A stretch of DNA of 48,944 bases, the filler included, from an uncultured virus (IMG/VR IMGVR_UViG_2049941000_000076) (lineage: Duplodnaviria; Heunggongvirae; Uroviricota; Caudoviricetes). It is 9 parts of one record of this genome, joined end to end, with 100 filler letters (N's around TTAATTAATTAA, not from the genome) between each part and the next. Parts side by side here need not be neighbours in the genome. Positions count along the whole stretch, not along the records: positions 14,803 to 19,060 come from IMGVR_UViG_2049941000_000076; 8 more parts are not named here. One strand, 5' to 3'. A model generated the notes under the pieces. The model searched no databases. It saw only the letters and a program-made list of their open reading frames with translations, and was not told the DNA's origin. Within the stretch, counting starts at the first letter, position 1; each line of letters begins with the position of its first letter. The translations under genes and the position numbers were made by a program. Positions 1-48,944 of the stretch are shown piece after piece.

Positions 1-320
1 GTGAAACTGGATAACCGTGACGGCGTTTTAGGCGATGCTCGTACTGACTCGACAACATATAACAACTGCAAACTTACGGTTACTTATGGATTCAAAAGAC
101 CGGTAGGCAGCATTTATGATTCGATTCGCGGCGGCGTGTATTATATCAATGGATATGATATTGATGCGGACACAAATGCGGTGACAATCACTGCTGTTGA
201 TATACTCAGCCTTTTGACGGATATTATTGATTCATCTTCTGACGATCCGGAAACAGCATATTTGTGGGTTGAGCTTGTAAAGCATCAGGCAAATCAATCG
301 CAAATTGTGCCTGTCACGGA
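1..320 (+). CDS. Tail/baseplate protein, internal fragment (displaced middle of the gene starting at 5784)
   Basis: The window begins GTGAAACTG, the same 9 nt that end the contig at 5973-5981 (..ITVKL). The frame continues LDNRDG..VTYGF..GVYYINGY..ITAVDILSLL, typical of siphovirus tail proteins. Confidence 0.65.
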
Positions 321-330
321 NNNNNNNNNN

Positions 331-3300
331 AAGGCATTTCAAAGCTGAATAAGATCGGGGCTGATGAAGTATCCGACAAATCAGTTAGCAATATTGAAGT
401 GCTTTCTCGCGTTATGAATGCGCTTAGTAATATTTCTCCGGCAGCAGGCGCGGTGAAAATTGACAAATCGTTTGCGNNNNNNNNNNAAAGTGTGGATTCT
501 CTCACTGACGGAATGGCAAAACTGAAAGGTGTTGGAGACAGCGACATTTCGGATAAGACAATAAGCAATGTTGAAATGTTTTCAAAGGCTATTCAGGTGA
601 TCGGTGAAATCTCTCAAAGCGCAAGTGCGGTGAAAATCGACAAGTCATTCACGCAAAGCGCGGAGACTTTGAGCGATGGAGTATCTAAGCTTAGCGGCGT
701 TTTCAATCAGAACATACCGGACAATGCTATTGACAATATCGAAAAGATTTCCGGCATTGTTTCGGCACTTGGCGCTGTTGCACCGTATTTAGGTAGCATA
801 AATGTCGGGAGAACATTCGGCAGCAGTGCGGAAGCAATCACGGACGGCATTGCAAAGCTGAATGGTGTCATCAATCTGAGCATTCCGGATAGTGCAGTAA
901 GCACAATCGAAACGCTGTCGGCGATCATCACAGCACTTAGCGCAATTGCACCGTATGCAAACGGCTTGAAGGTGAATAAATCCTTTGAACAGAGCGTTGA
1001 AGCAATCGGCGCAGGCATCGTGAAGCTGAATTCTTTCGGTGAAATCAGCCTGTCTGATAACACGCTTGCAAGCATTGAAATGTTTGCAAATGCAATCCCT
1101 AGTCTCAGCGCACTTGCCGCAATCACAAAGGAACTGAATATCAGCAGCAATTTTGCTGAAAGCATCGAAAGTCTCGGCAAAGCACTGCAAAGTGTGAATT
1201 CGCTTGGCAATGTGTCTTTGTCTGAGGATACGATTGTCAGCATTAAAAAGCTGAATGAAGCAATCTCCGGTCTTTCTAGTGTGAGTGCAAATGCGAACGG
1301 TTTCAAGGTCGGAAAATCGTTTGCAAACAGCATTGATACTATTTCGGAGAACATTCCGAAACTGAATGCACTCGGCAGCTCCGGCGATGTGTCTGCGGCT
1401 TCTGAGAACGTCCAGAACCTTAATAACGCGACAGCGAACCTGAAATCCGTTGCTGAGAATATCAACTCTTTTGATATTGGCAAGGGATTCAGCGTGAGCG
1501 TTGATGTTTTGAAAGCTGCAATCACACAGCTTGAAAGCCTGAGCAATACAGGTGAACTGACAAAGGGCATTGAGAATCTTGAACGCGGATTCTCCCGCAT
1601 GAATCAAATCGAGATCGGAACGGGATTTGTCGAACTGTATGAAGCAGCAAAGCGATACAATCAGGCGATGACGTATCTGCTTCAATTCAATATCGGTGCA
1701 AATTTTTCCGATAACATTAACCGTATAGCCCGTGCTGCGGAAACACTGAACGCAGTTGATTTCAGCGGTTTCACAAAGATGAACGCGGCACTTGCGCAGA
1801 TCCCGGAGAACGTCAGAATCACATTCGGCGCTGGCACGGATGAGGTTCAGACAATGATTTCTTCGCTCAAGGCGCTCAGCGAAACCGTTGAAACGATCAA
1901 GCAAGGAATGGCGAAAAAGCTGGTTCAGAATTCCGGCGAACGTGAAACAACAAGCAAGATTGATTATCAGTGGTCTGATGATGAAGTGCGAAAGACGCTT
2001 GAACGCTCTGCGGCGTTTAAGGCTGAACAGCAGGAAATCAAGAAAACACTTGACGCATATAAACGGCTTGGTGAGGAAGCCCCTGACAGCGTGAAACAGG
2101 CTGCTGAACGGCTTGGACTTCTCGGCAATGCCGCGAAAAACGCGACAAACGGCGCTGTTGAATCTGCGGCTGCGTCTGCAAATTCCGCGCAAAGCTCGGT
2201 TGAAGCGGCAGGAAGAAGTGCAGAGAATGCAAGTGAGAAGTTCACCGCATTTCAAAATGTCATTAGTGGCACGTTTTCTGTAATGACCAAAATCGGAGCT
2301 GGCATTGGTCGCCTTAACTTTGGTGTTGTTATGGCACCGCTGAAAATGTTAGGGAACGCATTCACAAAGGTTGCTGAAAAGGCAAGTCAGCTTTGGAAGT
2401 CGCTGAAACGTATTGCGATGTATCGTGCAATCAGAGCGGCGCTGAAAGCGATTTCTGACGGCTTCAAAGAGGGGCGTGAAAACCTCTATCAGTACAGCTT
2501 ACAGGTCGGCACTGAATTCGCAAAGTCGATGGACAAAGCTGCTACTGCTGCATTGTACCTCAAAAATAGCATTGGTGCTGCTACTGCACCGCTGACGAAT
2601 TATCTTGTGCCGATTATTGACAGAGCTGTTGACAGCATTGTCGATCTTATCAACAAGTTCAATGAGCTGACTGCATCTCTCATGGGTGCGCAGACATGGA
2701 CGAAAGCACTGAAATTCCCGAAAGCGTGGGCTGATGCTGCGGATGATGCGACTGATTCCGCAAAGAAGCTGAAAAGCACTGTCCTCGGATTCGATGAACT
2801 GAACGTGATTGAACCGAAACTCCCGACAACAAAGTCAAGCGAGTTTACGGCAGACGATTACAGCAAGATGTTCACCGAAATGCAGACTGACTATCACATT
2901 CAGGAGAAAGTGCAAGAGATCATCGTGCCTATCAAACTGGCATGGGATAATGAGGGCGACAGAACGCTTACAAGCATCAAAACAGCATGGGAACAAATCA
3001 AGGGCTTGATTGAAGCCGTTGGAGCAAGTTTCCGTGAAGTTTGGCTGAATGGCACAGGGCAGCAGACGCTTGAACTGATTGCCGGAATTATTCAGGGCAT
3101 TGTCGGAACGGTTGGCAATCTCGCCGCTGCATTCAAAAATGCGTGGGAAGAAGCCGGTCTAGGCACACACGTTATTCAGGGCGTATGGGACACGGCAAAC
3201 ATAGTGTTGCAGTATGTCAAGGATGTATGGGCTGATATAAGCGAATGGGCGCAAAACCTTAATTTCACTCCCCTGCTTGAAGCATTTGACGGTCTTGCGT

Positions 3301-5319
3301 ATTCCGTAAAGGATTTGCTTGACCCGTCCGGTGCGCTGTATCAAATCATGCGCGATATATGGACAAAGGTGCTTCTGCCTATCGGTAAGTGGCTTGTCGA
3401 AAAGGGATTGCCGAAAGCAATCAATCTTATAACTGCCGCTGTAAAACTTCTCGGCGGTGTGCTTGAAAGCCTGAAACCTGTTTTGGATTGGCTTGCAAAT
3501 GAAATGATTCCGGATGTAGGTAAATTCCTCAGTGGAGCATTTTCAGGCATTGCAGATTTTGTCATTGATGACATTGAGACAATCGCAAAACAGCTCAAAG
3601 GCGAAAATGTTACAAGTCTCTTTGGCGGCTTCTGGGNNNNNNNNNNAAAGGCGAAAATGTTACAAGTCTCTTTGGCGGCTTCTGGGATGAATTGTTTGAC
3701 ACTGGAAACGACTTGAACGGCGCATTTTGGGAAGATTGGCTGAACGGCGCAAAAGACATTGTTTCCGATTCCTCTTTGTCTCGGCAGATGCAAAGCGTAG
3801 GAGAAAAGCTGTTTGACTTCGGTCAGGGTATTAAGGATTGGTGGAAAGAAAGCGTTCTCGGCGAAACAGAGGATGATATAGCAATTAAAATCAAGCCTGT
3901 TCTTTCTGGCACTGATTCCCTTACAAACCCGCTTGAAGAAGATTGGNNNNNNNNNNNNNNNNNNNNNNNNNNNNNNNNNNNNNNNNNNNNNNNNNNNNNN
4001 NNNNNNNNNNNNNNNNNNNNNNNNNNNNNNNNNNNNNNNNNNNNNNNNNNNNNNNNNNNNNNNNNNGCAATTTCTTCTCTACTGAGTGGAACGGATATAT
4101 TGAAGCGTGGGGCAATGGCTGGCAGTCAATTAAAGATTCTGCGTCTGAAATGTGGAATGGTGTTGTTGAAACATGGTCTACAGGATGGACTACGATCAAA
4201 GACACGGCTTCTTATCTGTGGAATGGCTTTGTTGAATCGTGGCAATCCGGCGTTGATACTATCAAGGACTTCTTTACGCAGAAATGGACAAGCTACAAAG
4301 ATTCGTGGTCAAGCGGATGGGAAACTATTTCAAAGGCGGTCGGTGACAGGTGGACGAAGATCAAAAATTCGCTTGGCACTGGATGGGCAAACCTGAAATC
4401 AAAAGTCACGGATTATGCTGACAACTGGAAATCCGGATTTACTGCGATTTGGGACTTTGTTTCCGAAAAGTGGGAATCACTTAAAAACAGCCTGAGCAGC
4501 GGATGGGATGCACTAAAAGACAATGTGTCCGGCTTCGCAGATGATTTCAAGGGCAAGTTTGACGATGTGAAAACCGTCATTTCGACTTCGTGGGCAGACA
4601 TAAAGCAGGATTTCAATGACGGCATATCTGAATTCACAGGGAATTGGTCAACAGGCATCGGAGACATGCAGAAGTGGTTCTCTGATGGCGTGACGAACCT
4701 TACCGGATATTGGTCTGACGGCGTTTCGGAGCTTGGCAAGACGNNNNNNNNNNGCGAGAAGATTTCCGGCGCATTCTCAACAGGATTTGAAAGCCTGACA
4801 AAGACAATGAGCGCTGTTGCTGAAAAAATAAAAACACCGATTAACAGCGTTTTGGATGTGCTTGAATCGCTTCTGAATAATTTCATTGACGGCTTGAATT
4901 ATTATATCGGGAAGATAAACAGTGCACTCTCGATTGATATTCCTGATAATGTGCCTGTAATCGGCGGCACAAAATTCAGCATTGATATTCCTGAGATCCC
5001 AGTTGTAAACATTGCGCATCTCGCAAGCGGTGGAATCCCGCAAACCGGTCAGATGTTCATTGCGCGTGAAGCAGGCGCAGAGCTTGTCGGTCGCGTAGGA
5101 AACCGCACAGCGGTTATGAACAATGACCAAATCGTCAACGCGGTTTCTGACGGTGTATACAGAGCGATGATGAGCGCGATGTCTAACAGCAATAACAGCA
5201 GTGACGGCAAACCGGTAGAAGTGCATGTGCACCTTGACGGGCGCGAAATCACAAGCACTGTAGAGCAGACACAGCGTGAGCGCGGAATTGATATTTATGG
5301 CGGCGCAATATTCGTGTAA
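331..5319 (+). CDS. Tape measure protein, main and C-terminal part (gapped; N-terminus at 48510-48944)
   Basis: More than 1600 codons of Ala/Ser-rich helical sequence, an LGFDELNVI motif, Trp repeats at about 11-aa spacing, and a C-terminal LASGG..GQMFIAREAGAELVG..VHLDGREI motif. Apparent frame changes coincide with N gaps. Confidence 0.92.
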
Positions 5320-5343
5320 ATAAAGATCATGGAGGGCGTTGAA

Positions 5344-5772
5344 ATGGCAAACCTTGTGACTATTGAACCGCTTGTTTTAGGCGCAGAGGGATATGTCGTT
5401 CCGACGCCCTCAGAGTATATAGCAAACACTTCCACAATCGTGGACAGTGCTCGAAATGTGGATGGATATATGTGCGGTTCTGTTGTGCGTGATGATGTTG
5501 CAAAAATCAGCATGAAATGGGCGCTTATATCTCCGGAAGATTGGGCAGAGCTTTTACAGCAGTTTGAGCCTGCATACGGCGGGTATTTCACGCGGAATGT
5601 CACGTTCTTTAATCAGACTTCAAACTCACTTGAAACGCGCGAAATGTACGTTTCAGACCGTAATTCTTCCGGCAGTTTTCTTCTGTACAATGCGAATGAC
5701 GCGCCGTCACCTGAACTGATAGGTTTGCCGCGTGGATTCCTTGACGCAAGTCTGTCGCTGATTGAAGTGTGA
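5344..5772 (+). CDS. Distal tail-like protein
   Basis: Directly follows the tape measure gene. GGAGGG SD before ATG 5344. Carries DSARNVDG and MYVSDR motifs seen in such tail proteins. Confidence 0.65.
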   Translation: MANLVTIEPLVLGAEGYVVPTPSEYIANTSTIVDSARNVDGYMCGSVVRDDVAKISMKWALISPEDWAELLQQFEPAYGGYFTRNVTFFNQTSNSLETREMYVSDRNSSGSFLLYNANDAPSPELIGLPRGFLDASLSLIEV

Positions 5773-5783
5773 GGTGATTCAAC

Positions 5784-6655
5784 ATGCAGACAGCTTCACA
5801 GGCTTGGATTCAAAGCAATAACAGAGCATTCACAACGCCTGCGAGTATTGCGGTTATTATTGATATACCGGACGGGAGAACGCTGATTGCCGGTAACTCG
5901 CGCATTATATCATTTAAGCACGAAACAAACGGCGATTTGATGAGCGGCTCTATTTCAGTCACAAAGATCACAGTGAAACTGNNNNNNNNNNTTTGCAGAT
6001 TGAATATGATGATGATTTTTTCCGGACTATTAAATTTGTATTTCCTACCACTACCAAAAAGACTTGCCGTGAAGTATTGCAGCTCATTGCACACGGATGC
6101 AAGTGTGTGCTTTATACGGATAGAGCAAATACAATTCACATCGAACCGATTGACAGAATGATTCACAAAGACTATGTGATTTCTTCAAAAGTGCAGTATT
6201 CTCGCCCGAAACTTGCTTTTGACAATCCGATAAACGGGATGCGCTTTTACACAAACAATGCAATGTCACGCAAGGACGGAGATCAAGGCGCAAATGGTCA
6301 GCAGATTATCATGGAAAATGAAGGTCTGCACACTGAATTTATCGGAATCTATACAGCAGAAGTGGGCGAATATTACTATCATTTGTTTGAAGAATCGCAT
6401 ATCACGTTTTCCGGAACATGGAGAGCTGACCCGCGACTTGATCTGTTCGACGTTATTTTGATTGAATCAGGCGGCGAAGAAGAAGCGGTTTGTGTGACAT
6501 CATTCACATTTGAATTCAGCGGCGCGTGGAAAGGCAAATTCAAGGCGAGAAATATTGAACCGCTCGGATATTATACGAATATTGCTTCTCTGGAAAATTA
6601 CAGAATTCTTGACCTTGAAAAAACGTCTATCAATGAATTGGAGGGAGATACATGA
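5784..6655 (+). CDS. Tail/baseplate hub-like protein (gapped; middle piece at 1-320)
   Basis: GAGGTG SD before ATG 5784. C-terminal WRADPRLDLFDVI motif. Located in the tail module. Confidence 0.6.
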
Positions 6656-7557
6656 GTACGACTTATACAAATTTTCTGCATCTTGGCTTGCAGGAAAACA
6701 AAAATGATAAGCTGGACTGGGATTTGGTGGTTGAAAACTGGAAAACTATTGACGGAGCTGTGCAGAACCGGCAGACGTTTGACATTACCACAACACTTGA
6801 AGCTTCGGCAAGCAATGAAATCGACGCTGACCATATAACGACGGTTGGCAGCTATCAGTTTTCAAGCGATGCAATCCAATATATTTCGCATCTTCCTACA
6901 GGGCTATATTCTGATTCACGGCTTGATGTTATTAAGCTTCCTTCTGATAGACGTCAGCAGACCATTCGCCCTATCGGGGCTACACCCGTCATTTATGTGC
7001 GTAACAGCACTTCCGGAACTACTCCGTATGAAGGGTCGTTAATCCCCGCGATGACATCAGCGACAACGCCTAGCGGTGAAGTGATTGAATCCGGGCATTA
7101 CGATAACAGATACGGCTATCAGGCTTTTGATGGTGTAGATAGTCAGACATGGATGTCACATTCATGGGGCGATGGAACAAATGAGCTTGACGGCGATCCC
7201 GATACCTGCTTTGTCGGCTATATATGGGATAATCCGCAGGTCGTTTCGTCTGTAAAGATTTCGTTTTCTGCTGATACGGCATACACTGGCTGCATACAGT
7301 GCAAAGTAAATGATGTGTGGCAAACAGTTATATCAAGTATCACAATCGCAGACACTGGATACACAGTTGTAGAGCAATCGCTTGTATCGCCTGTTGAATG
7401 CACAGCAATCAGATTCTGCGTTCTTTCAGGAGATCAAGACAGGTTCTGTTCAAGCAACTATGGCGGCAATGTCTGCGAAATGATTGTATACGGCACGGGC
7501 GGATTGACAGCAACATGGGGCGACTGGTACAGCGTCGGAATGTCTGTAGTGCAATAA
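6652..7557 (+). CDS. Putative tail fibre/receptor-binding protein with a discoidin (F5/8 type C)-like C-terminal domain
   Basis: N-terminal TNFLHL..NWKTID motif. C-terminal IPAMTS..PSG..YQAFDG..W..IRF..EMIVYG pattern. Last gene of the tail module. Confidence 0.6.
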   Translation: MSTTYTNFLHLGLQENKNDKLDWDLVVENWKTIDGAVQNRQTFDITTTLEASASNEIDADHITTVGSYQFSSDAIQYISHLPTGLYSDSRLDVIKLPSDRRQQTIRPIGATPVIYVRNSTSGTTPYEGSLIPAMTSATTPSGEVIESGHYDNRYGYQAFDGVDSQTWMSHSWGDGTNELDGDPDTCFVGYIWDNPQVVSSVKISFSADTAYTGCIQCKVNDVWQTVISSITIADTGYTVVEQSLVSPVECTAIRFCVLSGDQDRFCSSNYGGNVCEMIVYGTGGLTATWGDWYSVGMSVVQ

Positions 7558-7571
7558 TGGAGGTGGTACAA

Positions 7572-8027
7572 ATGCAGCCGATTGAGCCGGGGGGTATCGC
7601 CCTGAAAAGCAAGGAGGGAAAAGTCTTGCAATACTTCATTAAATCATTCACAGCACTTTGCTGCTCCCTTGCATCATTTTTGTGGGGACAGCTTGACGGG
7701 CTTCTTCTCGCGTTAATATCATTCATCTGCTTGGATTACATTACCGGCGTGATTGTGGCGGCGACACGGCACAAGGTGAACAGTGCGGTGAGCTTCAAAG
7801 GGCTTGCGAAGAAAATGTTTATCCTGATTTTTGTAGCAGTCGCACATATCATTGACACACAGATTCTCGGTGGAAATGCCGCTGTGCTGAGATCGGCAAC
7901 ATGTGGCTTGTATATCGCAAGTGAAGGCATCTCCATCCTTGAAAACGGCGGAAAACTGGGCGTGCCGTATCCGAAAAAGCTGAAAGAGCTGCTTGAACAG
8001 CTCAAAGACAAATCCGACGAAAAGTGA
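7572..8027 (+). CDS. Phage holin (toxin secretion/phage lysis holin family)
   Basis: Motifs LDYITG..KGLAKK..EGISILEN..LGVP, with hydrophobic segments. Possible starts ATG 7572 and TTG 7626, each with an SD. Confidence 0.92.
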   Translation: MQPIEPGGIALKSKEGKVLQYFIKSFTALCCSLASFLWGQLDGLLLALISFICLDYITGVIVAATRHKVNSAVSFKGLAKKMFILIFVAVAHIIDTQILGGNAAVLRSATCGLYIASEGISILENGGKLGVPYPKKLKELLEQLKDKSDEK

Positions 8028-8041
8028 AAGGAGCTGAAACT

Positions 8042-8831
8042 ATGTTTACACCGCGTANNNNNNNNNNNNNNNNNNNNNNNNNNNNNNNNNNNNNNNNNNN
8101 NNNNNNNNNNNNNNNNNNNNNNNNNNNNNNNNNNNNNNNNNNNNNNNNNNNNNNNNNNNNNNNNNNNNNNNNNNNNNNNNNNNNNNNNNNNNNNNNNNNN
8201 NNNNNNNNNNNNNNNNNNNNNNNNNNNNNNNNNNNNNNNNNNNNNNNNNNNNNNNNNNNNNNNNNNNNNNNNNNNNNNNNNNNNNNNNNNNNNNNNNNNN
8301 NNNNNNNNNNNNNNNNNNNNNNNNNNNNNNNNNNNNNNNNNNNNNNNNNNNNNNNNNNNNNNNNNNNNNNNNNNNNNNNNNNNNNNNNNNNNNNNATCGT
8401 GTGGCAGAAAGGTGCGACGCTGAAACCGGATGACGGTGCGGGGCATGTTGCTGTTGTGGAGCAAATCAATCCTGACGGCAGCATTATCACGTCTGAATCC
8501 GGATGGAACTGCACTAATCCATTCTGGCTGACAACGCGCAGACCGCCTTTTGCGTACATGGACGGCTATAAGCTTCTTGGCTTCGTATATCAGCCGGACG
8601 GCAACAAGAACCCGTACAATGAACCGAAACGCGCACTGAAAAAGGGATATTTCGGCAGTGATGTAAAGTGGCTGCAATNNNNNNNNNNAATATCTCCGCC
8701 AAAATGAAATTGACGGCAGTTTCGGCAATATCACGCTCGGTGCTCTGCTTGCATTCCAGTTTGAGCATGCACTTGAAGTTGACGGCGTGTGCGGCGCAAT
8801 CACAAAACAGCATTTGAAGGAGGAATACTAA
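8042..8831 (+). CDS. Endolysin: CHAP domain plus peptidoglycan-binding domain (gapped)
   Basis: GHVAVVE..SES (CHAP His motif), then LKKG..GSDVKWLQ and IDGSFG..AFQ....LEVDGVCG..T (PG_binding_1). Follows the holin. Confidence 0.88.
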
Positions 8832-8832
8832 G

Positions 8833-9045
8833 ATGGTTCAAATCGAAAGAGTGACAGAGCGAACGGCAAAAGGCTGCAAATGCGATATGCTTATCAGTAC
8901 AGTTGCAGAGCTTCCGGCAATGAATTCAAGTGTTGACGGCATCAAAATTCTTGCCGGAAGTAAAGCATATATCATTCAAGCCGATATGTGGGCAACACTT
9001 GACGATGACGGCAAGTGGTATTCCGGCGGTCAGGAAATCAGCTAA
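8833..9045 (+). CDS. Hypothetical protein
   Basis: ORF with AGGAGG SD, tightly packed after the endolysin. Confidence 0.7.
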   Translation: MVQIERVTERTAKGCKCDMLISTVAELPAMNSSVDGIKILAGSKAYIIQADMWATLDDDGKWYSGGQEIS

Positions 9046-9063
9046 TCGAAAGGCGGTATAACT

Positions 9064-9264
9064 ATGTCTGTATCGTTTAACGATTTGCAAAAGTACGCTG
9101 AAGCTGGCATTGCAAGTGATGACATGACGCACTACGACAAAATGAATGCACTTGCTATGTTCCGCAGACACATACGCACAAAAATGTATGTATATGCTGG
9201 CACTGACGAAAAATGCTATCTCGGCACTGACGGTAAAGTGTACGCAAGCAAGAAAGGAGCATGA
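9064..9264 (+). CDS. Hypothetical protein
   Basis: ORF with SD and ATGA overlap with the next gene. Confidence 0.6.
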   Translation: MSVSFNDLQKYAEAGIASDDMTHYDKMNALAMFRRHIRTKMYVYAGTDEKCYLGTDGKVYASKKGA

Positions 9265-10628
9265 ATATGTCTGAAATTGACATCGAAGTGTATAGCGGCA
9301 CACACTCATGCGCTGATATCGATTCCAATATCGACGAAGTCGTTGCAGCACGCGGGCAGTATGAAAGTCTTGGTGCAAGACTTACGGCAGAAGAATCCGC
9401 AACCGAAAGCAAGCAGGCATCGCTGACAATTACACAGATGAACGCTGTGAATTCCGGAGCAACGGCAGATGGAATTGACGCTGCTAACAAATTAACGGAT
9501 GCGGAAATCTCAGGTCAAATTTTCGCAAGCAGTGAAGGATGGACAAACGGGAACCCGTATAATCAGATTTCATACCGTAACTACATTTATTTCGTAGAAT
9601 CGCTCACCAGAATTACCAGCCCTAGAGTATCGACTGCCGGAGCAAAATTTTTATCTGTAGATGTTGAAGATGGGTACAGGGTTCGCGTTTTGTTTTGGCA
9701 AACGACTGGCTCTTTCGTGAGTAATGGAGTCTATCCGTACATCGAAAGTGAGTATCAAGACCTCACAGCATGGCAAACAGGAAAAAGGCTCATTAAAATT
9801 CCGGAGTGTGCGAAAGCGTTCAGCGTATCAATTTCGATGGCAAGTGGTAGCATCGAAACAAGCGACTACGACAAAGCAAAGGTAACATTTATTAAAAAAG
9901 ATATTGCACCATCTGCAATAAAAAATGGCGTTTTTCTCGGAGACTCCATTTCTTTTGGATTCTATTCCTACTGGGATGGGTCTTATCGCAAAAATGCAGA
10001 CGATGTTACTACGACGCTGGCATACACAAAAACTTCAAAGCGGATTTCAGACTGGTTCGGATATTTTTGTGAAGCAGAAATAGACAATCTGGCTATCCGC
10101 GGAACGGGCTATGTTGCAGACGCACGATCACTCGGAAACGCACTCGCGGTCGCGAGAAGAACTGATNNNNNNNNNNTTGTTGCTCTGTGTTTCGGCGTAA
10201 ACGATTACATTCAAAGCGTGGCACTTGGCTCTGACGCATCCAGTGCAGAGGGGACAGTGGCTGGGAATCTTTCCCGCGTTCTGAAAAAAATCTACGGCGA
10301 CAATCCGCTCGCAAAGGTTGTTGTTTTTTCTCCTTATAACACATGGGGGCAGTACCGTGATTCTTCATCATCTTCTCATACACTTTATGGCGATGAAACA
10401 ACTAACTACGCACTGGGGCATGAGATCGGCGGTAATACTCTGCAAGATGTCATAGATATCATCCACACTGTGTGCGAATACTACGGCGTGGAAGTGGTTG
10501 ATTTGAGCAAAGGTAACGTAATCAACCGCATAAATATAAAAGACATTCTCGTTGATGGGTTGCATCCGCTTGAAAGCAGCATGAAACAGCTTGCCGCAGA
10601 AATGTACGGGAATATGACTTACAAGTAA
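9261..10628 (+). CDS. SGNH/GDSL hydrolase-domain protein with an N-terminal fibre-like segment
   Basis: All four SGNH blocks are present: FLGDSISFG, NLAIRGTG, FGVND, DGLHP. N-terminal EVVAARG..SLGARL is typical of phage tail-associated proteins. Confidence 0.85.
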   Translation: MNMSEIDIEVYSGTHSCADIDSNIDEVVAARGQYESLGARLTAEESATESKQASLTITQMNAVNSGATADGIDAANKLTDAEISGQIFASSEGWTNGNPYNQISYRNYIYFVESLTRITSPRVSTAGAKFLSVDVEDGYRVRVLFWQTTGSFVSNGVYPYIESEYQDLTAWQTGKRLIKIPECAKAFSVSISMASGSIETSDYDKAKVTFIKKDIAPSAIKNGVFLGDSISFGFYSYWDGSYRKNADDVTTTLAYTKTSKRISDWFGYFCEAEIDNLAIRGTGYVADARSLGNALAVARRTDXXXXVALCFGVNDYIQSVALGSDASSAEGTVAGNLSRVLKKIYGDNPLAKVVVFSPYNTWGQYRDSSSSSHTLYGDETTNYALGHEIGGNTLQDVIDIIHTVCEYYGVEVVDLSKGNVINRINIKDILVDGLHPLESSMKQLAAEMYGNMTYK

Positions 10629-10695
10629 CATACCAACTAATCACCAATTAACCAACTGATAGACCAATTCGTCACACTACGAAACGGAGCATACT

Positions 10696-10735
10696 ATGAA
10701 ATATCAAATCACACTAACAAACTCCGAAATCGAAC
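10696..10735 (+). CDS. N-terminal fragment of a small protein, probably the start of the HTH regulator at 12466-12597
   Basis: GGAG SD and MKYQITLTNSEIE, truncated by a gap. The join is an inference. Confidence 0.4.
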
Positions 10736-10779
10736 NNNNNNNNNNNNNNNNNNNNNNNNNNNNNNNNNNNNNNNNNNNN

Positions 10780-10791
10780 TTAATTAATTAA
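10780..10791. other. Artificial scaffold linker TTAATTAATTAA (also at 14747, 19105, 21709, 25065, 27857, 30608, 40449)
   Basis: Six-frame stop linker embedded in N runs. Confidence 0.97.
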
Positions 10792-10835
10792 NNNNNNNNN
10801 NNNNNNNNNNNNNNNNNNNNNNNNNNNNNNNNNNN

Positions 10836-11088
10836 TGAATCTTGGCTGTTCAATCAGCCGCAGAACCTTTTTTATTTCCGGTCGTGCCTGAACTGTCTCA
10901 CCGCTGACGATTTCACGGAATCGGTTCTGTTCCGGAATCAGTGCGCCCCATGTGCGCATAGAATAGTCATCCAGCATTTGTTCATGCTTTGAAACAGTTT
11001 CCGATACGGATAAAGCGGGGTCATCAGTCCGGCTTTTTCTTAGGTATACTATGATTTCTTCCGGCTTTAACTCTGGAATTACAAACAC
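10836..11088 (-). CDS. Large serine integrase, N-terminal catalytic fragment
   Basis: YLRKSRTD (catalytic Ser motif) and EIVSG....RP motif. GTG start at 11088. Confidence 0.9.
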
Positions 11089-11223
11089 ACTTATCACATC
11101 CTTTATGCTTGAACACAAGCAGAGTGTCAAGCAGCTTTTCAATCATGGAATCGCGCCGGTCAATGCGCTCATCTTTGAGCGATATTTGGTGTTTCAGGAA
11201 GTCAATGCGGCGGCGGTATGATT
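11024..11223 (-). CDS. C-terminal coiled-coil fragment of the gene upstream of the integrase (possibly an XRE regulator)
   Basis: IDFLKHQISLKDERIDRRDSMIEKLL coiled coil. The rest is lost in a gap. Confidence 0.4.
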
Positions 11224-11233
11224 NNNNNNNNNN

Positions 11234-11535
11234 TTCAAAGGTATCTGCTGGCATGCCCTCGGCGTATTTCTCCCATAAGGAATCCCGTTTTGATTTAAGC
11301 GTTTCAAGTTTCGATTGCAGCATTTTGATTCTTGCAATTTGCGCTTCTGATTCGCTGCTATCATTCATCATACAGTGAATATCATCCAATTCTGCACGGA
11401 TTGCGCTTGTAACGCTTTTCATGATGATTTTAAGCGTACACCCGGCATTCCCGCAGATTGTCTGGTTTGAACAATACAGTCTGAATGATCTATCCTTTTT
11501 CCCATAGTGCCGCATAGCATATCCGCATTCACAGT
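11234..11535 (-). CDS. Serine integrase fragment (zinc ribbon plus coiled coil)
   Basis: CECG...YC....C followed by a coiled coil, as in large serine recombinases. Confidence 0.8.
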
Positions 11536-11545
11536 NNNNNNNNNN

Positions 11546-11652
11546 CAATTGCAGGTATGGTCGCTGAACTCCGCAATCTTATGAGAGATGCGCCTGACGA
11601 ACATACTCGAATGAGATTCCAGCGGTTTATTGACGAAATCGAAAACGCATAA
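11546..11652 (+). CDS. C-terminal fragment of the helical protein starting at 14400
   Basis: IAGMVAELRNLMRDAPDEHTRMRFQRFIDEIENA* resembles the usual C-terminus of that gut-phage family. The join is inferred. Confidence 0.6.
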
Positions 11653-11655
11653 CAA

Positions 11656-11695
11656 AGGGCGGCGCGGGAGTTTTCCTGCGCTGCTTCTTGCTTTA
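11656..11695. terminator. Probable bidirectional intrinsic terminator between convergent genes
   Basis: GGGCGGCGCGGGA-GTT-TTCCTGCGCTGCTT stem (with G-U pairs), A-rich 5' side and T-rich 3' side. Confidence 0.55.
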
Positions 11696-11700
11696 TTCCA

Positions 11701-11746
11701 TACACATCATTGCGGTGCAGATTCATGAGTACCGTTATCATGTGTA
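11701..11746. other. Candidate attP site
   Basis: 46-bp imperfect inverted repeat. Arms TACACATCATTGCGGTGC and GTACCGTTATCATGTGTA are 14/18 symmetric around a 10-nt spacer. Located at the 3' end of the serine integrase. Confidence 0.55.
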
Positions 11747-11828
11747 CTATGGAGCATAAATTCGACTGTGATTTCCGGTGGGTAGGAAATCCAGCCGCCG
11801 CGATTCCCGCCTGTTGATTTTTCAGCCC
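11707..11828 (-). CDS. Serine integrase, C-terminal fragment
   Basis: ..GGWISYPPEITVEFM.. on the integrase strand, ending with TGA at 11707. Confidence 0.55.
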
Positions 11829-11903
11829 NNNNNNNNNNNNNNNNNNNNNNNNNNNNNNNNNNNNNNNNNNNNNNNNNNNNNNNNNNNNNNNNNNNNNNNN
11901 NNN

Positions 11904-12455
11904 CGGGATGTTTGCCGTCAAATAATTCCGGCTCTTGTCTCGGTCTTGACTTATGCACATCACCATCGACAATGGATATTTGTGTTTTCCGCGTATTCCA
12001 TGCGATCTTACCAGTATAATGCGGATTGTCAAGAATGTGATAAATAGATATAGGTCGCCATGTTTCAGCAGCATGTGGCTTAATAACACCGATTTGATTT
12101 AGGACAGTAGCAATGTGTGCTGCACCGTTTCCATCCATAAACATTTTGAAAACCATCTTCACAATTTCCGCTTCTTCTGGAATGATTTCAAGAGTATAAT
12201 ATGATCTTTTCCCGTCCTTTACTTTAACTCTGCGATAGCCAAAAGGTGGTTTTGAGCCTACATAATACCCGCGCTCAACTGACGAACGGATACCATTTCG
12301 CAGAATCTTCTTTGTGTATTGGAGATAGTCATTCCCTCGCATCAGTTCCCGCTCAAAATACTCTCTGTCTCTCTCATCGGATATATCGAACATCCCATTG
12401 ATAGTTATAATGAGCGTATTTGTATACCGGAAAATCTTTGACAAGTAACCAATAT
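11904..12455 (-). CDS. Serine integrase fragment (recombinase DNA-binding domain)
   Basis: G.YVGSKPPFGY..EEAEIVKMVF..IATVLN..W....I..ILDNPHYTG..GKHP motifs. Confidence 0.9.
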
Positions 12456-12465
12456 NNNNNNNNNN

Positions 12466-12597
12466 GACGGTCTGACGTATGAGCGCATAGCAGAAATCGT
12501 TGAAATGTCGCCGCGCCATGTAAAGCGCATTGTCAAAGCGTCAATGGAAAGCATCATGCCGGAGCACAGAGCGTTCACGGAAATTTGCTTTTCGTAA
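12466..12597 (+). CDS. Small HTH (sigma-70 region 4-like) regulator, C-terminal fragment
   Basis: DGLTYERIAEIVEMSPRHVKRIV helix-turn-helix pattern, read from the sequence (not in the ORF track). Confidence 0.7.
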   Translation, partial: DGLTYERIAEIVEMSPRHVKRIVKASMESIMPEHRAFTEICFS

Positions 12598-12599
12598 AT

Positions 12600-12670
12600 G
12601 TCACGAAAATTGCATAAATACGTCACTAAAAAGGCACTCTCGCGTCATTGCGGGAGTGCCTGTTTTTTGT
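12600..12670 (+). promoter_or_regulatory. 11-bp-phased CAY repeats followed by a terminator-like hairpin upstream of the cassette
   Basis: CAC/CAT at 12602, 12613, 12624 and 12635. Stem AGGCACTCTCGC/GCGGGAGTGCCT (12632-12661) followed by GTTTTTTG. Confidence 0.5.
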
Positions 12671-12695
12671 TATCATGATGCTAGGGGAATGAACT

Positions 12696-13042
12696 ATGTA
12701 CATTCATTTCAATGGTAATCCGTGTGGTAAAAATATCGAAGACTGCGTGATTCGTGCAATCTCTATAGTGACCGGATTCAGCCGACACAAAGTTTATGCC
12801 GGACTGTGCTTGCAAGGATTTCCATGCACTATATGGGGCAATAGCAACGCGGTATGGGCTGATTATCTACGAAATTTAGGATTTAAGCGGTATACGGTCT
12901 ATGGCAGGCAGACAGTCGGAGAATTTGCAGAGCGGCACAAATCCGGGCGGTATGTTCTCGGAACCGGAACACATGCAGTCGCTTGCGTTGACGGTGATAT
13001 TATTGATAGCTGGTATTCATTGAATGAAACAGTATCATACTA
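12696..13042 (+). CDS. Conserved phage protein with a Cys/His pair (papain/C39-like peptidase fold suspected)
   Basis: NP....DCVIRAIS and GTHAVACVDG..DSW motifs. Truncated at the 3' end by a gap. Confidence 0.55.
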
Positions 13043-13052
13043 NNNNNNNNNN

Positions 13053-13226
13053 GAAAGAACGGCAAACGGCGTGCATAAATCATCGCAGGAAACGCGCACA
13101 GAGCCGTCTATTGACTTGTCGGCTTATGTTACACGGGATGAAATGGAAAGCCGAATAAGCGAGATTTTGGCAGCAAAACGATACCCTGAGAATCAGCAGA
13201 AAGGCGGTCAGAACAATGGCAAGTGA
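13053..13226 (+). CDS. C-terminal fragment of a conserved cassette protein
   Basis: ..AYVTRDEMESRI.. ending. Overlaps the SD and start of the next gene. Confidence 0.5.
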   Translation, partial: ERTANGVHKSSQETRTEPSIDLSAYVTRDEMESRISEILAAKRYPENQQKGGQNNGK

Positions 13227-13446
13227 ACTGTATCAGAGCTTTGGAACAAATGCAAATAATGCACAGGTTCAGCAGAATCCGCGTGATGCGGCAATGTCTT
13301 TGCTGAAACAGCAGGGAATTCAGATCCCGCAAGGTATGGAGAATAACCCGTCTGCAATCCTGAATCATCTTATGCAGTCAGGTCGGATTCCACAAGGTCG
13401 GCTGAATATGGCACAGCAGATCATGCAGAGGATGTTTCAACGGTAA
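13216..13446 (+). CDS. Small Gln/Met-rich conserved phage protein
   Basis: NP.AILNHLMQSGRIPQ motif. AAGGCGG SD. Confidence 0.7.
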   Translation: MASELYQSFGTNANNAQVQQNPRDAAMSLLKQQGIQIPQGMENNPSAILNHLMQSGRIPQGRLNMAQQIMQRMFQR

Positions 13447-13603
13447 AACAGCAAAAGATTGAAATTTCCGGTATTTTTTATACTGAAAATTGAAAAGATT
13501 TCAATTCAAATTTCAAAACTTTCATCTTTAATTTTTGCACATATTCCCGTCAAGTGCGCATAGACGGTTGAATATAGACTTACTACGAAAGGAACTATAA
13601 AAC

Positions 13604-14387
13604 ATGGCACTTACAGATGAAAACGGCGGCATGGTAATGCCGGTTGCACCGCTTGGCTACGGCGGCGGCTATGGCGGTCAGGGCGGTTTTGGCTTCGGCG
13701 GCGATTCTCTGCTGTGGGTTATCCTTATTCTCTGTCTCGGCGGCGGNNNNNNNNNNTCAGAACGCTCTCACTTCCGGATTCGGTGACATTCAGACCGCAC
13801 TTTGCGGCGGCTTTGCAGGCGTGAACCAGAATGTTTCTCAGGGCTTTGCAAACACGAACTTGGGACTGTGTCAGGGCTTTAACGGCGTGAATACCGCTAT
13901 CAGTGGCGCACAAAACGCGCTCACTCAGCAGCTTTACGGCAATGAGATTGCAAACCTTGAACGCTCCTTTGCAGCACAGGCAGCATCTACTCAAGGGATG
14001 AACTCTATTCAGTCTCAGCTTGCTAACTGCTGCTGTGAAAACCGCGCTGCAACTGCTGACCTGAAATATACCGTTGCTACGGAGGCTTGTGCTGACCGTG
14101 CGGCTATTGCATCCGCTCTCCGCGATGTGATTGACGCAACGCAGAATCAGACACAGACTATCCTCGATAAGATGTGTCAGCAGGAAATCGACAACCTGAA
14201 AGCGCAGAACCTTGCTCTCCAGAATCAAGTGAATATGCAGGCAATGCAGGCTTCTCAGGTCGCACAGACTGCGGCTCTTGTGGCGGACAATACCGCACAG
14301 ACGCAGTACATCGTGAACCGCGTCGCTCCGTATCCTATTCCGGCTTATACTGTCGCAAATCCTGTAACTCCGGCTACAGGCGCATAA
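13604..14387 (+). CDS. Conserved Gly-rich / transmembrane / coiled-coil protein with a CCC motif (gapped)
   Basis: Gly-rich N-terminus, hydrophobic LLWVILILCL, QLANCCCENR, long heptad coiled coil, PYPIPAY end. AAAGGA SD. Confidence 0.8.
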
Positions 14388-14399
14388 GGTGGTGAGGTC

Positions 14400-14702
14400 A
14401 TGGAAAAATGGCTTGACGATATGTACGATCTTTGCGAAACAGTAGCAAAGGAAATCGGCGAGGCAAACAAGAAGATTGAAGCCGCTGGCGGCAAACTNNN
14501 NNNNNNNCCGGTGCTGACGTTGATTACATCGACAAGATCACACATGCAATGAAGTCGATCAAAACTACCATTGCAATGGCAGAAGCAGAGGAAAACGGTG
14601 AATCCGGCTATTATCCTTATATGGGCGGATATCGTTCTTATGAGAATATGCGTGGCGGTGGTCGATCTAATCAGCGCAGAGATTCGCGTGGAAGATACTC
14701 CC
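14400..14702 (+). CDS. Conserved helical protein with a Tyr/Arg/Gly-rich low-complexity region (continues at 11546-11652)
   Basis: MEKWLDDMYDLCE..DYIDKITHAMKSIKT..RRDSRGRYS. GAGGT SD. Confidence 0.7.
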
Positions 14703-14937
14703 NNNNNNNNNNNNNNNNNNNNNNNNNNNNNNNNNNNNNNNNNNNNTTAATTAATTAANNNNNNNNNNNNNNNNNNNNNNNNNNNNNNNNNNNNNNNNNN
14801 NNCAGTCTCACCATAAATTGAGCTTTGCCGCTACACAGTCACACTCGCCCGCCTGCTGACTATAATAAAGGAGTGTGGTGATATGACACGAAATGAAATC
14901 AACGAACTGATTATAGAGCTACTGGAAATAATCGGTG

Positions 14938-15303
14938 TTATTCCGCCATTGATTCCAGAAATTCAAGAAACTTTTTCGCTTGCGAATCACTCATAGCATT
15001 AACCTTATCAATAATCGCGCTCCGGACTTCATCGTTCGGGGCGTTTTCTGTTGCCATCTTTTCGGCGATGTCTTTTAATTGGCATAACGTTGTTTCTTGC
15101 TCATCCCAGCACATAAGGTATCGTGCTGTTACACCTGTTACGTCTGCTATCTTCTCTATAACATCAATAGGAATCTTTTTCGTTTTACCGGACGCATATC
15201 TTTGCAAAGCGGAATGCGAAACGCCGGTCAATCTTTCCAATTCAGCATAGGAAAGACCTTTTTTCTGTATGGCTTCTTGGATTCTCTTTGTTCGCTCATC
15301 CAT
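14938..15303 (-). CDS. CI-like repressor (XRE HTH)
   Basis: GLSYAELERLTGVSHSALQRYASG HTH. Divergent from the cro-like gene. AAAGGCGG SD. Confidence 0.9.
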   Translation of the reverse strand: MDERTKRIQEAIQKKGLSYAELERLTGVSHSALQRYASGKTKKIPIDVIEKIADVTGVTARYLMCWDEQETTLCQLKDIAEKMATENAPNDEVRSAIIDKVNAMSDSQAKKFLEFLESMAE

Positions 15304-15350
15304 AACATTCACCGCCTTTCTTTTTCTATCACTATTATTATAGCATACAT

Positions 15351-15458
15351 CATCCCAAAAAAGCAATAGTTTTCAAAAAAAAATTTGAAATCATCCCGAA
15401 AAAGGGTTGACAAATCCAAAAAAATGTGGTATGATATAGTCATCCCGAAAGTGGGACA
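15351..15458. promoter_or_regulatory. Lysis/lysogeny switch: rightward promoter and CATCCCG-N4-CGGGATG-type operators
   Basis: TTGACA (15407) -17 bp- TGnTATGAT (15430). Operator-like copies at 15351 (half), 15392-15409 and 15441-15458. Confidence 0.8.
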
Positions 15459-15476
15459 GAGAAGGGAGGTGAAAAA

Positions 15477-15746
15477 GTGATTGATAGAAACCTACTCAGA
15501 AGCGCGATTGCACGCGCAGGCATGACACAAGAGAAACTTGCAGAAGCTATTGGGATTTCAAGCAATACGCTGTCTGCAAAGATTCTCGGACGTTCTTTCT
15601 TTGACACACAGGAAATCGACATTATCTGCGAGGTGCTTTCTATCGAGGACAACAACGAGAAAGCCAATATTTTTTTAGCGCCTGCATCCCGTTTTCGGGA
15701 TGATAAAAGAAAGGAGAATGCAAGTGAACGAGTTGAAACTGTTTGA
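15477..15746 (+). CDS. Cro-like XRE regulator
   Basis: GMTQEKLAEAIGISSNTLSAK HTH. GGAGGTG SD. Confidence 0.88.
   Translation: MIDRNLLRSAIARAGMTQEKLAEAIGISSNTLSAKILGRSFFDTQEIDIICEVLSIEDNNEKANIFLAPASRFRDDKRKENASERVETV
15685..15702. promoter_or_regulatory. Perfect operator palindrome inside the 3' end of cro
   Basis: CATCCCG-TTTT-CGGGATG. Confidence 0.7.
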
Positions 15747-16411
15747 ACAGATTGACATTCCTGCTATTCGTGAGTATGAAAAGTCAAAAAAGAAGTATGA
15801 CGGATATGTGTATGCTGTTGAGGTCGGTGAAAAAGTGAAAATCGGAAGTACAACAGCACCGGCACAAAGAATCAGATCACTGTCTACAATGTTTTCCAAT
15901 TACGCAATGGAGAAGATTGGAAGAATCGCTATCTCCCGTCCGCACATGAACTTCCGGCAGAATGAGATTATTCTCCATTCTGTTTTTGAATCGAATAGAA
16001 TCAAATCCGGCGAAATGTTCTCAATCAAATTTGAAGATGCTGTGTCGGAAATGAAAAATCTCCTTTTTGATGTTTCTGACAAGCAACGAGAATTAAGGGA
16101 AGCGCAAGCCAATGAAACGGTTGAGATGCTCAAACGAGTCGTTCTAGGAGAGACTCAGCCAATAAAAAACATTGATACGAATAAACATCAGAAATTCAGA
16201 TGGAATGCTCTTGTTTATGAGCAACCATGTGAAGATGCGGCTGCATTTCTTCTCCAAATTGCGCTTGTCGGACTTGTTCTTGACGATAGCCAAAAAGAGA
16301 AAGTTATTGACATGGCGATAGATATTAGCAAATACAAAATTTCAAATATGTCGCTCACCGTAACTTTTGATTGTTCTGGAACGAATTCGGAAAATGAAGA
16401 ACCTGACGAGG
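15724..16411 (+). CDS. GIY-YIG/T5orf172-domain protein, antirepressor-like position (3' truncated)
   Basis: GYVYAVE....KIGST..P.QR motif. AAGGAG SD plus GTG giving MNELKLFE. Confidence 0.65.
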
Positions 16412-16564
16412 NNNNNNNNNNTGAAGAAGAACAGCAGAAATGTGAACGCAGAGCGCGGCAGCTTGCAAGGCGCATGATGCGGGAATCGCTTAAAGACGTT
16501 AAGATCACGGTTACACAGCGCGTGTCCGTGGTCGAGGATGACTTAGGAAAGGAGTGCAAGTGAG

Positions 16565-16757
16565 ATGGCGAATATATACGATACAGCAATCACAGTGTAT
16601 CGCGGCGTGAACCACAATCCGGACGGCACTGTTGTTCCGTTTTCGTTCTGCACAGCGTTTTTTGACGCCGATGATGATGTGTACGGCTGCGGCGGCGAGT
16701 ATCTCATTGCAGCAGATGAGGACGGCAATCTGATTCCGGTCGGAACTGTCGGCAATG
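16565..16757 (+). CDS. Hypothetical protein (3' truncated)
   Basis: AAGGAG SD and ATG. Ends at a gap. Confidence 0.5.
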
Positions 16758-16767
16758 NNNNNNNNNN

Positions 16768-17160
16768 GCAAAATTCGGTTTCCCGGCTGTTGCGATCAAG
16801 AAAGCTGCGGTTTCTGCCGCATATCGTCAGGGCATCACGAAAGACAAGGTTTCCGCAAACGGTTCATTCTGGCTGAATGGCGTGAATGATGCAGAGTTTG
16901 TGGAGATTGAAAGCGATGAACCGCCTGTTATGCGCGAAGATATGGTGAAGATCGGCATGGGAACGGCTGATATTCGGTATCGCGGAGAGTTCCGCAACTG
17001 GAAATGCAGGTGCAGAATTTCCTATTTGAAAGACGGTGTATTCAGCCTTGAAAACATCGTTTCGATGATTAACCTCGGCGGATTCTGCTGCGGTCTGGGC
17101 GAATGGCGCGTTGAAAAAGGCGGCATCAGCGGCAACTTCCATGTTGCGACTGAAAAGTAA
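16768..17160 (+). CDS. Solitary RAMP/Cas7-like protein (Vipr-like), C-terminal 130 aa (5' part lost in gap)
   Basis: Open from the contig edge: AKFGFPAVAIKKAAVSAAYR (equivalent to the RAMP 'P.SS.KG.LR' helix) ... MREDMVKIGMGTADIRYRGEF..W ... GGFCCGLGEWRVEKGGISGNFHV (C-terminal Gly-rich loop G.G..R....G.F typical of RAMPs). Confidence 0.75.
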   Translation, partial: AKFGFPAVAIKKAAVSAAYRQGITKDKVSANGSFWLNGVNDAEFVEIESDEPPVMREDMVKIGMGTADIRYRGEFRNWKCRCRISYLKDGVFSLENIVSMINLGGFCCGLGEWRVEKGGISGNFHVATEK

Positions 17161-17167
17161 TAGAAAA

Positions 17168-17592
17168 GTCAAGGCAGTTAAGTCAAGGCGAGTTTCGATA
17201 GGTTGTGGTTGGCATCAGCAGTTGAGGAAAGGCTTATTCTGTCGGGGTTAGTTTGTGTATGGTCTGGCAGTTCCGGTAAGTATAGGCTACTTGTGGTAGA
17301 TTCTGGCATGGAATGTTCCGGCAAGGCGACGTAAGGCAGTCTCGGAGTGTTGCGCTGTGGTCTGTTGCGTTATGTAGCGGATTGGCAGTCGAGTTGTGAC
17401 AAGGTGAGTTCTTGCATGGTGCGCAAGGATAGTTATGGCAGTTTTGGCTAGTTTTGTATAGTTAAGTTGTTGCTTGTTCGGCTGTGGCAGCCGTGGCAAG
17501 TAGAGGATGGCTTGTTCAGTCGATGAACGGTTTTGTCCGGCAGTCTAGTCAAGCTGTGTTAAGCCTAGCAAGGGATTGCTTAGTTATGTCCT
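17168..17592 (+). ncRNA. Array of eight GGCA-delimited units of 5-nt periodic G-N-H-N-N pentamers (putative guide-RNA array, vrRNA-like)
   Basis: Units start at 17173, 17217 (AGCA), 17266, 17335, 17384, 17437, 17486 and 17539, each with 8-13 pentamers. By hand count 67 of 76 full pentamers begin with G and none has G at position 3. No plus-strand ORF. Strongly G/T-skewed. Confidence 0.85.
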
Positions 17593-17618
17593 ACAAAAAC
17601 GAAAACAGGAGGTTGTGA

Positions 17619-17707
17619 ATGATCTATCAATGAAAAGCGGCAGCAGAATCAAAGCTAACGCACAGGCAAGCGGGGAGCTTATGGAAAAGCTCTCCGCATC
17701 GGAAGAA
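17619..17707 (+). CDS. Array-associated partner protein, N-terminal fragment (C-terminus probably 19161-19420)
   Basis: AGGAGG SD at 17607 and ATG 17619 give MIYQ*, overlapping ATG 17630 MKSGSRIKANAQASGELMEKLSASEE. Confidence 0.6.
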
Positions 17708-17778
17708 NNNNNNNNNNGATAATGCTGACGATTATCCGAATTATTGTGCCATGATGCTTGCGGAAAGGAGAATGAGCA

Positions 17779-17901
17779 TTGAACGGTGATTTTATCGTTG
17801 GAAGCATTGGTGGGATGCTTCTCGGCTGCATTTTGGGTGCGATCACGGTTGCAATAGCAATCATCGCGGCGAAATCCGACAACAACAACGACAGGCGGTG
17901 A
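17779..17901 (+). CDS. Small single-pass membrane protein
   Basis: AAGGAG SD, TTG start, MNGDFIVGSIGGMLLGCILGAITVAIAIIAAKSD... Confidence 0.55.
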   Translation: MNGDFIVGSIGGMLLGCILGAITVAIAIIAAKSDNNNDRR

Positions 17902-18172
17902 CGGCATGCGGTTTTATGACGATGACGAGGAACTCACGGACGAGGAACGTCACGAACGCAAAATGAATGATTTGGCGTGCCTATGGGATGACAGCGACGA
18001 TCATCATTTGCCGAAAAGTCATCGAAATGATGATTAAGGCATAAAAAAAGCCGCATCCGGTGAAAGCCGGACACGGTGTAAAGGGATTGAGCAACAAAAA
18101 GGAGATATTAAGGATGTAAGATGTGGTGAATGACCCATACTCCTATTATACCAGATTGGAGGTAAAAAGTCA

Positions 18173-18451
18173 ATGGAAAAATACGAAAAAGAGCCAATTA
18201 CAAACGATCTCATTCGTGAGATTGTGGAGCTGACGAAAAGCACAATCGGAACTACAAAACGATACAGCATTGAGTGCAGCATCGGGCAATCTTTTGCATT
18301 CAAATCGCCGCGAGTAATCGTAACTGTATATGATATGCTGGAAATGCGGTGCAACGTCGTATTTATGGCAATGTGCTATGAGTCAGAAAATCTCACAGAA
18401 GCGATCGACAAAGTGAGGGAATTCCTCGCAAAGGACGGTGAATCTGAATGA
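18173..18451 (+). CDS. Hypothetical protein
   Basis: GGAGGT SD. ATGA-coupled to the next ORF. Confidence 0.65.
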   Translation: MEKYEKEPITNDLIREIVELTKSTIGTTKRYSIECSIGQSFAFKSPRVIVTVYDMLEMRCNVVFMAMCYESENLTEAIDKVREFLAKDGESE

Positions 18452-18575
18452 GGTATCAAGTTTTCAGTATCGATGAAAACGGCAATGAAACGCTGTACTG
18501 CGAATGCGATGACACGTTGGAAGCTGCACTTGCAGCAATGGAAATCAATGGAAAGGTGAAAGGAGAACCTGTAGA

Positions 18576-19059
18576 ATGACACTGTATGAAATGTCCTCTG
18601 CCGCACATCAGCTTTATGATCTGCTTGAAAGTGGCGAGATTGACGAACAGACCGTGCTTGACACGATGGAAAGCATCGGAGCAAGCGAAAAACTGGAAAG
18701 CTATATTCATGTGCAGCGGCAGCTTGAAAGCGAAATCGCCGGGTTTGAAGCTGAGATTAAGCGGATGCAGGAGCGCAAGGCTGTGCTTGAAAACCATGTA
18801 AAGCGGCTGAAACAGGCGCAAGTCGAATTCATGCAGGCGACGAACCAGAAGAAAGCAACTGCGGGAACATTCACGCTGACAATGCGTGAAAACAAGTCAT
18901 GTGAGATTGAAGATGAAGCCTTGATACCGCTTGAATTCATGGTAGAGATTCCGGCGAGTTTCAGACCTGACAAAAAAGCAATGTTGGCGGCAATGAAGAA
19001 CGGCGAGAAGATCAGCGGAGCAAAGCTGAATGTGAGCTATAGTGTAACTAAGGAATCCC
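18576..19059 (+). CDS. Siphovirus Gp157-family protein
   Basis: MTLYEM..D.QTVLDTMESI..K.ESY..coiled coil..IP.EF..PDKKAM...K.GEKISGA pattern. Confidence 0.85.
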
Positions 19060-19160
19060 TNNNNNNNNNNNNNNNNNNNNNNNNNNNNNNNNNNNNNNNN
19101 NNNNTTAATTAATTAANNNNNNNNNNNNNNNNNNNNNNNNNNNNNNNNNNNNNNNNNNNN

Positions 19161-19416
19161 GGCATTTTCTCAGGTGCATTCTGGCTGTAGAAATTCAGCA
19201 GGAAGAACAAAGTGAAGAACCGAAAGAATCGCTGAGAGCGTTTTTCGTCACGACTGAACCGACAAAGTATGAGCCGATCGGAGTGATTGTCCAGCAGCAG
19301 AGCAAATATGAAAAGATGCTTGACACGGCACTCAAAGAGTTGATTTCATTCAAGCAAAAATATCAATCGCTGAAAGAATTACAGCCGGTATTCGATGCGA
19401 TGAAAGGTGTGAAAGT

Positions 19417-19420
<4 letters not shown>
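19161..19420 (+). CDS. C-terminal fragment, probably of the array-associated partner protein
   Basis: HFLRCILAVE..SLRAFF..KMLDTALKELISFKQKYQSLKELQPVFDAM*, ATGA-coupled to Sak. Read from the sequence. Confidence 0.6.
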
Positions 19421-20760
<1,340 letters not shown>

Positions 20761-20764
20761 ACCA

Positions 20765-20884
20765 ATGGCATTAAATCGAGTGATTCTTTTCGGGCGGCTT
20801 GTCCGCGATCCTGAAACACGGCAGACACAGAGCAGCATTGCCGTTTGCAAATTCACAGTCGCTTGCGACAGGCAGTTCAAAAAT
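20765..20884 (+). CDS. ssb: Single-stranded DNA-binding protein, N-terminal fragment
   Basis: MALNRVILFGRLVRDPETR..FTVACDR. AGGAGG SD. Confidence 0.9.
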
Positions 20885-20894
20885 NNNNNNNNNN

Positions 20895-21389
20895 AGTATA
20901 TCCAATTCATACGAAAAAAAGAGATTGCAAACATCTCTGCGGGATTTGAATCGGATAAAAGTTCCTACAATGCAAATCTTTTTGATTGGCAAAGAGATAT
21001 TGTTCATTGGGCATTGAAAAAAGGCAGAGCATGTTTGTTTGAGGATTGCGGTCTTGGTAAGACTTTACAGCAGCTTTGCTTTTCTGAAGAAGTTGTAAAG
21101 CATACCGGGAAGCCTGTTATTATTGTCGCTCCGCTTGCGGTTGCAAGTCAGACAAAGCGTGAGGGTGAGAAATTCGGTATTGATGTTAATATCTGCCGGA
21201 CGCAGGATGATGTAAAAGGCGGAATCAACATTACAAATTATGAAATGATCCATCATTTCGATGAATCTGCTTTTTCCGGAGTTGTTCTAGATGAATCCAG
21301 TATCTTGAAAAACAGCACCGGAACAATCAGAACAGCGTTAATTGATAAATTCAAGCGTACACCGTATAGATTATGCTGTACAGCAACGC
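20895..21389 (+). CDS. SF2 (SNF2/DEAD-like) helicase fragment
   Basis: Walker A-like CGLGKT, ITNYE, VVLDESS, TAT motifs. Confidence 0.85.
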
Positions 21390-21399
21390 NNNNNNNNNN

Positions 21400-21664
21400 A
21401 TTTCATCGAGGTTCAGGCATGGCGGCAGGCTGCTGAATTCGTCGGCAGATATTTCAGCAAGGGCGATGCAATCACGGTTGAGGGCAGTCTCCGGAACAAT
21501 AACTTTGAGGACAGAAACGGAGTGAAGCATTTCGGCTATGTTGTGCAGGCTGATAACGTCGGTTTCGGTGGCGGCAAATCAGACAACGGGAACGGCGGCA
21601 GCGGTCAGCAGTACAGTGACGAATATGCAAAAGCCGGAACGCCTAAGCAGTCGCAAGCAAGACC
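21400..21664 (+). CDS. ssb: Single-stranded DNA-binding protein, C-terminal fragment
   Basis: FIEVQAWRQAAEFVGRYFSKG..I.VEGSL. Confidence 0.9.
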
Positions 21665-21765
21665 NNNNNNNNNNNNNNNNNNNNNNNNNNNNNNNNNNNN
21701 NNNNNNNNTTAATTAATTAANNNNNNNNNNNNNNNNNNNNNNNNNNNNNNNNNNNNNNNNNNNNT

Positions 21766-22050
21766 TCGTGGTTCATGTTCGCCGGTGCTTCCGGTGTCGG
21801 CAAGACGCATCTTTGCACCGCGATATGCTCAGAGCTTGCGAAACGTGGACGGAGCATAAAGTATGTACAGTGGAAACGGCTGTGTGCTCAGCTCATCCAG
21901 ACGAAATTCAAGCTGACAGAGCAAGACGCGATCATGCAGGAAATGTCAGAATCGGATGTTCTGTATATTGACGATTTCCTCAAAACAGCCGGAAACGTGA
22001 ATCCGTCAGAGGAAGCGCTGAGCTATGCGCTTGACATCATCGACGCAAGA
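21766..22050 (+). CDS. DnaC/IstB-like helicase loader ATPase, internal fragment
   Basis: GASGVGKTHL (Walker A) and VLYIDDF (Walker B). Confidence 0.88.
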
Positions 22051-22250
22051 NNNNNNNNNNGCAGACAATCGCGGTGATGTGCAAAGCATTAAATGTGCTT
22101 TACGGATTCGGCAAAGAACGCCTGAAAAAGCTCATCGAAAGCTCTGAGGGCATCGGCACGATGATGCACGACACGAACAGCGACTATGACGGCGCAGTTG
22201 AATGGCTGCGGGATGCTATGGGGATTGACCTTACAGGAGAGTGATGAAAA

Positions 22251-22679
22251 ATGAATGACAGCCTGATTCAAAAGGAAAAAGACGCTATCGAACGGCTGAG
22301 AGCTTTTGAACCGAAAAACGGCGAACCGTATTATCTCTGCTATTCTGGAGGCAAGGATTCAGATGTTATCCGCATCCTTGCACAGCTTGCCGGAGTGAAG
22401 CACGAGATTCACCATAATCTTACGACGGTAGATGCGCCTGAAACGGTACAGTACGTTAAAAGCATTCCGGGTGTTATTATCGACAAGGCACGATATGAGG
22501 ACGGCACTCCGAAAACCATGTGGAATCTCATTCCGAAAAAGAAGATGCCGCCAACACGGATTGTCCGTTGGTGTTGCTCCGAACTGAAAGAGCAGGGCGG
22601 CAAAGGGAGACTGAAAATAACAGGCGTTCGGTGGGCTGAATCTACGAACCGCAGAAACAATACTGTACATTGCATGAAT
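22251..22679 (+). CDS. PAPS reductase-family (CysH/DndC-like) protein, 3' truncated
   Basis: YSGGKDS PP-loop, RWCC..LKE, GVRWAES..R motifs. Confidence 0.88.
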
Positions 22680-22689
22680 NNNNNNNNNN

Positions 22690-23002
22690 GAAAGATAAAG
22701 ATAAAGAAGAAGATAAAGAGAAAGATATTATATATGCGGACAAGCCGCAAACGCGCAAGCGCTTCTCTCCCCCATCAGTTGAGGAAGTGTCTGCTTATTG
22801 CAAAGAGCGCGGCAACACGGTCGATGCTCAGCGATTTGTAAACTACTACTCATCTAACGGCTGGAAGGTCGGCAGAAACCCCATGAAAGACTGGAAAGCG
22901 GCAGTGAGAACGTGGGAGCGAAACAACTACGGCGGAAAATCAAACGCTTCTCAGCAGGAGGTAGACTACTATGCCGGACTTGATGACGAATGTATTTTCT
23001 GA
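22690..23002 (+). CDS. Replication initiator, C-terminal fragment
   Basis: KDKDKEEDK linker, then F.PPSVEEV.AYC.ER...DAQRF..YY..NGW.VG..PMKDWKAAVRTWE. Confidence 0.85.
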
Positions 23003-23294
23003 TAATCCGTTTCGGGATATGATTCCGGAGGAATACCAGCGGAAAGAACCTCTCACGGCTGAGGAATACGCAAGGAGACAATGCGAGTGGTACAATAATT
23101 CAATCGGCACTCTTGACGGGCTTGATTGCCCTGAGTGCAAGAATCGCGGCTATTTTCAGATTCTCGGTGATGACGGTGAGCGGCACATGAGAGAATGCAA
23201 GTGCATGAGCAAGCGGCGGTATGTGCGTATGATGCACAGCTCAGGTCTTGGCGATCTGTACGAAAGATGCACCTTTGAAACTTACATCGTGTAG
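22971..23294 (+). CDS. DnaC-like loader, N-terminal Zn-binding fragment
   Basis: CPECKNRG...ECKC...SGL...TFE directly after the initiator. Confidence 0.75.
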   Translation: MPDLMTNVFSDNPFRDMIPEEYQRKEPLTAEEYARRQCEWYNNSIGTLDGLDCPECKNRGYFQILGDDGERHMRECKCMSKRRYVRMMHSSGLGDLYERCTFETYIV

Positions 23295-23424
23295 AAATTC
23301 NNNNNNNNNNNNNNNNNNAAGCACTCGGTGGCAGAATCCGCGAACGGACAAAAGGAAACATCATCATGAATGAGCGGAAGCCGGGGCGCAATTACCGGAT
23401 GAGAAATGCGACAGGAGGTACAGA

Positions 23425-23646
23425 GTGAAAAACTATGAGCGATTCTTCAAACTTGCCCTGATTGATATTCTCGGCAAGATGAATCAAAACCTGAGAACGA
23501 ATCCGAAACCGGGCTGCGGCAAGCCGTGCATCATGTACGCGCTGGAAGATGGTTTCGGAGATTACACGAGAATCAAGCTGTGCGCGAAGAACGGCAAAGA
23601 TTGCGACAAGTGCATTGCCGCTTGGTTACAGGATGAGGTGCGGTGA
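23425..23646 (+). CDS. Small Cys-rich hypothetical protein
   Basis: AGGAGG SD and C..CI..WL motif. Confidence 0.6.
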   Translation: MKNYERFFKLALIDILGKMNQNLRTNPKPGCGKPCIMYALEDGFGDYTRIKLCAKNGKDCDKCIAAWLQDEVR

Positions 23647-23851
23647 TGGGCAAACAGGTCACAAGAAAAAAGATTCGTGTCAAAGGACAGATCGTAAAAA
23701 ATGAAATTATGATTATTCCGTCATTCGGAGTGATAAACGAGCGTCCGTATTTCGGTTATCCTGTAATTGCAATCGCATTCGGCTGGCTCTGTTTCAGATT
23801 CAAAATTGAGTTTGGAATTAGAATTGTGAAATTCTGAAAGGAGCGGGAGAA

Positions 23852-24154
23852 ATGGACATTGAGGAATACAAGAAATCCATGCCGAAATGTAAAGACTGCA
23901 CTGGTTTCGGTTGGGGCGAATGCAAAACCGCAGGAGAGAACGAGGTTGCGTGCAAAGACTTTGAACGGAATCCGAAACTCACAAACGGTGGCAGAATCCG
24001 TCAGATGACGGACGAGGAGCTTGCGGATTTTCTCACGGATCACGAGAGCGTCTGCTGCTTATGCGCCTATGAAGTTTGCAATGACGACGCAGAATGCGAA
24101 AAAGGCGTGCTTGAATGGCTGCGGAAGGATGTGAGCGAAGATGCGCTTGATTGA
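23852..24154 (+). CDS. Cys-rich phage hypothetical protein
   Basis: TNG.RIR.MTDEELA.FL..C..C..C...WL motif common in Firmicutes phages. Confidence 0.65.
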   Translation: MDIEEYKKSMPKCKDCTGFGWGECKTAGENEVACKDFERNPKLTNGGRIRQMTDEELADFLTDHESVCCLCAYEVCNDDAECEKGVLEWLRKDVSEDALD

Positions 24155-24458
24155 TGCGGATGCGCTTATGAAAAAGGTCTGCGGGAACTGTCAACGAAAC
24201 GACTGCACACCAGATGCAACGGATACGGTGTACGGCTGTATGTTCGATGAAAGTATCAACCAGATGCCCACAATCGAGCCGGAAGTGCGGCGCGGGCGGT
24301 GGATTATAAAACGTGATGAATTTTACACAGCATATAATATGTATTATGCAGAGTGTAGTGAATGTAAGCACACAGAATCAACGGGTATGGCAGAACGCAT
24401 AAAATACTGCCCGAACTGTGGCGCACAAATGGACGGAGGTGCTGACAATGGAGAATGA
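24141..24458 (+). CDS. Zn-ribbon phage protein
   Basis: MRLIDADAL..CSEC..YCPNCGA.MD. Confidence 0.75.
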   Translation: MRLIDADALMKKVCGNCQRNDCTPDATDTVYGCMFDESINQMPTIEPEVRRGRWIIKRDEFYTAYNMYYAECSECKHTESTGMAERIKYCPNCGAQMDGGADNGE

Positions 24459-24565
24459 ATCGTGGTTCACGGATGACTTCAATCAGTGCGATAACTGTCC
24501 TGATTGGGATGATGAAAAAGGCTGCAAGTCGCACAGAAAAGGATGCGAGGAAGGAGGTGCTGACA

Positions 24566-24904
24566 ATGGCTGATTTGATTGATCGGGATGCGCTCGTCGT
24601 ATCGCTTTTCCCTTTGGGCAAAAAGGATGCGGCTGATATTTACAGACTGATTATGGACGCTCCCGCCGTCAACCGTTGGATTTCGGTCGAGGATGCTTTG
24701 CCGGAAATCAAAGAGTTTAATATTTCAGATACAGTATTATGCTACTGCGATTCCGGCGCACTTGCAATAGCACGACTTGAAGCAAACGGATTCGGGCAGG
24801 TCGGATTTAACTGTGAGAAAGATGACGAATATCATCATTCAGCCGGAAAGGTCCTGTACTGGATGCCGATTCCTGAAATCCCCGAACCGCCTGAAAAGGA
24901 GTGA
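24566..24904 (+). CDS. DUF551-like phage protein
   Basis: WISVED.LP...YWMPIPE.P. AGGAGG SD before ATG 24566. Confidence 0.75.
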   Translation: MADLIDRDALVVSLFPLGKKDAADIYRLIMDAPAVNRWISVEDALPEIKEFNISDTVLCYCDSGALAIARLEANGFGQVGFNCEKDDEYHHSAGKVLYWMPIPEIPEPPEKE

Positions 24905-24908
24905 TACC

Positions 24909-25020
24909 ATGCAGAAAGTCATGATTTTGGGCAAACTCCCGACAGCGAATGAATACATCGACGCTTGCAGAAAAAACCGTTATGCCGCCGCAAAGATGAA
25001 GCGCGATGCGGAAGAACTGA
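24909..25020 (+). CDS. RusA-like resolvase, N-terminal fragment
   Basis: I.GKLP..NEYI.A.R.NRY...KMK motif. Confidence 0.55.
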
Positions 25021-25471
25021 NNNNNNNNNNNNNNNNNNNNNNNNNNNNNNNNNNNNNNNNNNNNTTAATTAATTAANNNNNNNNNNNNNNNNNNNNNNNN
25101 NNNNNNNNNNNNNNNNNNNNTGGTGGCTTGGTGAAGATGTGAACCAGCTCACCATGTTCGACGAGGACGAACTCACACAAATGCTGTGGGAGATGGAAAC
25201 GGGAGAGACAAGCTATTAAACAAGGCTGATAAGCGCGTATAAGCGCATAGCAAGCGATTCTAGGCGGCTCTGCTCCGTTTCCGGTAAAACTAGGCACAGC
25301 GGAGCAGAACGCCGGAAATCGCATTCTGGATGAAATGGAGATGATACAATGCGACTGATTGAGCACGGCAAAATCTGCTCTGTAAACGCAAAGGAAAAAT
25401 CAAGGCTGCAAAAGTGGCAGGAATCGAAGAAGCGGAAAAAGGCGAAAGCAAAAAGCAAGGAGTGATGCCGC

Positions 25472-25939
25472 TTGGAATATCTCGGCTATATCCTGTTTTA
25501 CGTCGTGGTGGTGTGGTGGCTTTACAAAAAAGTCACCGCACAACGACAAGAACCAGAGGAAGAACCGGAACCAGAAGAACCGCCTGAGTTTGACGCGCTC
25601 ACACTGCACAGAGAAGTGACGCTTATCAATCAGCGCATGCGGGAACTTGAACAGCTTGACCGCATGATAATCGACTTGCGACTTTGCCGCCCGTCAGAAG
25701 CAGTGAAAGCATTCCGCGTGGAGTGGATGAGTACATCCGGTGCGGAGAACAAGATTGACCTCATGGCAGACGGTGAGAACGCGCTGACAAAGCAACTCAT
25801 CATCACGGCAGAAGCGCATCGAATCGAGATGAACAGGGAAGTGATTCAGCGGATTTACGATCTCTACACAGTTTGTTGCGAAAGAGATTATCAGAATGTG
25901 AAGCACTCCCCCGAATACAATTTTTCCGAAATGCGTTAA
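25472..25939 (+). CDS. Hypothetical membrane-anchored protein
   Basis: N-terminal hydrophobic helix, EP-rich linker, AAGGAG SD. Confidence 0.6.
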   Translation: MEYLGYILFYVVVVWWLYKKVTAQRQEPEEEPEPEEPPEFDALTLHREVTLINQRMRELEQLDRMIIDLRLCRPSEAVKAFRVEWMSTSGAENKIDLMADGENALTKQLIITAEAHRIEMNREVIQRIYDLYTVCCERDYQNVKHSPEYNFSEMR

Positions 25940-25988
25940 AGGCAGTAAGCTAAACGAAAGAAAATCGACGCGAAAGGGGAGTGAAAGA

Positions 25989-26285
25989 GTGAACTACGAT
26001 GAAACAGGCGCGGCGGTCAAGGTGTGCGAGAGGTGCGGCAAAATCATTCGGATTGAAAATTGGTTTGCCGCTATCCGGACAAAGTATTGCACTGACTGCC
26101 GCAAGGCGGTGAAGCGAATGCAGACAGCAAACTGCATGTATGAGAAGCGCAGAAAAGCGCGGGAACGCAGAAACCTTGAACGCGAAAAGATGCGGCTTCT
26201 GAACGATGAAAACGAAATCCTTCGTCGAGAACTTGCAGAGCTTCAGGCGAGAATGTGGATTGAGGAAAGGAGACTGGATAAATGA
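25989..26285 (+). CDS. Zn-ribbon/coiled-coil protein
   Basis: CERCG..KYCTDC plus a coiled coil. ATGA overlap with the methyltransferase. Confidence 0.65.
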   Translation: MNYDETGAAVKVCERCGKIIRIENWFAAIRTKYCTDCRKAVKRMQTANCMYEKRRKARERRNLEREKMRLLNDENEILRRELAELQARMWIEERRLDK

Positions 26286-27071
26286 AACACTTCGGAGATA
26301 TAACAAAGATTTCCGGCAGAGATGCTCCGGCAGTGAATGTGATTATCGGCGGCAGTCCGTGTCAGGATTTGTCAGTTGCCGGGGAAAGGNNNNNNNNNNC
26401 GCGCTTGTCGCAGATTTTGCAGGGGGGGCAGCTCCGGAAATATTATTTGAGCGCGAAAGCGTGTCAGGGAATTCTGAACAGAGCGAAGCGGCGCGGAAAG
26501 GAACTGCCGGAAATGCTACGGATTGCACTGGAACAGCAAGCGAACCAATAATACTTGAAAGCAATCAAAACCATGCGACAATAACAGATACAGGCGTATC
26601 GCCTACTCTATCCGCTTCAATGGGAATGTGTGGCGGCTATGTTCCGATGATTACAGGTTACGTGAAAGATGAACAGACCGGAATGCTGTCAACGGTGAAT
26701 AATCAGGCGGTGTGTTACGGCATATGTTCCGATAAATCAAANNNNNNNNNNGCTTGCAAGGCTATCCGGACGGCTGGACTGATATTGGCGAATGGACTGA
26801 CACGAAAGGCAAGAAGCACAAACCGGCTGATTCTCCGCGATACAAAGCACTCGGAAACAGCATTGCAATCCCGCCGTGGTTGTGGGTGCTGTCTCGGCTG
26901 AACGAGTATTGCGAAGAAAAGACAATGGCAAGTCTCTTCGATGGGATAGGCGGTTTTCCGCTGATATGGGAATTCCTGAACGGCACCGGTTCTGCGGTAT
27001 GGTGCAGCGAGATTGAGGAATTCCCTATTGCGGTGACAAAATTGCGGTTTCCGGATAATGACGAAAGGTAG
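26282..27071 (+). CDS. C5-cytosine DNA methyltransferase, circularly permuted (gapped)
   Basis: Starts GDITKI..GGSPCQD (motifs III-IV). The last fragment has LQGYPD and YKALGNS (IX-X) followed by SLFDGIGGF and SEIEEF (motifs I-II). Confidence 0.88.
26402..26551 (+). CDS. Nested overlapping ORF in the methyltransferase gene (EcoHK31I beta-like), C-terminal part
   Basis: The +1 frame reads RLSQIL..KYYLSAKACQGILNRAKRRGKELPEMLRIALE while the main frame reads ALVADFAGGAAPEILFE. Confidence 0.6.
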   Translation, partial: RLSQILQGGQLRKYYLSAKACQGILNRAKRRGKELPEMLRIALEQQANQ

Positions 27072-27080
27072 GGTGATAAA

Positions 27081-27422
27081 ATGAAACGGCGCAGGCGCAG
27101 AAAGTCGAATGACGGCGCGGCGTATGAGAAGCACGTTATGCGCAAGATGAGACTGCACTTGTGGCTTTTCGTACGGCAGTGCGGCAAAACAAACAGAGCT
27201 GATTTCGGCGGGGATATAATCGCATACGGGCTGCTTGGCAAAATCGTCGTGCAGTGCAAGTGCTACTCCGGCAAGGTAGGCGTGAAAGCCGTGCAGGAAG
27301 TCTGTGCCGCAAAGCTGTATTACGGCGCGTCACGGGCGGCAGTCGCAACAAACAGCGAGTTTACCAAAGCAGCAAAGGAACTCGCTCACAGGTGCGGTGT
27401 GCGGCTGTGGGAGAGATACTGA
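27081..27422 (+). CDS. Mrr-like restriction endonuclease domain protein
   Basis: DFGGDIIA....VQCK.Y...VG..AVQEV...TNS.FT..A..LA (Mrr_cat pattern). Confidence 0.82.
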   Translation: MKRRRRRKSNDGAAYEKHVMRKMRLHLWLFVRQCGKTNRADFGGDIIAYGLLGKIVVQCKCYSGKVGVKAVQEVCAAKLYYGASRAAVATNSEFTKAAKELAHRCGVRLWERY

Positions 27423-27440
27423 AAATGAGAGTGAAAGAGA

Positions 27441-27746
27441 GTGAAAAAATTGGAACCCCAAAAGCGATATTGTAAATTCTGCGGCGAAATGTTTGTTATA
27501 ACGAAACCGACAGAGGGCAACAAGAAATATTGCTCCGCAGAGTGTGTAAAAGAAGCGAAACGCAGGCGCTGGAATGCGTGGTCGAGATCCAATTATGTGC
27601 CTGTGAAGCCGCATGAGATCACATGCAAGAAGTGCGGCAAGCCATTTCTCGGAAAGTGGGGCGCTAAATATTGCGTCGAATGCCTTACAGACGGCAGCGA
27701 GTACATGACAAAGTTGTACATGAACAGGACGGTGAATGTAGTATGA
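27441..27746 (+). CDS. Zn-finger protein
   Basis: Four CxxC/CxxxC pairs. Confidence 0.6.
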   Translation: MKKLEPQKRYCKFCGEMFVITKPTEGNKKYCSAECVKEAKRRRWNAWSRSNYVPVKPHEITCKKCGKPFLGKWGAKYCVECLTDGSEYMTKLYMNRTVNVV

Positions 27747-27912
27747 CTGATATGCAATTAGAGTATCTTAGAGGCTTCCGTGACGGTGCAAGGCGAGAAG
27801 TACACGACGAACNNNNNNNNNNNNNNNNNNNNNNNNNNNNNNNNNNNNNNNNNNNNTTAATTAATTAANNNNNNNNNNNNNNNNNNNNNNNNNNNNNNNN
27901 NNNNNNNNNNNN

Positions 27913-28257
27913 ATGCACAAACTCACAAGCAAGCCTATCACACTAAAAGATTTCAGCCTTGACGAAACCGCTGACGATGAGGACGAAATGAGAGCGTTTT
28001 GCTATTTGGTCGGAAGCTGTGAACGTCTGCGGCAGAAGTACAACAGTACCGGCGATGTGAGGTATTGGCGAATGCTCATCGAACGCCTGCCGGAAAGCTA
28101 CAATCAACGATACACATGGCAGGCAAATTATGCTGTTTTACGTAATATGTACCATGCGCGGAAGAACCACAAGCTGGAAGAATGGCACAATTTTTGCGAG
28201 TGGTGCGAAAGCCTGCCGAATAGCTGGCTGATTACGGAGGTAAAGCGAGATGATTGA
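27913..28257 (+). CDS. ThyX-like (flavin-dependent thymidylate synthase-like) protein, C-terminal fragment
   Basis: MHKL..LPESYNQR...NY..LRNMY..RKNHKL.EW..FC. Joins the fragment at 30270-30563. Confidence 0.65.
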   Translation: MHKLTSKPITLKDFSLDETADDEDEMRAFCYLVGSCERLRQKYNSTGDVRYWRMLIERLPESYNQRYTWQANYAVLRNMYHARKNHKLEEWHNFCEWCESLPNSWLITEVKRDD

Positions 28258-28826
28258 TTTCGGTATCAAGGAAAAGCTGAAAGAGATACGCGCAGAAATG
28301 TATGCGAATCCGGAGAAGATCAAGAAAGTTGTTGCAGTAGCAAAAGAAATCGGATATTCGGAAAAAGGCTTTAGTTATGCATGGGTGCGCGTCTTTGNNN
28401 NNNNNNNTAAAAATCATCGACGGATATGCTTTTGACTACGACGAAAGCAATTATATCCTCTATGCTATCGGCATGCGTGAAAAGGGCGTATTCGGCAGCA
28501 CGACAGAAAAGACCGGTGAACTTGTCGAGTATAAGGATATTCTCGGCTTCTATTCCAGCATTACGACAATGTGCATGGCTGTTCTCANNNNNNNNNNGCG
28601 GCATATACGAAGCCGATACAAGCCGGACGCTTGACAACAACTGCGGGAATCCTGCTTGCAATCAGGGCGGGATTGCTATTGTTGAAAAGGAGTGAAAACA
28701 TGACAGTTTACTGCGATTGCGATTACTGCGAATTTAACGAGGACGGAATCTGTAATAACTTTAATGACAGAATACAGATTAACGGCGCGGCAGAGTGCGA
28801 TAGCTATATCGAAAAGGATGATAACA

Positions 28827-29224
28827 ATGAATCCGAATGAACTGTGCATCGAAATGACAAGCACGAAAAACACGGTATGCACGGACGGTATCTGTCCGAC
28901 ATTAACCGCAAGAATGGGAACAGGGGGGGGGCAAGTGAACGCTGTGTTATATGACAGGCAAAAACAAGGCGTGTACGGCGAAAATGAATGCAGTTCAACT
29001 CTGACGGCGCATGAAGCAAAAGAGGGAAACGACATTGTGTGTCAGTCATTCAGAGGAGATGTTTGCGGCACTCTCGATGCTCATTATGCACAATGCCCCG
29101 GTGCGCGCGGCGGCGTTGAGAGAGATGTTGTTGCTGCTGATTGCCGAAACGCAACGGAATCCGAAGTGAACGGAACATTGCAAGCAAAAGAGAACGGCGG
29201 CACAAGCTACAATCTGAACAATGN
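28827..29224 (+). CDS. Methyltransferase variable-region-like repeat protein fragment
   Basis: Repeated (P/S/G)TL.A motifs (PTLTARMGTGG, STLTAHE, GTLDAHY, GTLQAKE) like phage C5-MTase linkers. Confidence 0.5.
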
Positions 29225-29728
29225 NNNNNNNNNNNNNNNNNNNNNNNNNNNNNNNNNNNNNNNNNNNNNNNNNNNNNNNNNNNNNNNNNNNNNNNNNNNN
29301 NNNNNNNNNNNNNNNNNNNNNNNNNNNNNNNNNNNNNNNNNNNNNNNNNNNNNNNNNNNNNNNNNNNNNNNNNNNNNNNNNNNNNNNNNNNNNNNNNNNN
29401 NNNNNNNNNNNNNNNNNNNNNNNNNNNNNNNNNNNNNNNNNNNNNNNNNNNNNNNNNNNNNNNNNNNNNNNNNNNNNNNNNNNNNNNNNNNNNNNNNNNN
29501 NNNNNNNNNNNNNNNNNNNNNNNNNNNNNNNNNNNNNNNNNNNNNNNNNNNNNNNNNNNNNNNNNNNNNNNNNNNNNNNNNNNNNNNNNNNNNNNNNNNN
29601 NNNNNNNNNNNNNNNNNNNNNNNNNNNNNNNNNNNNNNNNNNNNNNNNNNNNNNNNNNNNNNNNNNNNNNNNNNNNNNNNNNNNNNNNNNNNNNNNNNNN
29701 NNNNNNNNNNNNNNNNNNNNNNNNNNNT

Positions 29729-30056
29729 TGCAGAAACATATAACGGCGTTTTGAATACACTGATTTCTAATATTACGATTGAAGGAATACCGGATGAAAA
29801 GTGGGTGCCGTGTATTGAGCGACTCCCTGAAAACCGTGACGATGTGCTTGTGTGGTTTGAATACTTCCGGTACGGTGAGTATAACCGCATGTATCAGACA
29901 TACGGAATCGGCAATTTTTACGGAAAACATGGCAAGCGCGAAGAATGGCTGATAAACCATGAAACAGGGTGGCAAAATCTGCGTGTGCTTGCATGGATGC
30001 CGATGCCGAAACCTTATGAACCGAAAAAAGAAAGCGAGGTGCCGCGCGATGACTAA
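29729..30056 (+). CDS. DUF551-like protein fragment
   Basis: WVPC.ERLPE...VLAWMPMPKPY. Confidence 0.7.
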
Positions 30057-30269
30057 GCAGGTAGCACCGTGCTTCGGCTGTGCAAATCGTAGAGTGGTGG
30101 ACGGCATGACTTGTCACTCTACTTGCAAGCTGTATCAGCAGTATAAACAGGCAATCGCTGACGAGAAGAAAGCCGCAATGCCGGATGTGTGTAATTCCGC
30201 ATATCACAACGCGCTCAATAGCGGAGTATTCAAAAACTGGAAATACAAGAAAGGCAAGGGAAGCACACG

Positions 30270-30563
30270 ATGATTAAAATCGAAAATACAGAAGTAACAG
30301 GATTTGAAGCTGCGGTGCGCGGCGCACGGAATCCAATGAACTCTTGGGATAAGTCCGACAGCAAATGGATTCACAGCGGAATCGACGAAACGCCGGTTTT
30401 CCAGATCGGTGAAGCGGACAGAAAGCTGCTCCTGAATCTCACGCTTGCTGGCAGCGATCACAGCAAATTTCTCAGAATGATTACCGTGACTTGTGATATC
30501 ACAGCTCCGATGTTCTGGAATGCTGAGCTTGATACTTACAAGGTCGGCACGGTGCGCAATTCG
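30270..30563 (+). CDS. ThyX-like protein, N-terminal fragment
   Basis: RGARNPMNSWDKSDS..GSDHSKFLRMI.V..DITAP..W..ELDTYKVGTVRNS. Confidence 0.65.
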
Positions 30564-30903
30564 NNNNNNNNNNNNNNNNNNNNNNNNNNNNNNNNNNNNN
30601 NNNNNNNTTAATTAATTAANNNNNNNNNNNNNNNNNNNNNNNNNNNNNNNNNNNNNNNNNNNNAAGAACCGCCGTGACAGAAAGCACGGGGCATAGCATA
30701 GTGTTTTCGCTTGCAGAAACGTACGACAGATGGCTTCTGAGCGTTTCACGGTAAGATTAGCCCCTGAACAGAAACCCCTCTAAAATCACAGTGTTTCTAC
30801 AGTGAAAACGCGATGCCCCCTTTTGCGGTGTAGCCGCCAATTGCCCCTNNNNNNNNNNCAAATCGCGTTTTAGACAGTCGAAACGCGAAGCACAGAAAAT
30901 GAG

Positions 30904-31417
30904 GTGAAAAAGCAAGTGAATATCATCTTGGAAGATTCGCGTCAGCAGGCGTCAAAGCATGAGCATGTGAACCGGTGGCTAATGGCTCATGGCATCCAGA
31001 TTCGGCGAACAAAGCTGTATGTCGGTGACTATACGCTCCCGACCGATCAAAGCACTTGTGTCGATACGAAATACGGACTGCAAGAGGTCTACGGAAACAT
31101 CGTGCAAGACCATGAGCGCTTCCGGCGTGAGATCGTGGCGGCACAGGAAGCCGGGATCCGGTTGATCGTGCTGGTTGAGGAATCCGGCATCAGCTCCGTG
31201 CAGGATGTGGCAAACTGGAATAATCCACGCNNNNNNNNNNGTGGGAGCGCACTCCGGCGTACAGACGGACGGGCAAACCGCCGACAACAAGCGCGAGTTT
31301 GGCAAAGGCAATGCAGACCATGAGCGACAAATACGGCGTGGAGTGGATGTTCTGCTCAAAGGACAAGACCGCAGAAAAGCTGTGTGAGCTGCTTCGAATA
31401 GAGGCGAACGAAAGTGA
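30904..31417 (+). CDS. ERCC4-domain nuclease (gapped)
   Basis: EDSRQQ..KL.VGDY..VDTK...E...RF.RE..LIVLVE. Confidence 0.7.
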
Positions 31418-31650
31418 AGTTTGATTTTTCACGACTGAACCGCTGCGAGTGCGGCGGAAACGATCCGTATTTTTGTATTAACCGCAAAGAAGTGATTGCA
31501 GGCAATGCAGCAATCCATGCAGAAACACGCGCACTGGATGAACGCTATCAAGCGATATGCGGCGTGTGCGACTATCAGACGCGCTGGCTCGGCACGATCG
31601 ATGCTGTAATCAGCGAATGGAATGGGAGGAACAACAATGCAGACGAATGA
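31414..31650 (+). CDS. Lar-like (restriction alleviation) Zn-ribbon protein
   Basis: CECGG...C..C...A...WN pattern. Confidence 0.5.
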   Translation: MKFDFSRLNRCECGGNDPYFCINRKEVIAGNAAIHAETRALDERYQAICGVCDYQTRWLGTIDAVISEWNGRNNNADE

Positions 31651-31855
31651 ACAGTTTGAGAAACGCTGCGGTGAGATCATCTGCGAAAACTGCAAGCACT
31701 ATCTCCCGTTTTCGTCGATGTGCATCCATCCTGACGCTTTCCAGTGCGGAGAAGTCGTGAATCCGGAGAATTGNNNNNNNNNNTTTTTTTCAGCATAGCA
31801 TAATTTGCACATGATGTGCGATTATCACGCAAATACGCCTGTTTCGATGCTCCGG

Positions 31856-31910
31856 AAAACCCAGCAAAACCCAAAGAAACCCAACAAAACCCAAAAAACC
31901 GAACGGTTTT
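31856..31910 (+). repeat. 10-bp tandem repeat (AAAACCCAAN-like, about 5 copies)
   Basis: AAAACCCAGC AAAACCCAAA GAAACCCAAC AAAACCCAAA AAACCGAAC. Confidence 0.7.
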
Positions 31911-32019
31911 TGCTTGTGAAACGTGAAATCCAAAATGCAAGTAAATACGCCGTTTTCATTGTTCGCAATGTTTAATATTTTATGATTTTTACCGCCGATT
32001 TCGGCAGAAAGGAGCTACT

Positions 32020-32454
32020 ATGACGATCGAAAAATTTAAACTCTATATCTCAGGTATCGTAGAAAGAGCAAAGCGTGACGGCAGAAAATTCGTGCTCCCC
32101 TATGAATCATCTGCTGTCAATCACGAAACTACGGATTGCATCTCGCTTTGTTCGTCACCTGTTTATGTGAATGGTTCGCCGATTTTCGATGACGGGCTTC
32201 TCAGCACCGAAGAAAAGGATACACAGGAAAAAGTCCTTGCGTGGATCACATTAAAATGCGTTGCTCAGAAATCCGTCAATAAACGGTGGTCATCCTATGG
32301 CTTGAAGCATATTCTCGAAAATGATACCGGCATCTACCTTACCAATAATCAATTCAAAAATGCTATGCTCATTTCCGGTCATTATCCTGAGGACGCATCC
32401 AAACTCAACTGGTATTTCCGCATCTCTGAAAGCGCTTTGCGCAGAAAGGAGTGA
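32020..32454 (+). CDS. Hypothetical protein (SSYGLKH motif)
   Basis: AAGGAG SD and SSYGLKH..E....Y.TN..FK.AM motif. Confidence 0.7.
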   Translation: MTIEKFKLYISGIVERAKRDGRKFVLPYESSAVNHETTDCISLCSSPVYVNGSPIFDDGLLSTEEKDTQEKVLAWITLKCVAQKSVNKRWSSYGLKHILENDTGIYLTNNQFKNAMLISGHYPEDASKLNWYFRISESALRRKE

Positions 32455-33041
32455 TTTTTATGCCTCGTAAACCTATGACCAAACAGGAAGCCGAAGCCGC
32501 TGCTATCGCTCTCGCGGAAAAAGAATCCCGCAAGGTTCGTAAACGCCCTGACAGCACAGTACAGGCTGAACCCGGCGATAATACCCGCTTCACTCAGCAT
32601 ACCATGAACATCATGCTTCTGAACCCCGTCAGCCTCGATGACGCTTCTCAGGTCAAACAGCGCATCATGGAGTATTTCGATATATGCCAGAAAGACGATA
32701 TGAAGCCCGGTGTCGCTGACTTCGCTTTCGCTCTCGGTATCTCCCGTCAGGAACTTTGGAATATCGTTAATGGGAAGAGAGTTAAACCACAAGAAGTGAT
32801 TGACTTGCTAAAAAGAACATACTATGCTCTGAACGCTCAGCTTGAAAACTACGCATCGAATGGAAAAGTCAACCCAGTTACTTTTATATTCTTGGCAAAA
32901 AACCATTTTTCCTATCAGGATAAGCAGGAAATTGAAGTCAGCGCGAATCAGTCCGATGCAGAAAGCCCCGATCAACTCGCGGCAAAGTATGCTGATGCAG
33001 TCGCGGTGGATTTCAGCGAGAGCGACGGCGCAGAAAGCTGA
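32451..33041 (+). CDS. Terminase small subunit
   Basis: I.EYF..C.....P.V...A.ALG.SR..L..IFLAKN.F.Y.DKQEIE pattern of DNA-packaging small subunits. Confidence 0.78.
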   Translation: MIFMPRKPMTKQEAEAAAIALAEKESRKVRKRPDSTVQAEPGDNTRFTQHTMNIMLLNPVSLDDASQVKQRIMEYFDICQKDDMKPGVADFAFALGISRQELWNIVNGKRVKPQEVIDLLKRTYYALNAQLENYASNGKVNPVTFIFLAKNHFSYQDKQEIEVSANQSDAESPDQLAAKYADAVAVDFSESDGAES

Positions 33042-33310
33042 AAAAATCCGGTCAGAAAGTGCGCAGAAAGTGCGGCAGTATGCAATTACAGCCTGTATAA
33101 ACTGAGCAGAAACANNNNNNNNNNTGAATAACGCAAGATAAAATATACAAATCCAGAAAAAGCAAGCAAGTGCTGTAAAATCATGCTGTTGCGCTTCTTC
33201 ACCAAATAAGTTATTTGGCGCAATTCGTTTCAGAAAGCGCAGAAATTCAAAGCAAAAACTGATAAAACGATTTCGGCACAAAAAATCGAAATCGCAGAAA
33301 GCGCAGAAAG
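33031..33310 (+). repeat. Cluster of nine CAGAAA direct repeats at the end of terS
   Basis: Copies at 33031, 33053, 33064, 33107, 33154, 33231, 33240, 33295 and 33304. Confidence 0.65.
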
Positions 33311-33950
33311 CCGGTCGGAGTGCATGAGCTGCTCCGGTCGGCTTGTCTGTTTGTGGGGGAGTGTAAAAGGGGAGTGCGGGCGAATAACGGAAGTATAGGG
33401 CGGTTTAATAGTGGCAGAGCTGCTCCCCTGCTCCCCTTCTGCGGCCTGGTGGTGATCGGCGCTTGATCTCTGCCGGGACCATAGCGGCGGCACTGCCTGC
33501 CGGCGCTATCTGCCGGTGCTGATACCGTGATACCGTCCGCACGTTGTCGGCATCCTCTGCAACTGTTGGCGGCGGTCTGGATGTGGTCACAGTGTCGGCA
33601 TCTTCTGCCGGTTCTGCGCTTCATCTTCTGCCGGTTTTGGCTCTCCGGTTCCGGAATCGCTTCTGACGGGTCAAACAAGCTCTTTGCGGGGAGTTTGTGC
33701 TGTAGGTGGTGTCGGTATACCCTGCACCATAAGCCCGCCTTAAATCGCATTTTAGAGCGTTTCACGGCTTTGGAGCAGCTCAGCGCGACGGCATGCGGGC
33801 ATAAAAATAGCCGCACTGCGTCGTATAGGCGCATAGCGGCGTTTTGCGGTGGTATCTGGTATCTGTATGCTGTCGGCATCTCCGGNNNNNNNNNNNNNNN
33901 NNNNNNNNNNNNNNNNNNNNNNNNNNNNNNNNNNNNNNNNNNNNNNNNNN

Positions 33951-34118
33951 TTGTTTGAATTTGTCCTCCGAAAATGCACCGGCATACTGCACGGGGCCGC
34001 TGTAGTCATATTTTGCGCGTGCTGCTTCTGCGTGCTCGCGGCTATCAAAATACATTGTTACGGGACCATTCCAGCCGATGCCGTTTGCAGTAAATGCCCA
34101 TACCTTAATCTTTTTCAT
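33951..34118 (-). CDS. Hypothetical protein (3' truncated)
   Basis: AGGAGG SD, MKKIKVWAFTANG..., downstream of a consensus promoter. Confidence 0.6.
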
Positions 34119-34176
34119 TTTCTTTCCCTCCTGTTGCTTTTTCCAGCGGCGCACATGCCGCCGAATCATCATCTTG

Positions 34177-34205
34177 ATTATACCGCATTTTGTCGGCGCG
34201 GTCAA
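34177..34205 (-). promoter_or_regulatory. Leftward sigma-A-type promoter
   Basis: Minus strand TTGACC -17 bp- TATAAT. Confidence 0.7.
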
Positions 34206-34347
34206 TGTCTGATTGTGTCCAGTTTGCGCGGATTCTGTCGGCGACTGCGCGAATGTCTGCAAGTCCTGCCGGAGCAGGTCGCTTGCTTTGCCATAGTCGC
34301 CGGAATCAATCGCGGCGGATATCGCTAGTTGCTGTGCGCGGTATAGG

Positions 34348-34671
34348 TTAGTGTTCATGGTGCCACGCTCCTTTCCCGGTCACACATGGCGCATGTTGCG
34401 GATAATAGAGATAATCCAGATAATCCGCAGGCTGTGCCGTTCCTGTTCTGAGCGCTTCGTATACCGTCCGCGCCGCGTCTGCTGTCGGGAATGTGAACGC
34501 ACAGCGGAAAAGCTGTCCGGATTTCGGCGCGAACGCTCCCGGCAAGGTGTAGCGGCTGACCATGTACACGGCGACCGTGTGCGGGTTCATCAAGTCGGGG
34601 TATGTCGGTATCCAGTTTTCAAGCTGAATGCTGTCCCCGTTCGGCATTGTGCCGCGCTTCTCGATCTTCAT
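34348..34671 (-). CDS. Hypothetical protein
   Basis: AAAGGGG SD, MKIEKRGTMPNG..QLENW. Confidence 0.6.
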   Translation of the reverse strand: MKIEKRGTMPNGDSIQLENWIPTYPDLMNPHTVAVYMVSRYTLPGAFAPKSGQLFRCAFTFPTADAARTVYEALRTGTAQPADYLDYLYYPQHAPCVTGKGAWHHEH

Positions 34672-34672
34672 A

Positions 34673-34903
34673 TTATTGCGCCCCTTTCGTTTTGTAGATA
34701 CAACCGGAATAATGCTTTTTTGTTTCTCCGCTGCATTCTGTCGCGCAGTTGTCGCACATCGAATTGCAACGCTTGCAAAGTGCTTCACCGTTTTCCACAT
34801 CGAAGCCGCCGAAACGATCAACGCAAGCGGCTTCTGCATCTTCGCGGGATTCTGCGCAGATTCTGCGCAAATCGCCTTGAACACTGAATTGATACGCTTT
34901 CAT
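34673..34903 (-). CDS. Small Cys-rich hypothetical protein
   Basis: AAGGAGG SD, MKAYQFSV..C..C...C..C...C. Confidence 0.6.
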   Translation of the reverse strand: MKAYQFSVQGDLRRICAESREDAEAACVDRFGGFDVENGEALCKRCNSMCDNCATECSGETKKHYSGCIYKTKGAQ

Positions 34904-34997
34904 GTTCTTTCCCTCCTTAATCATCAAGGTATTTCACACCCATCCTGTTTTGAATTCCTGCCGCAGTCCGTGCCGCTGCGGCTCGGCGTTCTGTTGG

Positions 34998-35374
34998 TTA
35001 TCCGTACCAACTTTCATAGCACTTTTCTGTGCTGTTTCTGCAAATGTAAGCATTTGCGAAGCTGGACAGATTGAATTGAATGTCGCTGTTGTCTTTCGCG
35101 TAGGATTTCAGTCGCTTGATGTCGCCGCGCTCCTGATCTTTGATGAAAACGCTGTGAGGGGCAGGCGGCAGAATGTCGCGGCTGATCTTGTACGTTCTGT
35201 CCGCGCTCATCGGAGAAACCGCGCTCTCGTCTACCATATGCGGGTAAACCTCGCGCACTCTTACGGACAATTCGCCGACCAACTCGACAACCTGAAAGAA
35301 ATCTGTCTGTGTCTGGTCATAGCCCCAAGATGCGCTGAAAATGTCACCGACCTGAACGCCAAATTTATTTTTCT
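34998..35374 (-). CDS. Hypothetical protein, C-terminal fragment
   Basis: Open frame on the island strand ending ..CYESWYG*. Confidence 0.5.
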
Positions 35375-35744
35375 NNNNNNNNNNNNNNNNNNNNNNNNNN
35401 NNNNNNNNNNNNNNNNNNNNNNNNNNNNNNNNNNNNNNNNNNNNNNNNNNNNNNNNNNNNNNNNNNNNNNNNNNNNNNNNNNNNNNNNNNNNNNNNNNNN
35501 NNNNNNNNNNNNNNNNNNNNNNNNNNNNNNNNNNNNNNNNNNNNNNNNNNNNNNNNNNNNNNNNNNNNNNNNNNNNNNNNNNNNNNNNNNNNNNNNNNNN
35601 NNNNNNNNNNNNNNNNNNNNNNNNNNNNNNNNNNNNNNNNNNNNNNNNNNNNNNNNNNNNNNNNNNNNNNNNNNNNNNNNNNNNNNNNNNNNNNNNNNNN
35701 NNNNNNNNNNNNNNNNNNNNNNNNNNNNNNNNNNNNNNNNNNNN

Positions 35745-36224
35745 TCGCTGTTTTCGCGGATTTCGTAGGCGATGCCGTCCGGCGTTGCCTGCTCTGCCGT
35801 TTCACCGTCCGCCGCTTCTGCGGGTTCGGTTTCGGGCTGCTCCGGTTCTTCCGGTAGATTCATAAGGGCTTCTGCGGTCTGGTTGATGTGGCACATGTGC
35901 ATTTTGCCGTCAAGCGTCAAGCCGAGATTGCAGGACATTTCCCAGTCCCAGCCGATTTCCTGTGCCCACTTCACGACCTCCGGCGACAGTCTGCCGTCGT
36001 GCTCGTGAGCATTGACAGCCGATGCGATAATCACGCAGGCAGCTTCTTTGCCGATTGCCTGCACGATTTCCCGCGATGCCTGTTCCGGTGTGCCGCCGCC
36101 GAAACGGTGCTTCTGTACGATCTCACACAGCGTTTCCGCGTCCTGTGCGATCTGTGCGCGGTATCCTCTCCATGCGGTGAGGTTGTCCGCGTAGGTCTGC
36201 TTCATGTATTCACGGTTCATCATG
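35745..36224 (-). CDS. DUF3849-like protein (3' truncated)
   Basis: GGGAGGG SD. IIASAV....DGRLS....WA..H..HI motif resembling DUF3849 of mobile elements. Confidence 0.5.
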
Positions 36225-36414
36225 GTGATTCCCTCCCTGCTTTCGCCTGTTCTGATTTGGATTGATTCAATCCGGCTTGATTCAGCCCGATCTTTTCCGG
36301 CACATTGTACGCGGTGCCGGTACGCTGGTTTCGGTCTGCACTCTTGTGTAGTGCCTCGGTGTGTTAGGTGCTCCGCTCGTGAAACTGTACGCGGTTCACG
36401 GCTCCGCTTGCGGA

Positions 36415-36711
36415 TCAAAAATCAGCGTATTCGCCGCCGTTTCTGTAATGCATGATAGCATCTCCGCCGCAGTCGGTGTATGCGTCGAGTGCTCGCACGA
36501 TGTCGCACACTCGCGCTGCATAGTGCTCGACCTCGTCAAGGAATGTGCCGTCCGGAGCCGTGAGCATGTCGCAGTCGATGAACAGCTTGCCGCAGTCGCC
36601 GAGGATAGCAGCGAGGTTGATTCGGTCAACCGTTGTGTTGTGCTCGTTGGCTTCGCGCTCGATGTGCTCCCAGTGTGCGCTGCCCGCGCGGATGATAGAT
36701 AATGCTGTCAT
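36415..36711 (-). CDS. Hypothetical protein, first gene of the leftward island operon
   Basis: AAGGAGG SD, with minus-strand TGGTATAAT at 36771-36779 upstream. Confidence 0.65.
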   Translation of the reverse strand: MTALSIIRAGSAHWEHIEREANEHNTTVDRINLAAILGDCGKLFIDCDMLTAPDGTFLDEVEHYAARVCDIVRALDAYTDCGGDAIMHYRNGGEYADF

Positions 36712-37061
36712 TTTCGCCGCCTCCTTTGTGGCTTTGTACTTTCGGCTCGGCCTCCCTTGCCTGTGATTGTATTATACCACGGTTCAGATAATAAAACAAT
36801 GTCATATTGTCGCCTGTTTATGTCTTATTATCACATCATGCCGCTGATCTATGTTACATCGTGCCATACCGTCCGGACGTTCTGAGCCGCTCCCGTTTCC
36901 AGCGCTTGCAATGTGCGTAGGAGCCGCGCACAGGCGCTGTGCGGCGTTCTATGCGTTTCCCGGCATAGTTGCACCTTGCACAGTTTCGGCGCTCCGTGCG
37001 CTTCTGGACGGTTTGCGCTGTCGGTTTGTAGCTATGTCGGCACGATCTCCGGCACGGTGCC

Positions 37062-37098
37062 CCGATGAGGTCGAGCCGATGAGGTCGAGCCGATGAGG
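37062..37098 (+). repeat. 14-bp tandem repeat (2.6 copies)
   Basis: CCGATGAGGTCGAG CCGATGAGGTCGAG CCGATGAGG. Confidence 0.75.
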
Positions 37099-37191
37099 CA
37101 CCCGCGGGGATATAGGCAACGGGGATAAGGTATAGTTTAACCCTCTCCGCACCCGCAAAAATAAAAAGCCGCGAAAAAATAAAAAAGGGGC

Positions 37192-37233
37192 TTGACAAAT
37201 TATCTGTAATGTGGTATACTACGGTTAAGATAA
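37192..37233 (+). promoter_or_regulatory. Rightward promoter with a putative operator
   Basis: TTGACA (37192) -17 bp- TGnTATACT (37215). TATACTACGGTTAAGATAA matches 36773-36791 at 17/19. Confidence 0.7.
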
Positions 37234-37269
37234 CATTCGGATTAAAAGCATGAAAAGGAGTGAGCGAGG

Positions 37270-37692
37270 ATGAATGACAAGCAGATAATCAGGGCAGCAA
37301 TAAAGCGAAAGGGAGAAAGTCAAGCTGGATTGGCGACAAAGATAGGGTACAAGAACAAGACGAGTATAGCGACGATGCTAAGCAGACCGACAGAGTTAAG
37401 GCTTGGAGTGATCTTCAAGATGCTGGATGCTCTTGGGTATGACATTGTTGTGAGGTCAAGAGACACGCGGGATGAAATGGAATTTGTGTTTGCCGACAAT
37501 GAAGATGCAATAGAAACAGTGACATACATACCGGAAGCGCATGAATGCGTAATGGTTCAGCCTGTAGAGCTTGACAAGAAGCTGAGCGGCGGGATAGTTC
37601 CGTTACCGAAGAGCTTCACATCCGACCATGTGCGAGATGCGCGGCTGAGCGATTTAATGGCAGAGGGCGGCGAAGTGACCGCTGAGGAATAA
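37270..37692 (+). CDS. XRE-family HTH regulator
   Basis: SQAGLATKIGY..SIATML..LDALGYDIVV. Confidence 0.75.
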   Translation: MNDKQIIRAAIKRKGESQAGLATKIGYKNKTSIATMLSRPTELRLGVIFKMLDALGYDIVVRSRDTRDEMEFVFADNEDAIETVTYIPEAHECVMVQPVELDKKLSGGIVPLPKSFTSDHVRDARLSDLMAEGGEVTAEE

Positions 37693-37722
37693 AAGGCGAC
37701 TGAGCGAAAGGGGTGTATTAAC

Positions 37723-37965
37723 ATGGCAGAGAAGCAACTGAGGTGTCCGAAGTGCAAGAAGTATCACATCAACGTGCAGGCGGTATTTGACGTACAGCCG
37801 GAGAAGAAAAGCAAGGGGTGCATATACTGGCTGCTATTTTGGTGGCTAGAGATTGTGATTTTGCCATTAAAGCTGCTGTTTGGCGGTAGCAAGGGCTATG
37901 CAGCAGGCACCCGGACGTATGCGGTATGTCAGGATTGCGGATACAAGTGGGAGGTAAAGAAGTGA
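37723..37965 (+). CDS. Zn-ribbon membrane protein
   Basis: CPKC - hydrophobic helix - CQDCGYKW. Confidence 0.7.
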   Translation: MAEKQLRCPKCKKYHINVQAVFDVQPEKKSKGCIYWLLFWWLEIVILPLKLLFGGSKGYAAGTRTYAVCQDCGYKWEVKK

Positions 37966-38081
37966 AAAATGAATAGGGCATTGCGATGTGTGCGATGCTA
38001 ACAGCCGAGGTGTGGCTATTGTGGTGCTTTGTGGCACTGTGATAGCTGCACCTCTTTTTTTGCGCTGCTATATGATGAAAC

Positions 38082-39721
38082 GTGCAAAAACATGATGGAA
38101 AGGAGCGAAAAGCGGTGGCGTATGATCTGAGGGCGATATTGGCGGCAGTAAAAGCGGAAGTGAAGAAGCACCCGTATGATGCAAGCAAATATCAAGATTG
38201 GTGGAGCTGTATAATTGGGCTGTGCAAGCAGACAGACAGGGCAGACACGAATCAGGAGTATCATTTTGCGCATGCAGAGAATCGTGAGCTGATGCTGACG
38301 GCGCAAGACATGATAAAGCGTTCACGCGCTCCGGAGCAAAAGGGCAAATTCTATGAGATATACAAGAAGTGCCTGCGGTTTGATGCGGTTGATCGGTTTG
38401 ACAGCTTTCTGCTGTATTTGGAGCTTGACAGACCGATTCCGGAGCGATTCTACATGGTCCGGCGCAAGGTGCTGAAACGTGTGGTAGATGCGCTTCAAAA
38501 GCTTGAAAATGATGAACTGGACGAATTGTATCTTTCGATGCCGCCGCGTGTAGGAAAGACAACGCTGTGCCTGTTCTTCTCGATCTGGATAATGGGGCGA
38601 GATTCGGAGCGTTCAAATCTGTACTGCTCGTATTCTGACATAATCACAGCGGCGTTTTATAATGGCGTTCTGGAAATCCTAACTGACAAAGTGACATACA
38701 AATTCAGCGATATTTTCCCGGATTGCGATATTAAATGCACGAATGCAAAGGAAGAATACATCGACTTGCAACGGAAGAAGCGGTATCACTCGTTCACAAT
38801 GCGCTCACTGTACGGAACTTTGAACGGTGCAACTGATGCAAGCGGCTACATTCTCGCGGATGATCTTATCAGTGGCATTGAAGAAGCGCTGAACAAAGAC
38901 CGCATGATTTCGGCATGGAGCAAGGTGTCAAACAATCTGCTTACTCGTGCAAAGGAACATGCAAAGCTGTTGTTTATCGGAACGCGCTGGTCTATTGTTG
39001 ACCCTATCGGAGTGCGCCGCGAGATGCTTGAAAACGATGAAGCGTTCAAGAATGTTAGATATGAGGTCATTGACCTTCCTGCCGTGGATGAAAACGGAAA
39101 TTCCAATTTCGATTACGATTATGGCAAGGGATTCAGATCGGAAGAGCGGTTCAGCAGGAATGCCGAGACCGACGTCGTATGNNNNNNNNNNCATGCAGAA
39201 GCCGGTAGAGCGCACAGGAAGTCTGTTTGAGCCTGATTCTCTGCGGTATTATAACGGCGAATTGCCGCCTGAGATGCCGGATGCTGTATGGAGCGTAACA
39301 GATCCGTCATACGGTGGCGGTGACTATGTTGCAAAGCCTATTCTTTACATTTACGGCAATGACATTTTCGTTCATGACGTTGTTTTCAGCAATCTGGACA
39401 AGAAAAACACAATCCCGATATGTGTACAGAAGATTATGCAGCATCATGTTACGCGGGAACAGGTGGAAGGCACAAAGTCAACACAAAGCTATGCGGATGA
39501 CCTTTCCAAAGCACTGAAAGATGCGGGGTATTCACTTGTTGTCACATCAAAACCGGCAAGCACAAAGCAAGCGAAGCAAGACAGGATCACAAACCGCGCT
39601 CCTGACATAAAGGACAGTTTCATTTTCCGTTCGTCCGGAAACAGGTCAAAAGAGTATCAGGCGTTCATGGAGCAAGTGTTTGCATTCAAGATTATAGGCA
39701 AAAATGTGCACGATGATGCTC
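38082..39721 (+). CDS. Terminase large subunit (gapped)
   Basis: SMPPRVGKT (Walker A), ILADDL (Walker B), GTRW, then nuclease-domain DPSYGGGD and HDDA. Confidence 0.92.
39135..39181 (+). other. Illumina paired-end adapter remnant (artefact)
   Basis: AGATCGGAAGAGCGGTTCAGCAGGAATGCCGAGACCG at a contig end. Confidence 0.95.
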
Positions 39722-39892
39722 NNNNNNNNNNNNNNNNNNNNNNNNNNNNNNNNNNNNNNNNNNNNNNNNNNNNNNNNNNNNNNNNNNNNGGTAGAAGTAT
39801 TCAAGCGCATATTCTGAATTTTGCACAAAGACGAATTGCATATAATTTTCAGTGAAAATTCTATATAATTCTCCGTATTCGTTGAATATTTA

Positions 39893-39921
39893 TTGACAGC
39901 GCGAACAAAACGCAGTATGAT
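39893..39921 (+). promoter_or_regulatory. Promoter upstream of the portal gene
   Basis: TTGACA -17 bp- TATGAT. Palindrome AATTTTCAGTGAAAATT at 39844-39860 upstream. Confidence 0.6.
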
Positions 39922-39963
39922 TGTATATGGATAACCATACAAACGATTCAGGAGGTGAATTGA

Positions 39964-40404
39964 ATGAGCGTACAGCCGGAAAGACTTTTCGGGCGGCGCG
40001 TGATTTACTATGATGATGTGGAAATCACCCGCGAAAATGTGTGTGATGTGCTGACGAAAGCTCTGACGATTCACCGTGTAAACGCTGCGGATATAAAGAA
40101 ACTTAACCGGATATTCCGTGGAAATCAGGCGATTCTTGGCAAGGTCAAGGACATTCGCCCTGAGATCAATAACAAGATCGTGACAAACTTTGCGAATCAG
40201 ATTGTCACGTTCAAAACAGGTTATCTTCTCGGCAAACCGATTCAGTATGTAAGCCGTGGTGAGCGCACAACGGAGCTTTCAGACACGGTATCGGCTGAGA
40301 TCGACACACTGAACCGATATGCAAGCGACTGCGACAAAGCTGCGCGGGATGTTGAGCTTGCTGAGTGGTTTCATATCTGCGGCACATCATTCCGCATGAT
40401 TATG
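39964..40404 (+). CDS. Portal protein (SPP1 gp6-like), N-terminal fragment
   Basis: NNKIVTNFA..IV.FKTGYLLGKPIQY. Confidence 0.9.
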
Positions 40405-40561
40405 NNNNNNNNNNNNNNNNNNNNNNNNNNNNNNNNNNNNNNNNNNNNTTAATTAATTAANNNNNNNNNNNNNNNNNNNNNNNNNNNNNNNNNNNNNNNN
40501 NNNNGAGCAGGCAAAGAAAGCCCAGAGTATTCTCGATCAATACACAAGGAGGTAATGAAAA

Positions 40562-40663
40562 ATGCGCTTTACAGAAAGCCCGGTCACTGTAACGAAAGAA
40601 ATTCTTTACAATGACCATTATGTCGCAATCCCGTATGATCTGACTGATCTTTCTTCGCTTTCG
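40562..40663 (+). CDS. Head decoration protein, N-terminal fragment (displaced; belongs between 43217 and 43327)
   Basis: Preceded by a scaffold-like end (EQAKKAQSILDQYTRR*) and an AGGAGG SD. The join is inferred. Confidence 0.55.
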
Positions 40664-40673
40664 NNNNNNNNNN

Positions 40674-41635
40674 AGGAAAGCCCGTTTAGCATTTACACGC
40701 TTGACCCGCGATATACATTCGTTGTATACAGCAATGAGGTCGGGAACAAGCCTATTCTCGGCGTGAATTCCGTGAAAAAGGCTGACGGCACAGTGATTTA
40801 TAATTGCTGGACGCAAAACCGTCTTTTCAAGATCAAGAATCCTGTCGGTAGCATTTCCTCTATCATTGAGGGAAGTGAACATTTTTACGGCAGAGTTCCG
40901 ATTATTGAATATCCGGCAAATAATGCGCGGCTCGGAGCGTTTGAAATTGTCCTTTCGCTTCTGGATGCAATCAATGCGGCATTCAGTGACCTTGCAGACG
41001 GCAGAGAGCAGTTCATCAATTCGCTTCTTGTTATCAAGGGAGCGGACATTACGGATGAGCAGTTTGCGACTATGCGTGAGCTTGGCGGAATTAAAGTACC
41101 TTCTGACGGCGATGTGCAGTATCTTGTTTCTGAACTGAATCAGGCGCAAAACGGCGAAACAATCAACCTCATGATTGATACTATGTTGGAGATTGTTGGA
41201 ATGCCGAAACGGTCAGGCGGAAACGGCGGCACTTCTGACAATGGAATTGCGATTATTCTGCGCGATGGTTACAGTGACGCTGAATCAAGGGCGGCAGACA
41301 CGGAGCGGATTTTCAAGAAGTCTGAGAATGAATTCCTGAGAATTGCGCTGAGGATATGCAATGCTATGCGTGGGATGCAGTTACAGCTTGCTTCTGTTGA
41401 ACCGCACTTCACGCGGCAGAATACAGATAATCTGCAATCTAAGGTTCAGGCGCTGACAATGATGCTTGCAAGCGACAAGATTCATCCTCGGCTTGCGTGG
41501 CAGCTTTCGACGCTTGTTTCTGACCCTGAGAGCGCATACACAATTTCTCAGGAATATGAACAGTCGCGTATTGCGCAGGAGGAGCAGCTACTTGCTGAAT
41601 CTTCTGATGATGATCCGGACGGTGATGCAGAGTGA
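40674..41635 (+). CDS. Portal protein, C-terminal fragment
   Basis: LDPR.TFVVY, G.VPIIEY.NN..R.G.FE.V..L.DA.N...SD motifs. Confidence 0.9.
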
Positions 41636-42216
41636 AGTTTTACTCTTACACCGACAAAGCGCTGAAATATCTGCGCCGGTTCTATATTCGTGAATTCAAT
41701 AACGCGAAAATGCAGATTCGTGCTGATTCGCTGAATGTTATCAATGTTTCACGCCGATTGTATGATACCATTGCGAAAGAGACTGAGCGTGTGCTCAGGC
41801 TCATAGCAAAGGAAAAGTACAAGGAAATCAGCGGGAAAGACTTTCTTGTCAGCATGTGGCTATCCGGAATCTTGGATGAAAGCAATGAGCTAACAGGATA
41901 TATCTGGCGAAACGATATAGACCGCAAACGCGCATACTTTGCTGAATCGGTATTGTCCGGCGAACAGCTTGACAAAGCGGTGAAAAAGGCGCTGAAATAC
42001 TGGTATAATCAGCAAAAGCAATATGCCGACATCGTGACGGATGAGGCGGCACTGAAAGCATACACAGACACAAACACACAGTTCGTCCGCTGGATTACGC
42101 AAGAGGATGAAAAAGTGTGCGCTGTCTGCAATAGTCGTGACGGTAAGATTTATCCGATAAAATATGCACCGCGAAAACCGCATTACAACTGCCGGTGCTA
42201 TCTTGTGAGGGCGTGA
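41632..42216 (+). CDS. Minor head protein (SPP1 gp7/Mu F-like)
   Basis: W....DE.VC.VC...DG.IY.....P.HYNCRC. Confidence 0.85.
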   Translation: MKFYSYTDKALKYLRRFYIREFNNAKMQIRADSLNVINVSRRLYDTIAKETERVLRLIAKEKYKEISGKDFLVSMWLSGILDESNELTGYIWRNDIDRKRAYFAESVLSGEQLDKAVKKALKYWYNQQKQYADIVTDEAALKAYTDTNTQFVRWITQEDEKVCAVCNSRDGKIYPIKYAPRKPHYNCRCYLVRA

Positions 42217-42220
42217 AGAT

Positions 42221-42412
42221 ATGGGCGAACAGCTTACAATCCCACTGAATGTGCAGCGGCACATCATGACACAGCTTATGTGTGGAAATGACGTTGAGAT
42301 TCGGCTTGCAGACGGTGAGTTCCGTGTCATTGCTCTGCGGAAAAAGAGTACATCCTTCCCATATCGTGAACAGCCTTCCGCAAATGTCCGCGAAATCAGG
42401 CGGCATAAATAA
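42221..42412 (+). CDS. Hypothetical protein
   Basis: Short in-operon ORF with G.DVEIR motif. Confidence 0.5.
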   Translation: MGEQLTIPLNVQRHIMTQLMCGNDVEIRLADGEFRVIALRKKSTSFPYREQPSANVREIRRHK

Positions 42413-42526
42413 CGGTTCTTCTTGACAACTGAATAGGCATTTACGAAGTGTGTAAATGCAACAGCCGGGGCGTGGCTATAGATTGAGACAAAGTATCTCC
42501 TTCTGTAGTCACGCCTTTTTATTTAC

Positions 42527-42600
42527 CCTCAATTAGCTCAATCGGTTAGAGCAACTGTCTTATATACAGCGGGTTCTGGGTTCGATCCCTAGATTGAGGA
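42527..42600 (+). tRNA. tRNA-Ile (anticodon UAU)
   Basis: Cloverleaf: acceptor CCTCAAT/ATTGAGG, D stem GCTC/GAGC, anticodon loop CT-TAT-AT (42559-42565), T arm CTGGG-TTCGATC-CCTAG, discriminator A. CCA is not encoded. Confidence 0.88.
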
Positions 42601-42711
42601 TATGGATTCATGGGCAATAGCCTTTGAAGATAAAGTCGCAGAGAAGCGACGTTAATAAAACGCACATAATGCTGAGAGAACAGCTTAGTTAAACGCAAGG
42701 AGGAATTTTGT

Positions 42712-43217
42712 ATGGCACAGATTGATACAAGCGGGATTGAGAATTTCGATTCCATGAGTGATGCTGAAAAGGTCAGCGCTCTGCTTGCTTTCCAGTACGA
42801 TGATGGAGCTGAAAAGCTGAAAACAGCAGAAGAAACCAATGCAAGGCTCAAAGCTGCGATGGACAAAGCGACTTCCGAAGCCGCTGGATTCAAAAAGCAG
42901 CTCAAAGAGAAGATGACTGCCGAGGAACTGAAACAGCAGGAATCTGACACCGCAATCAAAGAGATGCAGGACAAACTTGCTGAAAGCGAGAAGCGCATTG
43001 CAGAGTTTGAACAGCGCGAGAAGATTTCGACCGCGAAAGCCGCTTTTCTCGGAGGTGGATTCGATGAAGCAACTGCTGCTGATGCCGCAAACGCTTTTAT
43101 CACGGGCGATATTGAGAAGATGTCATCCGCCGTGAAGAAATTCCGTGAATCTATCGAGGTCAGCACAAAATCCAAACTGATGGGCAGCAATCCGAAACCG
43201 GAATCCGGTGCAAAAGC
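42712..43217 (+). CDS. Capsid scaffolding protein (DUF4355-like), gapped
   Basis: K...DKA.SEAA..KKQL..KMT.EE coiled coil upstream of the capsid gene. Confidence 0.82.
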
Positions 43218-43326
43218 CNNNNNNNNNNNNNNNNNNNNNNNNNNNNNNNNNNNNNNNNNNNNNNNNNNNNNNNNNNNNNNNNNNNNNNNNNNNNNNNNNN
43301 NNNNNNNNNNNNNNNNNNNNNNNNNN

Positions 43327-43796
43327 GCGTTATTCCTGCTGGAACGCTGATTCCGTCCAATGACGGCGCTGCTGAGGGCGTTCTTCTGCATGATGTGACG
43401 CTTGCAGAGAATCCGAACGGCACTGTCGTTGTTCACGGCTTTATCAAGCAGGCTGCACTTCCGGCTGCTCCGACGCAGGCGGCTGTTACTGCACTGATCG
43501 GCAAGGGCGTTCAGTTCATGGATAGCAACGGAAAGCCGCAGATTCAGAAGTACAGTGTCACATATGACAAGGGTGCTGCTGCATCCGGCACTGCGCCGAC
43601 TGATTCCAGTTCCCCGTATGCTTACGGTGCAACTGTCACGGCAAAGACTAACAGCGGTTCTCTCGTCGGTCCTACCGGTACGACCACATTTGACAAGTGG
43701 AATACTAAGGCTGACGGCAGCGGCACTGCGATTTCCGCAGGCGCTACATTTACTATCACCGCTGATACCGTGCTTTACGCACAGTTCAAGGCTTGA
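43327..43796 (+). CDS. Head decoration protein with a C-terminal InlB B-repeat (Listeria-Bacteroides repeat) domain
   Basis: IPAGT..GVLLHDV..VVVHGFI, then YSVTYD....G..P.....Y..G...F.KWNT.ADGSGT...G........LYAQF. Confidence 0.75.
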
Positions 43797-43815
43797 GGAA
43801 AGGAGGTAAACGCAG

Positions 43816-44889
43816 ATGAAACTTTCTGACGCATTTAATTCTAAGGCTATTGCCGCGAATTACACTTCTGACCCGTCTAACCGGATCCCGTATCTCGGTG
43901 AAGGTCTGTTCCCGCCTGACAAGAAAGCCGGTCTTGATCTGAAATGGATTACCGGTGCAAGCGGTCTGCCGGTTTCTCTGATGCCGTCCACTTTTGATGC
44001 GAAGTCTACGCTTCGTGATCGTGTCGGCGTGAATGTCACTGAAACTGAAATGGCATTCTTCCGCGAGAGCATGCTCGTGAAGGAAAAGGACAGACAGGAA
44101 ATCATGCGCGTTCAGGATTCCGCTGACCCGTATGCAACACAGGTGCTTGCACGCATTTTTGACGATGCAAAGACGCTTGTGGACGGTGCACTGGTTGTTC
44201 CGGAGCGCATGAGAATGCAGCTTCTTGCACCTATCGGCGGCTCTGTCGGTATCGCAATCACTGCGAACAACACCGATTACACCTATAACTACGACCCGAA
44301 CGGCGCATGGGCGGCGGCACACTATTCTGCTATCACGACCGCAAATGATATGTGGGATGCTCCTACTACTTGCGATCCGATTGCGGATATTGAAACGGCT
44401 CTGAACGCACAGGAAGCGGCAGGCGGCAACAAGCCGGAAATCCTGCTGATGAGCAAAAAGACGTTCAACTACATCAAGAATGCAACGTCTACTCGCAATT
44501 ACATCCTTGCTCAGAATACGAATGCAAACGTCTATCTGTCTGACAAGGTTGTGCGTGACTTCATCGAGAGTGAGTTCGGCGTTACCATCGTGATCTACAC
44601 GAAGAAGTTCAAGGATGAAGCTGGCACCGCTCATAACTTCTATCCGGATGATATTGTGATGTTCCTGCCTTCCGGTTCTCTCGGCAACACATGGTTCGGC
44701 ACTACTCCGGAGGAAGCTGACCTGAGAGATGACCCGACCGTTGATCTGGCAATCGTTGAAACCGGTATCGCAGTTTCTGTATACAACACGAAGAATCCGG
44801 TCAACGTCGAAACGACGGTTTCTGAGATCGTTCTCCCGTCGTTTGAGCGACTCAATGAGTGCTATGCACTTGAAGTCGTGACCTCGTAA
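43816..44889 (+). CDS. Major capsid protein (lambda gpE-like family)
   Basis: 357 aa. YLG..LFP..K..GL.L.W..FFRE..ERMRMQLL..DPI.DI..G.TPEE..VS.IVLPS motifs. Confidence 0.9.
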   Translation: MKLSDAFNSKAIAANYTSDPSNRIPYLGEGLFPPDKKAGLDLKWITGASGLPVSLMPSTFDAKSTLRDRVGVNVTETEMAFFRESMLVKEKDRQEIMRVQDSADPYATQVLARIFDDAKTLVDGALVVPERMRMQLLAPIGGSVGIAITANNTDYTYNYDPNGAWAAAHYSAITTANDMWDAPTTCDPIADIETALNAQEAAGGNKPEILLMSKKTFNYIKNATSTRNYILAQNTNANVYLSDKVVRDFIESEFGVTIVIYTKKFKDEAGTAHNFYPDDIVMFLPSGSLGNTWFGTTPEEADLRDDPTVDLAIVETGIAVSVYNTKNPVNVETTVSEIVLPSFERLNECYALEVVTS

Positions 44890-44902
44890 GGAGCTGAAAA
44901 AC

Positions 44903-45091
44903 ATGAAATACCCGTACAGTGTGAAAGCAAATGGCAAGTGGTATCGTCCGAACGAAAATGTGCCGGATGCACCTGTTCTGGATGCTGAAAGCACAAATCA
45001 GCGGGACATTCCTCAGGTCGAGGAGGTACAGACCGCAGATGCGGCTGTTGAGGATGAGCCTAGACGTAGAGGGCGTAAATCCACAAAATAA
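44903..45091 (+). CDS. Small head-associated protein
   Basis: VK.NG.WY motif, basic C-terminus, AAGGAG SD. Confidence 0.6.
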   Translation: MKYPYSVKANGKWYRPNENVPDAPVLDAESTNQRDIPQVEEVQTADAAVEDEPRRRGRKSTK

Positions 45092-45109
45092 GAGAAAGGG
45101 GCAGGAACA

Positions 45110-45445
45110 ATGACTAATGAAACAATGATTACGCTTGTAAAGAGTATGAGCGGCGAAACTTCGGATGCCGTTGTTTCTGCTTACCTTGATATGGCAGGCG
45201 ATGCGATCATTAACCGTGCATTCCCCTTCGCAACGGAAAGTGAACGCGAAAGCCTGACAGTTCCGGTGCGGTATCAGATGCTGCAATGTGAAATCGCGGT
45301 ATATCTCCTGAACAAGCGCGGAGCAGAAGGACAGACCTCACACAATGAGAACGGAATCAATCGCGGTTATGAAAACGGCGGGATCCCTGATTCCATGATG
45401 AAACAGGTTGTACCATTCTGCCGCGTTCCGGGCGGGGGTGCTTGA
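45110..45445 (+). CDS. Head-tail connector (SPP1 gp15/HK97 gp6-like)
   Basis: A.YLLNKRGAEGQTSH.ENGI.R.Y motif. Confidence 0.85.
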   Translation: MTNETMITLVKSMSGETSDAVVSAYLDMAGDAIINRAFPFATESERESLTVPVRYQMLQCEIAVYLLNKRGAEGQTSHNENGINRGYENGGIPDSMMKQVVPFCRVPGGGA

Positions 45446-45448
45446 CGC

Positions 45449-45826
45449 ATGAAAGCACTTGCGAAAAACAAGCAAACATTCTGGTACGCAAATATCAAAT
45501 CGCAGACCGCTGCTGTTGATGAATACGGGAATGAAACCGGTGAACAGTATCTTGAATACTATGAACCTACAGAGTTCACGGCAAACATTTCAGCGGCGCG
45601 AGGAACGGCTGATCTTGACGCATTCGGAATCAACGCGAATTACAGTAAGACGATTGTCACGGACTGCCTGACGCTCCCGATTGACAAGTCTACAATTCTT
45701 TGGGTTGACACTGCTCCGGATGATGGTGGAGAAGCCGGAGAAATCAAGCATGATTATGTGGTTGTCGCTGTTGCGAAATCGCTGAACAGTCTTACAATCG
45801 CNNNNNNNNNNGTGAGCGTGTCGTGA
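45449..45826 (+). CDS. Head closure/stopper protein
   Basis: DEYGNETG..ANISAARG..FG..DY.V..VAKSLN, and position in the neck module. Confidence 0.7.
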   Translation: MKALAKNKQTFWYANIKSQTAAVDEYGNETGEQYLEYYEPTEFTANISAARGTADLDAFGINANYSKTIVTDCLTLPIDKSTILWVDTAPDDGGEAGEIKHDYVVVAVAKSLNSLTIXXXXVSVS

Positions 45827-46326
45827 AAATCGAATGCACACTTTCTGCCGCATCTATTGCAAGCGCTGCGGAGCAGCTCAAACAGTATGCAGAATCGCTT
45901 GAAAAGAAGTCTGAGAAGCTCGTTCAATCGCTCGGTGATTTTGGCGCTGATTGTGCCGCAAATTATCTTGGGCATTTTGATACAGGTGAAACGCTGAATT
46001 CAATCGCGTTCACACAGAATAGAGCGGAAGGCAATGTTTCTGTAGCAGGTAATGCAGTTTGGATTGAGTTTGGAACTGGCGTCATTTCAAATGCAGGAAA
46101 TGCACCTCACCCGAAAAAAGACGAACTCGGCATGTCAAGCTGGGGAGAATATGGGCATGGATATGGCAAAGGAGTATGGGAATTCCCATCTAAAGAATAT
46201 GGATGGGGAATGCCAATACCTACAAAAGGTATTCCGATGAATCAGTTCATGTACCATTCTGCGCAGGATATGCGGCGAGAAATGCAGAGGATTGCAAAGG
46301 AGGTATTCAGAGATGATAGACGTTGA
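45823..46326 (+). CDS. Neck/tail completion protein (HK97 gp10-like)
   Basis: TG....SI..A.WIEFGTG..TKG.P...FMY motifs. Confidence 0.75.
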   Translation: MKIECTLSAASIASAAEQLKQYAESLEKKSEKLVQSLGDFGADCAANYLGHFDTGETLNSIAFTQNRAEGNVSVAGNAVWIEFGTGVISNAGNAPHPKKDELGMSSWGEYGHGYGKGVWEFPSKEYGWGMPIPTKGIPMNQFMYHSAQDMRREMQRIAKEVFRDDRR

Positions 46327-46606
46327 AAACATCATCTTCACCAATGTTGCAACTGCTGTTCGGGCTGCATTCAGTGGCATTTCAGTCTATGGTGAGTATG
46401 TCGAAGCTCCTGCGGCTTTTCCGTGCGTAACCATTGTCGAAGCTGATAATGCTGTATATGAGCGCACACGCGATCTTAATGGCATAGAGCATCATGCAGC
46501 GGTTATGTACGAAGTGAATGTTTACACGAATGATGCGCAAGCAAAAAAGACAAAAGCAAAGGCAATCGCAAATGTGATTGACAATGTAATGTCCGGAATG
46601 CAGTTC
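46313..46606 (+). CDS. Tail terminator protein (gapped)
   Basis: P..FPCV.IVE.DN..YEVNVY motif. Confidence 0.72.
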
Positions 46607-46676
46607 NNNNNNNNNNGTTGAAAAGAACGGCACCATTTACCATGTGATTCACACAACAAGATAAGGAGGAATCAAA

Positions 46677-47143
46677 ATGCCTGTTGCCATTCCTGTTGAA
46701 ATTACGACTGTCGGTGCGAAAGTCAAGTATGCCTTTGAGTCTGTTGCTGGCACACGCCCGACAACTGGCTATACTGAGCTTATCGGCGTTTCTTCTGCTC
46801 CGGCTCTGGACATGACGGTTGAAACGATTGACGTTTCCGACCTGAGCGATACCATTACGCAGTATGTTCCGGGCAGACAGGATCCCGGTGGTGACCTTCA
46901 GTTCACGCTCAATCACTCTGACGAAGCGATTGACGCATGGGACACTATGTTTACCGCTGCGGAGACTGCGCTTGCAAGCAAGCTGCGCATGTGGATTGAG
47001 TATTCATTCCCCGGTGCTACTTACAGCTATTTCTACTGTGCAAGACCGCTGAAACTCGGTAACGGCGGTATTGAGCAGAATGCTGCTGACACAATTCCGG
47101 CGCACGGTGTTCAAAGCANNNNNNNNNNGCTGCATCGACCTAG
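46677..47143 (+). CDS. Major tail tube protein (gapped)
   Basis: P.L....ETIDVSDL......YVPGRQD.GG.L.FT.N motif. Probable end ..AAST* at 47143. Confidence 0.85.
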
Positions 47144-47395
47144 AGTAATCCGAGCGCTCTCTCCCTGAACAAGTCAAGCACTTCTATTGTCAAGGAAGCA
47201 AATGAAACACTGACGGCTACTGTTGACAGCACAACGACGGGCACTTCTACGGTTACATGGGCATCTTCGGATGAATCCATTGCAACTGTGAATGCTTCCG
47301 GTAAGGTTGTTGCTGTTGAGGTTGGCACAGTTGTTATCACTGCTACTTGTGGCGATTATGGCGCGACTTGTGTGGTGACTGTCACGGCTAGCTAA
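47144..47395 (+). CDS. Ig-like (Big_2) domain extension of the major tail protein
   Basis: LSLNKSSTSI....ETLTATV......VTWASSDESIATV..SGKV.AV..GT..ITAT......C.VTV. No own start codon or SD seen. Confidence 0.8.
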   Translation, partial: SNPSALSLNKSSTSIVKEANETLTATVDSTTTGTSTVTWASSDESIATVNASGKVVAVEVGTVVITATCGDYGATCVVTVTAS

Positions 47396-47535
47396 TAAGC
47401 TGGTTCGCTCGTTAAACTCGATCTGTACGCTTGAAAATGCCGGACAGCATACGCGCGTATGTTTCTGCACCTATGATGCGGATTACGGCATCTTCATACA
47501 AACAATCAAACATCTTTCATAGGAGGATAATTAAA

Positions 47536-48090
47536 ATGGCAAAAGCAATCGAAATCGTGAAGCCGATCACTCTGGAAGTTGACGGCACGACCTACACTCT
47601 GGAATTCAACCGTAATTCCGTTATGTCTGCTGAGCGGGCGGGCCTTGTTATCGGTAACGTGCAGGATATGCCTGCAAACACTATCCCGCTTCTGTTCTAT
47701 TCTGCTTTCAAGATGCACCACCCGAATATCAAGCGATCTGAAACTGATGCAATTCTTGAAGCAATCAAAGCGACTTCCGAAGCCGCTNNNNNNNNNNNNN
47801 NNNNNNNNNNNNNNNNNNNNNNNNNNNNNNNNNNNNNNNNNNNNNNNNNNNNNNNNNNNNNNNNNNNNNNNNNNNNNNNNNNNNNNNNNNNNNNNNNNNN
47901 NNNNNNNNNNNNNNNNNNNNNNNNNNNNNNNNNNNNNNNNNNNNNNNNNNNNNNNNNNNNNNNNNNNNNNNNNNNNNNNNNNNNNNNNNNNNNNNNNNNN
48001 NNNNNNNNNNNNNNNNNNNNNNNNNNNNNNNNNNNNNNTTCCGATGATGAAGCCGGTAATGAAGGAAAAAACTTCAAATTCAGCCTGTAA
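47536..48090 (+). CDS. Tail assembly chaperone (gpG-like), gapped
   Basis: YTLEFNR.SV...ER.G..LFY.AF..HH motif. AGGAGG SD. Ends at a slippery site. Confidence 0.8.
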   Translation: MAKAIEIVKPITLEVDGTTYTLEFNRNSVMSAERAGLVIGNVQDMPANTIPLLFYSAFKMHHPNIKRSETDAILEAIKATSEAAXXXXXXXXXXXXXXXXXXXXXXXXXXXXXXXXXXXXXXXXXXXXXXXXXXXXXXXXXXXXXXXXXXXXXXXXXXXXXXXXXXXXSDDEAGNEGKNFKFSL

Positions 48091-48503
48091 CAACGGCTGA
48101 TAGCAAAAAACAAGAAAATAAACAGCCTAGCACGAATGAGGAACTGTACGCGACAGTGTTTCCATACTATTTGTCGCTAGGCTGTTCTTATAACGAATTC
48201 TGGTTTGAATCTGCGCATATAGCCGCTGCATATCGTGAAGCGGAGATATACCGCAGAGAACATGAAAATTACAATGCGTGGCTCAATGGCTTGTATGTGA
48301 ATTGCGCTGTAGGATCTGCGCTTGCACTTGCTTTTTGGAATCGCAAAGGCAAGAAGCCTGCCGGATATATTGAGTATCCTATTCCGTTCACAGAGCGTGA
48401 AAAAGAAGCGGATAAACAGCGCAAAATTGCAGAGACAATGAAGTTCATTCAAGCCGGACAGCAAAAAGCAAAGGAAGCGGCTGCTAAGAAGAAACAGGGG
48501 TGA
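48069..48503 (+). CDS. Tail assembly chaperone extension (gpT-like), via -1 frameshift
   Basis: Slippery A AAA AAC at 48066-48072. The -1 frame is open to 48503, with PYYL.LG.SY.EFW..AWL.G.Y motif. Confidence 0.8.
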   Translation, partial: KLQIQPVTTADSKKQENKQPSTNEELYATVFPYYLSLGCSYNEFWFESAHIAAAYREAEIYRREHENYNAWLNGLYVNCAVGSALALAFWNRKGKKPAGYIEYPIPFTEREKEADKQRKIAETMKFIQAGQQKAKEAAAKKKQG

Positions 48504-48509
48504 TAAAAC

Positions 48510-48944
48510 ATGCCGGGTGAAATTGATTCTCTTGAAATAAAGATTGCTGCTGATGCGCAAGACGCGAAATCGCATGTTCTCANNNNNNNNNNCTTCTGCG
48601 ACTGCGCCGCTGAAAGTGCTTGCGAACACTCTCAATTCTATTAAGATCAACAACGCGCCAATTCAACAGCTTGGCGAAGTTGTTGGGAAACTGACACCCG
48701 TAATTGATTCGCTTTCCAAAATGAAAGCGCCTGATAATATCGCGGGAATTGCGCAGTCTCTTTCCTCTCTTTCTGAGATCACAAAAGCCGTTTCGGAATT
48801 CAATGTCAAATCGAATTTTAAAGNNNNNNNNNNNNNNNNNTTGAGAACCTTGCGAATGTTCTTGGCGATATTAGAACAATCTCGCAGTATTCTCAAGGTG
48901 TTTCCGTGGATAAGACGTTTACGCAGAGCATTGAATCTATCGGC
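48510..48944 (+). CDS. Tape measure protein, N-terminal part
   Basis: MPGEIDSLEIKI.ADA. Contains the same (V/I)DK(T/S)F.QS repeat as 331-1500. Confidence 0.85.

Follow-up and report, generated by a model that had tools for sequence, protein, structure and literature searches.

A probable VIPR system with a GGCA-punctuated pentamer array in the recombination module of a bovine gut phage

VIPR (Viral Interference Programmable Repeat) systems were described only in 2026, in two preprints (bioRxiv 10.64898/2026.04.26.720920 and 10.64898/2026.04.26.720927), and experiments have so far been made in enterobacterial and Pseudomonas systems. The closest described relative of the locus reported here is the type II system of Escherichia phage SUSP1. 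The preprint account of its cryo-EM structure places one Vipr protomer on each pentamer of the guide RNA, where it holds the triplet and leaves the dinucleotide exposed; specific contacts are made to the second G of the triplet (G2). Other VIPR types are described there as having tail-less staggered arrays or arrays separated by ribozymes, and VIPR-like arrays in which one triplet position is degenerate are reported in 10.64898/2026.10.21.760802.

The stretch of DNA analyzed here (the window, 48,944 nucleotides) consists of nine parts of one record of an uncultured Caudoviricetes virus (IMGVR_UViG_2049941000_000076), joined with filler. The locus lies on the N-free piece 16768-17707, in which the ORF reads KFGFPAVAIKKAA...GGFCCGLGEWRVEKGGISGNFHVATEK. 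We assign it, with a probability of roughly 0.88, to a VIPR system carried by a temperate-type, siphovirus-like bovine gut phage. The kind is already known from the 2026 preprints, and the locus adds one member to it. With a small Cas7-like protein, a pentamer guide array and a conserved partner gene, the system probably silences rival mobile elements.

The nearest virus record (G001; IMG/VR, 97% complete) was used as the reference for locus order, and a blastn map of the window onto it showed that the scaffold pieces in the window are ordered differently from the contiguous G001. In G001 the genes run Gp157 - vipr (228 aa) - vrRNA array (about 430 nt) - partner gene (154 aa) - Sak - NinB - SSB. 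All of them share one strand and belong to the early region, which here follows downstream of the cI/cro switch. The sequence-only reading had placed the locus between gp157 and sak, which is correct in this record. The Gp157-family gene of the window (18576-19049, + strand; PF05565, E = 4e-38) is given for context only and is the gene directly upstream of vipr in G001. Runs X1 and X2 share a sample that may be the source of the window DNA, and their contigs spanned the whole locus with 0 differences, and in a contig from another study (X5) the array was joined to the whole vipr gene. The setting in G001, with cI/cro, Gp157, Sak, NinB and SSB as neighbors, is viral and lacks cas genes, like the SUSP1 locus, which the preprints describe as two phage genes with non-coding RNAs and neither cas genes nor a CRISPR array.

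The 3' part of vipr occupies 16768-17160 on the + strand, with 130 codons (129 typed as P0001) and a stop codon at 17158-17160. It encodes the C-terminal 129 residues of a protein of ~228 aa, including helix-1 FGFPAVAIKKAA, a thumb hairpin MREDMVKIGMGTADIRYRGEF and a G-loop GGFCCGLGEWRVEKGG. At the 5' end of the gene, ~98-100 codons are absent from the window. An ORF at 16565-16757, upstream of a 10-N gap, was considered as the Vipr N-terminus and rejected, since it gave no alignment with full-length homologues and is a separate 91-aa gene in G001. When the window fragment was searched against all PDB sequences using phmmer, the only match was the SUSP1 Vipr protein (36pp_D, E = 0.0016), and a profile of 25 family sequences matched the same protein at E = 8e-8, with the next match at E = 0.59. 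The similarity to SUSP1 Vipr is remote at this profile score and lies mainly in the half with thumb and G-loop. In the profile alignment, the SUSP1 residues that contact GGY correspond to family residues as follows: R138 to R170, C173 to C206, D177 to E210, W178 to W211 and R179 to R212. H17 falls on H33, in an N-terminal stretch of the alignment that alone scores only 1.9 bits. Four of these residues (R170, C206, E210 and R212) do not vary among 26 family members, and conservation of H33 and W211 is at least 90%. The family has the features of the SUSP1 protein as described in the preprints: a single-RRM RAMP of ~200-230 aa with a thumb, a glycine-rich loop and conserved GGY-contact residues. 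Three statements of the sequence-only reading are borne out by these results: that an ORF with a C-terminal Gly-rich loop ends at 17160, that the protein is RAMP/Cas7-like, and that the link to VIPR is real and applies to this locus.

The fold of the protein matches Csm3/Cas7, as would also be expected of a miniature CRISPR-Cas derivative in which a solo Cas7 works with a conventional repeat-spacer crRNA. We regard such a derivative as extremely unlikely. At the sequence level the protein matches SUSP1 Vipr and no Cas7, and PADLOC, Pfam and NCBIfam found no Cas family in it. The earlier claim that cas1/cas2 and a CRISPR array are missing also stands: no match to Cas1 or Cas2 families was found in G001, the window yielded neither a repeat-spacer array nor any CRISPR repeat family, and an Rfam scan of it returned one tRNA only. 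Compared with Csm3, Cmr4 and Cas7 of the type III, type VII and III-E systems, Vipr lacks a second RRM and elaborations and has a 5-nt instead of a 6-nt step, and it has no partner Cas proteins and no repeat-derived handle on the guide. Only the Cas7-like fold is common to the locus and type III-like CRISPR-Cas.

Downstream of vipr lies the putative vrRNA array (17166-17590, + strand), which comprises ~84 pentamers of the consensus G-(G/T)-Y-N-N in eight full units and a short leading piece (17166-17176). When a hidden Markov model of GGYNN, trained only on 80 related viral loci and not on the window, was run over both strands of the 48,944 bases, it called a single segment (+ strand, 17176-17590, 415 nt); in five mononucleotide shuffles of the window it called none. 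With a looser setting the array began at 17166, 6 nt past the vipr stop, so that the 425 bp starting seven nt after the gene in the sequence-only reading were about right. Its "strict 5-nt periodicity" holds in part. At lags 5, 10 and 15 the base autocorrelation of the tract is 0.36, 0.38 and 0.35; the remaining lags up to 17 give 0.19-0.29, and lags 19 and 20 give 0.32 and 0.34. In Fourier scans for period 5, made with sliding segments of 75 and 100 nt, the tract also ranks first in the window; the other period-5 peaks (36136-36380, 26476-26590 and 2756-2860) are not GGYNN arrays according to the model. The period is not strict, however: the register slips by -1 wherever two units meet, at a 4-nt GGCA or in one case AGCA, and at two sites within units.

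The units contain 8-13 pentamers. Unit 1 (17177-17220) has 8 pentamers and ends in AGCA, and units 2 (17221-17269), 4 (17339-17387) and 6 (17441-17489) each have 9 pentamers followed by GGCA. Unit 3 (17270-17338), with 13 pentamers and GGCA, is the longest guide. Units 5 (17388-17440) and 7 (17490-17542) are 53 nt long, with one internal register slip each and a GGCA end. The 9 pentamers of unit 8 (17543-17590) lack a terminal GGCA and run into the leader of the next gene; all units are on the + strand. The pentamers have the composition G.88, G.45/T.43, Y.85, N, N. No Rfam family matched the array, and its predicted RNA fold is no more stable than that of shuffles (z = -0.31).

A GGY or related triplet with a hypervariable dinucleotide, next to vipr, is what characterizes VIPR guides, and this was found here; the preprints give 9-16 GGY/NN repeats per guide for SUSP1. 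The structured 3' tail of type II was not found. Where type II vrRNAs, as described, carry a conserved pseudoknotted 3' tail of ~40 nt, the window guides follow each other head to tail, separated only by the 4-nt GGCA, and every one of them sits between vipr and the partner gene. The missing tail speaks against type II but not against VIPR, because tail-less arrays are described in other types. Going by the legend of fig. S18 in the preprint, the GGCA-ended units are probably its "staggered vrRNA arrays"; as in these, the GGCA|G junction can be read as GGCAG, with the last G serving as the first G of the next unit.

The cassette is conserved well beyond this phage. The clade is very large, with 503 relatives among IMG/VR records and 1,468 in the protein collection, and it extends to actinophages; carriers of the cassette are gut and rumen phages as well as Gordonia and Mycobacterium phages. 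Unlike SUSP1, which belongs with enterobacteria, the hosts here are those of gut Clostridia-type phages, with relatives in actinophages. Whether homologues have adjacent periodic arrays had been named as a test that could overturn the assignment. An array was present in 78 of 80 related IMG/VR loci (starting 4-34 nt past the stop in 76) and beside vipr in all three actinophage loci examined. Across the 300 nt past the gene end in the 80 loci, period-5 power rose from about 0.7 to 3.0, 3.8 and 2.7. The model converged on G.95, G.80/T.15, Y.95, N, N for the 80 relatives, and among 518 units from 82 sources, 9-11 pentamers were commonest and 353 units ended in GGCA. DNA identity between the window and the relative L006 was 76.7% in vipr and 69.7% in the partner gene, against 44.8% in the array, where a shuffled array gave 44.1%. 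The independent sample X5 had 9 substitutions in the array and 3 in vipr.

The third component is a conserved 154-aa gene, a candidate vap, with its 5' part at 17619-17707 (+ strand). It is preceded by a Shine-Dalgarno sequence, AGGAGG, read directly at 17607-17612 (+ strand), in agreement with the order of array, Shine-Dalgarno sequence and next gene noted earlier. The 3' part (19161-19420, + strand) was located by the blastn map onto G001 and is displaced by the scaffold order, with 115 nt between the two parts missing from the window; the ORF of this gene is L005:6278-6742 on the minus strand. The gene was called a partner gene from the outset, and it is indeed present in 76 of the 80 loci, the four misses being three truncated loci and L077. 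The protein belongs to phrog_15946, and searches of named families and solved folds detected nothing similar to it. In contrast to the second gene of SUSP1, it has no demonstrated relation to vap1. Relative to G001, the window copy has a 1-nt deletion at 17633 that brings a TGA into frame behind codon 4; an overlapping ATG at 17630 restores the reading frame.

Targets for 346 unique guides were sought in 0.99 Mb of related loci, the arrays of which had been masked. At a dinucleotide (NN) match of at least 90%, 0, 5, 0 and 0 guides were found for skips of 0, 1, 2 and 3 nt between dinucleotides, while guides with shuffled NN order gave 1, 1 and 2. All five skip-1 matches fall in vipr ORFs of other loci, and the best match of the same guides to their own locus was 64-79%. 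Under the 1-nt-skip rule, and under no other, the variable dinucleotides of the relatives match codon positions 1-2 in rival vipr genes. In several relatives the predicted target of the leading guide is the part of a rival vipr gene that encodes the thumb motif EDMVKIGMGTA. Both the skip of one nucleotide and the inclusion of rival vipr genes among the predicted targets agree with what the preprints describe for SUSP1.

These matches also bear on the idea that the tract acts as DNA, namely as a cis-regulatory leader of pentamer iterons or as a translational or transcriptional spacer of the recombination operon, and that the RAMP-like protein has another role. The tract does lie inside an operon, promoter and terminator signals around the locus were counted no more often than in shuffles, and none of the runs containing this DNA is on record as RNA. 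DNA iterons, however, do not predict that rival vipr codons are spelled under one skip rule only. Also against this idea are a triplet that is fixed while the NN is hypervariable between relatives, and homology to a protein that, by the preprint account, was solved in complex with GGY/NN RNA. We consider such a role for the tract very unlikely and retain the reading as guide RNA.

The guides of the window itself, searched against the 80 related loci, the window and G001, reached at best 13-19 of 16-26 bases, which is background; no self-target was found in G001 under skip 1, and matches in phage G002 were also at background. For unit 3, IMG/VR was scanned with halves of 8 NN, giving 6 and 15 matches. 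The best full-length IMG/VR score of this unit, 23 of 26 (L104), lies in frame in an Enc34-type SSB gene (PF10991) of G002, a phage of 59% GC. With p about 0.05 after multiple testing by our own estimate, this match is a lead only, and the other window guides had no match in G002. The last 9 NN of unit 3 gave 65 matches in GTDB genomes, 58 of them in a C-terminal VSLIIPK(D/E)(K/N) motif in long ORFs of gut Clostridia. Five of these ORFs were read and are ABC-transporter ATPases, and one that was tested carries ABC_tran and TOBE_2. As the matches are orthologues, they count as about one event, and the transporter was rejected as a target: the best full-length match was 23 of 26, and the extension was not beyond chance. 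No related prophage was found in five of the matched genomes, and a relaxed unit 3 pattern had 0 matches in JGI metagenomes. Units 2, 4, 6 and 8 had 2, 4, 4 and 17 exact matches in IMG/VR, mostly with in-frame stops and of mixed GC, which is consistent with chance.

Failure to find a target for any window guide could be a sign of decay, in which case the locus would be an inactive VIPR remnant whose drifted array no longer loads Vipr or finds its targets. Such decay would also fit the internal slips in two units, the deletion among the first codons of the partner gene and the share of G at G2, which is only 45% of window pentamers against 80% in the family. We nevertheless hold it to be improbable. 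A missing target would be expected were the rival element not sampled in the databases searched, and the partner-gene deletion is absent from G001, in which vipr is intact and keeps every contact residue. G1 (.88) and Y3 (.85) are strongly kept in the window, and unit sizes and GGCA punctuation are regular. The two closest relatives, L006 and L007, are by eye also rich in GTY, which suggests a sub-clade variant and not decay; triplets with one degenerate position are reported for VIPR-like arrays in 10.64898/2026.10.21.760802.

For a functional VIPR system, we infer that the array would be transcribed along with the early operon and processed, that it would form an RNP with Vipr and silence DNA, and that the phage's own guides would have targets. 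By homology with SUSP1 Vipr, protomers would polymerize on the RNA, one per pentamer, each holding the triplet and exposing the dinucleotide. Each protomer would bury G1, G2 (G or T in this array) and Y3 through a His of the beta-sheet, an Arg of the thumb and the G-loop C-G-x-G-E-W-R, and both variable bases of every pentamer would remain exposed. With 9-13 such dinucleotides, a unit may read double-stranded DNA, skipping one base between dinucleotides, and the complex would sit on its target and block transcription of the competing mobile element. Judged from the anatomy of the array, the 4-nt GGCA at the unit end would break the 5-nt register; the filament could then not enter the next unit, and guides would be delimited without a structured 3' tail.

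It is possible, although we consider it doubtful, that the clade represents a VIPR architecture not yet characterized in print. Such an architecture would combine guides delimited only by a 4-nt GGCA register break, at which Vipr polymerization would halt (a protein-ruler punctuation replacing tail or ribozyme), a new accessory family (phrog_15946), a leading guide against the thumb motif of rival vipr in several relatives, and a sub-clade, that of the window, which tolerates T at the second G.

The same machinery as in the enterobacterial and Pseudomonas systems would here form a conserved cassette of vipr, array and 154-aa gene inside a phage recombination module. In such a compact, tail-less array, the DNA itself shows where one guide ends and the next begins, and if the GGCA rule holds, guide calling and reprogramming would be simple. 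Public phage annotations probably hide further vrRNA arrays under "hypothetical protein" calls.

The finding is carried by the N-free piece of the window at 16768-17707, which is bounded by one 10-N gap on either side. The Vipr-fragment ORF (16768-17160, + strand) runs in from the left gap as far as a TAA stop at 17158-17160; FGFPAVAIKKAA and GGFCCGLGEWRVEKGGISGNF are among its 129 typed residues. It is followed on the 3' side by a tract rich in G/T and poor in C, by AGGAGG (17607-17612, + strand) and then by the start of the next gene. The ORF at 16565-16757, immediately to the left of this gap-bounded piece, was ruled out as the missing N-terminus, as it gave no alignment with full-length homologues, which are 215-226 aa long with N-termini MATKK...IVGDTPLIVHAWSEKAK.

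The intact locus was read from a contiguous IMG/VR virus record (G001; 53.5 kb, 97% complete), which contains 100% of the sampled window words plus the entire vipr gene. Mapping of the window onto this record revealed a different order of pieces. In G001, the piece 17718-19049 (small genes, Gp157) is followed by 325 nt absent from the window, which hold the vipr 5' end, then by the piece 16768-17707, another 115 absent nt, and the piece from 19161 onward. The three junctions within window 16422-19160 lack 264, 325 and 115 nt relative to L005 (G001:C1:4000-19000). Because the piece order is wrong and nucleotides are absent, the 287-aa window ORF at 15700-16563 and other ORFs across 10-N gaps are chimeric. 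The gene order in G001 is a divergent cI-like repressor, a cro-like HTH, a T5orf172/MUG113 protein with small ORFs, Gp157 (160 aa), the 228-aa Vipr (P0124), the array, a 154-aa partner protein (P0123), Sak, NinB/Orf and SSB. Contigs from two sequencing runs (X1, X2) span L005:6200-8500 with 0 differences; both runs derive from a single sample, possibly the one that yielded the window DNA. A contig from another study (X5) joins the array to a complete vipr at 95-99% identity. The sequence-only reading had placed the system between gp157 and sak, which is right given the G001 order and these contigs, and the vipr 5' end that it reported missing was recovered from G001 and is also present in X5.

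The T5orf172/MUG113-domain protein (window 15700-16411, + strand; 243 aa in G001) is encoded directly 3' of the cro-like gene and heads the early operon that includes the VIPR cassette. Stretches of 12 bases flanked on each side by 44 N recur in the window, e.g., at 14703-14802, 19061-19160 and 21665-21764, and resemble scaffold linkers; as the window is a stitched pseudomolecule, adjacency across these points is not to be trusted. The sole Rfam match in the window at the gathering threshold was a tRNA gene at 42527-42600 (+ strand; RF00005, 60.9 bits).

Searches of Pfam, NCBIfam and PADLOC with the vipr product returned no family, and PHROGs gave phrog_4652, a family without assigned function. 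Among all PDB sequences, the window fragment matched a single entry, the ‘SUSP1 Vipr protein’ 36pp_D (E 0.0016), which a 25-member profile recovered at E 8e-8, with the runner-up at E 0.59. The link to VIPR proposed in the earlier reading is thereby borne out. In the available text of the cryo-EM preprint on SUSP1 Vipr, the GGY bases are contacted by H17, R138, D177, W178, R179 and C173 (10.64898/2026.04.26.720927). These residues align by HMMER with H33, R170, E210, W211, R212 and C206 of the 228-aa protein, the N-terminal H17/H33 stretch scoring just 1.9 bits by itself. R170, C206, E210 and R212 are invariant in a family alignment of 26 sequences, in which conservation of H33 and W211 is 90% or higher. 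An AlphaFold2 model (pLDDT 84.3, pTM 0.80) showed a beta-alpha-beta core, a thumb beta-hairpin (~152-173) at lower confidence and a C-terminal glycine-rich loop. With this model, all 13 Foldseek matches at E ≤ 0.001 were Csm3, type VII Cas7 or Cas7-11 chains, in agreement with the proposed RAMP/Cas7-like nature of the ORF. The 228-aa product is a Vipr.

The array in the window showed autocorrelations of 0.36, 0.38 and 0.35 at lags 5, 10 and 15, compared with 0.19-0.29 at other lags up to 17, and of 0.32 and 0.34 at lags 19 and 20. A six-state HMM, with five states for the pentamer and one for background, was seeded with a GGY prior and trained on 80 related IMG/VR loci alone, with the window left out; its emissions were G.95, G.80/T.15, C.53/T.42, N, N. 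Applied to the entire window on either strand, the HMM called a single segment at 17176-17590 (+ strand), and none in five shuffles of the window. Emissions of the window array itself were G.88, G.45/T.43, Y.85, N, N. The register is broken by 4-nt GGCA (once AGCA) closing the units, with a phase shift of -1. The 5-nt period claimed from the sequence is therefore real, as autocorrelation and HMM both show; its supposed strictness fails, since GGCA shifts the phase. In the HMM register, eight plus-strand units of 8-13 pentamers were delimited, two of them with an internal slip: 17177-17220, 17221-17269, 17270-17338 (unit 3, 13 NN), 17339-17387, 17388-17440, 17441-17489, 17490-17542 and 17543-~17590. 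The array matched no Rfam family, and its predicted structure as RNA did not exceed that of shuffles (z -0.31). Raised period-5 Fourier power was also seen at window 36136-36380, 26476-26590 and 2756-2860, where the GGYNN HMM made no call on either strand.

The partner gene in the window carries a 1-nt deletion at 17633 relative to G001 (window TGA, record TGG), so that its frame stops after four codons (MIYQ); an ATG at 17630 overlapping the stop (ATGA) reopens the same protein. The deletion may reflect either strain variation or faulty assembly. The two copies also differ by A/G at 17657. Some accessory proteins of VIPR systems (vaps) are predicted DNA binders, according to the available text of the discovery preprint (10.64898/2026.04.26.720920); the 154-aa partner is compatible with such a role but provides no evidence of it.

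Relatives were confirmed at E ≤ 0.001 for 1,468 of 1,482 candidates in the protein collection, and 503 of 525 pattern matches in IMG/VR were confirmed; locus analyses cover the best 80 of these 503. Mean period-5 power in these 80 loci was 2.97, 3.81 and 2.66 over the 300 nt 3' of the gene end and 0.65-0.93 elsewhere. The HMM called an array in 78 of the 80, starting 4-34 nt past the stop in 76; the L068 sequence ends at the gene, no array was called in L077, and the starts in L037 and L071 lie at +131 and -60. A total of 518 phase-coherent units was obtained from 82 sources (the window and G001 duplicate each other), with sizes peaking at 9, 10 and 11 pentamers (128, 94 and 68 units); 353 have a GGCA end and 353 a GGC start. 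A same-strand homologue of the 154-aa gene lies past the array in 76 of these best 80 loci, the misses being L077 and three truncated loci that end no more than 335 nt from the gene. Among GenBank phages, tblastn with the fragment hit 30 records (25 Mycobacterium, 5 Gordonia), and a GGYNN array accompanied the vipr homologue in all three actinophage loci opened: Gordonia phages UmaThurman (L001 3277-3589) and ODay (L002 3292-3451), and Mycobacterium phage Donkeykong (L003 2210-2556), where it sits upstream of vipr, not downstream. Homologues are thus flanked by periodic arrays, as had been anticipated. The UmaThurman and Donkeykong arrays are annotated as ‘hypothetical protein’ gp40 and gp48, protein-coding calls that are probably mis-annotations.

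In its available text, the discovery preprint covers 667 systems and seven types, and reports alternative pentamers as well as arrays of staggered and ribozyme form (10.64898/2026.04.26.720920). A language-model survey lists 99 VIPR-like clusters with period 5, of which 21 are non-canonical (10.64898/2026.10.21.760802). The locus has the VIPR hallmarks of a Vipr protein, a pentamer array and a viral context but lacks the type II tail, and we therefore assign it to the known VIPR kind. The GGCA junction fits the ‘staggered arrays’ as worded in the figure legend, to which it probably corresponds (10.64898/2026.04.26.720920). The running text of the preprint contains no ‘GGCA’, ‘Gp157’, ‘DUF4494’, ‘recombination’, ‘rumen’ or ‘gut’, and the text of its PDF supplement no Bacillota, Firmicutes, Clostridi-, Mycobacteri-, Gordonia or Actinomycet- (10.64898/2026.04.26.720920). 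Protein homology, array and conserved cassette together support the compact, phage-borne VIPR-like system first suggested from the sequence, and we put the probability that the locus is a VIPR system at close to nine in ten; its expression, processing and targets are predictions. Punctuation by GGCA register breaks, a partner of family phrog_15946 and, in this sub-clade, a relaxed second G would be new only if the published types lack them.

The window guides gave no match above background in the related loci, G001 or G002, a 59%-GC phage. Unit 3 had one marginal in-frame match in IMG/VR (23/26), in an Enc34-type SSB gene of that phage; it was not counted as a target. The last nine NN of unit 3 had 65 GTDB matches, 58 of them on the C-terminal VSLIIPK(D/E)(K/N) motif of long ORFs; those that were read encode ABC-transporter ATPases. 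This motif was likewise rejected, since the matches are orthologous and their upstream extension lies within chance; no related prophage was found in five GTDB genomes with the motif match. No convincing target emerged when units 2, 4, 6 and 8 were scanned, nor from a single metagenome scan.

Between G001 and the related locus L006, DNA identity was 76.7% for vipr and 69.7% for the partner gene, compared with 44.8% for the array (44.1% when shuffled). X5, an independent sample, differs from L005 6770-7200 by 9 substitutions in ~430 nt of array vs 3 in 687 nt of vipr; by our position mapping, some X5 changes restore a consensus G or Y that is degenerate in the window copy. To test the published targeting rule in this clade, we compared 346 unique guides, each with 8 or more pentamers, with 0.99 Mb of sequence at skips from 0 to 3 nt; this sequence comprised the 80 loci, the window and G001 on both strands, arrays masked. 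A match of 90% or more of the NN bases was reached by 0, 5, 0 and 0 guides at skips 0, 1, 2 and 3, compared with 1, 1 and 2 at skip 1 after shuffling of the NN order. All five fall within vipr ORFs at other loci and match their own locus at just 64-79%. In three of four plus-strand matches the NN bases take codon positions 1-2. The thumb-coding EDMV(K/R)(I/V)GMGTA stretch is hit by three of the top matches, namely two of these five and a further one at 88%. The guides that match vipr of other loci (88-96%, skip 1), several of them over the thumb-coding motif, lie in relatives' arrays at L024 3180-3243, L070 3245-3303, L023 3149-3217, L011 3184-3242 and L058 3190-3258. The arrays of this clade behave like guides, with predicted targets, and the apparent targeting of vipr at other loci parallels findings described for SUSP1-family phages in the available text of the satellite-competition preprint (10.64898/2026.10.15.759431).
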